DNA of 64,000 nucleotides from Felis catus (lineage: Eukaryota): positions 62,868,001 through 62,932,000 of the forward strand of contig NC_058384.1 of the NCBI RefSeq assembly GCF_018350175.1. The letters are read 5' to 3'. Below, piece by piece: positions 1 through 64,000 of this stretch (the stretch's first letter is position 1; every line of letters begins with the position of its first letter). Below the pieces are notes generated by a model that was given only the letters and a program-made list of their open reading frames with translations, made no database searches and was not told where the DNA came from. Made by a program: the position numbers and the translations under genes.

Positions 1-1299
1 TCATTCCCACAACCATGAAAAAGAGCATTGTTTTTTTGACAGTTTCAACAAATACAACTTAATAAAAAAACGCTGAATTGGGAAGATCAAGGCAGTGAAA
101 AAGTGGTTTGTTGTTGTTTTTTTTAACGTTTTATTTGAGAGAGAGCATGCACCAGCAGGGGAGGGGCAGAGAGAGAGAAAGAATCGCAAGCAGGCTCTGT
201 TCTGGAAGCTCAATGCGGGGCTCAAACTCACGAACCGTGAGATCATGACCTGAGCCGAAATCAAGAGCCAGACACTTAACCGACTGAGCCACCCAGGCGC
301 CCTGAAAAAGTTATTTTAATAGGCTAACGAACTGCTCAGATAAACAGGGACAAACATGCTAATTTTCTTCCCAAATCTGCTGTCCCCGACCTGAGGTTTC
401 TGCAGGGGAGAGGAATTGGCTGGAAGTAAAATTGGTGAACAGCCAACTGGAGCTCCCAACATCTGCTACACGTTTTCCATTTAGGTGGTAGATGCTTCTG
501 CAAACAAAGAGCCCAAAACAGGCTGCATCCTGGATGACCAACCCAGCCACCTCCGACACCCATTCTCTCCAAAAAGTTATGCAATGCCATTTGACCAATC
601 GCTTAGCCTACCTTCGAAATGTACAAAATTTCAAGTAGCTCCTATGTCAATGCAGAGCACACAGACAAATTCCTTCACGGTGATCAGAAGGCAGCTTCGT
701 TTTTGTTCAGTCTCTGCTCTGTGTACCAGAGTCGGAAAGCAACGGGCTGGAATGTCTTCCAGACGCTGCTAGAAGGTGCCCGAAATGCCACAAGAGAATG
801 CACACACACCCTTTCGGGGCCCAAAGCAACTGATCAAGGAAATTATGCTGAAATCCCACGTTTGTTCTTAAAAATTCAAGTCAACCTTCTTACATACCAC
901 AATAAATTGCTTTACCTTTTTAGTGTTTTTGAGTCAATTAACAGCTAATTATCAGACATTTCCCCTAAAATCTGAATTAAAAAGATACGTCAGCATTCTC
1001 TCTCACTCCCCAGCGGACCCCACACACCCTCAAGGGCACCTGCACCTCGTTTCAGGAGCAGCGGGGCAGCGGAAGAGTGGGGGGGATAGTGTCCCTCCAG
1101 CCACCACATCGATTTAATCCTTGGCCTTTAATCCAGATGAACCACCCGACTCAGAACGGCTTCCCTGGAGAGTGGAGGGAGAGGGGTCTGCGGTTGGCGG
1201 TGGGCGCAGCCTCCCACCTTGGTACCCCCAGCACATCTAAAAGGGCACCAGCTAAGATGCTCGAGTTGACCCCCCCCAGCCCCACCTCCGGCCACTCAC
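1..1299 (-). other. NOS1AP: NOS1AP intron 2 (start)
   Basis: Begins with donor GTGAGT at 1299-1294 on the minus strand. Confidence 0.9.
105..302 (-). mobile_element. Can-SINE (felid SINEC type)
   Basis: Reverse-complement tRNA-derived head (...gagccacccaggcgccc), (GA)n, T-rich tail; TSD tgaaaaagt. Confidence 0.92.
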
Positions 1300-1371
1300 C
1301 CGTATCCGGCGCATGGCCGCCACGATCTCCACTCTGCTATTGGGCCTCGGCACATCCAGGCTTCCGACGTA
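1300..1371 (-). CDS. NOS1AP: NOS1AP (CAPON) internal coding exon (exon 2), start of PTB domain
   Basis: Minus strand reads gcttgcttcctccccgcAG|TACGTCGGAAGC...CGGATACGG|GTGAGT. It is 72 nt, phase 0/0, and translates to [24 protein letters not shown], matching the remembered NOS1AP sequence ...[32 protein letters not shown]... Confidence 0.96.
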
Positions 1372-2215
1372 CTGCGGGGAGGAAGCAAGCACTCATTGAG
1401 AAGAGGGACAGCAAGGGACCCCGGTCACAGAATGTTAGCGGAGGGAAGGAGATCCAGTTAAGCTCCCTATTTTGTGGAGGAGGAAACCGAGAGCCAAAGG
1501 GGTGTCTCGTTCGGGGCCTACTTCTAACTTTATAAAAATCAACGCAAGAAACCAATGCTTCCTTTGTCATGCTGCTCCTCATCAGAAATGAGGCCGGGCA
1601 TGGTGTTCAAGCAGGTTCCTGAATCGGAAAGACTTGGGTGGGATGAACCTCCGAACCGCTATCTTTGGGGGGAGGCGCTTGGCCTTTGTCTCAATTTCCT
1701 CACCTGTAAAATGGGGTTCCAGTAAAGATCAAATGCGAGGAGGTAGAAAATGTCTTACACAGATATGCTTTGCTTATATCAAAGCAGAACCCCCCCTTCA
1801 AAAAAAAAGGAATATGTGCTTTATTCAATTAACGGCACTTCATTGAGTTAGCCCTCGATGTTATAGGGACCTCACACACTTGATTAAGTTCCTAACTGGA
1901 GGACAGGAACACGCTAATTATGTTTTATTTAAAATTTGAATCTTCGAAAAAAGAAAAAAGAAAACTTAATCTTCTGAAACGTTTCAAAACACAAAATGAC
2001 ATCCAGGTTAATGTTTAATACATGGATACTTCCTCACGGTATACTATTCTAATAATGTAGAAATATGCTGAGCAAAATAACCACCCCCAGCCCATTGATA
2101 GTCTGACATAGTCTTTTTATATGCTGATGGACACATATTCGTGGACACAAAGGAATTTATTTTACGTAAAAAGGTTCGCTCTTCGCACTGTCCTACAACT
2201 TGATTTCTTTTTAAC

Positions 2216-2413
2216 TTTTTTTTTAACTTTATTTTTATTTATTGGGGGGGGGCAAGCAGAGGAGGGGTGGAGAGAGAGGGAGACGATCCCAAGCAGGCTC
2301 CGCGCTATCGGCACAGAGCCTGACGCGGGGCTCGAACTCACACACTGTAAGATCGTGACCTGAGCCAAAGTCAAGAGTCGGACACTTAACCAACTGAGCC
2401 ACCCAGGCGCCCC
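2216..2413 (-). mobile_element. Can-SINE
   Basis: Reverse-complement head, T-rich tail, TSD-like ctttttaac. Confidence 0.92.
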
Positions 2414-4559
2414 TACTTTTTAACATTAAACACAACTTGGACGTTTTTCTCTGCCAACGCGTACAAGTCAGTCACGTTACGCGTGGTGGCCACCAACCCT
2501 ACACATGTCACTATTAACAACACTGCTTCCATTACGCCCTCATCTATATACCTCCGAGCTCATCCAGAGCTCTGTAGGCGGGGCTTCTACAAGCAGGACT
2601 GCTGGACCAAAAGTACAGAAAGATCTTGAGATCATTCCTAAGTAGGATGAAACAAGAAAAGCGGGGGGACGTTTTTAAGCACATGTATTGGTTCCTTCAC
2701 ATACACCATCCCATTCCATACTGATATTGGGGTACGCCTTTCCTTTTTTCATTCAAATTATATAAAATAGCCTGGGGGATATCCTAGAAATCAACAGCTT
2801 CTAAATAACTTATAAGTCTGCCTGGGCAAAAATGGCATTAAAAGAAGAGGGTAGTCATCCCTGTAAGAAATGCGGTTCCTGTGGTTATATAGGAATAGAA
2901 GGTTCTTGCTGAAATTTTAGAGTGAAGGCTAGCCCCAGGAAGCAAGGTTCCAAGAGCTAAAAACTGCCAAAGGTTTCCCCTAGGATTGATCCAGTTTGTG
3001 CTAATCCCCTGAGGAGCACAGTCCCAGCAGCCAGTGGTGAGTTGTGAGCCCATTGCATTGTGGGCCCAAGGCGGACAGCCCCACCACGTGGGCGGGAAGC
3101 CATGTACCTGCTGATAAAGCGTCTGGCAACCCACTTGGGTGAATGAGGCCCCCTAGATCTAAGAGTGTGGTCAGACTTAAATATGGATGGCGCTTCTCCC
3201 CCCTCCGAGCGCTGCTGGGACCCCACAGCATCAGGCAACGTGTCCGTGACCTCCACGGCCCAGAGCGGCAGCCCGGGCTTGTGACCACCCGTCTTCGCAG
3301 AGCCCCCAGCCAGGGGCAGTTTCCCCCTCCCTGTCCCAGACCCTGCGGGCCCGAGGGTTCCTTCCCTGAACTCCAAGCAGTCAGACCTCCAGGGGCTCGT
3401 GTTCCCTCAGCCGTCACGTGAGAGCCAGGACCTCGAGACCGAGCAAGGCCACTCGTTACAGGTGAGCCCGGGGACCCGGCCCGTCTTCCCACGCTGATCC
3501 CTGCCACACCAGGAGGGCACGCTGCCTGGTGAGATCCACACCTGCGCGTGAACACGAATGCCCAGAGGGGACCGGTCCCCACGTGCCTCCTTCGCTCCAT
3601 CAGCCACCACCCGTGCACACACCACACACCTTCACACACGTACGGCGCACGCGTGCTCACACCCACGTGGTCATCGCGCATACTAGCCTCCGACACTCAA
3701 TTCACACCATGCACGCACTCACTGGTCTGCCTTCCTTCCCAGTCCCACAAAGTCACAAATCCGCCCTCCTGACAATCTGTCCGGAGGAGGGAACCTACGA
3801 GAGGTGTAGCTCAGGGTCAAATTCCCCACTACAGATGTCCCTTAGGGTCAAAGAGATGAAAAGGACACGCGAGGTAGGGTTCAAGTCCACATCTAGGCAA
3901 CACCTAGATATTCACACCAAGAACATGAGGCAAAAAGCAGAACCGCAACGCCAAGGAAGCCGGAGAGCGGTCAGGTCAGGGAGCCCATTCCTTGGGGCAA
4001 CACCCGACGGCCAAGCGAATACGATGTCCCAGTCTGGCCTCGCAACAACCCGTCTCAGGCACGAACATCACCCCCTCCCCAACGAACTTCAGTCCGAGCA
4101 TCTTGAGATGGAGAAAGTGTAAGACACGGTCTGAGACCAGTCCCTCCCCCCCTGCTGGAGGCGGGTCCTCACATCCGCTCAACTTGCGCTCAACTGCAGT
4201 CAAGTTGGCCCTCATATCCGTGTAAACGGAAGAGAGCCTTCCCACTCACCTTCGGGAAGTCGGCTCCCAGGCCTGAACCTCATGCACCTGCTGAGCTAAC
4301 AACCTTTGAAGATCCTCGCTTCCATCACCTCCTGCAGGGATCAGGCAAAATCTACTCCCTGCCTTCAGTCAAAGGCTGACGCACAGTGACGGGTTCTCGG
4401 TCAGAAAGGGCATCCCCTTTATCTGCCTCTCCTGCAGGACTCTGGGTGCCACAGGCTCATTTCCAGAAGGGAAACGTGCCCCAAACGCCAGGCTCACCTC
4501 AGTTTCTTCATCTTGACGAACAGCCTCCAGAACGTCTACCAGTCGTTCAAGCCTGAGAT

Positions 4560-5200
4560 CTGGGAGTCATCCCCGAACGAGCTTCTGCCTTGGCCACCAC
4601 AGCCAGTCGGCACGGCCGACCAGGGACCTGCTGGGTCCCTCTCCTCCCACACTCACCACCTCATCCCCCAAAACCCTTCCCTCCATCTACACAGTGGCTC
4701 CTCACAGGTTTCTCCACTGTCCCCAGGGCCCCTCCAAACCACTCCCCACAAGGCCATCACAGCGCTCACTCTCAGATGCAAACTAGACCGTATTCCTCCC
4801 TTAAGACCCTCGGGTGCACCGCCAACTCTGAAGGTGACCGTCAAAGCCCTCGGTGGGGCTTACACTGCCCATGGGCCCGCACGGCACAGCTCCCTCTCAC
4901 ACCACAGGCCTCTCCGTCGTTGGGAAGGGCCCGCAACACATCCTACACCCAAGAGCTTCTACACGTGGGCCTTCCCTGTGCACCTATCTACCCTCCCTCT
5001 CCAGCCCTCCAACATCCATGGGCCCTGCAGACCTCTGCTCACCTCTACTTCCCTCTGCTGACCGCCAGGGAAGGCGGCCCCCTCCGGAACACTCCCGCGA
5101 TCCACCCCCCCCCCCCAGTTCTCTTGCAGAACATCGACACGCGGCTCCATAAGGGACTCCCTCCTCACGGGTTAACCGCGCCTACCTGGCTGGAATCCTC
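4560..5200 (+). mobile_element. L2 relic (approximate)
   Basis: Pyrimidine-rich, degenerate L2-like 3' sequence. Confidence 0.45.
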
Positions 5201-5455
5201 CAAGAATGAGCATATTCGCACCCGCCCCGTGCACTCCCCACGGACAATCACCACACTGAGGAGGGACGGGAGAGGCCTGAGCCCTGGATCCTGACCTGTG
5301 TTCCGACATCACAGGCATCAGCCATCCCACCCTGGACAGTCCCTGTGGTGATTCTATCTAGTTACCTATTTTGTGCCGGTACCTGAACTGGACCTAAGCC
5401 AGATGCTCTCAGAGTAGCACATGCAATTCTTGGCTTGCCAAGAGATGAAGTACGT

Positions 5456-5699
5456 GGGGTGCCCGGGGGGCTCAGCCGGCTAAGCATCCGACTCTTGATC
5501 TCCGCTCAGGTCACGATCTCGCGGTTTGTGGGTTCGAGCCCCGCGTCAGGCTCTGCACTGACAGCGTGGAGCCTGCTTGGGATTCTCTCTCTCCCTTTCC
5601 CTCTGCTCCTCCCCCACTCCCCCTTCCCTCAAAATAAATAAATAAAACTTAAAAAAAAAAACTGATGCCAAATAGAAAAATTAAAAAAAAAAAAAAAAA
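5456..5699 (+). mobile_element. Can-SINE
   Basis: ggggtgcccggggggctcag head, (CT)-rich tract, aataaa plus polyA; TSD agatgaagtac. Confidence 0.93.
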
Positions 5700-6350
5700 G
5701 GAAGATGAAGTACATCCCACCTTTGCATTGGTGGATTTTTAGTCACCTGGCATTCTGCTGGACTTCTGCCCGCCTTCCAGAAATCCCTGCGGTGAGGCAT
5801 CTCCTAGGGCTCCTATTCAGAAGAACACCTACCACAGAGCTTAAGGGGAGAATAACGGCGTTTTAAAATATCCAGGCCTACTTCTTTTTCATTAGCACAA
5901 GAAAAAAAAACTAGAAGGAAGATTCAAATTGCAGCGGTACTCAAGATACAAATGACCTGTGTCCAATTTATCTGCGGCTTCATCTCCCAGATAAGGAGGA
6001 GTTCGCTGCAAATGAGGTTAATCAGACAGACTTCAGGTATTTTTTTTTCTTTTGAAGCTTCTGGACAACCTCAGCGTCGTGCTAGATTAATACCTCCTGA
6101 AATCACTTTCATTTTCTTGCTTCCGCTTCCCAGAGATGAACTCCTGGAGACACTGATAAACTGCACCGTGGCCATGTCTCCCGGTGATGTGCATGAATCA
6201 CAAGGCTAAAAGGCAGCAAGACTTAACAGTCACCCATGGAACTTGCTAGACTTTCTGCCATCACGTTCCTCAGGAACTCCCCTTATTTACAAGGTTTCCG
6301 TCAACTGTTTCCAGAGACCAACCCCCCCCCACCCAAAAAAAAAGGAGAAA

Positions 6351-6366
6351 GACAGACAGACAGAAC

Positions 6367-6422
<56 letters not shown>
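6351..6422. repeat. Compound microsatellite (GACA)3...(GATA)14
   Basis: Read directly; GATA array at 6367-6422. Confidence 0.97.
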
Positions 6423-6577
6423 TAGGAGTCAAAAATATTTATAAAAATAAAAAAATGTATCAGATGATTCTGCTTCTGATAATGTTGGAGGAACTATATC
6501 ACCGGACTAGGCCTCCAACAAGCAATAAATAGGAAGTCTGGAAAAGATTATTTAAAAAAAAACAACTTTGCAGAGAA

Positions 6578-6795
6578 TGTACAAAGAGTGAACCGTAATA
6601 TAAACTGGGACATTAGTTAACAACAACGAATCAATATCGGCTCAGTCATAACAAACGCACCACCCGATGCAAGGTGCTAACAGGGGAAGCTATGTGTGTA
6701 TGGGGACGGCCGGGGGTGGGGGGTGGGGAACAGTAGGGGTATATGGGAATTCTGTCCTTGCCACCCAATTTTTCTGTAACCCTAAAACATCAAGT
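6578..6795 (+). mobile_element. L1MC-like 3' UTR fragment
   Basis: agagtgaaccgtaatataaact...gggtatatgggaattctgt...caatttttctgtaaccctaaaac resembles the L1MC 3' end. Confidence 0.7.
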
Positions 6796-9700
6796 CTGTT
6801 GGTTGAAATAATAAAAATAACTTTGAAGGCACTGGACAAGAACAGGCAGGGCTTAGCAGGGAATCGTCCCTGAAAGAAGGCCACTGCCCTCAGTGACGCT
6901 TGGTTTGTGCTGTCTCCCACCCAGTGGTACAAAGTGCAAACACGGGGCCAGGGAGCTGGAGGTCAGGCCCAGAGACCCAGTCAGACAGCCTGGGGGGTCC
7001 GGACACCAGAGTTGCAATAGCCTGAGGAACCGGACGGTGGGGGGCAGAAATCCCCAGCAGAAGGGGGTCGTAGAGGGGGCTCCCAAATCGTGTCAACCCC
7101 ACCCAGGCCCGTAGACGACTTCCAAACTATACGTTTGCGAAGCAGATTCCAAGGAGCCCAGGAGAAGGGGGCAAGGGCCCACCCCAGGAGCGGCAGATTG
7201 AGGATTTAAGACCAGCCACGTTAACCATCATGAAGAACAAAATTCAACACTCTTCAGAAGAGAACAGCACAATGTTGTGTCACAGGGCTGTTAAAACCCT
7301 ACTGACTGACCAGCGCAGGCAAGGCCATGGGCAAAGGCCACAGGGCCATGTTTTCCTGGCGCAAAAGGACAAGGGCCCCCATAAAGGGGCACCATGTAAA
7401 GGTCCCTAGACTCTGCCTTCCCGGCGCTCCTCTTCTCTCTGAAGACCACTCGGACAGCCCCAGCCCACAGCAAAGACCATGTGGGATTCGGGAGGAAGCC
7501 CCTCCTGTCCCAGAAAAGGACAAAGGACCCGCGTAAGGCGGGTCCAAACCCCCCTGCCTGCATCTGTGCTAACTCACTCCTTCCAGGTCCAGACCCAGCC
7601 TGGCTTCTATTCCGCCACCCTGCCCACCCCTTCTCGTATCCCCCACCAGTCTCCTGGCCACACTGTGTCCTCTCCTCAGACACACGCACGAGCAGTGCCA
7701 TATTCTGCTGGAATCCAGCCATCCCCAGTGGGGGGCCCATCTCAACTAGTCCCTTAACCAATCCTGCCCCAATTACCTTCTAAAAACTCAGAGTCGTAGA
7801 GGCAGAGGGTGTCAAATCCAAAAGGGACCTTAGGAGTCACGTCCTAGGAGGACGTGACCAAACAGCAGTCAGAGAGGCTGGGTATCCTGCCAACGCCTCC
7901 TACACGTCCACCATCACGACCCACCTACGTTGTCCTTTTTCCCATCACCCTCTGGTTTCCGTCCCAGCACTTCCCACGGTCTGCAGGTGTGAGGTGCGCC
8001 TCCTTCACGGGGTCCCCCTCTGCCTTCCCCGGGACCTTGCCCTCCCCGCGTCCGCATCCCCAGCCCTTGGAAGAGGGCCTGGGAGACAAAGGCCCGAGCA
8101 TCTGCGGAATGAATGAGGGGGCCACCTGTCCGAGACCCAGTGTACGGCAGCAATGGGCCAAGAAGCCCACTCTCCCGCCACCGCTCCAACGGGAAAGGTT
8201 CTCCCAAGCCTCAGAGACTGCCCTTGGTGCACAGCTGAGCGTCCTGCTGAGCGGGATTATGAATGTGACCTGGGTGAAAGTTCTCGCCTCATTTAGCATC
8301 GAACAAAGCAGCATTAACTGCAGGCAGCAGCGGCCCCAGATTCCAGGGCACACACTCAGCCAATGACCTTCCCCCCCACCCCCCCCAGATGCTCTGGGGG
8401 AGGGGAAGGAAAACGTGGCCTCGGGGCGGCACACTCCCCCTTTCTGAGGCCGGTTCTGTGTTCTCTGTGTTCTCCAGGTGCCGAGGTGTGCGGGCGGGGG
8501 CAGGGGGGACTTGGAAGGACCCGTATGGACATTTAGCAGCTCAGGGCAGGTTACCCGCACCCCTCCTCGCCCTATACACTCACACCACCAGAAAAGCTTC
8601 CAAGATGCTTGAAATGCAGCTGCATTTATTTGTAGTCTAAGAGGAAAGAGGCATTTATATTTCTTCCCCTCTCTCCCAGCCCATCCAAAAAAGGAAGTAC
8701 TATTTGAGGGCCATCTGATGGGACTGTGTCACTATTGATCAGGGGCTCAGCGGGGGCCGATGAATGTGCCGGAGATCACAGCAGAATCCTTCCTGCTCAA
8801 CATGAAGGGGCTGGGTGCAAAAGAATTGTGGTGAGTCGTCTTTATGCTAATGCCATGCGACTCTCTACAAGGGACAGAGGGTAGGACTGAACCATCCAGC
8901 ACACCCGCCCGTGGAGAACATGGGTTCTGTGGGTTCTTTTAGTCCATTAGCAAAAGCTCAGATGGGTTGGCCTGATTATTTCTCTTTATTATGAGGATCT
9001 GAGAGATCTAGCAAAGGGGAGAGAAAAAGCAGGAAGGCAGAAAAAAAAAAAAAAAACGTTCTGGTCTTTCAACTATCAGTTCCCGAATGAAAGCCTGAGC
9101 TCTGGCTCGCATCACAGAGGCAGGCGTGTGGGAGAGGCCAGGGAGGCACTTTCTGCCCTGCCCATCTGGGAGGCTTACTTGCCCAGTGGGTTACTTCTCC
9201 TCTGGGGGGGCGGACAAGGGGAAACAGGCAAAGAGAAAAACACTGACCAAGGCTACGTGGTACTTAAGTCGTCACCTGTACATCAACCGGGTAAACCAGC
9301 GCTGGAGAGATGGACAAAGAACACCACCAAATCAGAGGGAAGGCAGACCGCAATGACCGGGCGTTAAGTGGCCACAACGGTCATTTGATCCAAATCTTCA
9401 TTTTACAGAGGGCCAAACGGAGGCTCAGAGAGAACCGAATCACAGCGGGGGGATCAGAACCAAAGTGGGTCTTCCCTACCCCACACCGCCAGCCTGATAC
9501 AGCAGCAATGAGGGCGAACCCGGGCCGATGCCCCACTCAGGGCTGCTTCACTACATTAACCTTGGATGGAGGTGGATGAGAGGGCCTGTGCACCAGCACC
9601 TGAACGGTCGTCAGCTCTAAAACAAACCAGTCGACAGAGGCAGGGCACCAAGATCTGCAGTAAAAGGACAAGGGCTCACTCTCTGATTCATCAAAAGATT

Positions 9701-11438
9701 TAGGGGATGGAACTGTAGAAAAAGAGAAGACCCCCCCCCCCGCCCCCCAGGGGTCCCCTAATTCTTCACATCAAGAACAAAGGCATTTGCCTTGGGGCAG
9801 CAACATTCTCTACCAGCCGAACTCTAAGTACTTAACCTCTCCAAGCCTCAGTTTCCTCCCTGGAATACAGCTAGTATCTGGACTGCCTCAAGGTCAGGGT
9901 TGTCCTAGAATCCAAATTAGATAATGCAGATAAAAGTTCCAGAGCTTCTAAAATACCACAGAATCATAAAGAGGATATTCCTTGTATCATTATGTTCCTG
10001 CTTTATGGGCCAACCAGACCTTGAGGATACAGAATTTGTAGCTTTACAATAATCGCCTCTTGGATTCTCACAGACTAATGAATGGACAAAGCAAGGTGAT
10101 CCAAACTGCCATGGGGTCAGTGGAAGGCGGAGTCGAGAATTCAGTCCAATGGTCAAGCAGCTGTGAGGAGGGAAGGGGTGAACCCTGGAGCAGAGAGTGT
10201 GCCCGGGCCGCAAGGACCAGCCCACACCAGTAATGGCCATCACACTGCTCACAGAGACTCACGGGGGGGTGCAGTTGGGGTGAACACCCTGCCACTTTTC
10301 CTTCCTGACTGCATGAGCTGTGACCAGGAACAGCACCTCCCCGGCCAAGAGCTGGGGGTGCAGGATCATTAACCCAGTCACTTATCAGTATCACCGAATG
10401 AAACCCCACAACCAAGTAATATTTCCAGATCACTGGCTGGTACCCCATTAAAATACCCAACTCTTCTCTACGTTGGACTGTTTTGAGTAGGACCTCCCTA
10501 CAATGCATCATACTCTGCCCTAACAAATGAGATTCTGTAAACGAGCACTCAATGCATTTCTTCAGGATTCAAAATATATAAACATTATACATGTCATTTA
10601 GTGTACAAGCTCTAAAGCAATGAGAAATGGCTCCAGACTACTATTATGCCTTCTGAGTCCTTGAGGCTGATTTTAGAATTTAGTGCTTCCTACACTGTTA
10701 GTGGCAAGGATGATAACAACAGGCTATAAATATGCTTCTGCCTTTAACAATAACTGCCCCCAATCTTCAAAAAAGTACTAGCAATACAAATCCAGCAACT
10801 TATAAAATGGATTATACACAGTGCCCAAGTGTGATTTATCCCAAGAATGTAAGGTTGGTTGAACATAGAACAGTTAATAGACCACTTAATAAAATAAAGA
10901 TCAAAGACCATTTGATCAACGCAATTGACAAGAGGTATTTGATAAAATCCAACACCCTTTCATGATGAAAATACTCAACCAACTATGAATGGTAGGAAAC
11001 TTCTTCCATCTAATAAAGGGTGATAAACCAACAAATGAACCCACAGCTACTATCCTACTAAATGGTGAAAGGCTGAATGTTTTTCCCCTAAGATCAGGAC
11101 CATGTCAAGGAGGTCTGCCCTCATCACTTCTATTCAACACGGATCTGGAAGTCCTAGCCAGGCAATTTGGCAAGAAAAGTAATAAAAGGCATCCAAGTTG
11201 GAAAAGCAGCCGCCAAACTATCTCTATTCATAGATGACATGATCTTGTATATAAAACATCCCAAGGAATACACACACACTATCAAAATCAATGAATGAGT
11301 TAAAAATGAAATTAGGAAAACAACTCCATTTACAATAGCATCCAAAGAAATACTTAGTAATTAATTTAACAAAAGAAGCATAAGACATGTACCTTGAAGA
11401 CTACAAAACAATACTGCAAAATTCAAAAAGACCTAAAT

Positions 11439-11580
11439 NNNNNNNNNNNNNNNNNNNNNNNNNNNNNNNNNNNNNNNNNNNNNNNNNNNNNNNNNNNNNN
11501 NNNNNNNNNNNNNNNNNNNNNNNNNNNNNNNNNNNNNNNNNNNNNNNNNNNNNNNNNNNNNNNNNNNNNNNNNNNNNNNN
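11439..11580. other. Assembly gap (N run)
   Basis: Ns. Confidence 1.
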
Positions 11581-12390
11581 TGTTTATAAACTGGCACTTC
11601 CACTATCAAACATGTGGGTTTTCCACACCAAGTAATTCTCCAGTTCTCTGCAAACACCAACTGGGTATCCTACAATTTAATTCAATTCTGACGCTCACTA
11701 CCCAGAGTTTGCACATACCCGACCTGTTAAGAGCTCAACTCCACAAAACTGCCCCCCACTTCAGAGGCTGGTCAAAAATCCCGAGCCTCCCATACTTCTG
11801 ACCAACCACCCATAACTCAGGGATTCCCATGATCCCCTCACAGGTTCCATAATTTGCCTTTATCAGCTCACAGAACTCAGGGAAACATTTTACTTACTAT
11901 GACCAAATTATTACAAAGGATGCAAATGAACAGCCAGATAAAGAAGTACACAGGTATGTGGGAAGGGACACAGAGCTCCAGTGAGACTCTCCAGGAAGGC
12001 CACCCAACACCTCAAGGTGCTCACCAACTTAGAAGCTCTCCAAATCCACTGTTTAGGGTTTTTATGGAGGTTCCACCACACAGGCATAAGTCACTGGTCA
12101 CTGAGACTGAATTCAGTCTCCAGTCCCTCTGCCTTCCTGTAAGGTTCAAAGTTCCAACCTTCCAGTTACATGGTTGGTGTCTCTCTCACAACCATCCCCC
12201 ATGCTGAAGTTACTAGGGACCCACCAAGAGTCACCTCAAGATCAGCTCAAGATAAGGTACAAAGAGGCTTCTTATGAAAAACAAAAGATGTTCCGCTCAC
12301 TCTTATCATTCAGGAAATTCTAAGGGTTTTTAAGGAACTCTGTGCCAGGAACTAGAGACCAAATACATATTGATTGCATTACAGTATCAC
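11581..12390 (-). mobile_element. MER21-like LTR inserted in the L1
   Basis: Reverse complement begins TGTGATAC...tatttggtctct..gttcctggcacagag..ttccttaaaaacccttagaatttcc, like the MER21 5' end; L1 ORF2 resumes at 12391. Confidence 0.78.
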
Positions 12391-12935
12391 AAAATCCCAT
12401 TGGTCTTTCTTGCAGAAATTGACAAGTCCATCCTAAAATTCATGTGGAAATCCAAGGGACCCAGAATAGCCAAAACAATCTTGGAAAAGAAGGTCGTAGG
12501 ACTCAGACTTCTCAATTTCAAAAAGCACTACATAGCTACAGCCATCAATATAGTGTGGTACTGGCATAAAGCTAGACATATAAATCAATGGAGTAAAATT
12601 GAGAGTCCAGAAATAAATCCTTGAATTTATGGCCAACTGATTGCTGACAAGCATGCCAAGACAATTCATTGGAGAAAAAGTGGTCTTTTCAACAGTGGTG
12701 CTGGGACAACTAAATATCCACATGCAAAAGAATGAACTCGGGACACCTGCTACACATTATTATGTAAAATTAACTCAAAATGTATCATACATCTAAGAGT
12801 TAAAACTATAAAATTCTTAGAACATAGTAAATCTTCATGACCTTAGATCAGGCAATGGTTTCTTAGGATAAACAAAAGCACAAACAGGAGGAAAATAAAT
12901 TGGACTTAATCAAAATTAACAACACTTTCACTTCA

Positions 12936-13143
12936 GGGCGCCTGGGTGGCCCGGCCGGTTGAGCATCCAACTCTTGATGTTGGCTCAGGTCACGATCCCA
13001 GCATTGAGGGATCAAGCCCCACGTTGGGATCTGTGCTGAGTGTGGAGCCTACTTCGGATTCTCTCTCTCCCCCTCTGCCCCTCTCCCCCACTCACACCCT
13101 GCTGGATAGGTAGGTAGGTAGGTAGGTAGGTAGATAGATAAAA
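12936..13143 (+). mobile_element. Can-SINE with (TAGG)n/(TAGA)n tail
   Basis: gggcgcctgggtggc head; tail is a tetranucleotide repeat at 13106-13140. Confidence 0.9.
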
Positions 13144-13301
13144 CACTTGTGCTTCAAAGGATATCAAGAAAGTCAAGGGACAACTCATGCAATGGGAAAA
13201 ATATTTATAAGTCATATCTGATAAGGGACTTTCATCCAGAATATAACTCTTACAAGTCAACAATAAACGACAAACAATCTACACAAACAATGAGCAAAGA
13301 A

Positions 13302-13505
13302 GGGGAGCTTGGGTGGCTCAGTTGGTTGAGTGGCCGACTCTTGACTTTGGCTCGGGTCATGATCTCACAGTTCATGTGTTCGAGCCCCATGTCGCACTCT
13401 GCGCTCACAGCGCAGAGCCTGCTACAGATCCTTTGTCTCCCTCTCTCTGCTCCTCCAGCGCACACGCTCTCTCTCAAAAATAAACAAACGTTAAGAAACA
13501 AAAAG
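13302..13505 (+). mobile_element. Can-SINE
   Basis: Head, (CT)n, aataaa tail; TSD gagcaaag. Confidence 0.92.
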
Positions 13506-15183
13506 GAGCAAAGGATATGAACAGACACTTCTCCCAAAAAGATCAATGGCCAATAACCACATGAAAAAAATGCCTCATCATTAGTCGTCAGGGAAATGTA
13601 GATCAAAACTACAATGAGATACACTTCACACCCACTAGGATGGCTAAAGGAAGACCGATGATAACGAGTATTGATGAGGCGATGGAGAAATTAGGATCTT
13701 CATACATTGCTGTTAAAAAACAAAAACAAAACAGTGCAACCACTTTCTCAAGAAGTTATACGGAGTTAACATATGAACCAGCAATCCCACTGCTAGGTAT
13801 GCACCCCCCTCCCCCACCAAAAAAAAAAAAAAATGAAGACGTAAGGCCACACAAATACTTGTGCATGAACGCTCATAGCCACATTATGCACGATAGCCCC
13901 AAAATGGAAACGACTCAAGTGTCTACCAATGGAGGGATGTGCAAAGAAAACGTATTGTTATTCGGCAGTAAAAAGCACTGGGGTACGGACACATGCTACC
14001 TCACGGATGAACTTCAGCATCATGCCGGGTGGAAGCAGCTAGTCACCAAAGACTACACCTTATAGGAAACATCCAGAACAGGCAAATCCATAGAAACAGG
14101 AAGTAGGTAAGCAGTTGCCAGGAATCGGGAGATTAGGAGCGATAGGGTCCTTTGGGCGGGATACAAATGGTCTGCAATTCGATAGTGGTGGCATCTGTGC
14201 TACAAGGTGATTATTCTAAAAACCACTGAATTGTACGGTTAAAATTCACATACCATAAAACTCACTGCATCTTCTCAGTAAAGCTGTGATCTTAAAAACC
14301 CACACACAAAAAATAACCGTCCTTCTTTTGATTTGCTGTGGACAAGAAACTGGAATTACAACCAAAATGGGTTCTGAGTGAGCCTCTGAAGTGCTCTCTT
14401 TAAGGCAAGGCCATGACCCTCAACATCCACTCTGGCTGCCCAAACGCTCGTCCGTGCGAGTCCACACTGCTGGCTGTCATCTAGCTGCTTAAATTCACCA
14501 GATAAAGCATTCCAAGGGAAAAAATATGAGCTATAACTGTACTGAATTTTAGCGCTAGTTCTAGAAGATATATTTCCCTCCCCCAAAGAATACGCATTTT
14601 TCCACACTGTAAGAGTATAGCAATCTCATTTCACGTCCCGACTCTCCAATGCAATAAAATGAAACAGAAGCTCACAAAATAGATTATTTCTGTATCACGC
14701 TGAACCTTCTAAAGCAAAGAGTCCAAACACCATGACATTTCTGGGACTGTCTGGGTGAACCAGGCACGCAAGGGCGATCCCAAAACACAAAGAGTGCTCA
14801 TCTTCTAGGCGGGAATAGATTCTTAAAGACACACCAAGAAAAAAGATAAAATAACGTATCCTACGTTTTGCAGCTTAGAAATTTCAACGTTCAAGACCAT
14901 GAGTGAAAGGGGGGAAAAAAAGAAAAGGCCACAGTGAGACTAAGGAAAGGAAGTAGATTTCAGGGTTGGGAGGGACAGTAAATACAGATCATGTTGCCTG
15001 ACCCCCCACGCACATACATACACCTGGAATTTTAATCTCTTCTGTAGGTGCCCGCCACATCGTCAACCAGCAATGCTTAAATACTACCCCCGATGAAGAG
15101 ATCACTCCCTCAGACGACAGCTGCTAGAAAGTTCTCCCTTTTATGGAAGGTTAAAATTGGTCTCTATAAAGACTCAGACTCCA

Positions 15184-15409
15184 GCGGTGCCTGGATGGCT
15201 CAGTCAGTTGAGCATCTGACTCTTGATTTCGGCTCAGGTCATGATCTCACGGTTTGTGAGTTCGAGCCCCCACATCGGGCTCCGCACTGATGGTGCAGAG
15301 CCTGCTTCCGATTCTTGCTCTCTCTCCCTCTCTCTCTGCCCCTCACGTGCGTGCGTGCTCGCTCTCTCTCTCTCTCTCTCTCAAAATAAATAAGCTTAAA
15401 AAAAACCAA
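15184..15409 (+). mobile_element. Can-SINE
   Basis: Head, (CT)n, polyA; TSD aaagaYtcagactc. Confidence 0.93.
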
Positions 15410-16574
15410 AAAGATTCAGACTCTACTCTGTCCTCAAGATGTTTCTCATCACCCGGCAGCCATGGGCCTGCTCTTGTATACATTAGAGCTCTTCTCCTCT
15501 TTCAAGTTCAAGTTATGGGTAAGGCCTCCCCACCCTCCTCAATAAGGGGTCTCAGGTGCTACCAGCTCTACCAAGCACCACCATGGGTGCCCTCTGGCAG
15601 GCTTAGGCTGAGGAGGGGCAGTCTAGATCAGAATAAAGCGAGGAACAACAAAGTAAGTGAGAAGGGGCACGGGAGGGACACCAGAGGCGCCGGGAAAGCC
15701 AGCTGCCCCAAGAGGCTACGCTTTCACCCCGACGCCACCCGAACCCTGAGCAGCAGACGCTCGAGAACTCCAGCAGACGCCTGAGCCGCTCCGCTCTGGG
15801 CTCAGCCACGAGGCTGCACTGGTCTCTCATCAGTGTGCAACGGAGGCCACGGATACCGGTTCCTTTTTCTCCCACAAGAGCTGAGAAAACAAAAGGCTCG
15901 TGCGCTCCATCTCTGAAAGGAGAACTAACGCAGAGACAGACCGGTTATTGACAAGAACAAGGGAGGCAAAGCTGGTCTCTAGTGACCTTTTACTCCTCAT
16001 TCTCGATCCCTTTCCTCACCTTTCCAGGTACCCTGTATCCAGCCCTCCTTCCAGGGCGGCAGCCGTTCTCTCCGCGATCTCCTTGCCCCCTTCCCTTGTC
16101 CCCACCAAAACTCCCCTGTCCTCTGTTCCAAGTCCCTCTCCCCACTCCGCACACAGCCAGCTAATTAGATAAACCAACCCGTGGTAGGACAACACTGGTG
16201 CCAATGGCCGGACTAATGAGCCTGCCTTCCTAGCATCTCACGGAAACCCAACATCCTCAGCAGCTACTCGCTGGCCAGAGTTCCCAGCACGGAGCATCAG
16301 ACCATACAGTGGCTATTTGGGGACCGAGATGCCTTTTCACCAGCCCCTTCAAATCACGACATGGAAGCTTCCATGTTTTCCACCCAAAGACAAGCAGAGC
16401 CTCTGCACAGAGAATTAGAGAGGCTGGGATCAAGGACCGGTCAGGGAGGGAGCAAGGTACAGCAGAAAGAACCTGGACTTTCGAGTCAGATCTGGATTAA
16501 AATCAGCTGCGGTTTCTTCTTCTACAAAACAGGACGAAGTCTACCCTCCTTACAGAGCCGCCATCAATGAGATA

Positions 16575-16783
16575 GGGGCGCCTGGGGGGCTCAGTGGGTT
16601 GAACGTCCAACTTTGGCTCAGGTCATGATCTCACAGTTCGTGGGTTGGAGCCCCGCGTCGGGCTCTGTGCTGACAGCTCGGAGCCTAGAGCCTGCTTCGG
16701 ATTCTGTGTCTCCCTCTCTCTCTGCCCCTCTCCTGCTCATGCTGTCTCTCAAAAATAAATAAATGTAAAAAAAAAAAAAAATT
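16575..16783 (+). mobile_element. Can-SINE inserted in a MIR relic
   Basis: Head, (CT)n, polyA; TSD tcaatgagata. Confidence 0.94.
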
Positions 16784-18457
16784 TCAATGAGATAACGCAC
16801 ATAAAGTGCTCGGTTCATACATCTTTTCAGCTCTCTAGGTTAGCTCTCCCCGTTGTACTTGGTTCATTCATCAGTCGTGAGTTCTGTTTGATTCTTAAGA
16901 TTAACTGTGCCCACCCTAACTAGACTGCAATAACTAGGAGTCGCTGTTGTCATCAACACCGTTTCTGAATACCCGGCACAAAGCCTGGCCCATCAAACAA
17001 ATGAACAAACACGTGGCAGCTTTTCCTGTGAAGCAAAATCTTTCAGATGTTGTTCTCTTACCTCCCTTCAGGCAATCCCAGACTGCCAGCCTGCATCTAA
17101 TGACCCACCTTCCCATGGTGATCACCCAACAGTCCTCCTAGCAGAGTAATTAATCACCACCACCACCCACCGCACAGCAAATACTTTTGCAATGACTTTT
17201 CAGATACGGTCATCCAGGTAACCTAAAGGAGGCAGGAAGTCTAGGAAATCAAAAGTCACAGTAACAAGTCCTCTTACCAAGTGGTAGAGGGTAAGCCGCA
17301 GAGATAATCAAGAAGTCTAATCAAAGAGAAGAGCCCACAAGGGTAGCCAGTGAGAGGAGGCAGAAACGAGAACACCTGGACTGTGAAGACAGTTTCCCAG
17401 AGAGAAGAAAGGACAGAAGTGAAGCATAAGCACAGGAGGGCATCTCCAAAGGCTTTCACCCCCACCTCTTGTTTTACTCCGACAAGGCAGGACACAGGTG
17501 TCCAATGATCAAGTGCTTTGCTCTAAGTCACCCAGTTAGAGTCAAGATGGGACTACGACCCGGGTGTCCCGGCCTCCAAGTCAATGCTCTAAAAACAGCA
17601 TGACAGAATTGAATCAAAAGACTGGGCAGTCCCAGTCGCAGCTAAACTGGTCTACAAAGAGGAGCCAGCTGGTCAACCTCCTTGCATCTCGTCTTCTTCA
17701 CGGGAAATGGAACTTTATCAAGGCGAGTAAACGAGACTATGTAAGAGCATACAGTAGCCTATCAGAGAGCTCCAAGCCTTTATTAAAAAGTTAAAGAGAA
17801 CTTTTTATCTGCCAAAGATCAGGGAGCAAGAAGAAGAGATTGTAAGGGGGGGGGGAGTGGGTTATAATAATAATAAGGAATACCCAAGCTCTATCCTAAC
17901 AAAGAACTAGGTTTGGAAGGTATTGTCTGGAGAACCTTGAATGAATACAAGAGGAATCAGGTTACAGAAAAGGAAGCGGTCTGGAACAGGGACAGAAGGG
18001 GCTGCAGGCAAAGGTCCCTCAGGGACCTGGAGAAAAGCTCTAGAAAACAAAAGACTCTGCCCAACCAGGCCTAAAGCTGAACTTCAAATCACACTCTTTG
18101 CCTCCCATTCTGAGATGCCAACAAAGCACAGCCAGTGTCTAGATTTTTAAGGAGAAATGGGTATTTTAAGTAAAGATTTTTGTGGAGAGGTGGAAAAGAG
18201 CCACGTTATGTAGCACAGAGCTAACGAAAACCTGTTGGCTGTCCTTGTTAGCGGTCTACCGGATCCTTGTTGTTCTGGGAGATTCAGAGAACACTTAGGG
18301 AGGGGAGGAGCCAAAAGCCAGCATGCGTGGAGAGGGAGCCACCAGGGAGAGGACCCTGATCCACAAGGAGCCTTCCCACCAGATGCTCGCCCGTCATGAG
18401 CCATGAAGTTCCTGGAGCATGAAGGGCAGGGCGGAGGATGGGAAGGGGAGGCCAACC

Positions 18458-18793
18458 AGGTGACCAGCCATCTCCATTTATCTAGAGATATCCTCGTTTT
18501 TACTTTTTTTTTAATATTTATATTTGAGAGAGAGCATGCGTGCGCAAGCAGGGGAGGGTTAGAGGGGGGGGGGAGACAGAATCCAAAGCAGGCTCCAGGC
18601 TCCAAGCTGTCAGCACAGAGCCCGACACTGGGCTCAAACTCACGAGCTGTGAGGTCATGCCCTGAGCTGGAGTTGGATGCTTAACTGACTGAGCCACCCA
18701 GGTGCCCTTACAGCTGTCCTGGGTTTTAGCACTGAAAATTCCACATCAGAGAAATCCCCATTCCAGGGTAAACCTGTCCTGGTTGGTCACCCC
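18458..18793. mobile_element. MER81-like hAT MITE interrupted by a Can-SINE
   Basis: Inverted termini ggtgaccagc...ggttggtcaccc; internal gttttagcactgaaa motif. Confidence 0.7.
18504..18707 (-). mobile_element. Can-SINE
   Basis: Reverse-complement head, T-rich tail. Confidence 0.92.
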
Positions 18794-19188
18794 AGGCGCC
18801 GTGTCCCCTTTCCCCTCTATCCTGGTTTGCCCAGCAAGATGGTGAAACACTCCTGACCTAGCAGGAGTGCTTCAGGTGTCATCAGCCTTACCAGCTAAGC
18901 ACACCAACTCTCCCAGAGAATGGCCTTCTTGCTGCCTCAGCTCCTGGAAAAAGTTATAGCAAAGGAAGGAAGACTGAAGAGCAAAGAAGATCAGCCCCTT
19001 GGGGTGTCTCCCAGACCCCAGACTCCCCATCTTGCCAGAGGTACAGGGATGTCCTCTGAGAAGTAGTACTCAGCCCCACCAGCTTCTTCCTCTGTCATCT
19101 GCCCGGGATGGACTGGTGGGGGGAGGGGGGTGCAAAAGAACAAAATAAAATGCTCAAGAGTATAACGATTAATAACCACATTAATATC

Positions 19189-19414
19189 GGGGCGCCTGGG
19201 TGGCTCAGTCAGTTAAGCGTCCGACTTTAGCTCAGGTCATGATCTCGCGGTTCAAGAGTGGGAGCCCCGCAACGGGCTCTGTGCTGATGGCTCAGAGCCT
19301 GGAGCCTGCTTCAGATTCTGTGTCTCCCTCTCTCTGCCCCTCCCCCACTTGCGCTCTATCTCTCTCTCAAAAATAAATTAACAAAAAAAAATTTTTTTAA
19401 CTCTATTAAAAAAA
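19189..19414 (+). mobile_element. Can-SINE
   Basis: Canonical head ggggcgcctgggtggctcagtc, (CT)n, A-tail. Confidence 0.94.
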
Positions 19415-19744
19415 TGACCACAATATCAATGTACACATTTCTGTACAAATCCCAAGAACTGCAAACTCCTCACCCACTATGACCACGGTTTCATCCTCTT
19501 GGGCCACTCTTCCCACGCTTACAAAACCAAACCAAAGGAAAACCATGTGCCCCATCACCACCACCACCCCACTACCCAACAGAAGGGTGCACTGATTTCT
19601 CTGAGCTTCAGCCTCCCTAAACAGGGGTCAGGACACCTGTTCTTCCCACCCCTTAGCGGGCAGAGAGTGTTTGTGAGGCTCGATGGAGTGATCGATGGGA
19701 ACAGATTTTGCAAATCATAAAGCTCTGCAAAAGCGGATATTATT

Positions 19745-19794
19745 TTCAATGTTTGTTTTTAAGAGTGAGCGAGCATGCGCATAAGCAGGGAAGG

Positions 19795-19844
<50 letters not shown>

Positions 19845-19976
19845 CCCTAGCAGGCTCCATACTGTCAGCACAGAGCCCAACGCAGGGCTCGAACTCAAAC
19901 TCACAAACCGTGAGACCGCATCCGGCACCAAAACCGAGAGTCTGACGCTTAACCGACTGAGCCACCCAAGCGCCCC
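19745..19976 (-). mobile_element. Can-SINE with expanded (GA)n at about 19798-19842
   Basis: Reverse-complement head; long GA dinucleotide tract. Confidence 0.92.
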
Positions 19977-19995
19977 AAGACGTGAAGTTATTATA

Positions 19996-20117
19996 GGGGC
20001 TCCTGGGTGGCTCAGTTAAGCATCCGACTCTTGATCTCAGCTCAGGCCTCGATCTCGGGGGTCTTCAAGCCCCGCGTTGGGCTCTGTGCTGGGTACGAAG
20101 CCTACTTGAGAAAAAAC
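19996..20117 (+). mobile_element. Short Can-SINE
   Basis: Head ggggctcctgggtggctcag, no (CT)n tract. Confidence 0.85.
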
Positions 20118-20699
20118 GGTGAGGGGAGGGGGCGGGGCAAAAATCTTAAAAGGTGATATTATTGCGATAGAGTGGAAATGTGGCACCGGCTCCCTGCCTG
20201 CTAAGATGGGGAGCAGGAGGTACAATCAAAGGGAGAAGGGAGGGTGGAGCCAAACCAAAGCACCAGCCTTTCTGGGTGGGGGGACCACAGACTCTCCCTT
20301 TCTACAGCCCTATCTGCTCCCAGGACGCAGAGCAATGCGCTCCAGTCGGGGGCTGCCCTCAGTCACCACCTCTCTCCTGCAAAGGGAGAAGCAGAGCCAT
20401 TCTCCAGATGCCATGGCCCAAGACTGGAACCGTAAAGATCACCAGACTGGTTAGTACTATCAGTTTCCACTTTGGGATAGCTCAGAGGCGGCCCGGCATT
20501 GAGTGAGCCTCAATTTCTTCATCTGAAAACGGAGATGATACTTCAGTGAAGGGCTTAACGTGAAAAATAAGACATGTAAAGTACAGGGTGTACCTCACTA
20601 CATGGGAAGTCTTCCGCGAAGAGCTGTGAATTCAAAGGAAAGGCTTCGGACGTATCCGTGCCCTTCGGTTGCTGAAAACACACAGCTTGATGGCATTAT

Positions 20700-21445
20700 C
20701 TAACCCCCTTTGTGAGATCTTGTGAGTTCTGGCCAATACAATGTGAACAGAAGTGATGCTCACCACCACCAAATCTGGTTATTAAAAAGATTCCCACGGG
20801 ACATCCTTGCTGTCTTTCCCATTCAAGGAGGATAAACTAGATGCAAAGGGTCTGGGTCCGCAAGGAACTAAGGACTGTGCGGTGAGAAGTGACAAATACT
20901 GACCGACGGAAGTCACTGAGATTCGGGTGTATGGTAACCAGCCTCTGAGATGGCTCTAGATGATTCGTTTCCTGGTATTCACACCCCAGTGTAGTTCCCT
21001 CCAAGCGTGAATAGGCTGATCTGAGGAACCAGTAAGATGTTACAGAAATGACAGAGTATGAATTCTGTAGGTGGGTTTTTAGAGTAAACCTTTTACCCCT
21101 CTCTGTTCACTTCCTCTGGGCAAAGCCTACCGCCATGTCCTGGAGCGACCTGAGCAGCTCTACGGACAGATCCGTGAGGCCACAGCCAGCTCCCATCTGC
21201 CAGCCATTCAAGTGCACCATCTTGGAACTGGATTCTCCAGTCCCATCAAGTCTTCAGATGACTGCAATCTCCGAAGCGCCTTGGAACAAGAGCCCCCAGC
21301 TAAGCTGTTCCCGCAAACTTGACCCACAGAAACTATGTGATGTCATAAATGATTATGGTTGTTTCTGGGAGCTAAATTTTGAGGTAACTGGCAGCTAGTA
21401 CACAATACGTTTGTTACGTTAGCTGGAGTTATTTAACAAATCAAT
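20700..21445 (+). mobile_element. Older MLT1(I/J)-like MaLR LTR split by a second MLT1
   Basis: ttctggccaat..cagaagtgatg motif; end motif aagtcactgagatt..|..tttgttac is split by the insert. Confidence 0.55.
20930..21409 (+). mobile_element. MLT1(F/G)-like MaLR solo LTR
   Basis: Starts tatggtaaccagcctctgagatggc..cctggtattcacacc; ends gacccacagaaact..gctaaattttgaggtaa..aatac. Confidence 0.75.
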
Positions 21446-23399
21446 GTATTATGTATCCAAAGAAACTGTCCAATGCATTCTGTTCCTTCAGGTTATTTAA
21501 TGTGAGGGACAGACGGCGGGCTCCCCTGACCACACCACTTGCACAGTTTCTCACTCACAGATACAGATATGTTTACACACACGCTCCAAGCCAATCCACA
21601 GCTGTTGTAACTTTCAGTTAAGGAGGGTGTTCTGTCTATGATTTATGGACGGAGAGGAGCTTGAGTAACCCCAGGAGAAATGCCAGCTTGCGTATCTAAC
21701 ACGATAGTAAGACAGAATCGTGTGTGTATGCAAGCACATGTGCGTGTGTTAAGGCACAGGACAGATGTCGAGCGATTGCGGTAGAGAGAAGGCATCAGGT
21801 TTTGATTAATGCGACAGCAGAACGGGAGGCAGGCAACTGAACAGGCTGAAGAACGGGGTTAGAAAACAAGGAGAAAGGGCAGAAAAGGGTCCCCACACAC
21901 AGACCTCTAGAAAGAAGAGAGAGCTCTGCAGTTTATCTCTAGGGCCTCTGCGTCCCTGGACTGCCTCATCTTTAAAGAAAACACAGCAACCCACCATGCT
22001 GCTCCCCTCTGAGAGCACTCCTAGAAACTATGGTGATGGGTACCATCAAATCAGATCAATAGATATAAAAGCATCCGGAAACACACGCCAACCCAAATCC
22101 GGTTAAATTGCATGCAAATGGCAAATCAATAGCCTTGCAGAAGCACGGAGGGACAGACACATGGCTCTGGGGGTAGCAGGAGTGGCCCAGAATTTGAATG
22201 TACACAACAGTGTGGCTGAGAGGCTGAAATTGACCGAGAGGAGATAGATGGATAGGAAATGTCGGGAGGCGGTTCTGCCGTAGGAGGCGGTGGTGTCCAA
22301 GCGCCAACCGTGCCTTGCCTCCTAACTGGGGGTGGGGAGAGCATCTATACGTGACAAAGTCAAAGAAGTGAAGGAAGATGGCACTCCAACGCTCAGCTTC
22401 CACCTGTATCACCAGGAGCAAGGGCCCTGAGGACTCAGGGTAGGGGCGAGATTCAAAGACCAAGTCCCAAGACGCCCAGGATCTCCAAATCCTCGTACGC
22501 TTTCCCACGCGTCCCCCAGGAAGCTGGGACCTGCTGCACTGTGACCTGCGCTCTGGCTGGCCTGACGCAATCCGCCGCTTCCACAAGTCCCGGGGCGTGT
22601 TTAGGAGGGCAGCACCCGTCCCGCAAAGGCCAAGAGGCACTTCTGTCTGCTCAAAGGCGGCTCCCTTCACGCCAGCTGAGAAGCAATTAAAGACAAACGC
22701 TATGGTTCTGCCACCAACTTGTCTCCTGAACTTTGGCAAGCCACCCAACATGAGATTGCCCACCGGCGAAAGGTAAGGCATGCACCCACCTCCGCGGCAC
22801 GGGGCGGGGCGAGGGACAGAATATCTCCAGAAGGCAGTGGGAAAATGAGAGCGTGAGCCCAGGGCGCCATACCAGGAAAACAGAATCTGAGGTTCTAATT
22901 TGACATTTTCATTTCAAAATCTGCAGTGGATTCCACTTTGCAGTAGGAGGGAGTAATTCACGAGACTGAAGCTCCATAAGGAGAAGGACACGATCTTGCA
23001 TTTGTTTTCATATCCAGCCCAGAATTAGAAGAGGTTAGATAAAAGAGCAAGGGGGCGGGGGTAGGGGGATCACGAGCCAGATTTCTATAATTAAGTACTT
23101 GGTTGAATCAACACCGTAACTTCTTAAAGTATTAAAAGTATGAAGGATCCCCATGTGGTTGGCTTTCCACGTACAGTTTTCCTGCCCTGGAACTCTTTCT
23201 TTTCTCTTAAATCTCTTCACGTTCCACCCTCTTCACGACGTGGTTCGATCTCATTTCCTTCCCTACACAACGTTCTCCAACCCCCTCCAGCCCACAGCAG
23301 AATCTCCACTTCTGACGAGGTTTGCAGCATTTGTTGAAACCGATTGTCACAGTACTAACCTGGGTTGTTTTAATGTTCTCACTTGCTCATATAACAGTT

Positions 23400-23611
23400 T
23401 TTTTTTTAATGTTTATTTATTTTTTGAGAGACAGAGTGAGACAGAGTGTGAGTGGGGGAGGGTCAGAGAGAGGGAGACACAGAATCCGAAGCAGGCTCCA
23501 GGCTCTGAGCTGTCAGCACAGAGCCCCACACGGGGCTCGAACTCACGGACCGCGAGATCATGACCTGAGCTGAGGTCTGATGGCCAACCGACTGAGCCAC
23601 CCAGGTGCCCC
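23400..23611 (-). mobile_element. Can-SINE
   Basis: Reverse-complement head; TSD ctcatataacagtt. Confidence 0.94.
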
Positions 23612-26600
23612 TCATATAACAGTTCTCACTAGACTCCCCAAATCTCAGCATCCTAGATTGCATTGTGTGCCTAAATCGCGCCCCCTACAACACTTAATCA
23701 CATATACACAGGCAGGCAAGTATAGAAGTTTTCAAATTAAAAAAAAAAATGTTTGGAGTTCCCACCTCAAAAGTCAATTCATAATATTCCATTTCCTAAA
23801 CAAATTTAAGGGACACGGGCAAACGAAATGACATGCAGTCCACTTAATGAACTAAATTAACTGCTAAAGCACTTTAGCTAGACGTTAAATGCATGCTAAA
23901 GTTCATTTAGGATGAGGCCTTTGGTGTTCTAGAAAACAGGTCTGTTTGTCACCGCTGCTCTCGAAATTCAGTTACCCTTCCTGAGTTTCCACGAAGGTCA
24001 GAAGTGTCCCCGACATCCTCATGCTTTAAGGCAGAGCCCCAGATGGTGACAGTAATTGCCAAGCTGCAAGGTAAACTTGGGTCTGCCCCCTCCCCGCACG
24101 ACCTGGCTGTCCCCCTGGGAGACAAAGAAACGAAGGCTTCCGTTTCTCAGAGTCCCCAGTAAATGCCAGTTCTGTGGGTAGAACAGGTGTTCCCCTATCA
24201 AGATCATATCCACACATTCAGGACATTTGTACCAACTGTTCTTGTCCTCCAGTACTGGAAATCTTCCAGAATGAGAAAGAAATTCATCTTCCCACGATTC
24301 CAAGAGCCTGTCTTTCCCTCTCGTGATCTGTAAAAGTCAAAAGCCTTTGTAGATACTCAGCATGCACACTGTCCTTGAGAAGCCTGCAGCCCGAAACCAC
24401 CCGGCCGGTCCTTCCTCCGTCACCCAGCCCGCAGCCACGACCACTGAGGATATGAAAACTCGAAGACACAACAACGATCTTCTACGAGAACCCAGGTTAC
24501 AAGGACAGACCTGCGCTTGGACAAGACAAAGTACTCAGGTCACCGCTGTGATGAGCTCCTACCTACGAGACACAGCGGCAGCACAGAAGGCCAAAACCTA
24601 AGTTGATCAGGTCAGGTCAGACGTCTTCACTGAAGAGTCAGCTTGAAGGAGAAACAGCTCCTGTCACACGGCAGCTGAGGAGGAGCCCGTTCCCGACGGG
24701 AGCACAGCACGCACACACAGAGCCGCGGTCCACATGGTTTCTAGGGGCCGCACGTCCTCTCACCCGGGGACAGGAGGACTTACGCAAACTTTGTTCAGAT
24801 GCATATGGCCGCTTCGTGGAGGACAGACCGGTGAGAGAGAAGGACCTGAACCAGAGCCACAGAATCAGGGCAGGAGGGGGGGGATACCCACGAGGCACTG
24901 AGACAGGCCTGGGAAACTCATCAGATGTGGCCGTTCGGGAGGGGGACAGAACCAGGATGATTTTCGGGACTCCTCTAAACATCTGCATCTCCGCTTGTCA
25001 CCCTCTCCCCACCGCCCACCACCCTCACCTGTTTTTGAAAGACATTATCCATTACACCCGCACTCGCTATGGCTATGACTCATTCCTCAGATTTGTGTAA
25101 TTGACCATAAAGGCAATATTGATGGCGGTGTCACCTGTCTTTTATCCCATTTAATTCCTAAGGTGTCCTTCTGAGCTGATTTCATTTTCTCTCCCTTTTC
25201 GAATACATACGATTTGGGGGAAATGTCTCCCCTTCCTTCCCTCCTCCCTGCCCAGCCCACTTTGCATCAAGTTCGTGGGGCAGGAACTAGATCTGCTTCT
25301 GTGTTCTGCTTCACGCCAAGTAGGTTCTTGGCACTCGGTGAATGCTGGTTACTTCTACCGACCACGGAAATAATAACAACAATCTATAAATACCTCGGCT
25401 TCCTGCAGCGAAGAGGAACTAACCACACTGCAATTAAGGAAAAGCTGGAGAAAACATTTAGTTAGCAACTTCTCAAGGCAGACAACAAGATTAAGGCAAT
25501 AAATACCAGTTCCAACATATTTCCTTGGTGGAGTTTCATATTAGTCCAATAAAATGCTGAAGACCACCCACTGCCCCAGCAGAATGCTAACAACATATGA
25601 GTCACCCGATGGCTAAAACTGAGCAGATTCATCTATCACGTAAAAGAGAATAATAAACATCAATAATTTATACTGCTGTCGGATTACAAAAAGGAGAGAT
25701 TGTTCTAAAATCTCATTCGTATAAAATACCACTTTTAGAACAAGAGAACAGCACGAGAGCATGACCTCATTTATAGACTTGAGGGAAAACTGTTAATGGT
25801 CCCTGGGTTCAGACACAATGGTAACCAAGAGGGGTATGCAATCTACTAGAGCTGCCTCTATCAAAAATAGGTAAGACACACAAGGGATATAAACTGTTTG
25901 GTGGGATTAAAAGGTCTCCTGTGGCCAAGTTAGGAAAATAGAACCAAATGCTGGGAATCTAAGATAACAATGACTTGCCTCTGCCGTTAAAGAGTTTCAT
26001 GACAAGTGTCTAAGGCTTGAACACCAAGAACACAGACAAATTAAGTAGACTAACATAACAAGCACACACCTGGAGAGCAGTTTAGGTAAACGGCTGCTAG
26101 AGAGTGAACACAGATGGAACTGGAGTGACGAACCCAGAAATCCCAGCCAACGCATGACCTCGTGATATTCCATCAACTACGATCACTGTACCTTGTTAAC
26201 ACCAAAGCTTCAATGAGGTGCCAAGTCAAGAGACCACAAAGGAAAAGACAAAACGCCTACAGCTCAGAGAAAACAGCCAGAGCAAACAAGGAAACCGGGA
26301 CACCTTCAGGCAAAGCCAGAAACCTTACCTAGCGGAGAACTCTGGTTTCAAGAAAACAGATCTCTACCCCACCATGGATCACCCAGAGAGCACTGGGTAT
26401 ATACTGGGTAACTGGGGTCAACCAAAGGGGTCTTGAGCCCAGGAGAGGCCGCTCACGGCCCACAGGGCTGAGGGACTCAACATGGAGACATGTGCGCTGG
26501 GAATTAGATCATCATCAGAATATTGTACCCTAATGTCAGTTTCAGAACACAGTTACCACCACTTTCCGTATTACTTTAATAAGCTGAGATTACACTGAAC

Positions 26601-28074
26601 ACCTATTAAGTGCTATTATTAAATAATAGTCATCCCATTCCCGTGATCTCACATCACCAGGTAATTCTGTCCAAAGGTAACCTTCCGTGTTCCACTGTCC
26701 CTGAAGCTCAGGGAGGAATCTAGGTTTTTTTCCTTGGCTACTACTCTCTACACCAAAGTCATTTCTCCTTTGATCTGACCAAGGTGGATAGGAAATGATC
26801 TCACGGTGCCACTGCCTTGCACCCATCTACCTAATCTCACCGGACATAAATCTCCTATCGTGAGCTTCCCACGGATCCCCTGTTGGAGGAGACATCTGTG
26901 ACTTGGGCTTTCTCCAACGGGCTTCACGTCCCAAAGAGTCTGTGAATGCCCTCACTTCCTGCTCAAAGGAGTATTGTGTTTGATGTAATACACCCGGTAC
27001 TTAGCTGAATCAGGGGTCCCGTGACCTCCTCCCTCCCGGGGACTCCACCTTGTCCCACCTCCCTCCACCACGATTAGAAGGCTTTGGGTCCGCCTTTTCA
27101 TGCACACCTCAGGTCAGCGTGTCTAGAACACACATGTGCCAGTGCCACCAAATTAGAAGTCCTGACGGTCACAAAGGGCTACATTATGCAGCTCACAATT
27201 TTCAGAGTAGTTTCACACATTGTTTCATTGGATCCTGCTAACACATCCTAAAACACAGGCAGACAATGTTGCTGGCTCTGTTTCCCAGGTGAGAAGCCCG
27301 AGGATTGGAGAAACGGAGACCCTTGGCCAAAGTTTCACAGCAGTGCAGAAACTGAAAGGCAGAGATTCTGACTTCCTGTCTGGTGCTCCTTCTACCTCTA
27401 AATCTCAATCAACAAAAAAGATGCCAACAGATAACCCTGGAGCCCAGGGACTAGTCCAAGAGGCCCATAAAAAAAAGGGCTGTTTCTGCTGAGCTTGGAC
27501 AGCAACTAAATCAAGTCACCTCTGAATACTTTCCAACCTCCCAGGGAAATGTCCCCGCAAGGACATTGTACTTTGGGTCAGCCTGTTTACCGATCTAAAT
27601 TAGAAGCCTCTTTCCATGGGAAATCACAAACTTTAACTGTTTCTGGCCCATCTACCCCAACAGCTCACATAACGAAGACCCTTCTGTGTTCCCCCTCACA
27701 TCCGGCCCCCCGTCGTGGAATCAGCTTGAATGAAGTCCTTTGCTCACCTACTTGCCCCTCACTAAATTGACAGACCCCAAGACCAAAGACCTCATGACTC
27801 CCCACACCTAGCACCTAGTAGAGAGCAAGCAGGCATTCAAATGTGCAAATGCAACAGATACACGAGCCCTGAGGGGACGTGCTTCCCACTACATTCGTTG
27901 AGCCCCCACCGCAGAAACTCCTCTGGCCGCAGAAAACAGTAAGAAAATAGGAAAGCACTCCTGCTTCACTCACAACCAAGACTTTTTCCAAATCCATTCC
28001 CCCAAGTCTCAATTCTCTCTTCTCTGGAGAAAGATGGAGAAGGACTAAATTTGTGGATGGAAAACCTGGACTAT

Positions 28075-28185
28075 CAGACCTACTTGAGCCCAATGAAGAG
28101 AATTTTAATCTGTTAGACCTTGGGTGGGGCCTGAGAAGCCACAGTTTTTCAACTCACTAGGTGGTTCTGATGATCAGCCTCAACC
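28075..28185. mobile_element. MER5-like hAT fragment
   Basis: gggtggggcctgagaa...taggtggttctgatg motif. Confidence 0.55.
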
Positions 28186-28659
28186 GACAAACATCATGCA
28201 CACAGTGGGCACTTGACAAGGTGCCTGGTTTTACTTTAGTACAGCCGACATGGCAACTGCCTCGTGAAGTCAACTTCCAGAGCCCAGTGTGAAGATTCTG
28301 GACTAACTTATCCCTGCAAGGTCTCATTCTGCTCAATAGCGAGAGCGCCTCTGGAAAGGCCTCTTCCCTGCCTTGGACGTTGTACCCTGATGTAAGCGGC
28401 AGCAGAGAGGGCCCAAAGCACTCGGTTTCTCCTGTTCTTGGGAGGTGACAGAAACAGGGCTTTCAGCAAGTGTCATGTGGTTATTGCCCGAGAAATAGAG
28501 CAGAGCAGGTGAACACTCATCACCTGTGAAAGCGACGCCGATAAACAGCTCCGGAACGGTAACGTAGGAAGTATCTGCTGGGTGCAAAGCGCCACAGTCA
28601 ATTCCGTAGGAGAAATGAAGACTCGGCGATAACATATTTGTTACGGAGCCTTGTGGCCT

Positions 28660-28775
28660 CAAAAGTTAGAAAGACCTAGATTCAAATCCCAGCTCTGCCG
28701 CTTACAGGCTGAGAGAAACTGGACCGGTTACTTAACCTCTCTGTGCTTCTGCCTTCTCATCTGCCAGACGGAAGA
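28660..28775 (+). mobile_element. MIR fragment
   Basis: ttcaaatcccagctctgcc..cttaacctctctgtgc..ctcatctg core. Confidence 0.8.
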
Positions 28776-29105
28776 AATGCCACGCGCCTTCTGGGGCTAT
28801 CGTCATTACAGCCGGTATCAGAAACGGCTGTGGGCTCCCAAAACAGCTCAAGCAAAGTAGCAGGTATTTCCATATTGCAAGACTAGGTCTGGCACTAAGA
28901 TGTAGGGAGCCTAGCACAGCATCTCCCCTACCGAGACGCTTATAGGCAACAATTCTGCCGATATATTCGTGACGGCGGAGAGGTCTCTGACCTCAAGGGA
29001 CTCACTTCAGATGGGAAAAGTTAACACGCGTCAACCAAGCCAGACAATACGTGCACGACACTGCGTTCGGCTTCGTCACCAACTCTCTCAGCAATGCCTC
29101 GGTCA

Positions 29106-29289
29106 GGGGAGCCCCGGGTGGCTCGGTCGGTTAGGCGTCCAGCTCTCGATTTCAGCTCAGGTCGCGATCTCACGATTCGTGAGATCGAGCCCCGCGCGTT
29201 GGGTTCTGCGTTGGCAGCACGGAGCCTGCTTGAGATTCTCAGTCTCTCTCTCTCTCTCTCTCTCTCAACAAATACACTTAAAAAAAAAA
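29106..29289 (+). mobile_element. Can-SINE
   Basis: Head, (CT)n, A-tail. Confidence 0.9.
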
Positions 29290-30063
29290 GCCTCAGTCAT
29301 AGCAAGAGAAACAGTCCTGCAGGGGTGGGAGCCAGACTCCGCAGTGGCTGAAGATCTGTATTTACTCATTTCGCAACACGCAGGGATCGCCTGCCGTGGG
29401 CCCAGCACAGGCTTCCACGAGATAGGACACTTCAACGACATGGGATCAGCAGCCTGAAGGAACTCACAGCCTCTTGAAGACTGGCATTTGCATATGAAGG
29501 GTTCTACAGAGACCGTGCAATCTGCTAACGAAGCCGAGATCAGGGGCAGCTCCAGAGGATGTAGCGTTTGAGCTCGGCCTGTTGGGACACACGGATATAA
29601 AGAAGTGATAAGGGAGGACACTTCGAGCTGGGGAAACGGGGGACGGGACACGTGAGACAGAGGTAGGAAAGCATCATGGTGCATTTGTGGCAATGACAGG
29701 ACACTGAGGAGGAGGGAGAGGAGGGAGTCAATGCTGTGGCCACGTGAGCAATGATGGCTGACCAAAAAAAAGAAAAAAGAAAAAGGAGGTCAGATGACAA
29801 AGAGCCCAGTTTATTCAATCGGGGGAGGAGACCTAGAGAAACAGTTATACAACAACACGTGGCACACGTGACCACAGGTCAAAGGGGGGAATTCTGAGAA
29901 GAGAGGGAGCACAGAAGGCAAGAATGGTCAGGTTGCAGCCAAACCAGAGAGAGGTATGCACACACAGACAACCACAGACACACAAAGAGAGAAAAGCTTA
30001 GACGGGGACCCAACACACCCGGGCGTGAGCTGATGGGAACTTTCACAAAAGCCAGCACATTTA

Positions 30064-30275
30064 GGGGCACCTGGGTGGCTCAGTCGGTTAAGCGTCAGAC
30101 TTCCGCTCAGGTCATGATCTCACGGTTCGTGGGTTCGAGCCCCACGTCGGGCTCTGTGCTGACAGCTCAGAGCCTGGAGCCAGTTTGGGATTCTGTGTCC
30201 CTCTGCCCCTCCCCCACTCATGCTCTGGGTCTCTCTCAAAATTAAATTAACGTTAAAAAAAAAAAAAAAAAAAAA
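30064..30275 (+). mobile_element. Can-SINE
   Basis: Head, polyA; TSD ccagYacattt. Confidence 0.94.
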
Positions 30276-31186
30276 CCAGTACATTTTGCATCTTCAAGTC
30301 GTCGTGAATCCCGGTATGCAGAGTAAAGTGTAAACTTCAGCCAGGGGTCATGGGGGCCCAATGAGAATCCCCCGGACTGGGTAAAGAATCAGTGGCTTCA
30401 TCGGGACCCATCCTGTGGTCACTCAACAGCCCTCCCACCAAAGTGATCAGCTGACCGGGAAGGGAAGGCCCAGGCTGGCCTCCCAGCCCAGCAGCTGATC
30501 CCTGGTGGGGAGTCTGGAGGCTCAAACGGACTTTCGCAAATTACGAGAGGAAGCAGGGGTTGAATGTGGGACAAATTTTTCCCTGTTTGTCCAATTTGCA
30601 AACTCCATTGTACCGCCTAAGTAAATAGCACATACTTCTGTCTTTTGGAAAGGAGAGAAAACAAAGATAGTGGGGAAAACCCGGAACCTCTACCCCTTTG
30701 ATACAAAGTGCAACAGATCAACTTCAGTTTGGAATACAAAATTTTTTTTGAGGCATTTTCATTCAGGGATATTGGATAATGTTGAAGAAAATGATCAATA
30801 TTTAAAATACCACTGAATATTTCATTCTGATATGATGAACTTTTTGTAAATATGCACACGGAATGAATTCTCCGTGAGGAGAATGAGCCACAGGGTAACA
30901 GATTGTGGAGTGAAATGAAATACAACTAAATGAATACGTCTCTAAAAGACAATGCAAAAGACAAGTGCCAAAACCCCCCAAGTGTATACGGAAATGAAGT
31001 GTATGATAAAGGCAATATTCCCCTTCAGTGGTAGCGGGAAATTTACTTTAAAAAATAGTGCTGGGACTGCCAGAATGCATTTAGAAGACTTAAAATCAGA
31101 TCTGCCCCTCATCTCAGACACTAGGGTAAATACCAAATGAGAGAACTGAATTAAAACCATCCAAATACTAAAAGAAAACATAGACA

Positions 31187-31390
31187 GGGGCACCTGGGTG
31201 GCTCCGTCGGGTAAGTGTCCAAGTTCGGCTCAGGTCAGGATCTCGTGGTTGACCAGTTCGAGCCCTGCGTTGGGCTCTGTGCTGACAGCTCAGAGCCTGG
31301 AGCCTGCTTCAGATTCTGTGCCTCCCTCTCTCTCTGCCCCTCCCCTGTTTGCACGCTCTTTCTCAAAAATGAACATTTAAAAATTTTTTA
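31187..31390 (+). mobile_element. Can-SINE
   Basis: Head; TSD actaaaRgaaaacataga. Confidence 0.94.
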
Positions 31391-33048
31391 ACTAAAGGAA
31401 AACATAGATAAATTTCCTCCCATCTCTCACAGGAGAAAAATCTTATAATGCTTCAAACATCCAGAAGCACTAAAAGATAAATTTAACTATATAAAAGCGT
31501 ATAAACTATATGAAACTATAGCAGAAACAATTCGATAACCATTAATTTTTTTCCAGTACCTTATTATAGTTACATAGAGGTGTGTCCTTATTCTTAGGAC
31601 AGGGATCTTTAGTATTTAGTGAGAAAGAGTCATAATTTCTACAACAGACTTTTAAGTGGAACAGCAGTAGTGTGTAAAAAAGAAGATGTAACAAATACAG
31701 CAAAATTATTAAAAACTGGTGAACCTAGATAGAGTTTAGAGGTTCACTGTACTGGCCTTTCAAGTTTTTAATTTTTCAAACACAAAAAGTTGTATGCAGT
31801 TGGGTGGAGGTGGGAGGCACAGAACACCATAAAGAGTCAAAAAACAAATGACAAAGTAGAAGAGATATTTGCAACTGATCTCAAAGGACTTGTGTCCCTA
31901 ATAGGCAGTGAGCTTCCAAATTTTAAGAAGAAGACCAAAACTCTGATAGAAAAATGGCAGAAGATCTTAACACTTTACTGAAAATAAATGCTGGTGGCCC
32001 TTCTACAAAGTAAAGGGTGCTCAATCCCACTCAAAATAGATGCAAGTTAAAACTACACAGGGATACGATTTCTCACATATGAGATTAACTCAACTCCATG
32101 CTTCATGACACTGTTGGCCAGGGTATGGAATGTTAAATGGTATCATCTCTATGGAGAGAAGCCTGGCAAAACCTATCAAAAATGCATATGCATTTCCCCT
32201 TTGGCCCAGGAACTCCCCCTTCTAGAAATCTATCCCCAAAGCAAAAAAACAGCAAAACTCTTAAAAGATTTTTGCCTAAGGTAATGCATTGTGACACAAT
32301 TTTTAACAGCAAAAGGCTAAAAATGATCTAACAGTCAATACGGAAGGAGTTGACAAATCATGTTCATCAGGATACAATGCCATACAGCTGTATGGAAGGA
32401 AGAAAAAAAGGAAAACGAAGAGGAGGAAAGAAAAGAAAATGAAGAAGAGCTCCATACGCTTACGTGGTTTCCAGGATATATTGCTAAGTGAACAAAAACA
32501 ATATGGAGAAAACAAGGTTAACATCACCCATAATGGAACAAACCAACATCGTGTACCTCCCAATAGGATGCACCATGAAGGACAGAACATCACTTCTGCA
32601 GCATTCCTGTCCCAAATGGTAACCCTAAATCTAATCATCAGGAAACATGAGTCAAACCCCAAATAAGGGACACCTGCAAGTTGAGCTGTAGTCTTCAAAA
32701 ATGTCAAGGTCATAAAAGAACAACTGAAGAACTATTCCAGATTAAAGAAGACTAGAGAGACAGAACATACCATACCATCCAGGACTAGATCCTGACTGTA
32801 AAAAAAAAATTATTTTAGTGGCAATTAATGGTAAAATCTGTAGATAATGTGTGTGTGGGTGGGTGGATGGATGGGTGGGTGGGAGGGAAGGAAGGAGAAG
32901 CAAGGTGAAGAATAAATTGCAATTCTTCCTTCTGTATTTGCAACTCTTCTGTTTGAAATTCAAAGAAAAAAAAACCAACATGGCAAATGGTAAATAGAGT
33001 ATGTTCCCTTTTCTGTTGGGATTTAGGGAAGAGATGGACACATACACA

Positions 33049-33587
33049 CAGATGAACAACGCAGGGGCTGGGACACCACCTCCCCGATCAACAAAGTGCG
33101 TATAACTTTTGACTCCCCCAAAACTTACCTACTAATAGCCTACTACTGACCAAAGCCTTACCAGTAACAGTCAATTAACATATGTTTTGTATGTTTGGTT
33201 TTACGTAGTATATTCTTTTTTTTTTTTAATTTTTTTTCAACGTTTTTTATTTATTTTTGGGACAGAGAGAGACAGAGCATGAACGGGGGAGGAGCAGAGA
33301 GAGAGGGAGACACAGAATCGGAAACAGGCTCCAGGCTCTGAGCCATCAGCCCAGAGCCTGACGCGGGGCTCGAACTCACGGATTGCGAGATCGTGACCTG
33401 GCTGAAGTCGGACGCTTAACCGACTGCGCCACCCAGGCGCCCCATGTATATTCTTACACTATGTGCAATAGTGAGCTAAAGGAAATCTTAGGATAAAATA
33501 CTTTTACAGTAATGAATTCTATTTACCAACACCCACATCATCTAATTGGACCCACGGTTCAAATCCGTGTTGTTCAAGGGGCAGCTT
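33049..33587. mobile_element. Tigger2/MER8-like TcMar-Tigger element with a SINE insertion
   Basis: TIR remnants tgaacaac...gtgttgttcaaggggcagct; internal gtataacttttgactcccccaaaactt..actaatagcctact. Confidence 0.75.
33218..33443 (-). mobile_element. Young felid Can-SINE
   Basis: CpG-rich near-consensus copy; TSD gtatattctt. Confidence 0.95.
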
Positions 33588-35227
33588 TATATTACATACA
33601 TTTACATCTGCAAAAGAGAAACACCAAAAAGCGTGTTATCCAAAAACTAATAATGTTGTTTACATACGGGATGAGAAGAGACCCAGGGCAGATGGTGAAC
33701 ATCTCAGAATATACCATGTGAACAGCTGTGAATCTGTAGTCCTAGGTTATTCAAAAATTTAACGTAAAAATTTGAAACAAGTTGGAGATACAATCCGTAA
33801 GGAAAATCAGTATTTCACAGGCTTTCAGAACACAGTATTTGGACAATACTTGATGACAATAAATACTTGATAGAACAGATTCTAAGGACAAAGAACTGCA
33901 ATGAAATCTTCAACTTTATTCGGTATTAGTAGTAGCAATATTGGTATTTCGGGGGAGAAAGTATTCTGTATGTTATAAGACAACATTGTGAGGAACCAAG
34001 ATTTTTCAATAAAAAAAAATACACAAGTATAAAATTAAAGAAATTAAAAAATCTGTAACATTCATTAAAATAGGAAATGGCAGTATAAATTTTTCAAAAC
34101 TATAGGTTTCCTCATTTTAACGATGAAAAGGCCTAGAAGCAAGCAATGAGTACCCCCAACACCCGAACTATGGTCTCTCAAATCCTTTTCTATGAAAACA
34201 GGTCTCCTTGAAGACGAGGCTGCTTCCAGGTCTGGGTTGGGAAATGTACAGACCCAGCCAGGAAATAGATCAGCCTAGGATATCTCCATGCGCCACAAAG
34301 CAGGGAGGCCATAAAAACTAATGGGAAAATTGTTTTTTTGTAATGAATGGGGTCATGTCAAAAGGACACTAGAGTGGAAGAATCATCCCTATCAAAACAG
34401 GACACAGCAGGAGCATCAAAATGAGTAACGGCTATAAAAGTTGTGAAACACACTGAATAGATCATATATAGGTGTTCAGGAGTCCCCCAAAATTCCAGAG
34501 TGGAAGGACATTCCCCCAGACAACTGAACCAGTTTCTTCAAAGTCGCATCAGAGGGGTAAAATAAAGGAGGCAGGGGGTCTACTTTTGCCAATAGTCCAG
34601 AGTCCTAACCACCCAGTGCAATGCGTATACCTGCATTCGGATCCTCGTCCCAACAAACCAAGTATAATTTGAAGACAGTTGGAGGAAATTTAAAGGACCA
34701 GTACAGGGATTGTGTTGCTAACTTTTGTAGGTGTGTAAGAGAAGTCCCCATTTTTATGCAGATTCATATTCAAGGATAGAGTGGTGAAACGTGATCTCAT
34801 GACTTTACATTAAAATATTTCAACAAAATAATGGAAGAAGGTTGTAGATAAAGCAGATGTGGCAAAATCTTAAAAGCAATTAAATCAAGGTAATGAGTAT
34901 TCAGAGGCTCGTTATATTACCCTCTCTACTTTTGTGTATCTTATAATTTTTTCACAATAAAATGTCTTAAAACAGACTTCCCAAAGACCTACTACATACA
35001 CAGCACAATGTGACCTTGGATTCTGGAGGGTTTGCTAGTCTTCCCAAAAATTCAATTTAAGATTTATGGACAACCTGTATGGAATAAAAATTAAAACAGT
35101 AATTCTCATTTTCTTACATGCCCACCAGATAGTTCATTACACTTTCTAGCGTCAGGATTTCTAAGCACCATTGGAAGTTCAGAGCACAGTTTCTGGACAT
35201 TTATTCCATCATCAGAAGGCAACTTTA

Positions 35228-35431
35228 GGGGCGCCTGGGTGGCTCAGTCGGTTAAGTAGCTGACTCTGGATTTCGGCTCAGGTCATGATCTCAGGGTTTG
35301 TCAGTTCAAGCCCCGCGGCAGGTTCTGCACTGAGAGGGTAGAGCCTGCTTGGGATTCTCTCCCCCTCTCTCTCTGCTCTTCCCCCACTCATGCCCTCACT
35401 CTCAAAACTAACTTAAAAAAAAAAAAAAAAA
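35228..35431 (+). mobile_element. Can-SINE
   Basis: Canonical head, polyA. Confidence 0.94.
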
Positions 35432-35845
35432 AGACAATTTTAACGGATTACATGTCTTGCTTTACATCATTTTCATTCTGCTAATTATTGCACACGAGAA
35501 AACCGTCCATGAATAATCTTGTCATACTCAATAGGAGGTTCTCTACTTCAACATAATGACCTTAACTTTTCAGGAAGGGGTTACTCCACCCTGACTGTAA
35601 ACACTGAATTGTTGCTTTATGTCTCCCACGTGGGGACATTATCTGAACAATGATCCCACACCCCTTAACAGGAAAGGGTTCCACTTTCTGAGAAGGTACA
35701 GACAATAACAGAAAACTCCTTCCTCTTTAGTAATAACCATAAAAATTACTAACTTTCGCTGTTATTTTTATTTTCATTTTTTATAGTAGATCCACGTCGT
35801 ACATGGCAGGCACCTCATAACCTCCAGTTTACAAATGCACCCGCT

Positions 35846-36053
35846 GGGGAGCCTGGGTGGCTCGGCTGGTTGGGGGTCTGACTCTCGATTTCAGTTCAGG
35901 TCACGATCCCAGGTCAGGGACTCGAGCCCCGCGTCGGGTTCCGCGCTGAGCACAGAGCCTGCTTGGGATTCTCTTTCTCTCTACCTCGACGCATCTCCCC
36001 TCCTTATGCTCTCTCTAAAATTTAAAAAAAAAATTTTTTTTAAATAAAAAAAA
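35846..36053 (+). mobile_element. Can-SINE (older)
   Basis: Diverged head, A-rich tail. Confidence 0.88.
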
Positions 36054-36495
36054 CGCAACCACCGAGATGCTCAGATTTTTCGCCCAAAGTGACACAGCTA
36101 ATAAGTCAGCGTCCTCCTCTGTAAAAGGGAGGAGGCGCACCTGTCACCACCCGCTGCGCCATTCCGAGCACGTCACCAGGCCTCAGTTTCCTCACCGGCA
36201 ATATGAGGAAGCTGGACTACAGACGCCCTCAAAGTCTGATTAGTCTACCCCTTTTCAAACACAGTTTCGTAAACGGAAAAAACCCTCAAGTTCCAAGTCC
36301 TTTGGCCGAAAGGCATCTCACTGTACCCCAACACGGCTCCACAGGGATCCTTTGTCTTAACCCCGCAGGAGGAATTCTGCCCTGGAGATGCGGGTAAATA
36401 GAAAATTACAGAGCAGGGAGCCTTTTGAGAACGTGCACCCGAGAGAGGAACTCGGGGATTAGAGAACAGAAGCATCAACACTTCTCCAAGAGCCA

Positions 36496-36561
36496 GAGGA
36501 GACAGACAGACCCGGGAGGAGACAGACAGACTGCGGAGGAAAGAGACAGACTGCGGAGGAG
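36496..36561. repeat. Minisatellite, 20-bp unit, about 3.3 copies
   Basis: gaggagacagacagacccgg / gaggagacagacagactgcg / gaggaaagagacagactgcg. Confidence 0.9.
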
Positions 36562-36980
36562 TGTGGTGGGCAGATAAAGGAACTGGGGGGAGGGGGGCCA
36601 AGGGGGGGGGGTCTACATGGAGAATGTGCAGAAGCACATGTTAAAAAGTACGAGGGGGGGCAGGAGGACCTGAAAGGATTCTCCCCTCCTCTCCTGCACC
36701 AGATCCCCAATCTTTCCCTTGTTTCCCCACTCCTAATGAGCATCACAACTGCACAAATGTCCCCCCCCCCCTTGAAGGAACTGCCAACTTGCATAACAAT
36801 TCCTCAGTTTGTACTCCCTTAAAGCTGCCTTTCACTTTTTCACTGGGCTGAACATGCGCAAAATCACTTCTGTTTCTTTAGGACAGATCCCCAGAAGCAG
36901 CAGTTATTTGGCAAAAGGGTAGGAAAATGTTGAAATAGCTACATACAGGTGCACATGCACACATGTATATAATCAAGCTG

Positions 36981-37186
36981 TGGTTTGTTTTTTGTTTTTT
37001 TTTCCTTTTTCTTTTTTGAGAGACAGAGTGTGAGCAGGGGAGGGTCAGCGAGAGAGGGAGACAGAATCTGAAGCAGGCTCCAAGCTGTCAGCACAGAGCC
37101 CAATGTGGGACTCAAGCTCAGGAACCGCGAGATCATGACCTGAGCCGAAGTCGGACACTTACCCGACTGAGCCACCCAGGCGCCCC
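36981..37186 (-). mobile_element. Can-SINE
   Basis: Reverse-complement head; TSD taatcaagctg. Confidence 0.94.
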
Positions 37187-37594
37187 TAATCAAGCTGCTT
37201 TCTCAAGGTTGTACCAACTGATGCTCCTACCGGCAGCAGAGGAGACCTTCTATTATTCGTGGACTAGGATCACATTTGTCACCTCGGCCCGTACACCGGC
37301 TTATCAGCATGCCCACTGCCTCCGCGATGCCCTCCGTCTCCCATCCAACAAGCCCAGGACCCCCAGCGTATTTCCCTCTCCGAGACTTCAGAGGGCAACT
37401 CTAGGCAATTTCCAAATAGCTCCGCAAATCCTCTCACCAACAAGAACACCCTTCCCTAGCCTCCCATACCCACGAAGACAAGACAGAGATTCCTTAGCCC
37501 TGGCTGTTAAGTGCCCCGGAATCCAAGCGAAACCTACAGCTGCAGAACAGAGTAGGGGGACTCATGTACTTTTTCTGTGTGTATAATTTTACTA

Positions 37595-37890
37595 CATTTT
37601 TTTATTTGAATTCCAGGATAGTTCCCACACCGTGTTATATTAGTTTCAGGTGTATCACGCAGGGACTTAACACTTCTATACATTACTCAGTGATCATCGT
37701 ATGTGTCCTCTTAATCCCCGTCACTATTTCATGTATTTTTTTTATTATTATTATTCTCAAGTTACTTAACATACAGCACAGCCTGGGCTTCAGGAGTGGA
37801 ACCCGGTGTTACATACGACACCTAGTGCTCATCCCAACAAGTGCCCTCCTTAAGGCCCATCGCCCATTTAGTCCATGCTGCCACCCCCCC
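37595..37890 (-). mobile_element. Two short carnivore L1 3'-end fragments
   Basis: gttatattagtttcaggtgta..cttaatcccc and cagtgctcatcccaacaagtgccctccttaa-like motifs. Confidence 0.7.
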
Positions 37891-40376
37891 TATTTCCTGT
37901 GCTTTTTAATTTAAAAAGTCACACAAGTAGTTCCTGCTAAGGCTGACCGAACCCTCTTCACGTTGCCAATTTTTAAATAAAAAATGAACAGCAGCAGTAT
38001 AAGTTCTTTGCTTATTTTTTGCCATTTGGTGTTTTGTTTTGGTTTTTGGCTTTTCTGAGAATGTGGAGTAAACCCAGCGACGTCAGCTCTATGTAAACAG
38101 AAGCTGAAATGCAGGGACATCCCCATACGGTCCTCGGGGACGGGCACCCAGGCGTGCTGTCTGCGGAGCAAACCCCTCCCTATTACTCAGACAGCACATC
38201 GCCTGTGTCGGGCACTGAGCCCAGACCCCGTTTCCAAACTGGAGGAAGGTGAAAACCTCTCTGGAATGTCCGGACCTCCTAATACCTCTCCCTGCCTTCC
38301 CTCAGGGGCTAGTGAAATAGCTTCCCCACCCCACCCCTTCATGGACTCCAAACAGACCCTCTTCTGGTTAGGACAGTGAAACGGTCCAGTTTCTAGATTT
38401 TTCTTTAAAAGGAGAATATGATGTGAGGGTCCAGAAGTTACTATCCCTACCTCCCAAAATACCCATGATAACATATTACCAGGCAGCTTTTAAGAGACTG
38501 GTCGGTCACATCATCAAGACAAGGGGCTCCTATGTTGGGGTCCGAGGAATCCCCGTGAACTTTCTCACAGGCTCCATGGACCCCCTGAAATGAGATGCTA
38601 GGTTCAGTTCACGAGCAGTTTTCGGAAGAGAGAGGCCAAAGAGCTCATTAGATTTCCACAGGGTCCGTGACTCAAAGGAACCAAGCGTCCACCGGGTGTG
38701 GAGTTCTGACTCATCCCCAGCGAACCCACACTCGCCCCCACCTCTCGCACAGCCCTGGATACGCAGCGCGTGTTCAGGACGTAGGGAGCAAATCCAAAAA
38801 TATCAAGTGACTCCTCAGAAACCAGTGGTTATACAGAAGGGCTCTACAAATACTGATCAATCACGCAGGAAACACTGGAGGCCAAGGACGGTTTGGGTTT
38901 TGGGGGTTTTTTTTAAATGAAGAGTTGACGGAGTATCAGCCAGGCACAGTGCCCACTAAGCAACTGTCATTGATGAAATAGCTCATTCTTTTGATCTCTA
39001 TCTTCTCCTAACACCACTGGGAAGAGGGACCCTAGGATGTGCCAGGGCCTGGAAGGCAGAACAATGTTCACGGGCTCATGTCTGGCGAGAAAGTGGAAAC
39101 CAGTGTGGAGTATGTGGACTTGTCCCCGCTCAGATGGGTCTCAGGCTCCCAGGAGGCTGTGAAAACGCCTCCTGTGTTCACATGTACAAGCGCACATACA
39201 TGTGTATGCACATACGTGCCAGGCCAGGCAGCTTTATCTGCACAGGACCTTCCCAGAGGGCGGGAAGGGTGCAGCCCCAGCAGCTGTCCTGGGAGAGCCT
39301 ACAGGGGTCTCCCCGTAGCGGCCCGACAAGGTACATTCGGGACACCAGCCCCTCTTTTTATTCCAGGAGCACAAGGGCACATTGTTCACCGATGGGTTCG
39401 ACGACCTGTCTGAAAGGCCAGGAGGGAGGAGGCCAGCAGTCCTGACCTGGAGGGCGACTGGGGCTCTGTGGGGCTCGGGGTCCCGAGCTGCCAGGGCCCA
39501 CGATGTGTCTGTGGGCTTTCCCACGTTCCCTTCCCTTCCCCTCAAACAAGAAAGATGACAGCATTAGGTTGCATGAGTTCATACCCCCGTGTCTAGAGAA
39601 GGAGAAATCTCATGATGAATTACCTGGCAAGAATTCATCAGTTAAAAAAAAAAAAAAAAATAGCTACCAAGAAGTTGGCACCGAAGCATCAGACACGGGC
39701 TGCGATCCATTTAAACAGAAGCAAGTAAATCCACACACGCATCTCGTCGCTACTGGCCGAGACCGATCTGATAAAGACGGGAGCCATGTGTGGAGAAGGG
39801 CAGTATCTGGAGAGACAGCCGATGCAAACAGAGCAAAATGCACAAAATGAGCTCCTATCCCCGGGAAACAGAAGCCAGCATTTTCTGATTAGATAATGCC
39901 CCCAAAATGGATTAATGCTGTCCACACGGGCACTTTCAACGCCTGTCCTCCTCCCTGGCGCTGTGGTCTATAGATCGGCAAGAAGCTGCAGGAGAGCTCG
40001 AGAAACTTAAAAATGAAATGGGTTTCACTGTGATGCAGGCACTGGAACGAAGGCTGCCCCTCGTTTCCAAAGCTGATGAAATACACACTTAACCCGCAAA
40101 GAAACTACGGGTCTATGTGGGAACATCAAGACAGCCCTCTGATGAAGCTCTTAGTTGTTAAAGAAGATGCTGGGGGGGGGGGGGGCAGCGAGAAGGGTGG
40201 CAAGGGGGTGAAGGGGTCTTCACATCACACATGGCAACTTCTGAGACACCCACCTGTCCCGGATCAGCAACCAAGTCAACAAATCAGAATGCTAACGTGG
40301 TCAAATCACAAACTATGCCTGCCCTCTGCCTGCCTGGTTGACTTTTTCCCACCTGTCACCTCTGGGACACAAATTC

Positions 40377-40602
40377 TTTTTTTTAATGCTTTTATTTATT
40401 TTTGAAGAGAGACAGAGAGAGAAACAGAGCACAAGCAGAAGAGGGTCAGAGAGAGAGAGAGAGGGAGACACAGAATCCGAAGCAGGCTCCAGGCTCTGAG
40501 CTGTCAGCACAGAGCCCCACACGGGGCTTGAACCCACAAACCGTGAGACCGTGACCTGAGCCGAAGTCGGACACTCAACCGACTGAGCCAGTGAGGTGCC
40601 CC
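40377..40602 (-). mobile_element. Can-SINE
   Basis: Reverse-complement head, (GA)n; TSD gacacaaat. Confidence 0.93.
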
Positions 40603-41471
40603 AAGACACAAATATTGTTTAAAGAAACCCCTAGAGCTTCTAGTCACCCCTAACTAGAATGGATTTTGAGGTGAAAATACTATGAATTGATCAATCTTAT
40701 TAAGCTACCAGCTCACCCAAGAACTTTCTAAGCTGTAGCTGGCGGAAATACAGGCCTCAACAATGCCCAAGGGAGAAAGGTTTGCCCTCTCGGGGACATG
40801 GCACACGAGAACAGACATCCCATGGGTCAGGGTTAGCTGTTGACGCAAATTCACTGGGCCGCAGCCTATTCCGGAAACTCGGACAGATGATGCAGTCAAC
40901 TCCCACAAGGCATCAAAAAGCGGTCAACCTCCAAGGGGATCAGCACACTACAGTCCAAGAGTCACAACTACAGTGGGAGATAGTGACACGGGAGCCCGCA
41001 CACGGAGGTGAGCCCTCACCCAGCCTCCGGAGAAGGGGACGGTGGCTATGTCAGCAGGCCGCACGCTGGAAGCTGGGGCTGCTTGCGGAAGGCTGCAAGA
41101 TCTCAAAGGGAAGCACTCCTGAAGCCAAGGAACAGGGTACACCCAGCCACAGTGGCCTGAACAGCCTTTGGGTAAAAGCCACTTCCACCTTCTGGATCCT
41201 CTCCGCACAGCCGCCCACTTTGCGTATCCGACGCCCGGCCACCAGAGCAAATGCCCACTATTTGCCTCCTGTGATGATGTAACCAACTGGCAATCCCGGG
41301 AATAAGGCAGTTTCCTACCAGTCCATTCTTCACGGACGGACCTCACTCAGGACACAAGTAGGAAAACGGACCCCCTGCGTGCTTTCTTTCCTCCCCGTTT
41401 CCCTCCAGAATCCAAGGATTTCTACGAGTTGCTCTATCAGCCTCTGAAGCACCCTCAGCCTCTCCGCTCCA

Positions 41472-41630
41472 TGGGTCTCAAACTGGAGTCTGTGCACAAG
41501 TCACCTGGGGATCTTGATAAAATGCAGACTTGACTCCGTGGGTCCCGGACAGGACCTGAGAGTCCGTGTTTCTAACAAGATCTCCAGGGACGTAGAGGCC
41601 AGCTCTGCAAACCACACCCTGAGAACCAAA
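41472..41630. mobile_element. MER5A-like hAT-Charlie element
   Basis: tcacctggggatcttgataaaatgcaga..tttctaacaag..accacaccctgagaacc. Confidence 0.75.
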
Positions 41631-42337
41631 GCTCCTACCACCCCAAAGAACTCCTAGATAATTCATCTTCCTTGGGCCTCTTCTCCAAAACCTACAACAG
41701 TCACCTCCCCCCGAGGCAGCCCAGACTCCCAACACCTGAGATTCTTATCGTAGACAGAACGGAGGCTCACAGAGATAAAGGAATCTGTCCCACATCACAC
41801 AACTAGAAAGTCATTATTTGAACTCAGAAAGGGACCAGGTTTAGTCCCAGCAACCTGCTGTATGTACGTCCTCAACGCACTCACTCAGCACCATCTGACA
41901 TCAGCCTGTGTTTCGTTTGTATGGCTGTTTGTTATTCTCCCTCTTCCCACGTCCCCAACACCCAGGCCAGTTTGTAAAGCTCCAAAGGAGCAAGGATCAT
42001 GTTTGTCTTGTTCGTCGCTAGATCTCTGGTACATAGAAAAATCCCCAGCTCACAGGGGACACTTGAAAATATCTGTCGCGTGAACAAAAGCAAACAAAAC
42101 AAATTGCTTTTTCTTCCAAAAGGAGACAGAGCAAGAATCTCGGCCGTTCTGGGACCTGCAGAAGGGTCCTCAGTTTCAGTCACGGAGAAGCCTCTCAGGG
42201 CACTGTGGCATGGGTTCAGACCAGATACAGACGAACACGACAGAAGCCTCTACCCACCCTGGCAAGAGCTCCCAACTTAGTCACGGGGAAATGCCACAGA
42301 CACACAAGACTTAAGCATACTTCGGAAAAAGTATGAT

Positions 42338-42460
42338 GGGCGCCTGGGTGGCTCAGTCAGTTGAGCGTCTGACTCAGGTCATGATCTCACGGTTCATGAC
42401 TTTGAGCCCCACATCCGGCTCCTCACCGACAGTGTGGAGCCTGCTCGGGATTCTCTCTCT
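42338..42460 (+). mobile_element. Can-SINE running into the gap
   Basis: Head, then (CT)n up to the Ns. Confidence 0.9.
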
Positions 42461-42672
42461 NNNNNNNNNNNNNNNNNNNNNNNNNNNNNNNNNNNNNNNN
42501 NNNNNNNNNNNNNNNNNNNNNNNNNNNNNNNNNNNNNNNNNNNNNNNNNNNNNNNNNNNNNNNNNNNNNNNNNNNNNNNNNNNNNNNNNNNNNNNNNNNN
42601 NNNNNNNNNNNNNNNNNNNNNNNNNNNNNNNNNNNNNNNNNNNNNNNNNNNNNNNNNNNNNNNNNNNNNNNN
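42461..42672. other. Assembly gap (N run)
   Basis: Ns. Confidence 1.
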
Positions 42673-42869
42673 TAGGACACAACATTCTGAGCGCACAGGT
42701 CCAGGTGAGACCAGTAGGATTCACATTAGAGCTGGTAAATCAGGGAGGGCTGCAGGAGAAGGGTTGGGCTAGCAAGGCAGATGATGCACCCAATTTTCCA
42801 AATTAATTTTCAAACAGGATACTTGACCAAATGATTGTTTTTTGTTGTTTCTTTTTTCACAGCTTCTTG

Positions 42870-43167
42870 GCTAAGATATAGTCCCCAGTCATTCTACCCA
42901 ACACTCATCTAGGCATTGCTGTGAAAGTGTCCTGGAGATGTGATTAAGGTCTGCAATCCTCCTTAAGGAGGTTACTCTAGATCATCCGGATGAGCCTGAT
43001 GCAAGCAGTCGAAAGGCCTTAGGAGGACAGCTGCTGCCCGTGCCCAAGAGCTCCAGCCTCGGAGCCGGCCCTGTGCATGTGGGACGTGCCCACCTGCCCC
43101 TTACAGCAAAGCTTTTCACACGCCTTTCCAACCGGCCCATTTCTCGGGTTGAACCCTGGCTGATACT
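42870..43167 (+). mobile_element. MLT2-like ERVL LTR fragment
   Basis: catctaggcattgctgtgaa..gatgtgattaa..gaaaggcctta..; ends gaaccctggctgatac. Confidence 0.65.
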
Positions 43168-44535
43168 CCTGCAAAGCGGGGTGATCTTGCCCCGCAGGAG
43201 AGCAAACGTGGCCTCTTCCAGCCCTGGGGGGGCTCACGATGGAAGTTCTTTCCAATCATACTAAGCACTGCCTGAAGTGCCTCAACGTCTGGCACATAAA
43301 CTGAGATTACAGAGGGGTCGAGGAAACCCCATTTGCCACCCCACCACTTGAAACATTCTCCCACTGACTTATGTTTTTCTGCATAAGCTCTAGGTTTTCA
43401 AGCTGCCTGTGACAGCACTGCCTTCAGAATAAATCAAAATAAGTCAAAGAATAAAAGTAAGAAAATAAAACAGATTTGTAACTCTCCCGCCTTGGAAGGG
43501 CACGCGAGAGCAACCAGAGGCAGGAGCTCTACTGTGGCTGCCTCTCCACGGGGGGGAGGATGGGCAGGAGGGAGGAGACGCCTTGGCAGCCTCAGCCCCA
43601 AGCACGTTCCACCGTGGGGACGACAGGACTCCACAGGGCCACCCGACACGCCTTTGGACGCTTGAGTCACAGACGTCCCGCGAGCTAAGCCGCAGACTGC
43701 CTCCGTCCTGCTGCGACAACCCTTGGTTCCAACAGGAACCAAGACTACCCACACCCTACCTGCTGCCAGCCTCCAGCTCCATCCCTCCGCCCCCCAAGGC
43801 CACGGACAGGAGAGGCAACAACTCCCTCTCGCCCCCATTTCCGGGCACCCGGAATGCATACTTGTGATCCTGTGGGAACCTGCCTTCTTCAGGGACCCCC
43901 ATGCCCCCCACCTCCCGACCGGACACCCCCAGCAGGACACGCCGTCCAGACAGCGGAAAAAGCCACCAGCACTCAAGTGAGACACAAGGGAGGGGCCACG
44001 TCACCTTCGGAAGGCTACTTCCTCTCTCTGAACGCGAGCATCTCTTCGCTGGAGATCAGAGCAGCTCGCTCTGCAGAGTTGTTAGGAAGAACATAAATAC
44101 TCTATGTAAAAAGCGGCTGTTTCGTCCTGGACGTGCTCACGGAGCTCACATACGCAGCACACGATACACGCACGCCTGTATTTGGGGGAGTTCTTAGGGG
44201 AAACAACGTAACCGAAGTAGTGAAAACCCAAGCAGACACACACATCCTTTTCTGAGAAGTGACAGCTTCATCATGCCATGGACAAAACCGTCCGGTCACC
44301 TGTCGGGCATCCGTCTTTAAAAGGTGCGCACGCGTCAGACCATCCTGGGTGGCGAGCTCTGACAAGTCAGGACCCGAGAGTCCAATTATGTTCCCGACGG
44401 TGCAGAGCACGGGCCCAGAAAGTTCCTGACTGACCCAAGAGCTGGACGGGCCCTTCCGAGAGCCACAGGTCTGATCTCGCCAACTTGTTCAGAGATAAAA
44501 GAATTAGCCCGAAGGCGTTGAAAGAAGTGGCCATT

Positions 44536-44746
44536 GGGGTGCCTGGGGGGCTCAGTCGGTTAAGCGGCCGACTTCAGCTCAGGTCATGATCTCGCGGTTC
44601 GTGAGTTCGAGCCCCACATCAGGCTCTGTGCTGACAGCCCGGAGCCTGCTTTGAATTCTGTCTCCCTCTCTCTGCCCCTCCCCTGCTCATGCTCTCTCAA
44701 AAACAAACGTTAATTTTTTTATTAATAAACAATAAAAAAAAAAAAA
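44536..44746 (+). mobile_element. Can-SINE
   Basis: Head, (CT)n, A-tail. Confidence 0.93.
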
Positions 44747-45070
44747 GAAACAGACAAAACCCAGTGACAAAGGAACTGGAACCCAGAGCCGCCTTGCAAG
44801 CTCAGTATACTAGGAACCGGGATGCTCTTACCCCGAGAGGACAACGCAAGCCCTTGCTCCAAGGCTTTCGCCAGCTTCGCAGATGCCGTGAGGTCCCTCG
44901 GTGGACCGTGCCAAGTGCAAACTTTAAAGCACAGCAAGTACAGAGACGCAACCGGTTCCTAGCCCGTCAGAAAGGCAGGCAGGCTGGTGACAAGGAGGCA
45001 GCTCCGAGAAGTGTGACTACAGACAGATGGTGGTGGTGAGCTGGAAAATCTAGAACTGCACCAAACACCA

Positions 45071-45525
45071 CTAAAAATAATAGGGATCCCAGAGGAAACC
45101 AGGGGCCCGGTGTAGTCGTGCAAGGGGAGGGAGCCCCGGCCTCCAGCGCGAGGCAGCCGGCAACAAAACGCGTCTCCCGTAAATTGCTACTAACTCTCAT
45201 TGCAATTGACCTCCACCCCGGTAACGGTAACTACGGCGTGGAAGGCCCACAGCGATGCCCCCAGGCCACCTCCTCCCCTGCCCCCAGCCACGCCTGAGTC
45301 ATCTCGAAACACTCCGCACGAGGGGCCGTCTCGGAGCTCCGCATCAACCGAGGGAATGCGGCAGCTTCCGAAGAAGCCTCTTCCATTTTTGGCTGGGACC
45401 GCGCTCCTTACGTTTGGCAGACATCTACCCCTGCTGACATCATCCGTCGGGAAAGCCTCCGACCGCAGCAACTTTTCCGGCAACCAAGTCATGCTGTTGA
45501 CGTTACTTCCTCCCGATGCCATTTA
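45071..45525. promoter_or_regulatory. Candidate intronic enhancer (MEF2, AP-1, TEAD, CArG, CRE-like, ETS motifs)
   Basis: CTAAAAATAA 45071-45080; TGAGTCA 45295-45301; GGAATG 45353-45358; CCATTTTTGG 45383-45392; TGACATCA 45435-45442; ACTTCCT 45505-45511; non-repetitive and CpG-rich. Confidence 0.45.
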
Positions 45526-45789
45526 AGACCCTGGGCTCGTTTTCACACATTTTGGGTCTCTGCATCTTAGACCTGCCCTACTGGTTTTGAGAGGACAGTG
45601 CCAGGACTCTTGAAGAGACAGACCAGTTCTCCGGGAGGGATCTTGTTTCTTCCAAAAAATGAGGCCTGTCGCAGGTCAGCGAGCGCCACGGTCAGAGGCA
45701 GTCAGCAGACGCGGCCCCGGTCACGCCTGGGTCACCAGAGACCAAGGACAGGGAATGTGGCAAGTTCACTGCCAATCTAGACCCGCTAC

Positions 45790-46222
45790 TCTGAGCAACC
45801 CCTCTTCTCCAGTGGCTCCCACGTTCTCTCCCGCACACTCTCTGTTCTCTCCCGCAGACCCACCAGGCAAGTTCCCACTCCATAACATTTAGTGGTCACT
45901 TGCACCTTTTGACTAAAACGCTCGAGTCCTGGCTAACCTCAGAGAAGCCCCCTGACCAGCCTACAGCAGCAACCCAGTCATATGCTCAAGACATTCTGCA
46001 TCACGTTACCCAGTTTCACTTCCTTCAAACCACTCATCTTCGCCTAAAAATATCTGGCTTACTCTGTCTCACCCCACAAGTTGTAAGTGGTTTAAAGACG
46101 GGAGAGCGAGTCTGTCTCGTTCACAACTACATCCCCAGTGCCTGGAAAGTACTCAGCATAGAGTGGATGCTGGGGGGGGGGGGGGGGGGGGGGGGGGCGG
46201 AATCTGTTAATTGAATGAATGC
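45790..46222 (+). mobile_element. L2 3'-end relic containing a G26 run
   Basis: tgtctcgttcac..cccagtgcctggaaagtactcagcatagag..tgttaattgaatgaatg terminus. Confidence 0.65.
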
Positions 46223-46862
46223 CAGTGAATGATTTAATGGGGAGACAGCAGGCCCTGGGATCAGACCCGCCTGGGTTCAAATGCCGGCCCGGCTCTTTAT
46301 TAGTGCCGTGACCTCGGGAAAGTCACCTTATCCAAGATCGCGCAGCTGGAAAGGTTTCAAGATGTATGCCACGGGGTGTGGATGAAAATTAAGTCTTAGG
46401 ATTTTTAAGTATCAGGACTCCGGCTTCTAAACATGCCTAACAGACACTAAGTCGTAAGAGGACATTAGTGGTAACCTTGACTCATTTGATAAAGCTGGTG
46501 GCGGTGGCGGTGACAGCAATAGCCTACGCCGTAATAATGACAGGCCATTGGCACCTCAAGACAGCATCTGTTACCATTTTCAACTTCTGCTAAAAGAAGG
46601 AGGCAGCGTGACAAAGTGGCACTGGCATGGTCAGAAGACCCTGACTGGAGTCTCCAACTTGACAAGGCATTCCATCACCGATAACAGCAGGTTTCAAAGA
46701 ACAAACGAGACAGTAGATTTACATGAAGCACTTTCTAAACTCGAAGGCACGATATTTATGAGTATTATCAATATTAAAAATGTTCTCGTCCCCAGTTTAA
46801 CATTCCTCACACCCTGGGAGGCAGCGCTCACTTCCCTGGGCAGGTTAAGAGTTATCTGGCTA

Positions 46863-47070
46863 GGGGCGCCTGGGTGGCTCAGTCGGTTAAGTGTCCGACT
46901 TCGACTCAGGTCACAATCTCGCGGTCTGTGAGTTCGAGCCCCGCGTCGGGCTCTGGGCTGATGGCTCAGAGCCTGGAGCCTGCTTCCGATTCTGTGTCTC
47001 CCTCTCTCTCTGCCCCTCCCCGTTCATGCTCTGCCTCTGTCTCAAAAATAAATAAACGTTTAAAAAAAAA
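46863..47070 (+). mobile_element. Can-SINE (fairly young)
   Basis: Canonical; TSD gttatctggcta. Confidence 0.95.
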
Positions 47071-47878
47071 GGGTTATCTGGCTAGTGAACATACACTCGG
47101 ACAAGCACAGTGGTGTGTGAATTATTCAGGGCAAAACCTCGCTCTAAACAGCACAGCACAGGCTCAAAGAATGCAGTCACCCCTCATCACCTGGGGAAAC
47201 AACAGGTAGCAGTTAGCTTCTCACAGAAGAGGAAAGCATCGAGTACAGGGCAGTGGAGGCCCAGAGACTCAGGTTCGAATCCCAGCTATCCCATAACCGG
47301 CCAAGTGATGCTGGGAGGTCACAGGCCATCTCTAGGTGCCTAGCGGTTCAGAGGCCCTTAAATATTTGCAAACAGAGCAACGGGCCCTTTTCCATCAAAG
47401 AGACTATAGCCTCTTTGGCTGGAGGTGGTGAGGAGAGAAGACAGAGCCAGATTACAAGAGCATCATCATCCACACCGGCAAGCCATCTGACGAATGGTCT
47501 TCCAGGGAGCGAACTTGGGTTGCTCCCTCAGCAATCATGGGCCTCGGGGTCTTGGTGGGAGGCTAAACCACTGAATCGAAACCAGGACAAACTCCAGTCC
47601 CTCCAGGACTGTCCCTCTCATGTACGAGGATAGGAAAATCAAGTTTAATAGAGACTTCTCATTTGACAAAACTTTTCAGAAATGCACCTCCTCGGAGCCA
47701 CATTTATGCGAATTCTTCTTTTGTTGAAGGCTTTACCATCAAAAACCTTATACACAAAAGTAGAGCGCGAGCACAAATGAACGAACTCCCAGGAACTCTT
47801 CACCAGTTTCAGTCACGCCCAGCTCAGGGCCACTCTGGTTTCATCCATACCCACCTGCTTCCTCTTTAGCCCTTTATT

Positions 47879-48334
47879 ATTTTTAATTTTTTTTAATTTT
47901 TATTTATTTTTGACACACAGAGAGACAAAGCATGAGTGGGGGAGAGGCAGAGAGAGAGGGAGACACAGAATTGGAAGCAGGCTCCAGGCTCTGAGCTGTC
48001 AGCACAGAGCCCGATGCGGGGCTCAAACTCACAGACCGCAAGATCATGACCTGAGCCAAAGTCAGACACTCAGCCGACTGAGCCACCCAGGTGCCCCAAG
48101 CCCTTTATTTTATTCTACTTTTTAAATTTTTTTTTTAAATGTTTATTTATTTTTGAGAGAGAGAGACAGAGCATGAGCAGGGGAGGAGCAGAGAGAAAGG
48201 GAGAGACACAGAATCGGAAGCAGGCTCCAAGCTGTCAGCACAGAGCCCGACACGCGGCTCGAACCCACAAACTGCGAGATCATGAGCTAAGCCGAAGTCG
48301 GACGCTCAACCGACTGAGCCACCCAGGCGTCCCC
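47879..48334 (-). mobile_element. Two tandem Can-SINEs (47879-48097, 48118-48334)
   Basis: Two reverse-complement heads; first has TSD agccctttatt. Confidence 0.93.
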
Positions 48335-48995
48335 AGATTTGAAAGCAGCCATTTCTCCAAAGAGCCCTGATCCCTTTTAATAGAAAATGGTATTTGGACA
48401 CCAAGAATGCTCACTGTCCTGGTTTCTTGGCCTTGCCAGTGGACAAGGCTAGAACATATTTTAATAACGAAATGCTTCATGAGTTCATACTTCACATCCA
48501 ATTCAAAATCAGGACAGTAGGGATTTTACTTGACCTCGTTGTTCGTACGTTAGTGTTTTCTTCCCACCAACGTAATTGTTCTCTCTATCCCACCACAAAT
48601 ATAAAGGGTCTCAGAACACCCCCACCAACACCACCATCACCAATGATATTAAAAAAAAAGTCTACAAAAGTCTATTTTCTGCACGTCTGGTATCTTTATG
48701 GTATGCACCACCAACAATGCACAATCAAATCACTGTGTTTTATAGCCAGTTGGCAGAGTTCCTCGCTTTCTCTCTGCAGGTTATGCCAACTAGCTCGACG
48801 CAGCGAGATTCACTTGGTTTTCTCAGGGACTGCTTCATTTTTAAATTTAAATAGAAAAGCATGTTAAGAATTTACACAATTCCGACTTCAAACTAGCAAG
48901 GAATCTTCAGAGAAGACAAAGTTTTATTCCTTTTCCCTCCAGGCTATTTCTTTTCTCCTAAGAGATTAAAAAAAAAATTAAATGGTAATTAAAGG

Positions 48996-49320
48996 GTTTT
49001 TTTTTTATATTTATTTATTGAGAGAGAGACAGAGAAAGCACGCGTGAGCGAGCATAAGCAGGGGAGGGGCAGAGAGAGAGGGAGACACGCACAACGTGAA
49101 GCAGGCTCCAGGATCTGAGCTGTCACAACACAGAACCTGACACGGGGCTCGGACTCCCAAACCGTGAGATCGTGACTTGAGCTGAAGTCGGACGCTCAAC
49201 CGACTGAGCCCCCCAGGCGCCCCAACATTTTAAGTTATCAGTACACCCAACATGGGGCTCAAACGTACAACCCCGCGATCGAGTCGCACGCTCCACTGAC
49301 GGAGCCAGCCGGGAGCCCCC
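48996..49320 (-). mobile_element. Can-SINE (48996-49223) abutting an older short SINE (49224-49320)
   Basis: Two reverse-complement heads. Confidence 0.88.
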
Positions 49321-49559
49321 ACCGTTTTTTTTTTTTAATGTAAATAAATACATACTCTCTCTCGTTTCAGATAAATTACCTTGCCCTTTTGCTCAATAGA
49401 TCTGAGAGATGGCTGCATTACAGATACGCCCTGGATTCTTTTCTTCAGCTTCATGTTCTCCATCATGTGGAGCCACCATAGTTAATCCGCACAGTGCTGC
49501 TCCAGGGAAGGGTGGGTGGGTCATGGTTGGCTATTCCAGAATGAGCCACTGGGCGCCCT

Positions 49560-49944
49560 GGTGTTTTGTTTCTTTGTTTTAAGAGACAGTGCACATGCAC
49601 AGCATGAGGAGGGGAGAGGTCTCGGCCGGGGTAGAGAGAGGGGCAGGGGAGAGAGGGAGACAGGATCCCAAGCAGGCTTCATGCTCAGCACAGAGCCCAA
49701 CGCGGGCTCGATCCCACCACCCTGGGATCATGACCTGAGCCGCAATCAAGAATCGGACGCTTGCTGATGGCTCAGAGCCTGGAGCCTGTTTCCGATTCTG
49801 TGTCTCCCTCGCTCTCTGCCCCTCCCCCGTTCATGCTTTGTCTCTCTCTGTCCCCCAAAAAATAAATAAAACATTGAAAAACAAATTAAAAAAAAAAAAA
49901 AAAAGAATCGGACGCTTAGTGGACTGAGCCACCCAGGTGCCCCC
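49560..49944 (-). mobile_element. Can-SINE interrupted by an opposite-strand SINE
   Basis: Reverse-complement body and head are split at aagaatcggacgctt. Confidence 0.9.
49763..49902 (+). mobile_element. 5'-truncated young Can-SINE, nested
   Basis: 3' half plus polyA; perfect 15-bp TSD aagaatcggacgctt (49748-49762 and 49903-49917). Confidence 0.93.
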
Positions 49945-50334
49945 AAAGGTCTATTGTTGACCAGCCTAAGAACAGAGACCTCTACCGCTGGGGAGACAGG
50001 AAGCATTTAGGATGGCCCACCCGTGAAAAAGAGCCATGAGATACAAGTGCAGAATACCAGCCCCCAGTGAGAAAAGTTTCAGAAAGATACCTTTTATTGT
50101 AGCAACCAAAACTATAAGGCACTACAAATCAATTCAATAAAAGGCAGATGAAAAATTCAAAAACTATACAATTTTATTAAAAGACATTAATGAAGATCTA
50201 AATAAAGAGATATGCCATATTCATGAACTGGAAGACTATCATAAGGATGTCCGTAATCGCCAAAATTATTCTAGAAGCTCAGTTTAATTGTGATTAAAAT
50301 AAGGATCTTTAGATCAGTGTTTCCTTTACTGGTA

Positions 50335-50648
50335 TTTTTTTTTTAACATTTATTTTTGAGAGACACCAAGACAGAGCTGGGGATGGGCAGAGAGAGAGAG
50401 GGAGACACAGAATCCCAAGCAGACTCCAGGCTCTGAGCTGTCAGCATAGAGCCGGACGCAGGACTTGAACTCACGAACTGCGAGATCGTGACCTGAGCGG
50501 GTCGGATGCTTAACCCACTGAGCCACCCAGGATCCCCTGCTGGCATGTCTTTTTGTCTTAAGTAAGCTCTATGCCCAACGAGGGGCTTGAACTCATGCCC
50601 CCAAGATCAAGAGTCATCTGCTGTGTACGGACTGAACGAGCACACCCC
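50335..50648 (-). mobile_element. Can-SINE (50335-50537) plus older short SINE (50548-50648)
   Basis: Reverse-complement heads. Confidence 0.87.
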
Positions 50649-50799
50649 TGATTTGTTTTTGGGGGGTTGAGATTTTTAAAGAACTTACTCAACTAATTCT
50701 AAAACTCTATTGAAAGAGCAAAGTCCCACGAATTATCAAGACCATAAGGTTGGGAATCATCCTACCGAATGACAAGACTTATAATTAAAATAGATGTTC

Positions 50800-50973
50800 C
50801 GGGACATCTGGGTAGCTCAGTCGATTAGGTAACCGACTCGGGATTTAGGCTCAGGTCATGATCCCAGGGTCGTGGGGTGGAGCCTGCTTAGAATTCTCTC
50901 TCCCCCTTTCTCTGCCCCTCCCCTACTTGCACTTTTGCTCTCCCTCAAAATAAACATTAAAAATAATAATAAA
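50800..50973 (+). mobile_element. Can-SINE (older)
   Basis: Diverged head, (CT) tract, A-tail. Confidence 0.85.
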
Positions 50974-53198
50974 TGTTCTAAAGGAAGGAGAGACAAAGAG
51001 ACCGGGAAAACAGAGCAGGAAGCCTTGAAACCAACGTCTACATTTTACAGACACTTGATATAGGACAGCAGCGGTGGAGCAAAAGTAGTGAATAGACCGA
51101 CTAACACGGTGCCAGGGAAACTGGTTATCTACATGGAGGAAAAAATAAAATTAGACTCCTATTTCAAGCCATGCATAAAAATAAATTCTAGAGCTAAATG
51201 TGAAAGGCAAAGCTTATAAAACTTAAAGCTATAGAATGGCACCATTATGATCTCCGAGTACAGAGAATTTTTTTAAAAGACAAAGCATATGTGAAAAGGA
51301 AAAGATCAATACATTTTATATTAAAACATAAATCTTTCATACATCAAAAGATACCACTAGGATGGTGAAATGACAAGACAGCATAGGAAAAGAGTTGTAA
51401 TACGCACAACCGAGCTCAGCAGGCAGATAAAACTTCTACAAGTCAAGAAGGCAAACTCTGAAGACTCCGTTGAAAAACAGACAAGAGATAGGAGCATACA
51501 CCTCAGGCGAAAAAAAAAAGAGACGAATCAGAAGAACTGATGCTGACTAGTGATGAAGGAAATGCAAATTCTGAAAGCTAGCTCACATCCAGCATATTTG
51601 GCCAAAAAAAAAAAAAAAAAAAAAGTTAAGGCTAAGAAAACCAAGTGTGAGCATGGGTGTGAGGCAACTCACAAGCACACGCTGCATATCAGTTCACCTC
51701 CCTCCAGCAATCTTAACGATATTTCACACAGCGGATAGCTGTGTGATCTTGCATAAGTCACCAAACTTATCCAAGACGGAGCTTCAACCGGTAAAAAGTC
51801 AAGAAGAAGGAACAGATGACCTCAAAGAACACAAGAATCTGCCACGTGTCCATGTCTGCCTCTGGCCAAGTTCAGGTTCAGGACAGGCCCAGGGCATGCC
51901 TGCAGAATCAAGTCAGGTGCTCAGTGGATATTAAGCCATCCATCCATCAACAAGACCGTTTATGGTTAGCCCTAACAAGCACAATTAGGGACTGGTTCTC
52001 TAACTCTGTTTTATGGGTTTTGTGGGCTCCAGGGGAAGAATAAATCAAGCATGAGTTTACCAAGTCTGGCCCAGCACACACCGCCAACGTTTAAATGAGA
52101 CCAAGAGTCTCCAAAAGGATCAGAGACCACCCTCCCCACGCCACGCCAACTGCTGTCCCGGTGGCAGAGTACCATCAACGGAACCACAAGCATGAGGGAG
52201 AAGGACCAAGGGACTCAACGCATGTTTATGAGACTGTCAGGGCCGCCCCATCAGAGAGACAAGTCCACTTTCAGGGGGAGGCAAGGGTACGCCAAGGCCT
52301 TCTCCCCATCCCTAGGGGTAACAACTCAGGCCCATCCCTCAGCCGAGAGCTCAACTAACACGCTGCCACGAGCAGAAGTCCCTCGGTCGGTACGCACGAG
52401 GACGTAACAGACTTTGAGGAAGGCTCCAGAGCAGCACTTTAACACCCGCCGAGTTCTCAGTCACAGAATCACCAGAATGCAGAAAGGAACTTCACGGTCC
52501 ATCTTCCCGGTCACAATCAGCCCAGACAAGTCCTAGAGGACAGAAGTTGTATCGTGGCCCCGTTAGTACTGCCCAGCTGTTTGGTACGGCTGCGTTTTTC
52601 AAGAATGCCCCCAGCAACTCCACCACTAACCCATACGGAGCCTGAGGGAGAGACAAAATGCCTAACACGTACCTGGCGTCCCCACGTGGAAAAACACTAC
52701 TCACGCCTGCTGCCTGGGCAATCCTGAAAAGTCCACAGAATCGGCCACCTCTGCATGATGCCCCACCTAGACCACACGACCCTTGCAGGCAGTCCGATCT
52801 CGTTCAAAGTCATCGCCCTAAAACCCAGCGCTGTGCCAGACTTGCCGGAACACTCAGCAAGTACTTACTGGTTGCAGTCACAAAACTACCTTCCGTGATC
52901 CTCTACTCTCAGCACGTTCCCACTTGTCCTCTGCTGGGGAGCCAGGTTGGGGGATATTTTTTTTTTCAGAACCAGCTCCGAGAGATGGCCAGGCAATATG
53001 GCAGGGGCTCTGGCGTCCCAGCTCCACTGGGAAAAGCCTTTCACTAGCCAAGGGAGGGAAAACGCTTGGAGGCTAGGACCTACTTTTCCAACCTATAAGA
53101 GGAAATAACAGTGACAAAGGACCTCCATATCAAATACAGTAATTTAAGAGGTTGAGAAACTGCAGAAGCAAGCAGGCGGGGTGAGGGAGGAAGAAGCT

Positions 53199-53949
53199 GG
53201 GGCACCTGGCTGGCTCAGTCAACGGCACGTGCAACTCTTGATCTTGGGGCTGTAGGTTTGAGCCTCACACTGGATATAGAGAATTCTTTAAATTTTTTTT
53301 TAATGTTTATTTATTTCTGAGACAGAGCATGAGTAGGGGAGGGGCAGAGAGAGAGGGAGACACAGAATCCGAAGCAGGCTCCAGGCTCTGAGCTGTCAGC
53401 ACAGAGCCCGACGCAGGGCTTGAACTCACAGACTGCGAGATCATGACCTGAGCCGAAGTCGGACGCTCAACCGACTGAGCCACCCAGGCATCCCATTTTT
53501 TTTTTAGTTTTTTTAACTGTTTATTTTCAAGAGACAGAGAGAGAGAGAGCATGAGTGGGGGAGAGGGGCAGAGAGAGAGAGAATCCGAAGCAGGTTCCAG
53601 GCTCCGAGGTGTCAGCACAGAGCCTGACTTGGGACTCGAACTCAAACTCACGAGCTGTGAGATCATGACCTGAGCCGAAGTCAGATGCTTAACTGACTGA
53701 GCTACCCAGGTGCCCGAGAATTCTTTAAAAAAATTTTAAGTAAAGAGGGGTGCCTGGATGGTTCAGTCGGTTAAGCATCTGACTCCTGGTATCAGTTCAG
53801 GCCACGATCTCGTAGTTGTGGGACTGAGCCCCGCATCGGACTCTACGCTGAGCACCGAGCCTGCTTAGGATTTTTTTTTTCCCTCCCTCTCCTTCTACCC
53901 CTCCCCTGCTGTCACGCTATCTCAAAATTAATGTTTAAAACAAAAAAAA
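53199..53949. mobile_element. Cluster of four Can-SINEs (+ 53199-53290; - 53292-53495; - 53496-53716; + 53747-53949)
   Basis: Four heads; the minus pair is bounded by TSD gagaattctttaaa. Confidence 0.9.
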
Positions 53950-54731
53950 GCAGCTACTGAACTTGCCTTTCCAAGAAGCCACTTCTTCTGATGGCAAAAC
54001 ACACTTTTCCTGTGGTCATCCCTTATTTACGGTGACTATCACAGTATGGTAGTTGACAGGGCTGGTGCCCAGGAGTGTAGGAGAGGGACTCGCATTCAAA
54101 TCCTCTCGACCATTTCATCCAGGAAGGCTTGCCCTACTGCACCTTCTAAGGATCTGTGGATTTAGGGCTCAACAATGCACGGAATTTGAGTATTTTTTTC
54201 CACCTATTAGTTTTATTTCTCCAGATTCTGCCCATAATACATACAGAAATCATATACCAGGCACTGGGGACACAAATGTGACTTATGATCTCCTTGGCCA
54301 AAGAAACAAGTCAACCATTAGGAGAGAATCTGTGGAGATGAATCAATGTCAATTCATTAAATCATCAGTCGTCAACTATTGTGCAATGGGTAGCACAGAG
54401 CTTCCAGAGAAACATTTCTTTTTCTTGGAAATGTCCACAAACACCAGATTTATCATTGGTGGAGTGAAAAGTTCAGTGGGACGAGGTCAGGCCCTCAGGT
54501 TCTGTTCTTGATTCTGCCATAGGAAAGCAGAGATACCGTGGATGAAATCCTCGGCTCTGCCCCTCAATTATTCCACACAAACCCCCAATTATATGTGCCT
54601 CTATTTTAAGAAAACCTACTAACTGAAACACTGAACTTCTTAAAACAAGAGATTGAATACCCTTCAATTTACTCTACAAAAGGCCTCTTCACTTGACGAT
54701 ACTCTGTTTACCCTTTACGCAGCAGGGAGGC

Positions 54732-55233
54732 CAGGGTCTGGGAGACGGGATGCGGCACACAAGAGCTCTGGAAGCCTGCAGAGCCAACCCTAGCCTTGGA
54801 TCAACGGCCTTGACCCTGTCACTTTCATCCCTTTGTACTCTGTCCCCTCGCCCGTAAAATACCAGAGCTGACTCAGAACCTAAATCTTACATGACCCCGG
54901 GGTCCCTTCCCACACGAACGCTCAGAGGCTCTTGTATCCTTCCCGTTTCTTCAACAGACCATCCCCCCTTTCCTGGTGAAGTCACATCCCAGTTACCTAA
55001 TGTCCACATCCTGGCAGACGGATCAATCCGAGCAAACAGCCAGAACACAACAGGACTGCACGTGGCGCTCACCACGTCCCCGGCTGTGGAGGTGCCCGCT
55101 CTCTGAGGCGTGGGAGGTGGGAACTTGTGTTCTTTCTTCCCTTAACTGTTCATCAATATGCTGCTCAAGCATAACCACCCTTAAGCAGCATTTATTTGTT
55201 ACTTGTCCTATGTCCTCAAATATTTACACCTTT
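54732..55233 (+). repeat. Inverted duplication, left arm (502 bp)
   Basis: Reverse complement of 59591-60092; 14 substitutions and no indels by manual alignment. Confidence 0.97.
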
Positions 55234-55309
55234 GGCTACTCCGTGGGGAGGAAAACCCCTTTGAACAATCTCAGCAGTGTGGCCTATTGTAGAGGAAACA
55301 AAAAGATGG

Positions 55310-56490
55310 CATCCCGGTTTGGAGAAAATGGCGGCAACGGTGACCATATTTTTTGGGCCCTCCACGATCCTGAAAACTCAACTCCAACAGGGCCAACAGA
55401 AGACCACTCACTGAAGACCACAGAAGTGGAGAACTACAGCAGTTGTCAGGGGCCGACAGCAAGGTCTGAAGGCAGGGGCAGCCCAGCCCCTGTAAACGCT
55501 CAATTGACTCACCAGGACTGGATCCCGCAGGGAGGAGAAACCATCTGGAGCAGAATCGAAATTGAGCGGGACAGGTAACAGGGACAAAGGAAAGAAAAAG
55601 GTTCAGAGAGAGAGAGAGAAGGAACAGAGACACCACATGTTCTAATCTAAATGAAATTGGAAAAGGAACTGTGAAGTCAGAAATCCTCCTGAACTTACCA
55701 TCCTCTTAAAAGTTAAGGAAAACAGGGGCGCCTGGATGGCTCAGTCGGTTACGTGTCCAACTCTTGATTTCAGCTCAGGTCACGATCTCACAGTTGCTGG
55801 ATCGGGCCCCACAGTGGGTTCCACACTGAGCATGGAGCTTGTTTAAGATTCTCCCTCTCAAAATAAACATTTTTTTTTTAATTCAGGAAAACATGTTCAT
55901 AATAAAAATTAATGAAAGTATCAGAGTCAACTCCATAGGCAGTTCTGAAAGAAAAAGAGTAAGGACCAAAATACCTCTGGAGATGTGGGACAATGAAAAC
56001 ACGCCAAAAAGACATTCAAGAAACATTAAAATGTAACATCATTTCAAAATGAGCTAAAAATACTGTAAATTATGCAAGACATGAAAACAAATTAGAATTA
56101 TGAAAATTCAAAAGTGACTAAATTGAAGGAAGAATCAAAAAAAATTTTTTTAATCATTCTAGAAATGAAAACTCAACTAGAAAGAATAAAAAATAAATCT
56201 GACAAAAGGCCTGGAAAGTCAGGAACATACTCAAATGAAAAACACAGAAAGATCAAAGGGATTTGAAAGTGGCAAGTACCGAAAACGGGCAAAGAAGAAC
56301 CAATATAGGGATAAGAGGGGCTCTTGCAAAACAAAATAAACCAAAGCAAGGGAACAGAATTCTGAGAATAGTAATTCATGAAAACTTCCCCCCCCAAAAT
56401 ACATATATCGAAAACTTATGAAGAGCATACTATGTATCTGTGAACACAAACTCAGAGTAAAGACATATTCTAAGAAAACTAGAAGGCATG
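55310..56490 (+). mobile_element. Old L1 5' UTR/ORF1 relic
   Basis: YY1-type start ccggtttggagaaaatggcggc; A-rich ORF1-like tract gaaaacttccc..agacatattcta. Confidence 0.55.
55725..55880 (+). mobile_element. Can-SINE
   Basis: Head; TSD aggaaaaca. Confidence 0.9.
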
Positions 56491-56674
56491 TCTATACCTG
56501 GGAATATTGTCCCATGCATGAGCTTTTCCTCAGGATCCTAGAGAATGAACTTCAGAGGACCTAATGACGAGACGCATGGATAGAAGTATCCAAAGTATTA
56601 ACCAAGCAGTTATAAAGGAATAAGGCTAAGTGAGGCTTAAAAGGGTCTATTACAATGTGCAACGACTATGCAAT

Positions 56675-57115
56675 GGTATTCGCTTCCTATGGCTGCGATG
56701 ACAAATTATCACAAATGTGGTAGCTTAGAATGACAGAAGCATATTCTGCTATAGGTCTGGAGGCCACAAGTCCAAAATCAGTTCCACTTGACCGCAATCA
56801 AGGTGCTGGCATGCCGTCCCCCTCTCCAAGGGTTCTAGAGGAAAACTCCATTCCTTACTCTGCCAGCTTCTGGTGGCTGCATCACTGGGTCTCTGTCTCC
56901 AGGATCACATGGTTCTTCCCTTTCTGTGAATCATCTGTCTCTGCTTCCTCCTTCTAAGGACATCTTTGGTGGCATCTGGAGCCCACCCAGATAATCCAGG
57001 ATAACGTCCCCTCTCGACATCCTCCTTCCTCACCTCTGCAATCTCTGCCATTTATGGGTGCTAGGGATTAGGACCTGGACACCGTGAGGGGCCACAGGTT
57101 ATTCAGCCAACCACA
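56675..57115 (-). mobile_element. MLT1(C/D)-like MaLR solo LTR
   Basis: Reverse complement starts TGTGGTTGGCTGAATAA..tgtccaggtcctaatccc; contains ggattatctgggtggg; ends tttgtca..gcagccataggaa..aatac. Confidence 0.82.
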
Positions 57116-57231
57116 ATGATCTAGGGCAGCCATTCTCTTCAATGGTGGAGGACGGGGATGGCATAGGAAAACAAGGTTTTTTAATGTTTTCAGCATAACA
57201 ACTGATGCTGGTCTTAATATTGCTATTCTGA

Positions 57232-57461
57232 GGGGCGCCTGGGTGGCGCAGTCGGTTAAGCGTCCGACTTCAGCCAGGTCACGATCTCGCGGTCCGTGAG
57301 TTCGAGCCCCGCGTCGGGCTCTGGGCTGATGGCTCAGAGCCTGGAGCCTGTTTCCGATTCTGTGTCTCCCTCTCTCTCTGCCCCTCCCCCGTTCATGCTC
57401 TGTCTCTGTCCCAAAAATAAATAAACGTTGAAAAAAAAAAATTAAAAAAAAAAAAAAAAAG
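57232..57461 (+). mobile_element. Young felid Can-SINE
   Basis: Near-consensus, CpG-intact, long polyA; TSD attgctattctga. Confidence 0.96.
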
Positions 57462-57651
57462 ATTGCTATTCTGAGACGGCAGACTGGGTATTATGGGATA
57501 GGGCAAATGAGTAATTCCAGGATACTCCATTCCATCGTTCCCTATGCTCTTGAGAACCAGAAAGTGGTGTGGCAGAAAGAACAGAGGAAATACAGAAGAG
57601 GTTAAGTAGAAACCTCGTAGTCTTGAGTTGTAGTTGAAAATAGGAGTATGT

Positions 57652-57868
57652 GGGGCACGTGGGTGGCTCAGTCAGTTGAGTGTCCGACTTCGGCTCAGGC
57701 CACGATCTCACAGTTCGTGGGTTCGAGCCCCGCGTCGGGCTCTGTGCTGACAGCTCGGAGCCTGCAGCCTGCTTCGGATTCTGTGTCTCCCTCTCTCTCT
57801 GCCCCTAACCCACTCACATTGTCTCTCTCTCAAAAATAAACAAACATTAAAAAATAACTAAAAAAAAA
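57652..57868 (+). mobile_element. Can-SINE
   Basis: Head; TSD aataggagtatg. Confidence 0.94.
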
Positions 57869-58536
57869 GAGAATAGGAGTATGAACTCACAAGTATGTTT
57901 AGATCTGTCACATTCATTCTTGTGCTCTGTCTTTATATACCAGATTCAAGTCTGAAGCAGAAAATGTATCAGGAGTCAAAGAGAGGAGAAGGGCAAGAAA
58001 GCAGGGGACGGGGGTGGAAACTATCGGCCCTCATCATGGTGACACACAACACAGAAAGGCAAATACTTTGGCCTACAGACTTGGGTACTCTGGCTTCGCC
58101 ACCGTGTGGGTGGACACCTCAGAGCCCCTAGGTCTGCCATCAAACAGATCAACCCGCCTTCTGACGGAGAAGGTGGCCCCTTGAACCCCCACCCTCTTAC
58201 CTGCAAGGAGGCAAGCGCTGGGCATATCCAGTCACTGATTCAATTACGCATCTCATCGTAAACCCACAAAAAGGCATTCTGGTCCAATAAATCAGCTTGT
58301 CAATCTGAATAACCTAGGCCTGCTCATACACGTGCCTCACTGCGTCTACATCGGTTCTCCCGGCTGCACGCGGCCGTCACCTGGGAGCTTTTAAAATCAC
58401 AGTGATGGAGGGACACCCGGGTGGCTCAGTCAGTTAAGCATCTGACTTCAGCTCAGGTCGTGATCTCACGGTTTTTTTCAAGCCCCACGTTCGGCTCTGC
58501 ACTGACAGTGTGGAGCCTGCTTGGGATATTCGCTCT

Positions 58537-58794
58537 NNNNNNNNNNNNNNNNNNNNNNNNNNNNNNNNNNNNNNNNNNNNNNNNNNNNNNNNNNNNNNNN
58601 NNNNNNNNNNNNNNNNNNNNNNNNNNNNNNNNNNNNNNNNNNNNNNNNNNNNNNNNNNNNNNNNNNNNNNNNNNNNNNNNNNNNNNNNNNNNNNNNNNNN
58701 NNNNNNNNNNNNNNNNNNNNNNNNNNNNNNNNNNNNNNNNNNNNNNNNNNNNNNNNNNNNNNNNNNNNNNNNNNNNNNNNNNNNNNNNNNNNNN
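58537..58794. other. Assembly gap (N run)
   Basis: Ns. Confidence 1.
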
Positions 58795-58940
58795 TTATAT
58801 GTATATATTATACATTTATATATTATATACATGTTATATATGTTCATATATTATATATATGGTTATATATACTATATGAGTGCTATATAAACATATGTTT
58901 TTATATATTATAAATCTTTATTTTATGTATGTTATACATC
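58795..58940. repeat. AT-rich (TA)n-like low-complexity tract
   Basis: Read directly. Confidence 0.9.
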
Positions 58941-59590
58941 TAGTAAAATAAACTTACAGTGACAGAGGAGTGCCAGGGTGGCTCTGTCAGTTAAGCGTCC
59001 GACTCGATTTTGGCTCAGGTCATGATCTCCTGGTTTGCAGGATTGAGCTCCGCATCAGGCTCCACACAGTCAGTGGCGAATCCTTGCTTGGGTTTCTCCC
59101 TCTCCCTCCCTCCCTCCCTCTCAAAATAAACACACACTAAAAATTAATAATAAAACAAAGTTACGGTGATGGAAAGACCCCAGCCCAGGAAGATGAAACA
59201 AGAAACTCTGGGGAAGCAGGATCTCTGCTTTGAAGAGCCTCACGTGATCCTGAGGTACAGCTGGGTGGCAAGGCCCTGTCATAATACAGGCCTAGGCTTC
59301 CGCGGCAGCAGGACCGAGGGCTAACCCCCGAGCAGAGGGCAGCGAGGCTGTGCCCTTGAAGGCCACGGCCCTGGCCCCCAGAGCTGTCAGCACCCGGAGG
59401 CCTCTTCCTGCATGAATTTCTGCAAAACCCAAGACCGAACTCAGTCTTTTTTTTTTTTTCTTCTTCTTCCATCTTCCTGCAGAATGTGACCCTGTACGGT
59501 TCTACAGGTTTTCAAAACTTCTCTTTTGACCGCATTAGGGACAACCCAACAACCATGACTTAAAGGGTCCCCCCCACCCAAGGAGGAATG

Positions 59591-60092
59591 AAAGGTGTAA
59601 ATGTTTGAGGACACAAGACAAGTAACGACTAAATGCTGCTTAAGGGTGGTTATGCTTGAGCAGCATATTGATGAACAGTTAAGGGAAGAAAGAACACAAG
59701 TTCCCACCTCCCACGCCTCAGAGAGCGGGCACCTCCACAGCCGGGGACGTGGTGAGTGCCACGTGCAGTCCTGCTGTGCTCTGGCTATTTGCTCGGATTG
59801 ATCCGTCTGCCAGGATGTGGACATTAGGTAATTGGGATGTGACTTCACCAGGAAAGGGGGGATGGTCTGTTGAAGAAACGGGAAGGATACAAGAGCCTCT
59901 GAGCGTTCGTGTGGGAAGGGACCCTGGGGTCATGTAAGATTTAGGTTCTGAGTCAGCTCTGGTATTTTACGGGCAAGGGGATAGAGTACAAAGGGATGAA
60001 AGTGACAGGGTCAAGGCCGTTGATCCAAGGCTAGGGTTGGCTCTGCAGGCTTCCAGAGCTCTTGTGTGCCGCATCCCGTCTCCCAGAGCCTG
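59591..60092 (-). repeat. Inverted duplication, right arm (502 bp)
   Basis: As above; ORFs 54891..55106(+) and 59718..59933(-) translate almost identically. Confidence 0.97.
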
Positions 60093-62314
60093 AGTACACC
60101 CTCGTGAAGAGGCACGTCACTCCCACACGGCACACCCAGTGCCCAAGCCCTCTCCCGAAGAAGAGGGGAGTCAGCAGCCTCCAGTGTGTGCTTCAGACAT
60201 GTGTGTCACGAGAAACACGTACAAGGCCCTGCTGGAAAAAGGAAATCATCATGAAATGCACCACGGGCAGGAGGCACCAGACGTCTGAAGGACGCTAAGG
60301 AGCAGCCTAACCTTGGCGAACTAAATCCGTGAATTCTGCGCCTGCTCACGTGTGTTTAGGGAGCAGCTACTACGTGCCAGGCCGTCTGCCAAAAATACAG
60401 AAGTTCAACCACCTCTTACGGAGCCTATGCTACGGACACAGACGACAGATTATATGTGAAATGGTGCTTAGCAATCCAAGGGAGGGCAGCAAAGCTGGGA
60501 GACCAGTGGAGAAACCAGGATTTGAGGAGGTAAGCCCCGCAAGCGGACCGTGGGGGGGATGCGTCCATCCCAGGTGCGCGAGAACCAAGAGAGCTTCGGG
60601 CCGCAGGCTGCATCACCTCAGCGGAAGAAAAAGGAGTCTCGTACCATAGAGATCTGCAGCATCTTGAAAGGGAAAGAAAGGCTGAGAGGGCAAAGCCAAA
60701 GCAGCACATTCTCTGTGCAAAAACCAACACAACCCAGACGGCAGCTGGGCCGGGCCAAAGAAGAGTTACTGGCAGCAAGAGTCACACTAGGGACCCCACG
60801 CCAGACACGGGCTTCCAGGGAAAGGTAAGGGGGAGCAGAGCCGGGCAAACCCAATGGTGTTGGCTTCATGCATCTGGTCACGATCAGTGGTGCACCTGCA
60901 ATGCGTCAGAAGCAAATCAAATATGGTGCTCGTTTCAGGATCGCACGCCCCCCCCCCAGTGGGTACCATGGGGGGTGGGGGAGGCCATAGAAGGCAGAAG
61001 TCCTTGCAGGACAGGCAGTGGTATTAACAGAAAGCCTTAGGGACACAAGGGGAGTTGCTAATACCCCTAACAACCTAATTAGCCTCGGGAACCCATTACA
61101 GACTTGTCACCAGAGACTTACACAATCCCTGTCTGAACTTCTCATGTTTCAGCAACTTCCACTCCCAAGAAAAGGCTGGCGGGAAGAAAGGGCCGCCCCT
61201 TTGCTGCGATGGCAGACTGTCCAGGGGCCGTGTTTTTACAGCCCTTGCGAGCATCCCACTCAGCGTTTCCCCGCATGTCACAAGGGGCTCGTACGGCCTC
61301 GGTCTCGTGCTCATCGCTTTGCCTCAACAGACCTTCAGGTGCCAAGTCTCTACAGCCTGACAACGTGCTCCCTCAATTCGGAGGTAGTGAAAGAGATCAG
61401 GAACTGCTCTAAGAAGTAGAGAATGCCACACGGGACCCGAGGACATCGGGCAGCTAAGGGCCTAACCCCTGGCGACCAGCTTAGGACCAGATACAGAGAG
61501 GAGGTACCTTAAACCACCTTTCCAGCTCATGCAGTTCAGGTATTAGAGGATCCTGCAAACAGGTGGCATCCAAAGCTTTGTCATGTGAGTTGTAACGATC
61601 CGATCCAAGTTCAGACTATTTAACTCTGCATCTTTTCCGATTCTCCTTCCCAAACATGGACTGGCCCAGAGGACACAATAGATGTTGTCTTTGTAGTTTC
61701 TCCTACATCTATCCCTTCATTTCCACGTGCCTCCCCCCCCTTAGTCATCCTGGTCCAGGTCCTACACCCGGGCTTTAGCAATGGCCCTCACTGCAATTTT
61801 TACAAACAGCTCTCATCCCTTTCCTCGTCCTAACACAGGACACCTGTGTGTGCATACATATACACACAGGTACACAGCTCATCCCCTAAAAATATTTTTT
61901 GCTCCCCAATGTTTACAAGATTAAGCCACATTGCTCAAGCCTCCTGGGATATAGGTCTTCCTACCTCAGTCATTTTTTCCTTTCCTTTTTTTTTTTTTTT
62001 TTTTTGTCTCTTTAAAAAAAGAAAAAAAATACTAAACCCTACCATATAAACCCTCCTCTCCCCTACCCCAACCACAGGACCACCCTTCCCTGCACTTACC
62101 TAAAATCTGCCCCTTCCCTTCATCGCTTTCACACGTGGTCGTTCCAAACCGAAAGATGCCTTGCGCCTCTTGGCAACTTCCGGAGTGGACCACGCGCCCT
62201 CGTTCCAGCCACTACCAGCTCTCATCTCGAGTACGTGATGAGCCACTCTCTGGTCCATTATAACCCACCCACCCCCTGCCACAACCCACTCCTCACAGAA
62301 CTAGTATCGTGACA

Positions 62315-62501
62315 TTTTTTTTTTAATATTTATTTTGAGAGAGGGAGAGAGCACACACATGAAAGCAGGGGAGAGACAGACAAGGGAGCGAGAGATCCCC
62401 AAGAAGGCTCCGCGCTATCAGCACACAGCCCGACACGGGGTTCCCTCTCACCAACCGCGAGATAATGACCTGACCCGAAATTAAGAGTCATTTAACGCCC
62501 C
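62315..62501 (-). mobile_element. Can-SINE (diverged)
   Basis: Reverse-complement body, T tail. Confidence 0.85.
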
Positions 62502-62699
62502 TGCAAGACCCCTTCCAAAGTCACAGACCAAGCCACTCACAGCTGCCTCTGAAAACTGTCCTGGGTAAGAATATAAACAGATAAGCTCTCCCCCAACACA
62601 GCAGAACCCACAGCTCATGAGGAAACCTCAGTGGAACATTCCTTTGGAAAAAGCAAGGCCTTGTTTTAGCAAATTCGTGGTCCAATTTTGTCTCAGATT

Positions 62700-62875
62700 T
62701 GGACATGGAGCCAGCGACCTTGGACAAGTCACCTAATACCGAGCCTTCAAAACCTCCACGGTAAAAGGGAGAAGAAAACGTCTATCATGCAGTGTAGTTC
62801 AAAGGATTAAATGAGAAAGCTTAGAAAACAGCTTGTAGAATACCCAGCACACAGTATGTGCTCAATACATAATCC
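62700..62875 (+). mobile_element. MIR fragment
   Basis: gaccttggacaagtcacctaa..ggattaaatgaga..cagcacacagta..tgctcaata. Confidence 0.75.
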
Positions 62876-63329
62876 TGCCATTACACCTGTCTTTCCATCT
62901 ACCCAGACCTCCCCATCTACATGGATTTCCCCTAAGTCACCATCTGGCCTTCTGACTCTCTGACCTCCACACCAAGCACTGTGCCCCAAAGACAGAAGCA
63001 CAATAAATACTTCCTATAGGACCGGATCAATTTCTACATCTGCATTTAGGAGCATGTATTTAGGGAGCCCAAGTTAGGTTCACAAAGGGCTAAACAGAGG
63101 GGAAAAAATAAATCTATGGAAGGAGAGTGAATCTAAGTACTATAAGGACTTGGGAGGGAGGACACGATGATTCATAAAGACCACCACTTGGGGAAGAGCC
63201 CAGGTCTTTCTGGTCTTTCCACCCAAACTGCCTTGGCCTGCTCCAGCGCTGACCCTGAGATTCTCAATTGTGCGTCTTGATTTGATCACAATCACCTCGG
63301 GAGCTTTACTGACGTCTGACAGGGTTATA

Positions 63330-63731
63330 GTTCCAGGCGTGCAAGTTGTTTCGACAATTCCATACCCCATGCTCACCAGGACAAGTGTGTTCACCATCTA
63401 ATCACCATGCAACTTTATCACAATACCATTGACTGTGTTCCCTCTGCCGCACTGCTCAGCTCTGACTTATTTTTTGTAACTAGAAGTTTGTACATCTTAA
63501 TCCCCATCACCTGTTTCACCCACCCACCTCTACCTCCCATATGGCAATCGCCAGTTTGTTCTCTGCATTTATGAAGCTACGTGTTGTGTTCTTTTCCAGA
63601 TTCCACATATAAGTGAAATCACATGGCATCTGTCTAACTCAGCACAATACCCTCCACGTCCATGTTGTCACAAAGGACAAGATCTCATCCCTTTTTTATA
63701 GCTGAGTTAATATTCCACCATATGTGTCCAT

Positions 63732-63771
<40 letters not shown>

Positions 63772-63790
63772 CTTCGTCATCCATTCATCT
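63330..63790 (-). mobile_element. L1MA-like 3' UTR fragment with (CA)n at about 63735-63769
   Basis: gtaactagaagtttgtac..ccagtttgttctctg..agattccacatataagtga..tttttatagctgag motifs. Confidence 0.8.
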
Positions 63791-63807
63791 TTTTGGTTTT
63801 TCTTAAT

Positions 63808-63843
<36 letters not shown>

Positions 63844-64000
63844 AGCAAACAGCTAGCAGGAGAGGGACAGAGAGGAGGAGAGAGCGAATCCCCAGCAGGC
63901 TCTGCACTATCCGCATGGAGCCCAATGCAGGACTCGAACCCATGAACCAGGAGATCATGACCTGAGCCAAAATCAAGCATCAGTCGTTTACCCGACTGAA
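63790..64000 (-). mobile_element. Can-SINE (cut by window edge) with (GA)n
   Basis: Reverse-complement body; GA tract at 63811-63841. Confidence 0.9.

What the first reader, a model, noticed from the sequence alone, without database searches (positions are those of the whole stretch)
54732..60092. 502-bp, ~97% identical inverted duplication around a 4.36-kb spacer in NOS1AP intron 1
Seen: 54732-55233 is the reverse complement of 59591-60092, with 14 substitutions, no indels and perfect tracts of 105 bp (54737-54841) and 127 bp (55068-55194). The arms are mostly unique-looking sequence plus a very decayed MIR-like piece, so independent TE insertion cannot explain the identity. Established: near-identical inverted arms can mediate inversion of the spacer by ectopic recombination. 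Inference: the spacer may be an invertible, possibly polymorphic segment in felids.
Basis: partly seen in the sequence, partly recalled or inferred. Interest (0 to 1): 0.7.

Follow-up and report, generated by a model that had tools for sequence, protein, structure and literature searches.

The report
Self-copying inverted repeat, cat NOS1AP intron
Two mirror-image, 97%-identical copies of a 500-base stretch sit 4.4 kb apart in the first intron of a cat-type NOS1AP gene; they are likely an old duplication kept alike by copy-correction between the copies, an ordinary kind of structure that could flip the DNA between them, though no flip was seen.

Summary
The inverted repeat is real: 502 bp, 14 substitutions, no indels, only two copies in the genome, in NOS1AP intron 1. 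The right arm is joined to its own flank in 5 of 5 contig runs of the species, and the N in the spacer is no assembly gap. So misassembly and a young TE pair are rejected. Difference rises from 1.9% in the core to 13% in the inner 39 bp and about 40% in a tail beyond; the outer edge is sharp. Contig depth says the arms are identical over 255-448 bp in 2 of 4 animals tested (p 0.004-0.04); the other two fit fixed differences. A species about 85% alike has three contig ends at or inside the arm, a hint of its own repeat. Best reading: an old inverted duplication homogenised by gene conversion (0.6). The rival is a felid-era templated copy (0.25). Spacer orientation could not be tested. Closest known: human HsInv0040 and HsInv0061. 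The scan has noted this same class on other DNA, including this genome. Ordinary kind; new locus.

The parts
54732..55194 (+). Left arm, core (463 bp; 9 differences from the right arm, 1.9%)
55195..55233 (+). Left arm, inner strip (39 bp; 5 differences, 13%); its letters stay linked to the inner-left flank in 5 of 5 contig runs
   Evidence: (Fisher p 0.003, chosen after seeing the data)
55234..55303 (+). Decayed inner homology tail of the left arm (17 of the first 29 letters match on the arm's diagonal)
   Evidence: anchored score 29; reached by 1 of 300 random pairs and 0 of 300 shuffles
55234..59590 (.). Spacer, 4357 bp: five SINE-like copies (all + strand), an old interspersed repeat at 56660-57200, other old unique-looking DNA; no Pfam family in the three long frames tested; orientation in other animals unknown
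59519..59590 (-). Decayed inner homology tail of the right arm
59591..59629 (-). Right arm, inner strip; its letters stay linked to the inner-right flank in the 3 runs that show that contig (X8, X13, X16)
59630..60092 (-). Right arm, core; sharp outer end at 60092/54732, with no flanking direct repeat seen
1300..1371 (-). NOS1AP exon 2 (host gene; name from recalled motifs); intron 1 runs from here past the window end to window-equivalent 77185

Best explanation
A 502-bp stretch of non-coding intronic DNA is present twice, back to front, 4.36 kb apart; it is likely an old local duplication whose arms are likely kept alike by repeated gene conversion, and a crossover between them would invert the spacer, which was not observed. 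Mechanism (inferred): a break in one arm is repaired off the other arm of the same or sister chromatid, overwriting the core but rarely reaching the inner edge, which has decayed in steps. Most such exchanges would end as conversion and few as inversion. An inversion would leave all NOS1AP exons found in place, so it would probably be near-silent.
For: SHOWN: two copies only. Stepwise decay inward, 9/463, then 5/39, then 12/29 differences, with a significant anchored tail. All four arm junctions are present in X16 and three in X6; three each in X8 and X13. INDIRECT: in X8 one contig spans three arm differences at depth 99.5, against 99 expected if all four copies agree and 84 if the differences were fixed (p 0.004, or 0.04 with 8% depth error). 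In X1 one contig spans eight differences at 49.5, against 41 expected if fixed (p 0.005-0.04 at single-copy depth 25.5). The flanks of those animals differ from the assembly by only 0-1 letters in about 800. Organism B (84-88% alike) is equally far from both arms over 55075-55233 (19 and 19 differences) and has the left-arm letter at 55195 and the right-arm letter at 55197. So the inner strip (13%, 95% interval 4-27%) is about as diverged as the two species (12%). B's contigs end, by extrapolation, at about 54775, 55073 and 60087, where a collapsed repeat of its own would break them. KNOWN: edge decay under conversion (PMC2588116 abstract); pseudohomozygous arms as the mark of conversion (PMC3723533 passages).
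Against: The outer edge is sharp, with no decayed tail (anchored score 6.5, reached by 72 of 300 random pairs) and one difference in the first 110 bp. X16 and X13 fit fixed 2:2 differences; X16 disfavours even 3 of 4 copies alike (p 0.005-0.02). X1 is compatible with fixed differences if its single-copy depth is 29 (p 0.2-0.3), and it may be the source sample. In X8, a fixed difference at 59925 alone is not excluded (p 0.12-0.22). In B the inner third of the arm lies on one contig at single-copy depth; no second copy, no double-depth core contig and no inner-right contig was laid, and the contig ends near the outer boundary did not align. The clustering test was chosen after seeing the data; two of the three overall clustering statistics were not significant (p 0.23, 0.07, 0.049).
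Confidence: 0.6

Rival explanations
1. A one-off templated inverted copy made in the cat lineage. A repair or replication strand invaded an older, short, diverged inverted homology (the inner strip and tail, about 110 bp), copied about 460 bp outward and rejoined bluntly at the outer end. The 1.9% in the core is then simply its age, with little or no later conversion.
For: One graded and one sharp junction; organism B shows only one copy of the inner third of the arm; X16 and X13 fit fixed differences; the core difference is about one sixth of the distance to B.
Against: Double depth across arm differences in X8 and X1. Three contig ends of B at or inside the arm would be coincidence. B is not closer to the left arm in the inner strip, as it should be if the strip pair were much older than the species split.
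Confidence: 0.25
2. The first reader's reading, compatible with the best explanation: the spacer segregates in both orientations among cats or felids through crossover between the arms.
For: Same layout as HsInv0040 (755/756-bp arms, 3589 bp inverted) and HsInv0061 (654/656 bp, 1674 bp) (PMC6748972 supplement); signs of exchange between the arms; perfect tracts up to 448 bp in X1 if its arms are identical.
Against: No inverted allele was seen, and none could be with these data. The arms are shorter and less alike than those two models (99.9% and 99.7%). Repeat length is the main predictor of recurrence (bioRxiv 2021.12.20.472354 passages). Conversions outnumber inversions 56 to 3 in P6.
Confidence: 0.25
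3. The arms are kept by selection, as a duplicated enhancer or as a long RNA duplex in the NOS1AP pre-mRNA that is edited or shapes splicing.
For: The two arms would pair at 493 of 502 positions in the transcript (computed). A 41-bp stretch (59664-59704) shows no listed difference between cat and B.
Against: Arm identity to B (88%) is close to that of the left flank (about 85%); no Rfam family at gathering score; no exon found between the arms. No RNA or chromatin data were seen.
Confidence: 0.07
4. Assembly artefact, or two copies of a young transposable element.
For: An N stretch lies in the spacer of the window.
Against: The genome's copy has no N there; the right arm is joined to its own flanks in 5 of 5 contig runs; 2 copies genome-wide; 12 of 14 differences are transitions.
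Confidence: 0.01

Closest known systems
HsInv0040 and HsInv0061, small human NAHR inversions (Giner-Delgado 2019, PMC6748972; passages and Supplementary Data 1 rows seen)
   Same: Sub-kilobase inverted arms of unique sequence plus old repeats around a spacer of 1.7-3.6 kb.
   Different: Their arms are 654-756 bp at 99.7-99.9% and both orientations are genotyped; here 502 bp at 97.2% in the assembly, and no second orientation is shown.
Gene-conversion-homogenised duplicates with decaying edges (Osada and Innan 2008, PMC2588116, abstract only); Y palindrome P6 (Hallast 2013, PMC3723533, passages)
   Same: High-identity core, raised divergence at an edge, and apparent loss of arm differences in some individuals.
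   Different: Autosomal, intronic, non-coding and only 0.5 kb; decay at the inner edge only; loss of differences inferred from contig depth, not genotyped.
FLNA-EMD inversion HsInv0389, recurrent across mammals (known here only through passages of PMC3961182 and bioRxiv 2021.12.20.472354; the original paper was not held)
   Same: An inverted repeat that may be older than its arm identity suggests and shared between distant species.
   Different: That one is X-linked, encloses genes, has far longer arms (recalled) and shown recurrent flips; here the cross-species repeat is only hinted at by contig ends.

Membership tests
Repeat-mediated (NAHR) polymorphic inversion, InvFEST class | Inverted repeats over 90% identical at both ends of the segment | tested here: met
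   97.2% over 502 bp
Repeat-mediated (NAHR) polymorphic inversion, InvFEST class | Arm length within the range of validated cases (654 bp to 24.2 kb) | tested here: not met
   502 bp against the range in PMC6748972; a range of cases, not a hard limit
Repeat-mediated (NAHR) polymorphic inversion, InvFEST class | Both orientations observed | not testable with these tools
   Contigs fork inside the arms; the one raw-read run had no read across the core at about 1% sampling
Gene-conversion-homogenised inverted repeat | Divergence rises at the edges of the block | tested here: inconclusive
   Met at the inner edge, not met at the outer edge
Gene-conversion-homogenised inverted repeat | Arm differences lost (pseudohomozygous) in other individuals | tested here: inconclusive
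   Depth supports it in 2 of 4 runs simulated (X8, X1), not in X16 and X13; X6 was not simulated
Gene-conversion-homogenised inverted repeat | Orthologous repeat in another species, arms more alike within than between species | tested here: inconclusive
   Three contig ends of organism B at or inside the arm, but no second copy laid
Pair of young dispersed transposable elements | Many similar copies elsewhere in the genome | tested here: not met
   2 matches genome-wide; none further in 514 kb by nhmmer
DNA transposon with long terminal inverted repeats | Target-site duplication outside the arms and a transposase frame inside | tested here: not met
   No direct repeat in the 16 letters printed outside each arm; no Pfam family above cut-off in the 3 long frames tested

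The most novel reading that the evidence does not exclude
A carnivore-wide flip-flop cassette: arms of only 0.5 kb, shorter than in any validated human repeat-mediated inversion seen here, kept alike independently in cats and other carnivores for tens of millions of years, with the 4.4-kb spacer toggling and segregating in cats. A flip would turn five antisense SINEs to sense inside NOS1AP intron 1 and could change its expression.
Probability: 0.1. Interest if true: 0.55.

Novelty: new member of a known kind. Interest (0 to 1): 0.27.

Why it matters
If confirmed, it is a compact autosomal test case for how short an inverted repeat can be and still be homogenised or flipped. It is easy to type: 14 arm differences and one long read spans it all. 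It would also be a blind spot for short-read variant calling in a gene tied to cardiac repolarisation in people (recalled, not checked here). As it stands it is an ordinary structure with no shown function.

Tried and rejected
(1) Count of letters kept in collapsed contigs: at the four groups of core differences, the left-arm letter was kept in 15 of 16 single-letter outcomes over five runs (binomial p 0.0005). I do not rely on it: X16 kept all four although its depth fits 2:2, so the assembler's choice may not be a fair coin. (2) My notebook entry 2 read X1 and X8 as plainly identical arms; the simulation softens that to the p-values given. (3) 60088 carries the left-arm letter next to the outer-right flank on one haplotype of X1 and X13; one site, explained by an ordinary SNP, so not counted as conversion. 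(4) Looking for an old repeat cut by a junction, to fix the ancestral orientation: none found by genome search, by nhmmer over 114 and 514 kb or by a local MIR-like profile. (5) Rfam: 2 weak matches below gathering score. Pfam: one weak match below cut-off. (6) Raw reads of X24: 12 laid, none across the core; uninformative. (7) Parts of the locus without cover in organism B or X1 prove nothing (a filter drops records; 89% of B's run was read). (8) Literature: no paper on this repeat in searches NOS1AP + inverted repeat + inversion (1 hit), NOS1AP + inversions + breakpoint (5), NOS1AP + felis (4), cat genome + inversions + inverted repeats + felid (0); only listings were seen. The cat variant paper PMC7581003 does not name NOS1AP in 13 of 16 supplements searched; its table of variant calls was too large to read, and its per-gene table gives no variant type. 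The felid haplotype-assembly paper and the original FLNA-EMD paper were not held, and bioRxiv supplements are closed; any of these may list this locus.
Full report
1. Observation. The two arms are as described: 502 bp, 14 substitutions, no indels, perfect tracts of 127 and 105 bp. Twelve differences are transitions and four lie in CpG. The arm matches twice in the whole own genome. It is the only self-match of at least 280 bp at 93% or more in 514 kb around the locus; the one other row of that search is a 285-bp pair at 91.6%, 96 kb apart. The host gene runs on the minus strand, with an exon at 1300-1371 and the start exon about 13 kb right of the window, so the repeat lies 17-22 kb into a 76-kb first intron.

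2. Not an artefact. The genome's own copy of the region has no N and agrees with the window elsewhere. Twenty of 24 listed runs hold 95-98% of the left-arm region's words. I laid five of those twenty, one raw-read run and one run of another organism. X16 shows all four flanks entering one collapsed arm contig and X6 shows three. X8 and X13 show both inner flanks and the outer-right flank, and X1 shows two junctions (the tables were cut). The right arm is thus joined to its own flank in 5 of 5 contig runs. X1 is marked as a possible source of the assembly.

3. Anatomy. Differences are 9 in 463 in the core, 5 in 39 in the inner strip and 12 in 29 just beyond the inner end. An alignment anchored at the inner end runs about 70 more letters with score 29, reached by 1 of 300 random pairs and 0 of 300 shuffles. 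The same test at the outer end gives 6.5, reached by 72 of 300. The excess in the last 40 bp has p 0.003 but was picked after seeing the data; overall clustering gave p 0.23, 0.07 and 0.049. No MIR-like piece was detected in the arms. The spacer holds five SINE-like copies, all on the + strand (18 of 36 outside are +), and an old repeat with 7 paralogues in 514 kb. No Pfam family reached cut-off in three long frames, and no Rfam family reached gathering score.

4. Are the arm differences fixed? The five differences of the inner strip stay with their own inner flank wherever that contig is listed. For the core I compared contig depth with a read simulation that assumes 31-letter words, 150-base reads and popped bubbles. 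X8: 99.5 observed over 59833-60087, against 99 if all four copies agree and 84 if fixed (p 0.004; 0.04 with 8% error in the single-copy depth). A fixed difference at 59925 alone is not excluded (p 0.12-0.22), and X8 shows both letters at 59757-59787 and 59832. X1: 49.5 over 59630-60077, against 37, 41 or 47 if fixed, for single-copy depth 23, 25.5 or 29 (p 0.002 or less, 0.005-0.04, 0.2-0.3). X16 (14.7) and X13 (17.9, 17.5) fit fixed differences, and X16 disfavours 3 of 4 alike. X6 was not simulated. So two of four animals look homogenised over part or all of the core and two do not. That is what patchy conversion predicts, but the measure is indirect.

5. Another species. Organism B is 84-88% alike in the pieces laid. 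One 1648-bp contig at single-copy depth joins the inner third of the arm (55075-55237) to the inner-left flank, so that neighbourhood is old. Over 55075-55233 it differs from the left and right arm by 19 letters each (20 less one outside the arm, read from the loose end; 19). It has the left letter at 55195 and the right letter at 55197. Its outer-left contig ends at about 54775, its outer-right contig starts at about 60087 and the inner contig starts at 55073, all by extrapolation. A collapsed repeat would break contigs there, and the first letters of the inner contig are arm sequence. Against this: the ends near the outer boundary did not align, and no core contig or inner-right contig was laid. 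I rate a repeat in B at about 0.6.

6. Mechanism. Shown: a real two-copy inverted duplication with a graded inner and a sharp outer edge. Inferred: it is older than its core identity, and conversion between the arms keeps the core alike (0.6). The main rival is a single templated copy in the cat lineage, seeded at an older short inverted homology (0.25). Either way a crossover in the core would invert the spacer. That is established for such repeats but untested here, and I put a segregating inversion at about 0.25. It would move no exon that I found.

7. Comparison. HsInv0040 and HsInv0061 have the same layout with longer, more identical arms and genotyped inversions (PMC6748972: passages and supplement rows). 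Edge decay under conversion is described in PMC2588116 (abstract), and conversion outnumbering inversion in PMC3723533 (passages). Recurrence goes with repeat length (bioRxiv 2021.12.20.472354, passages). Recurrence across mammals is reported for HsInv0389 (PMC3961182, passages). It works like a conversion-homogenised inverted repeat; membership is inconclusive, and membership among polymorphic inversions is untested. Earlier notes of this scan describe the same class in other genomes and in this one (unchecked AI notes), and none for this place. From them I took the leads to PMC2588116 and to the two HsInv models, and the wording of the templated-copy rival.

8. Verdict. Real, apparently undescribed in the searches run, of a known and fairly common kind. 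Interest 0.27.

Noticed in passing
window 59187-59477: An imperfect G+C-rich palindrome of about 290 bp inside the spacer next to the right arm (nhmmer self-match E 0.0006 in 114 kb, 0.002 in 514 kb), with a weak paralogue in L003 at window-equivalent 65532-65712 (E 0.0004); possibly an old MITE-like element, not identified.
   Followed up: partly
window 55725, 57232, 57652, 58410, 58972: All five SINE-like copies in the spacer lie on the + strand, antisense to the host gene, against 18 of 36 elsewhere in the window; within chance (1 in 16).
   Followed up: partly
window 55066 (mirror 59758): At one CpG the assembly's left arm keeps CG, the right arm has lost it on one strand, and X6, X16 and X13 carry a left-type haplotype that has lost it on the other strand.
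   Followed up: partly
window 59808 (mirror 55016): Contigs of X8 and X13 stop at 59807 and restart at 59809, on both arm types in X8; this suggests an unlisted variant shared by both arm types, but the short contigs that would show it were cut from the table.
   Followed up: no
window 55320-56500: A-rich stretch that looks by eye like the decayed 5' end and ORF1 of an old LINE-1 (recalled resemblance); no paralogue found in 514 kb.
   Followed up: partly
window 60351-60385: A 35-bp piece matches (5 differences) a 781-bp contig from elsewhere in X1, with the same loose ends in X8 and X13; probably a fragment of an old repeat.
   Followed up: no
window 47887-48335: Two SINE-like copies head to tail (period 236, 82% matches).
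   Followed up: no
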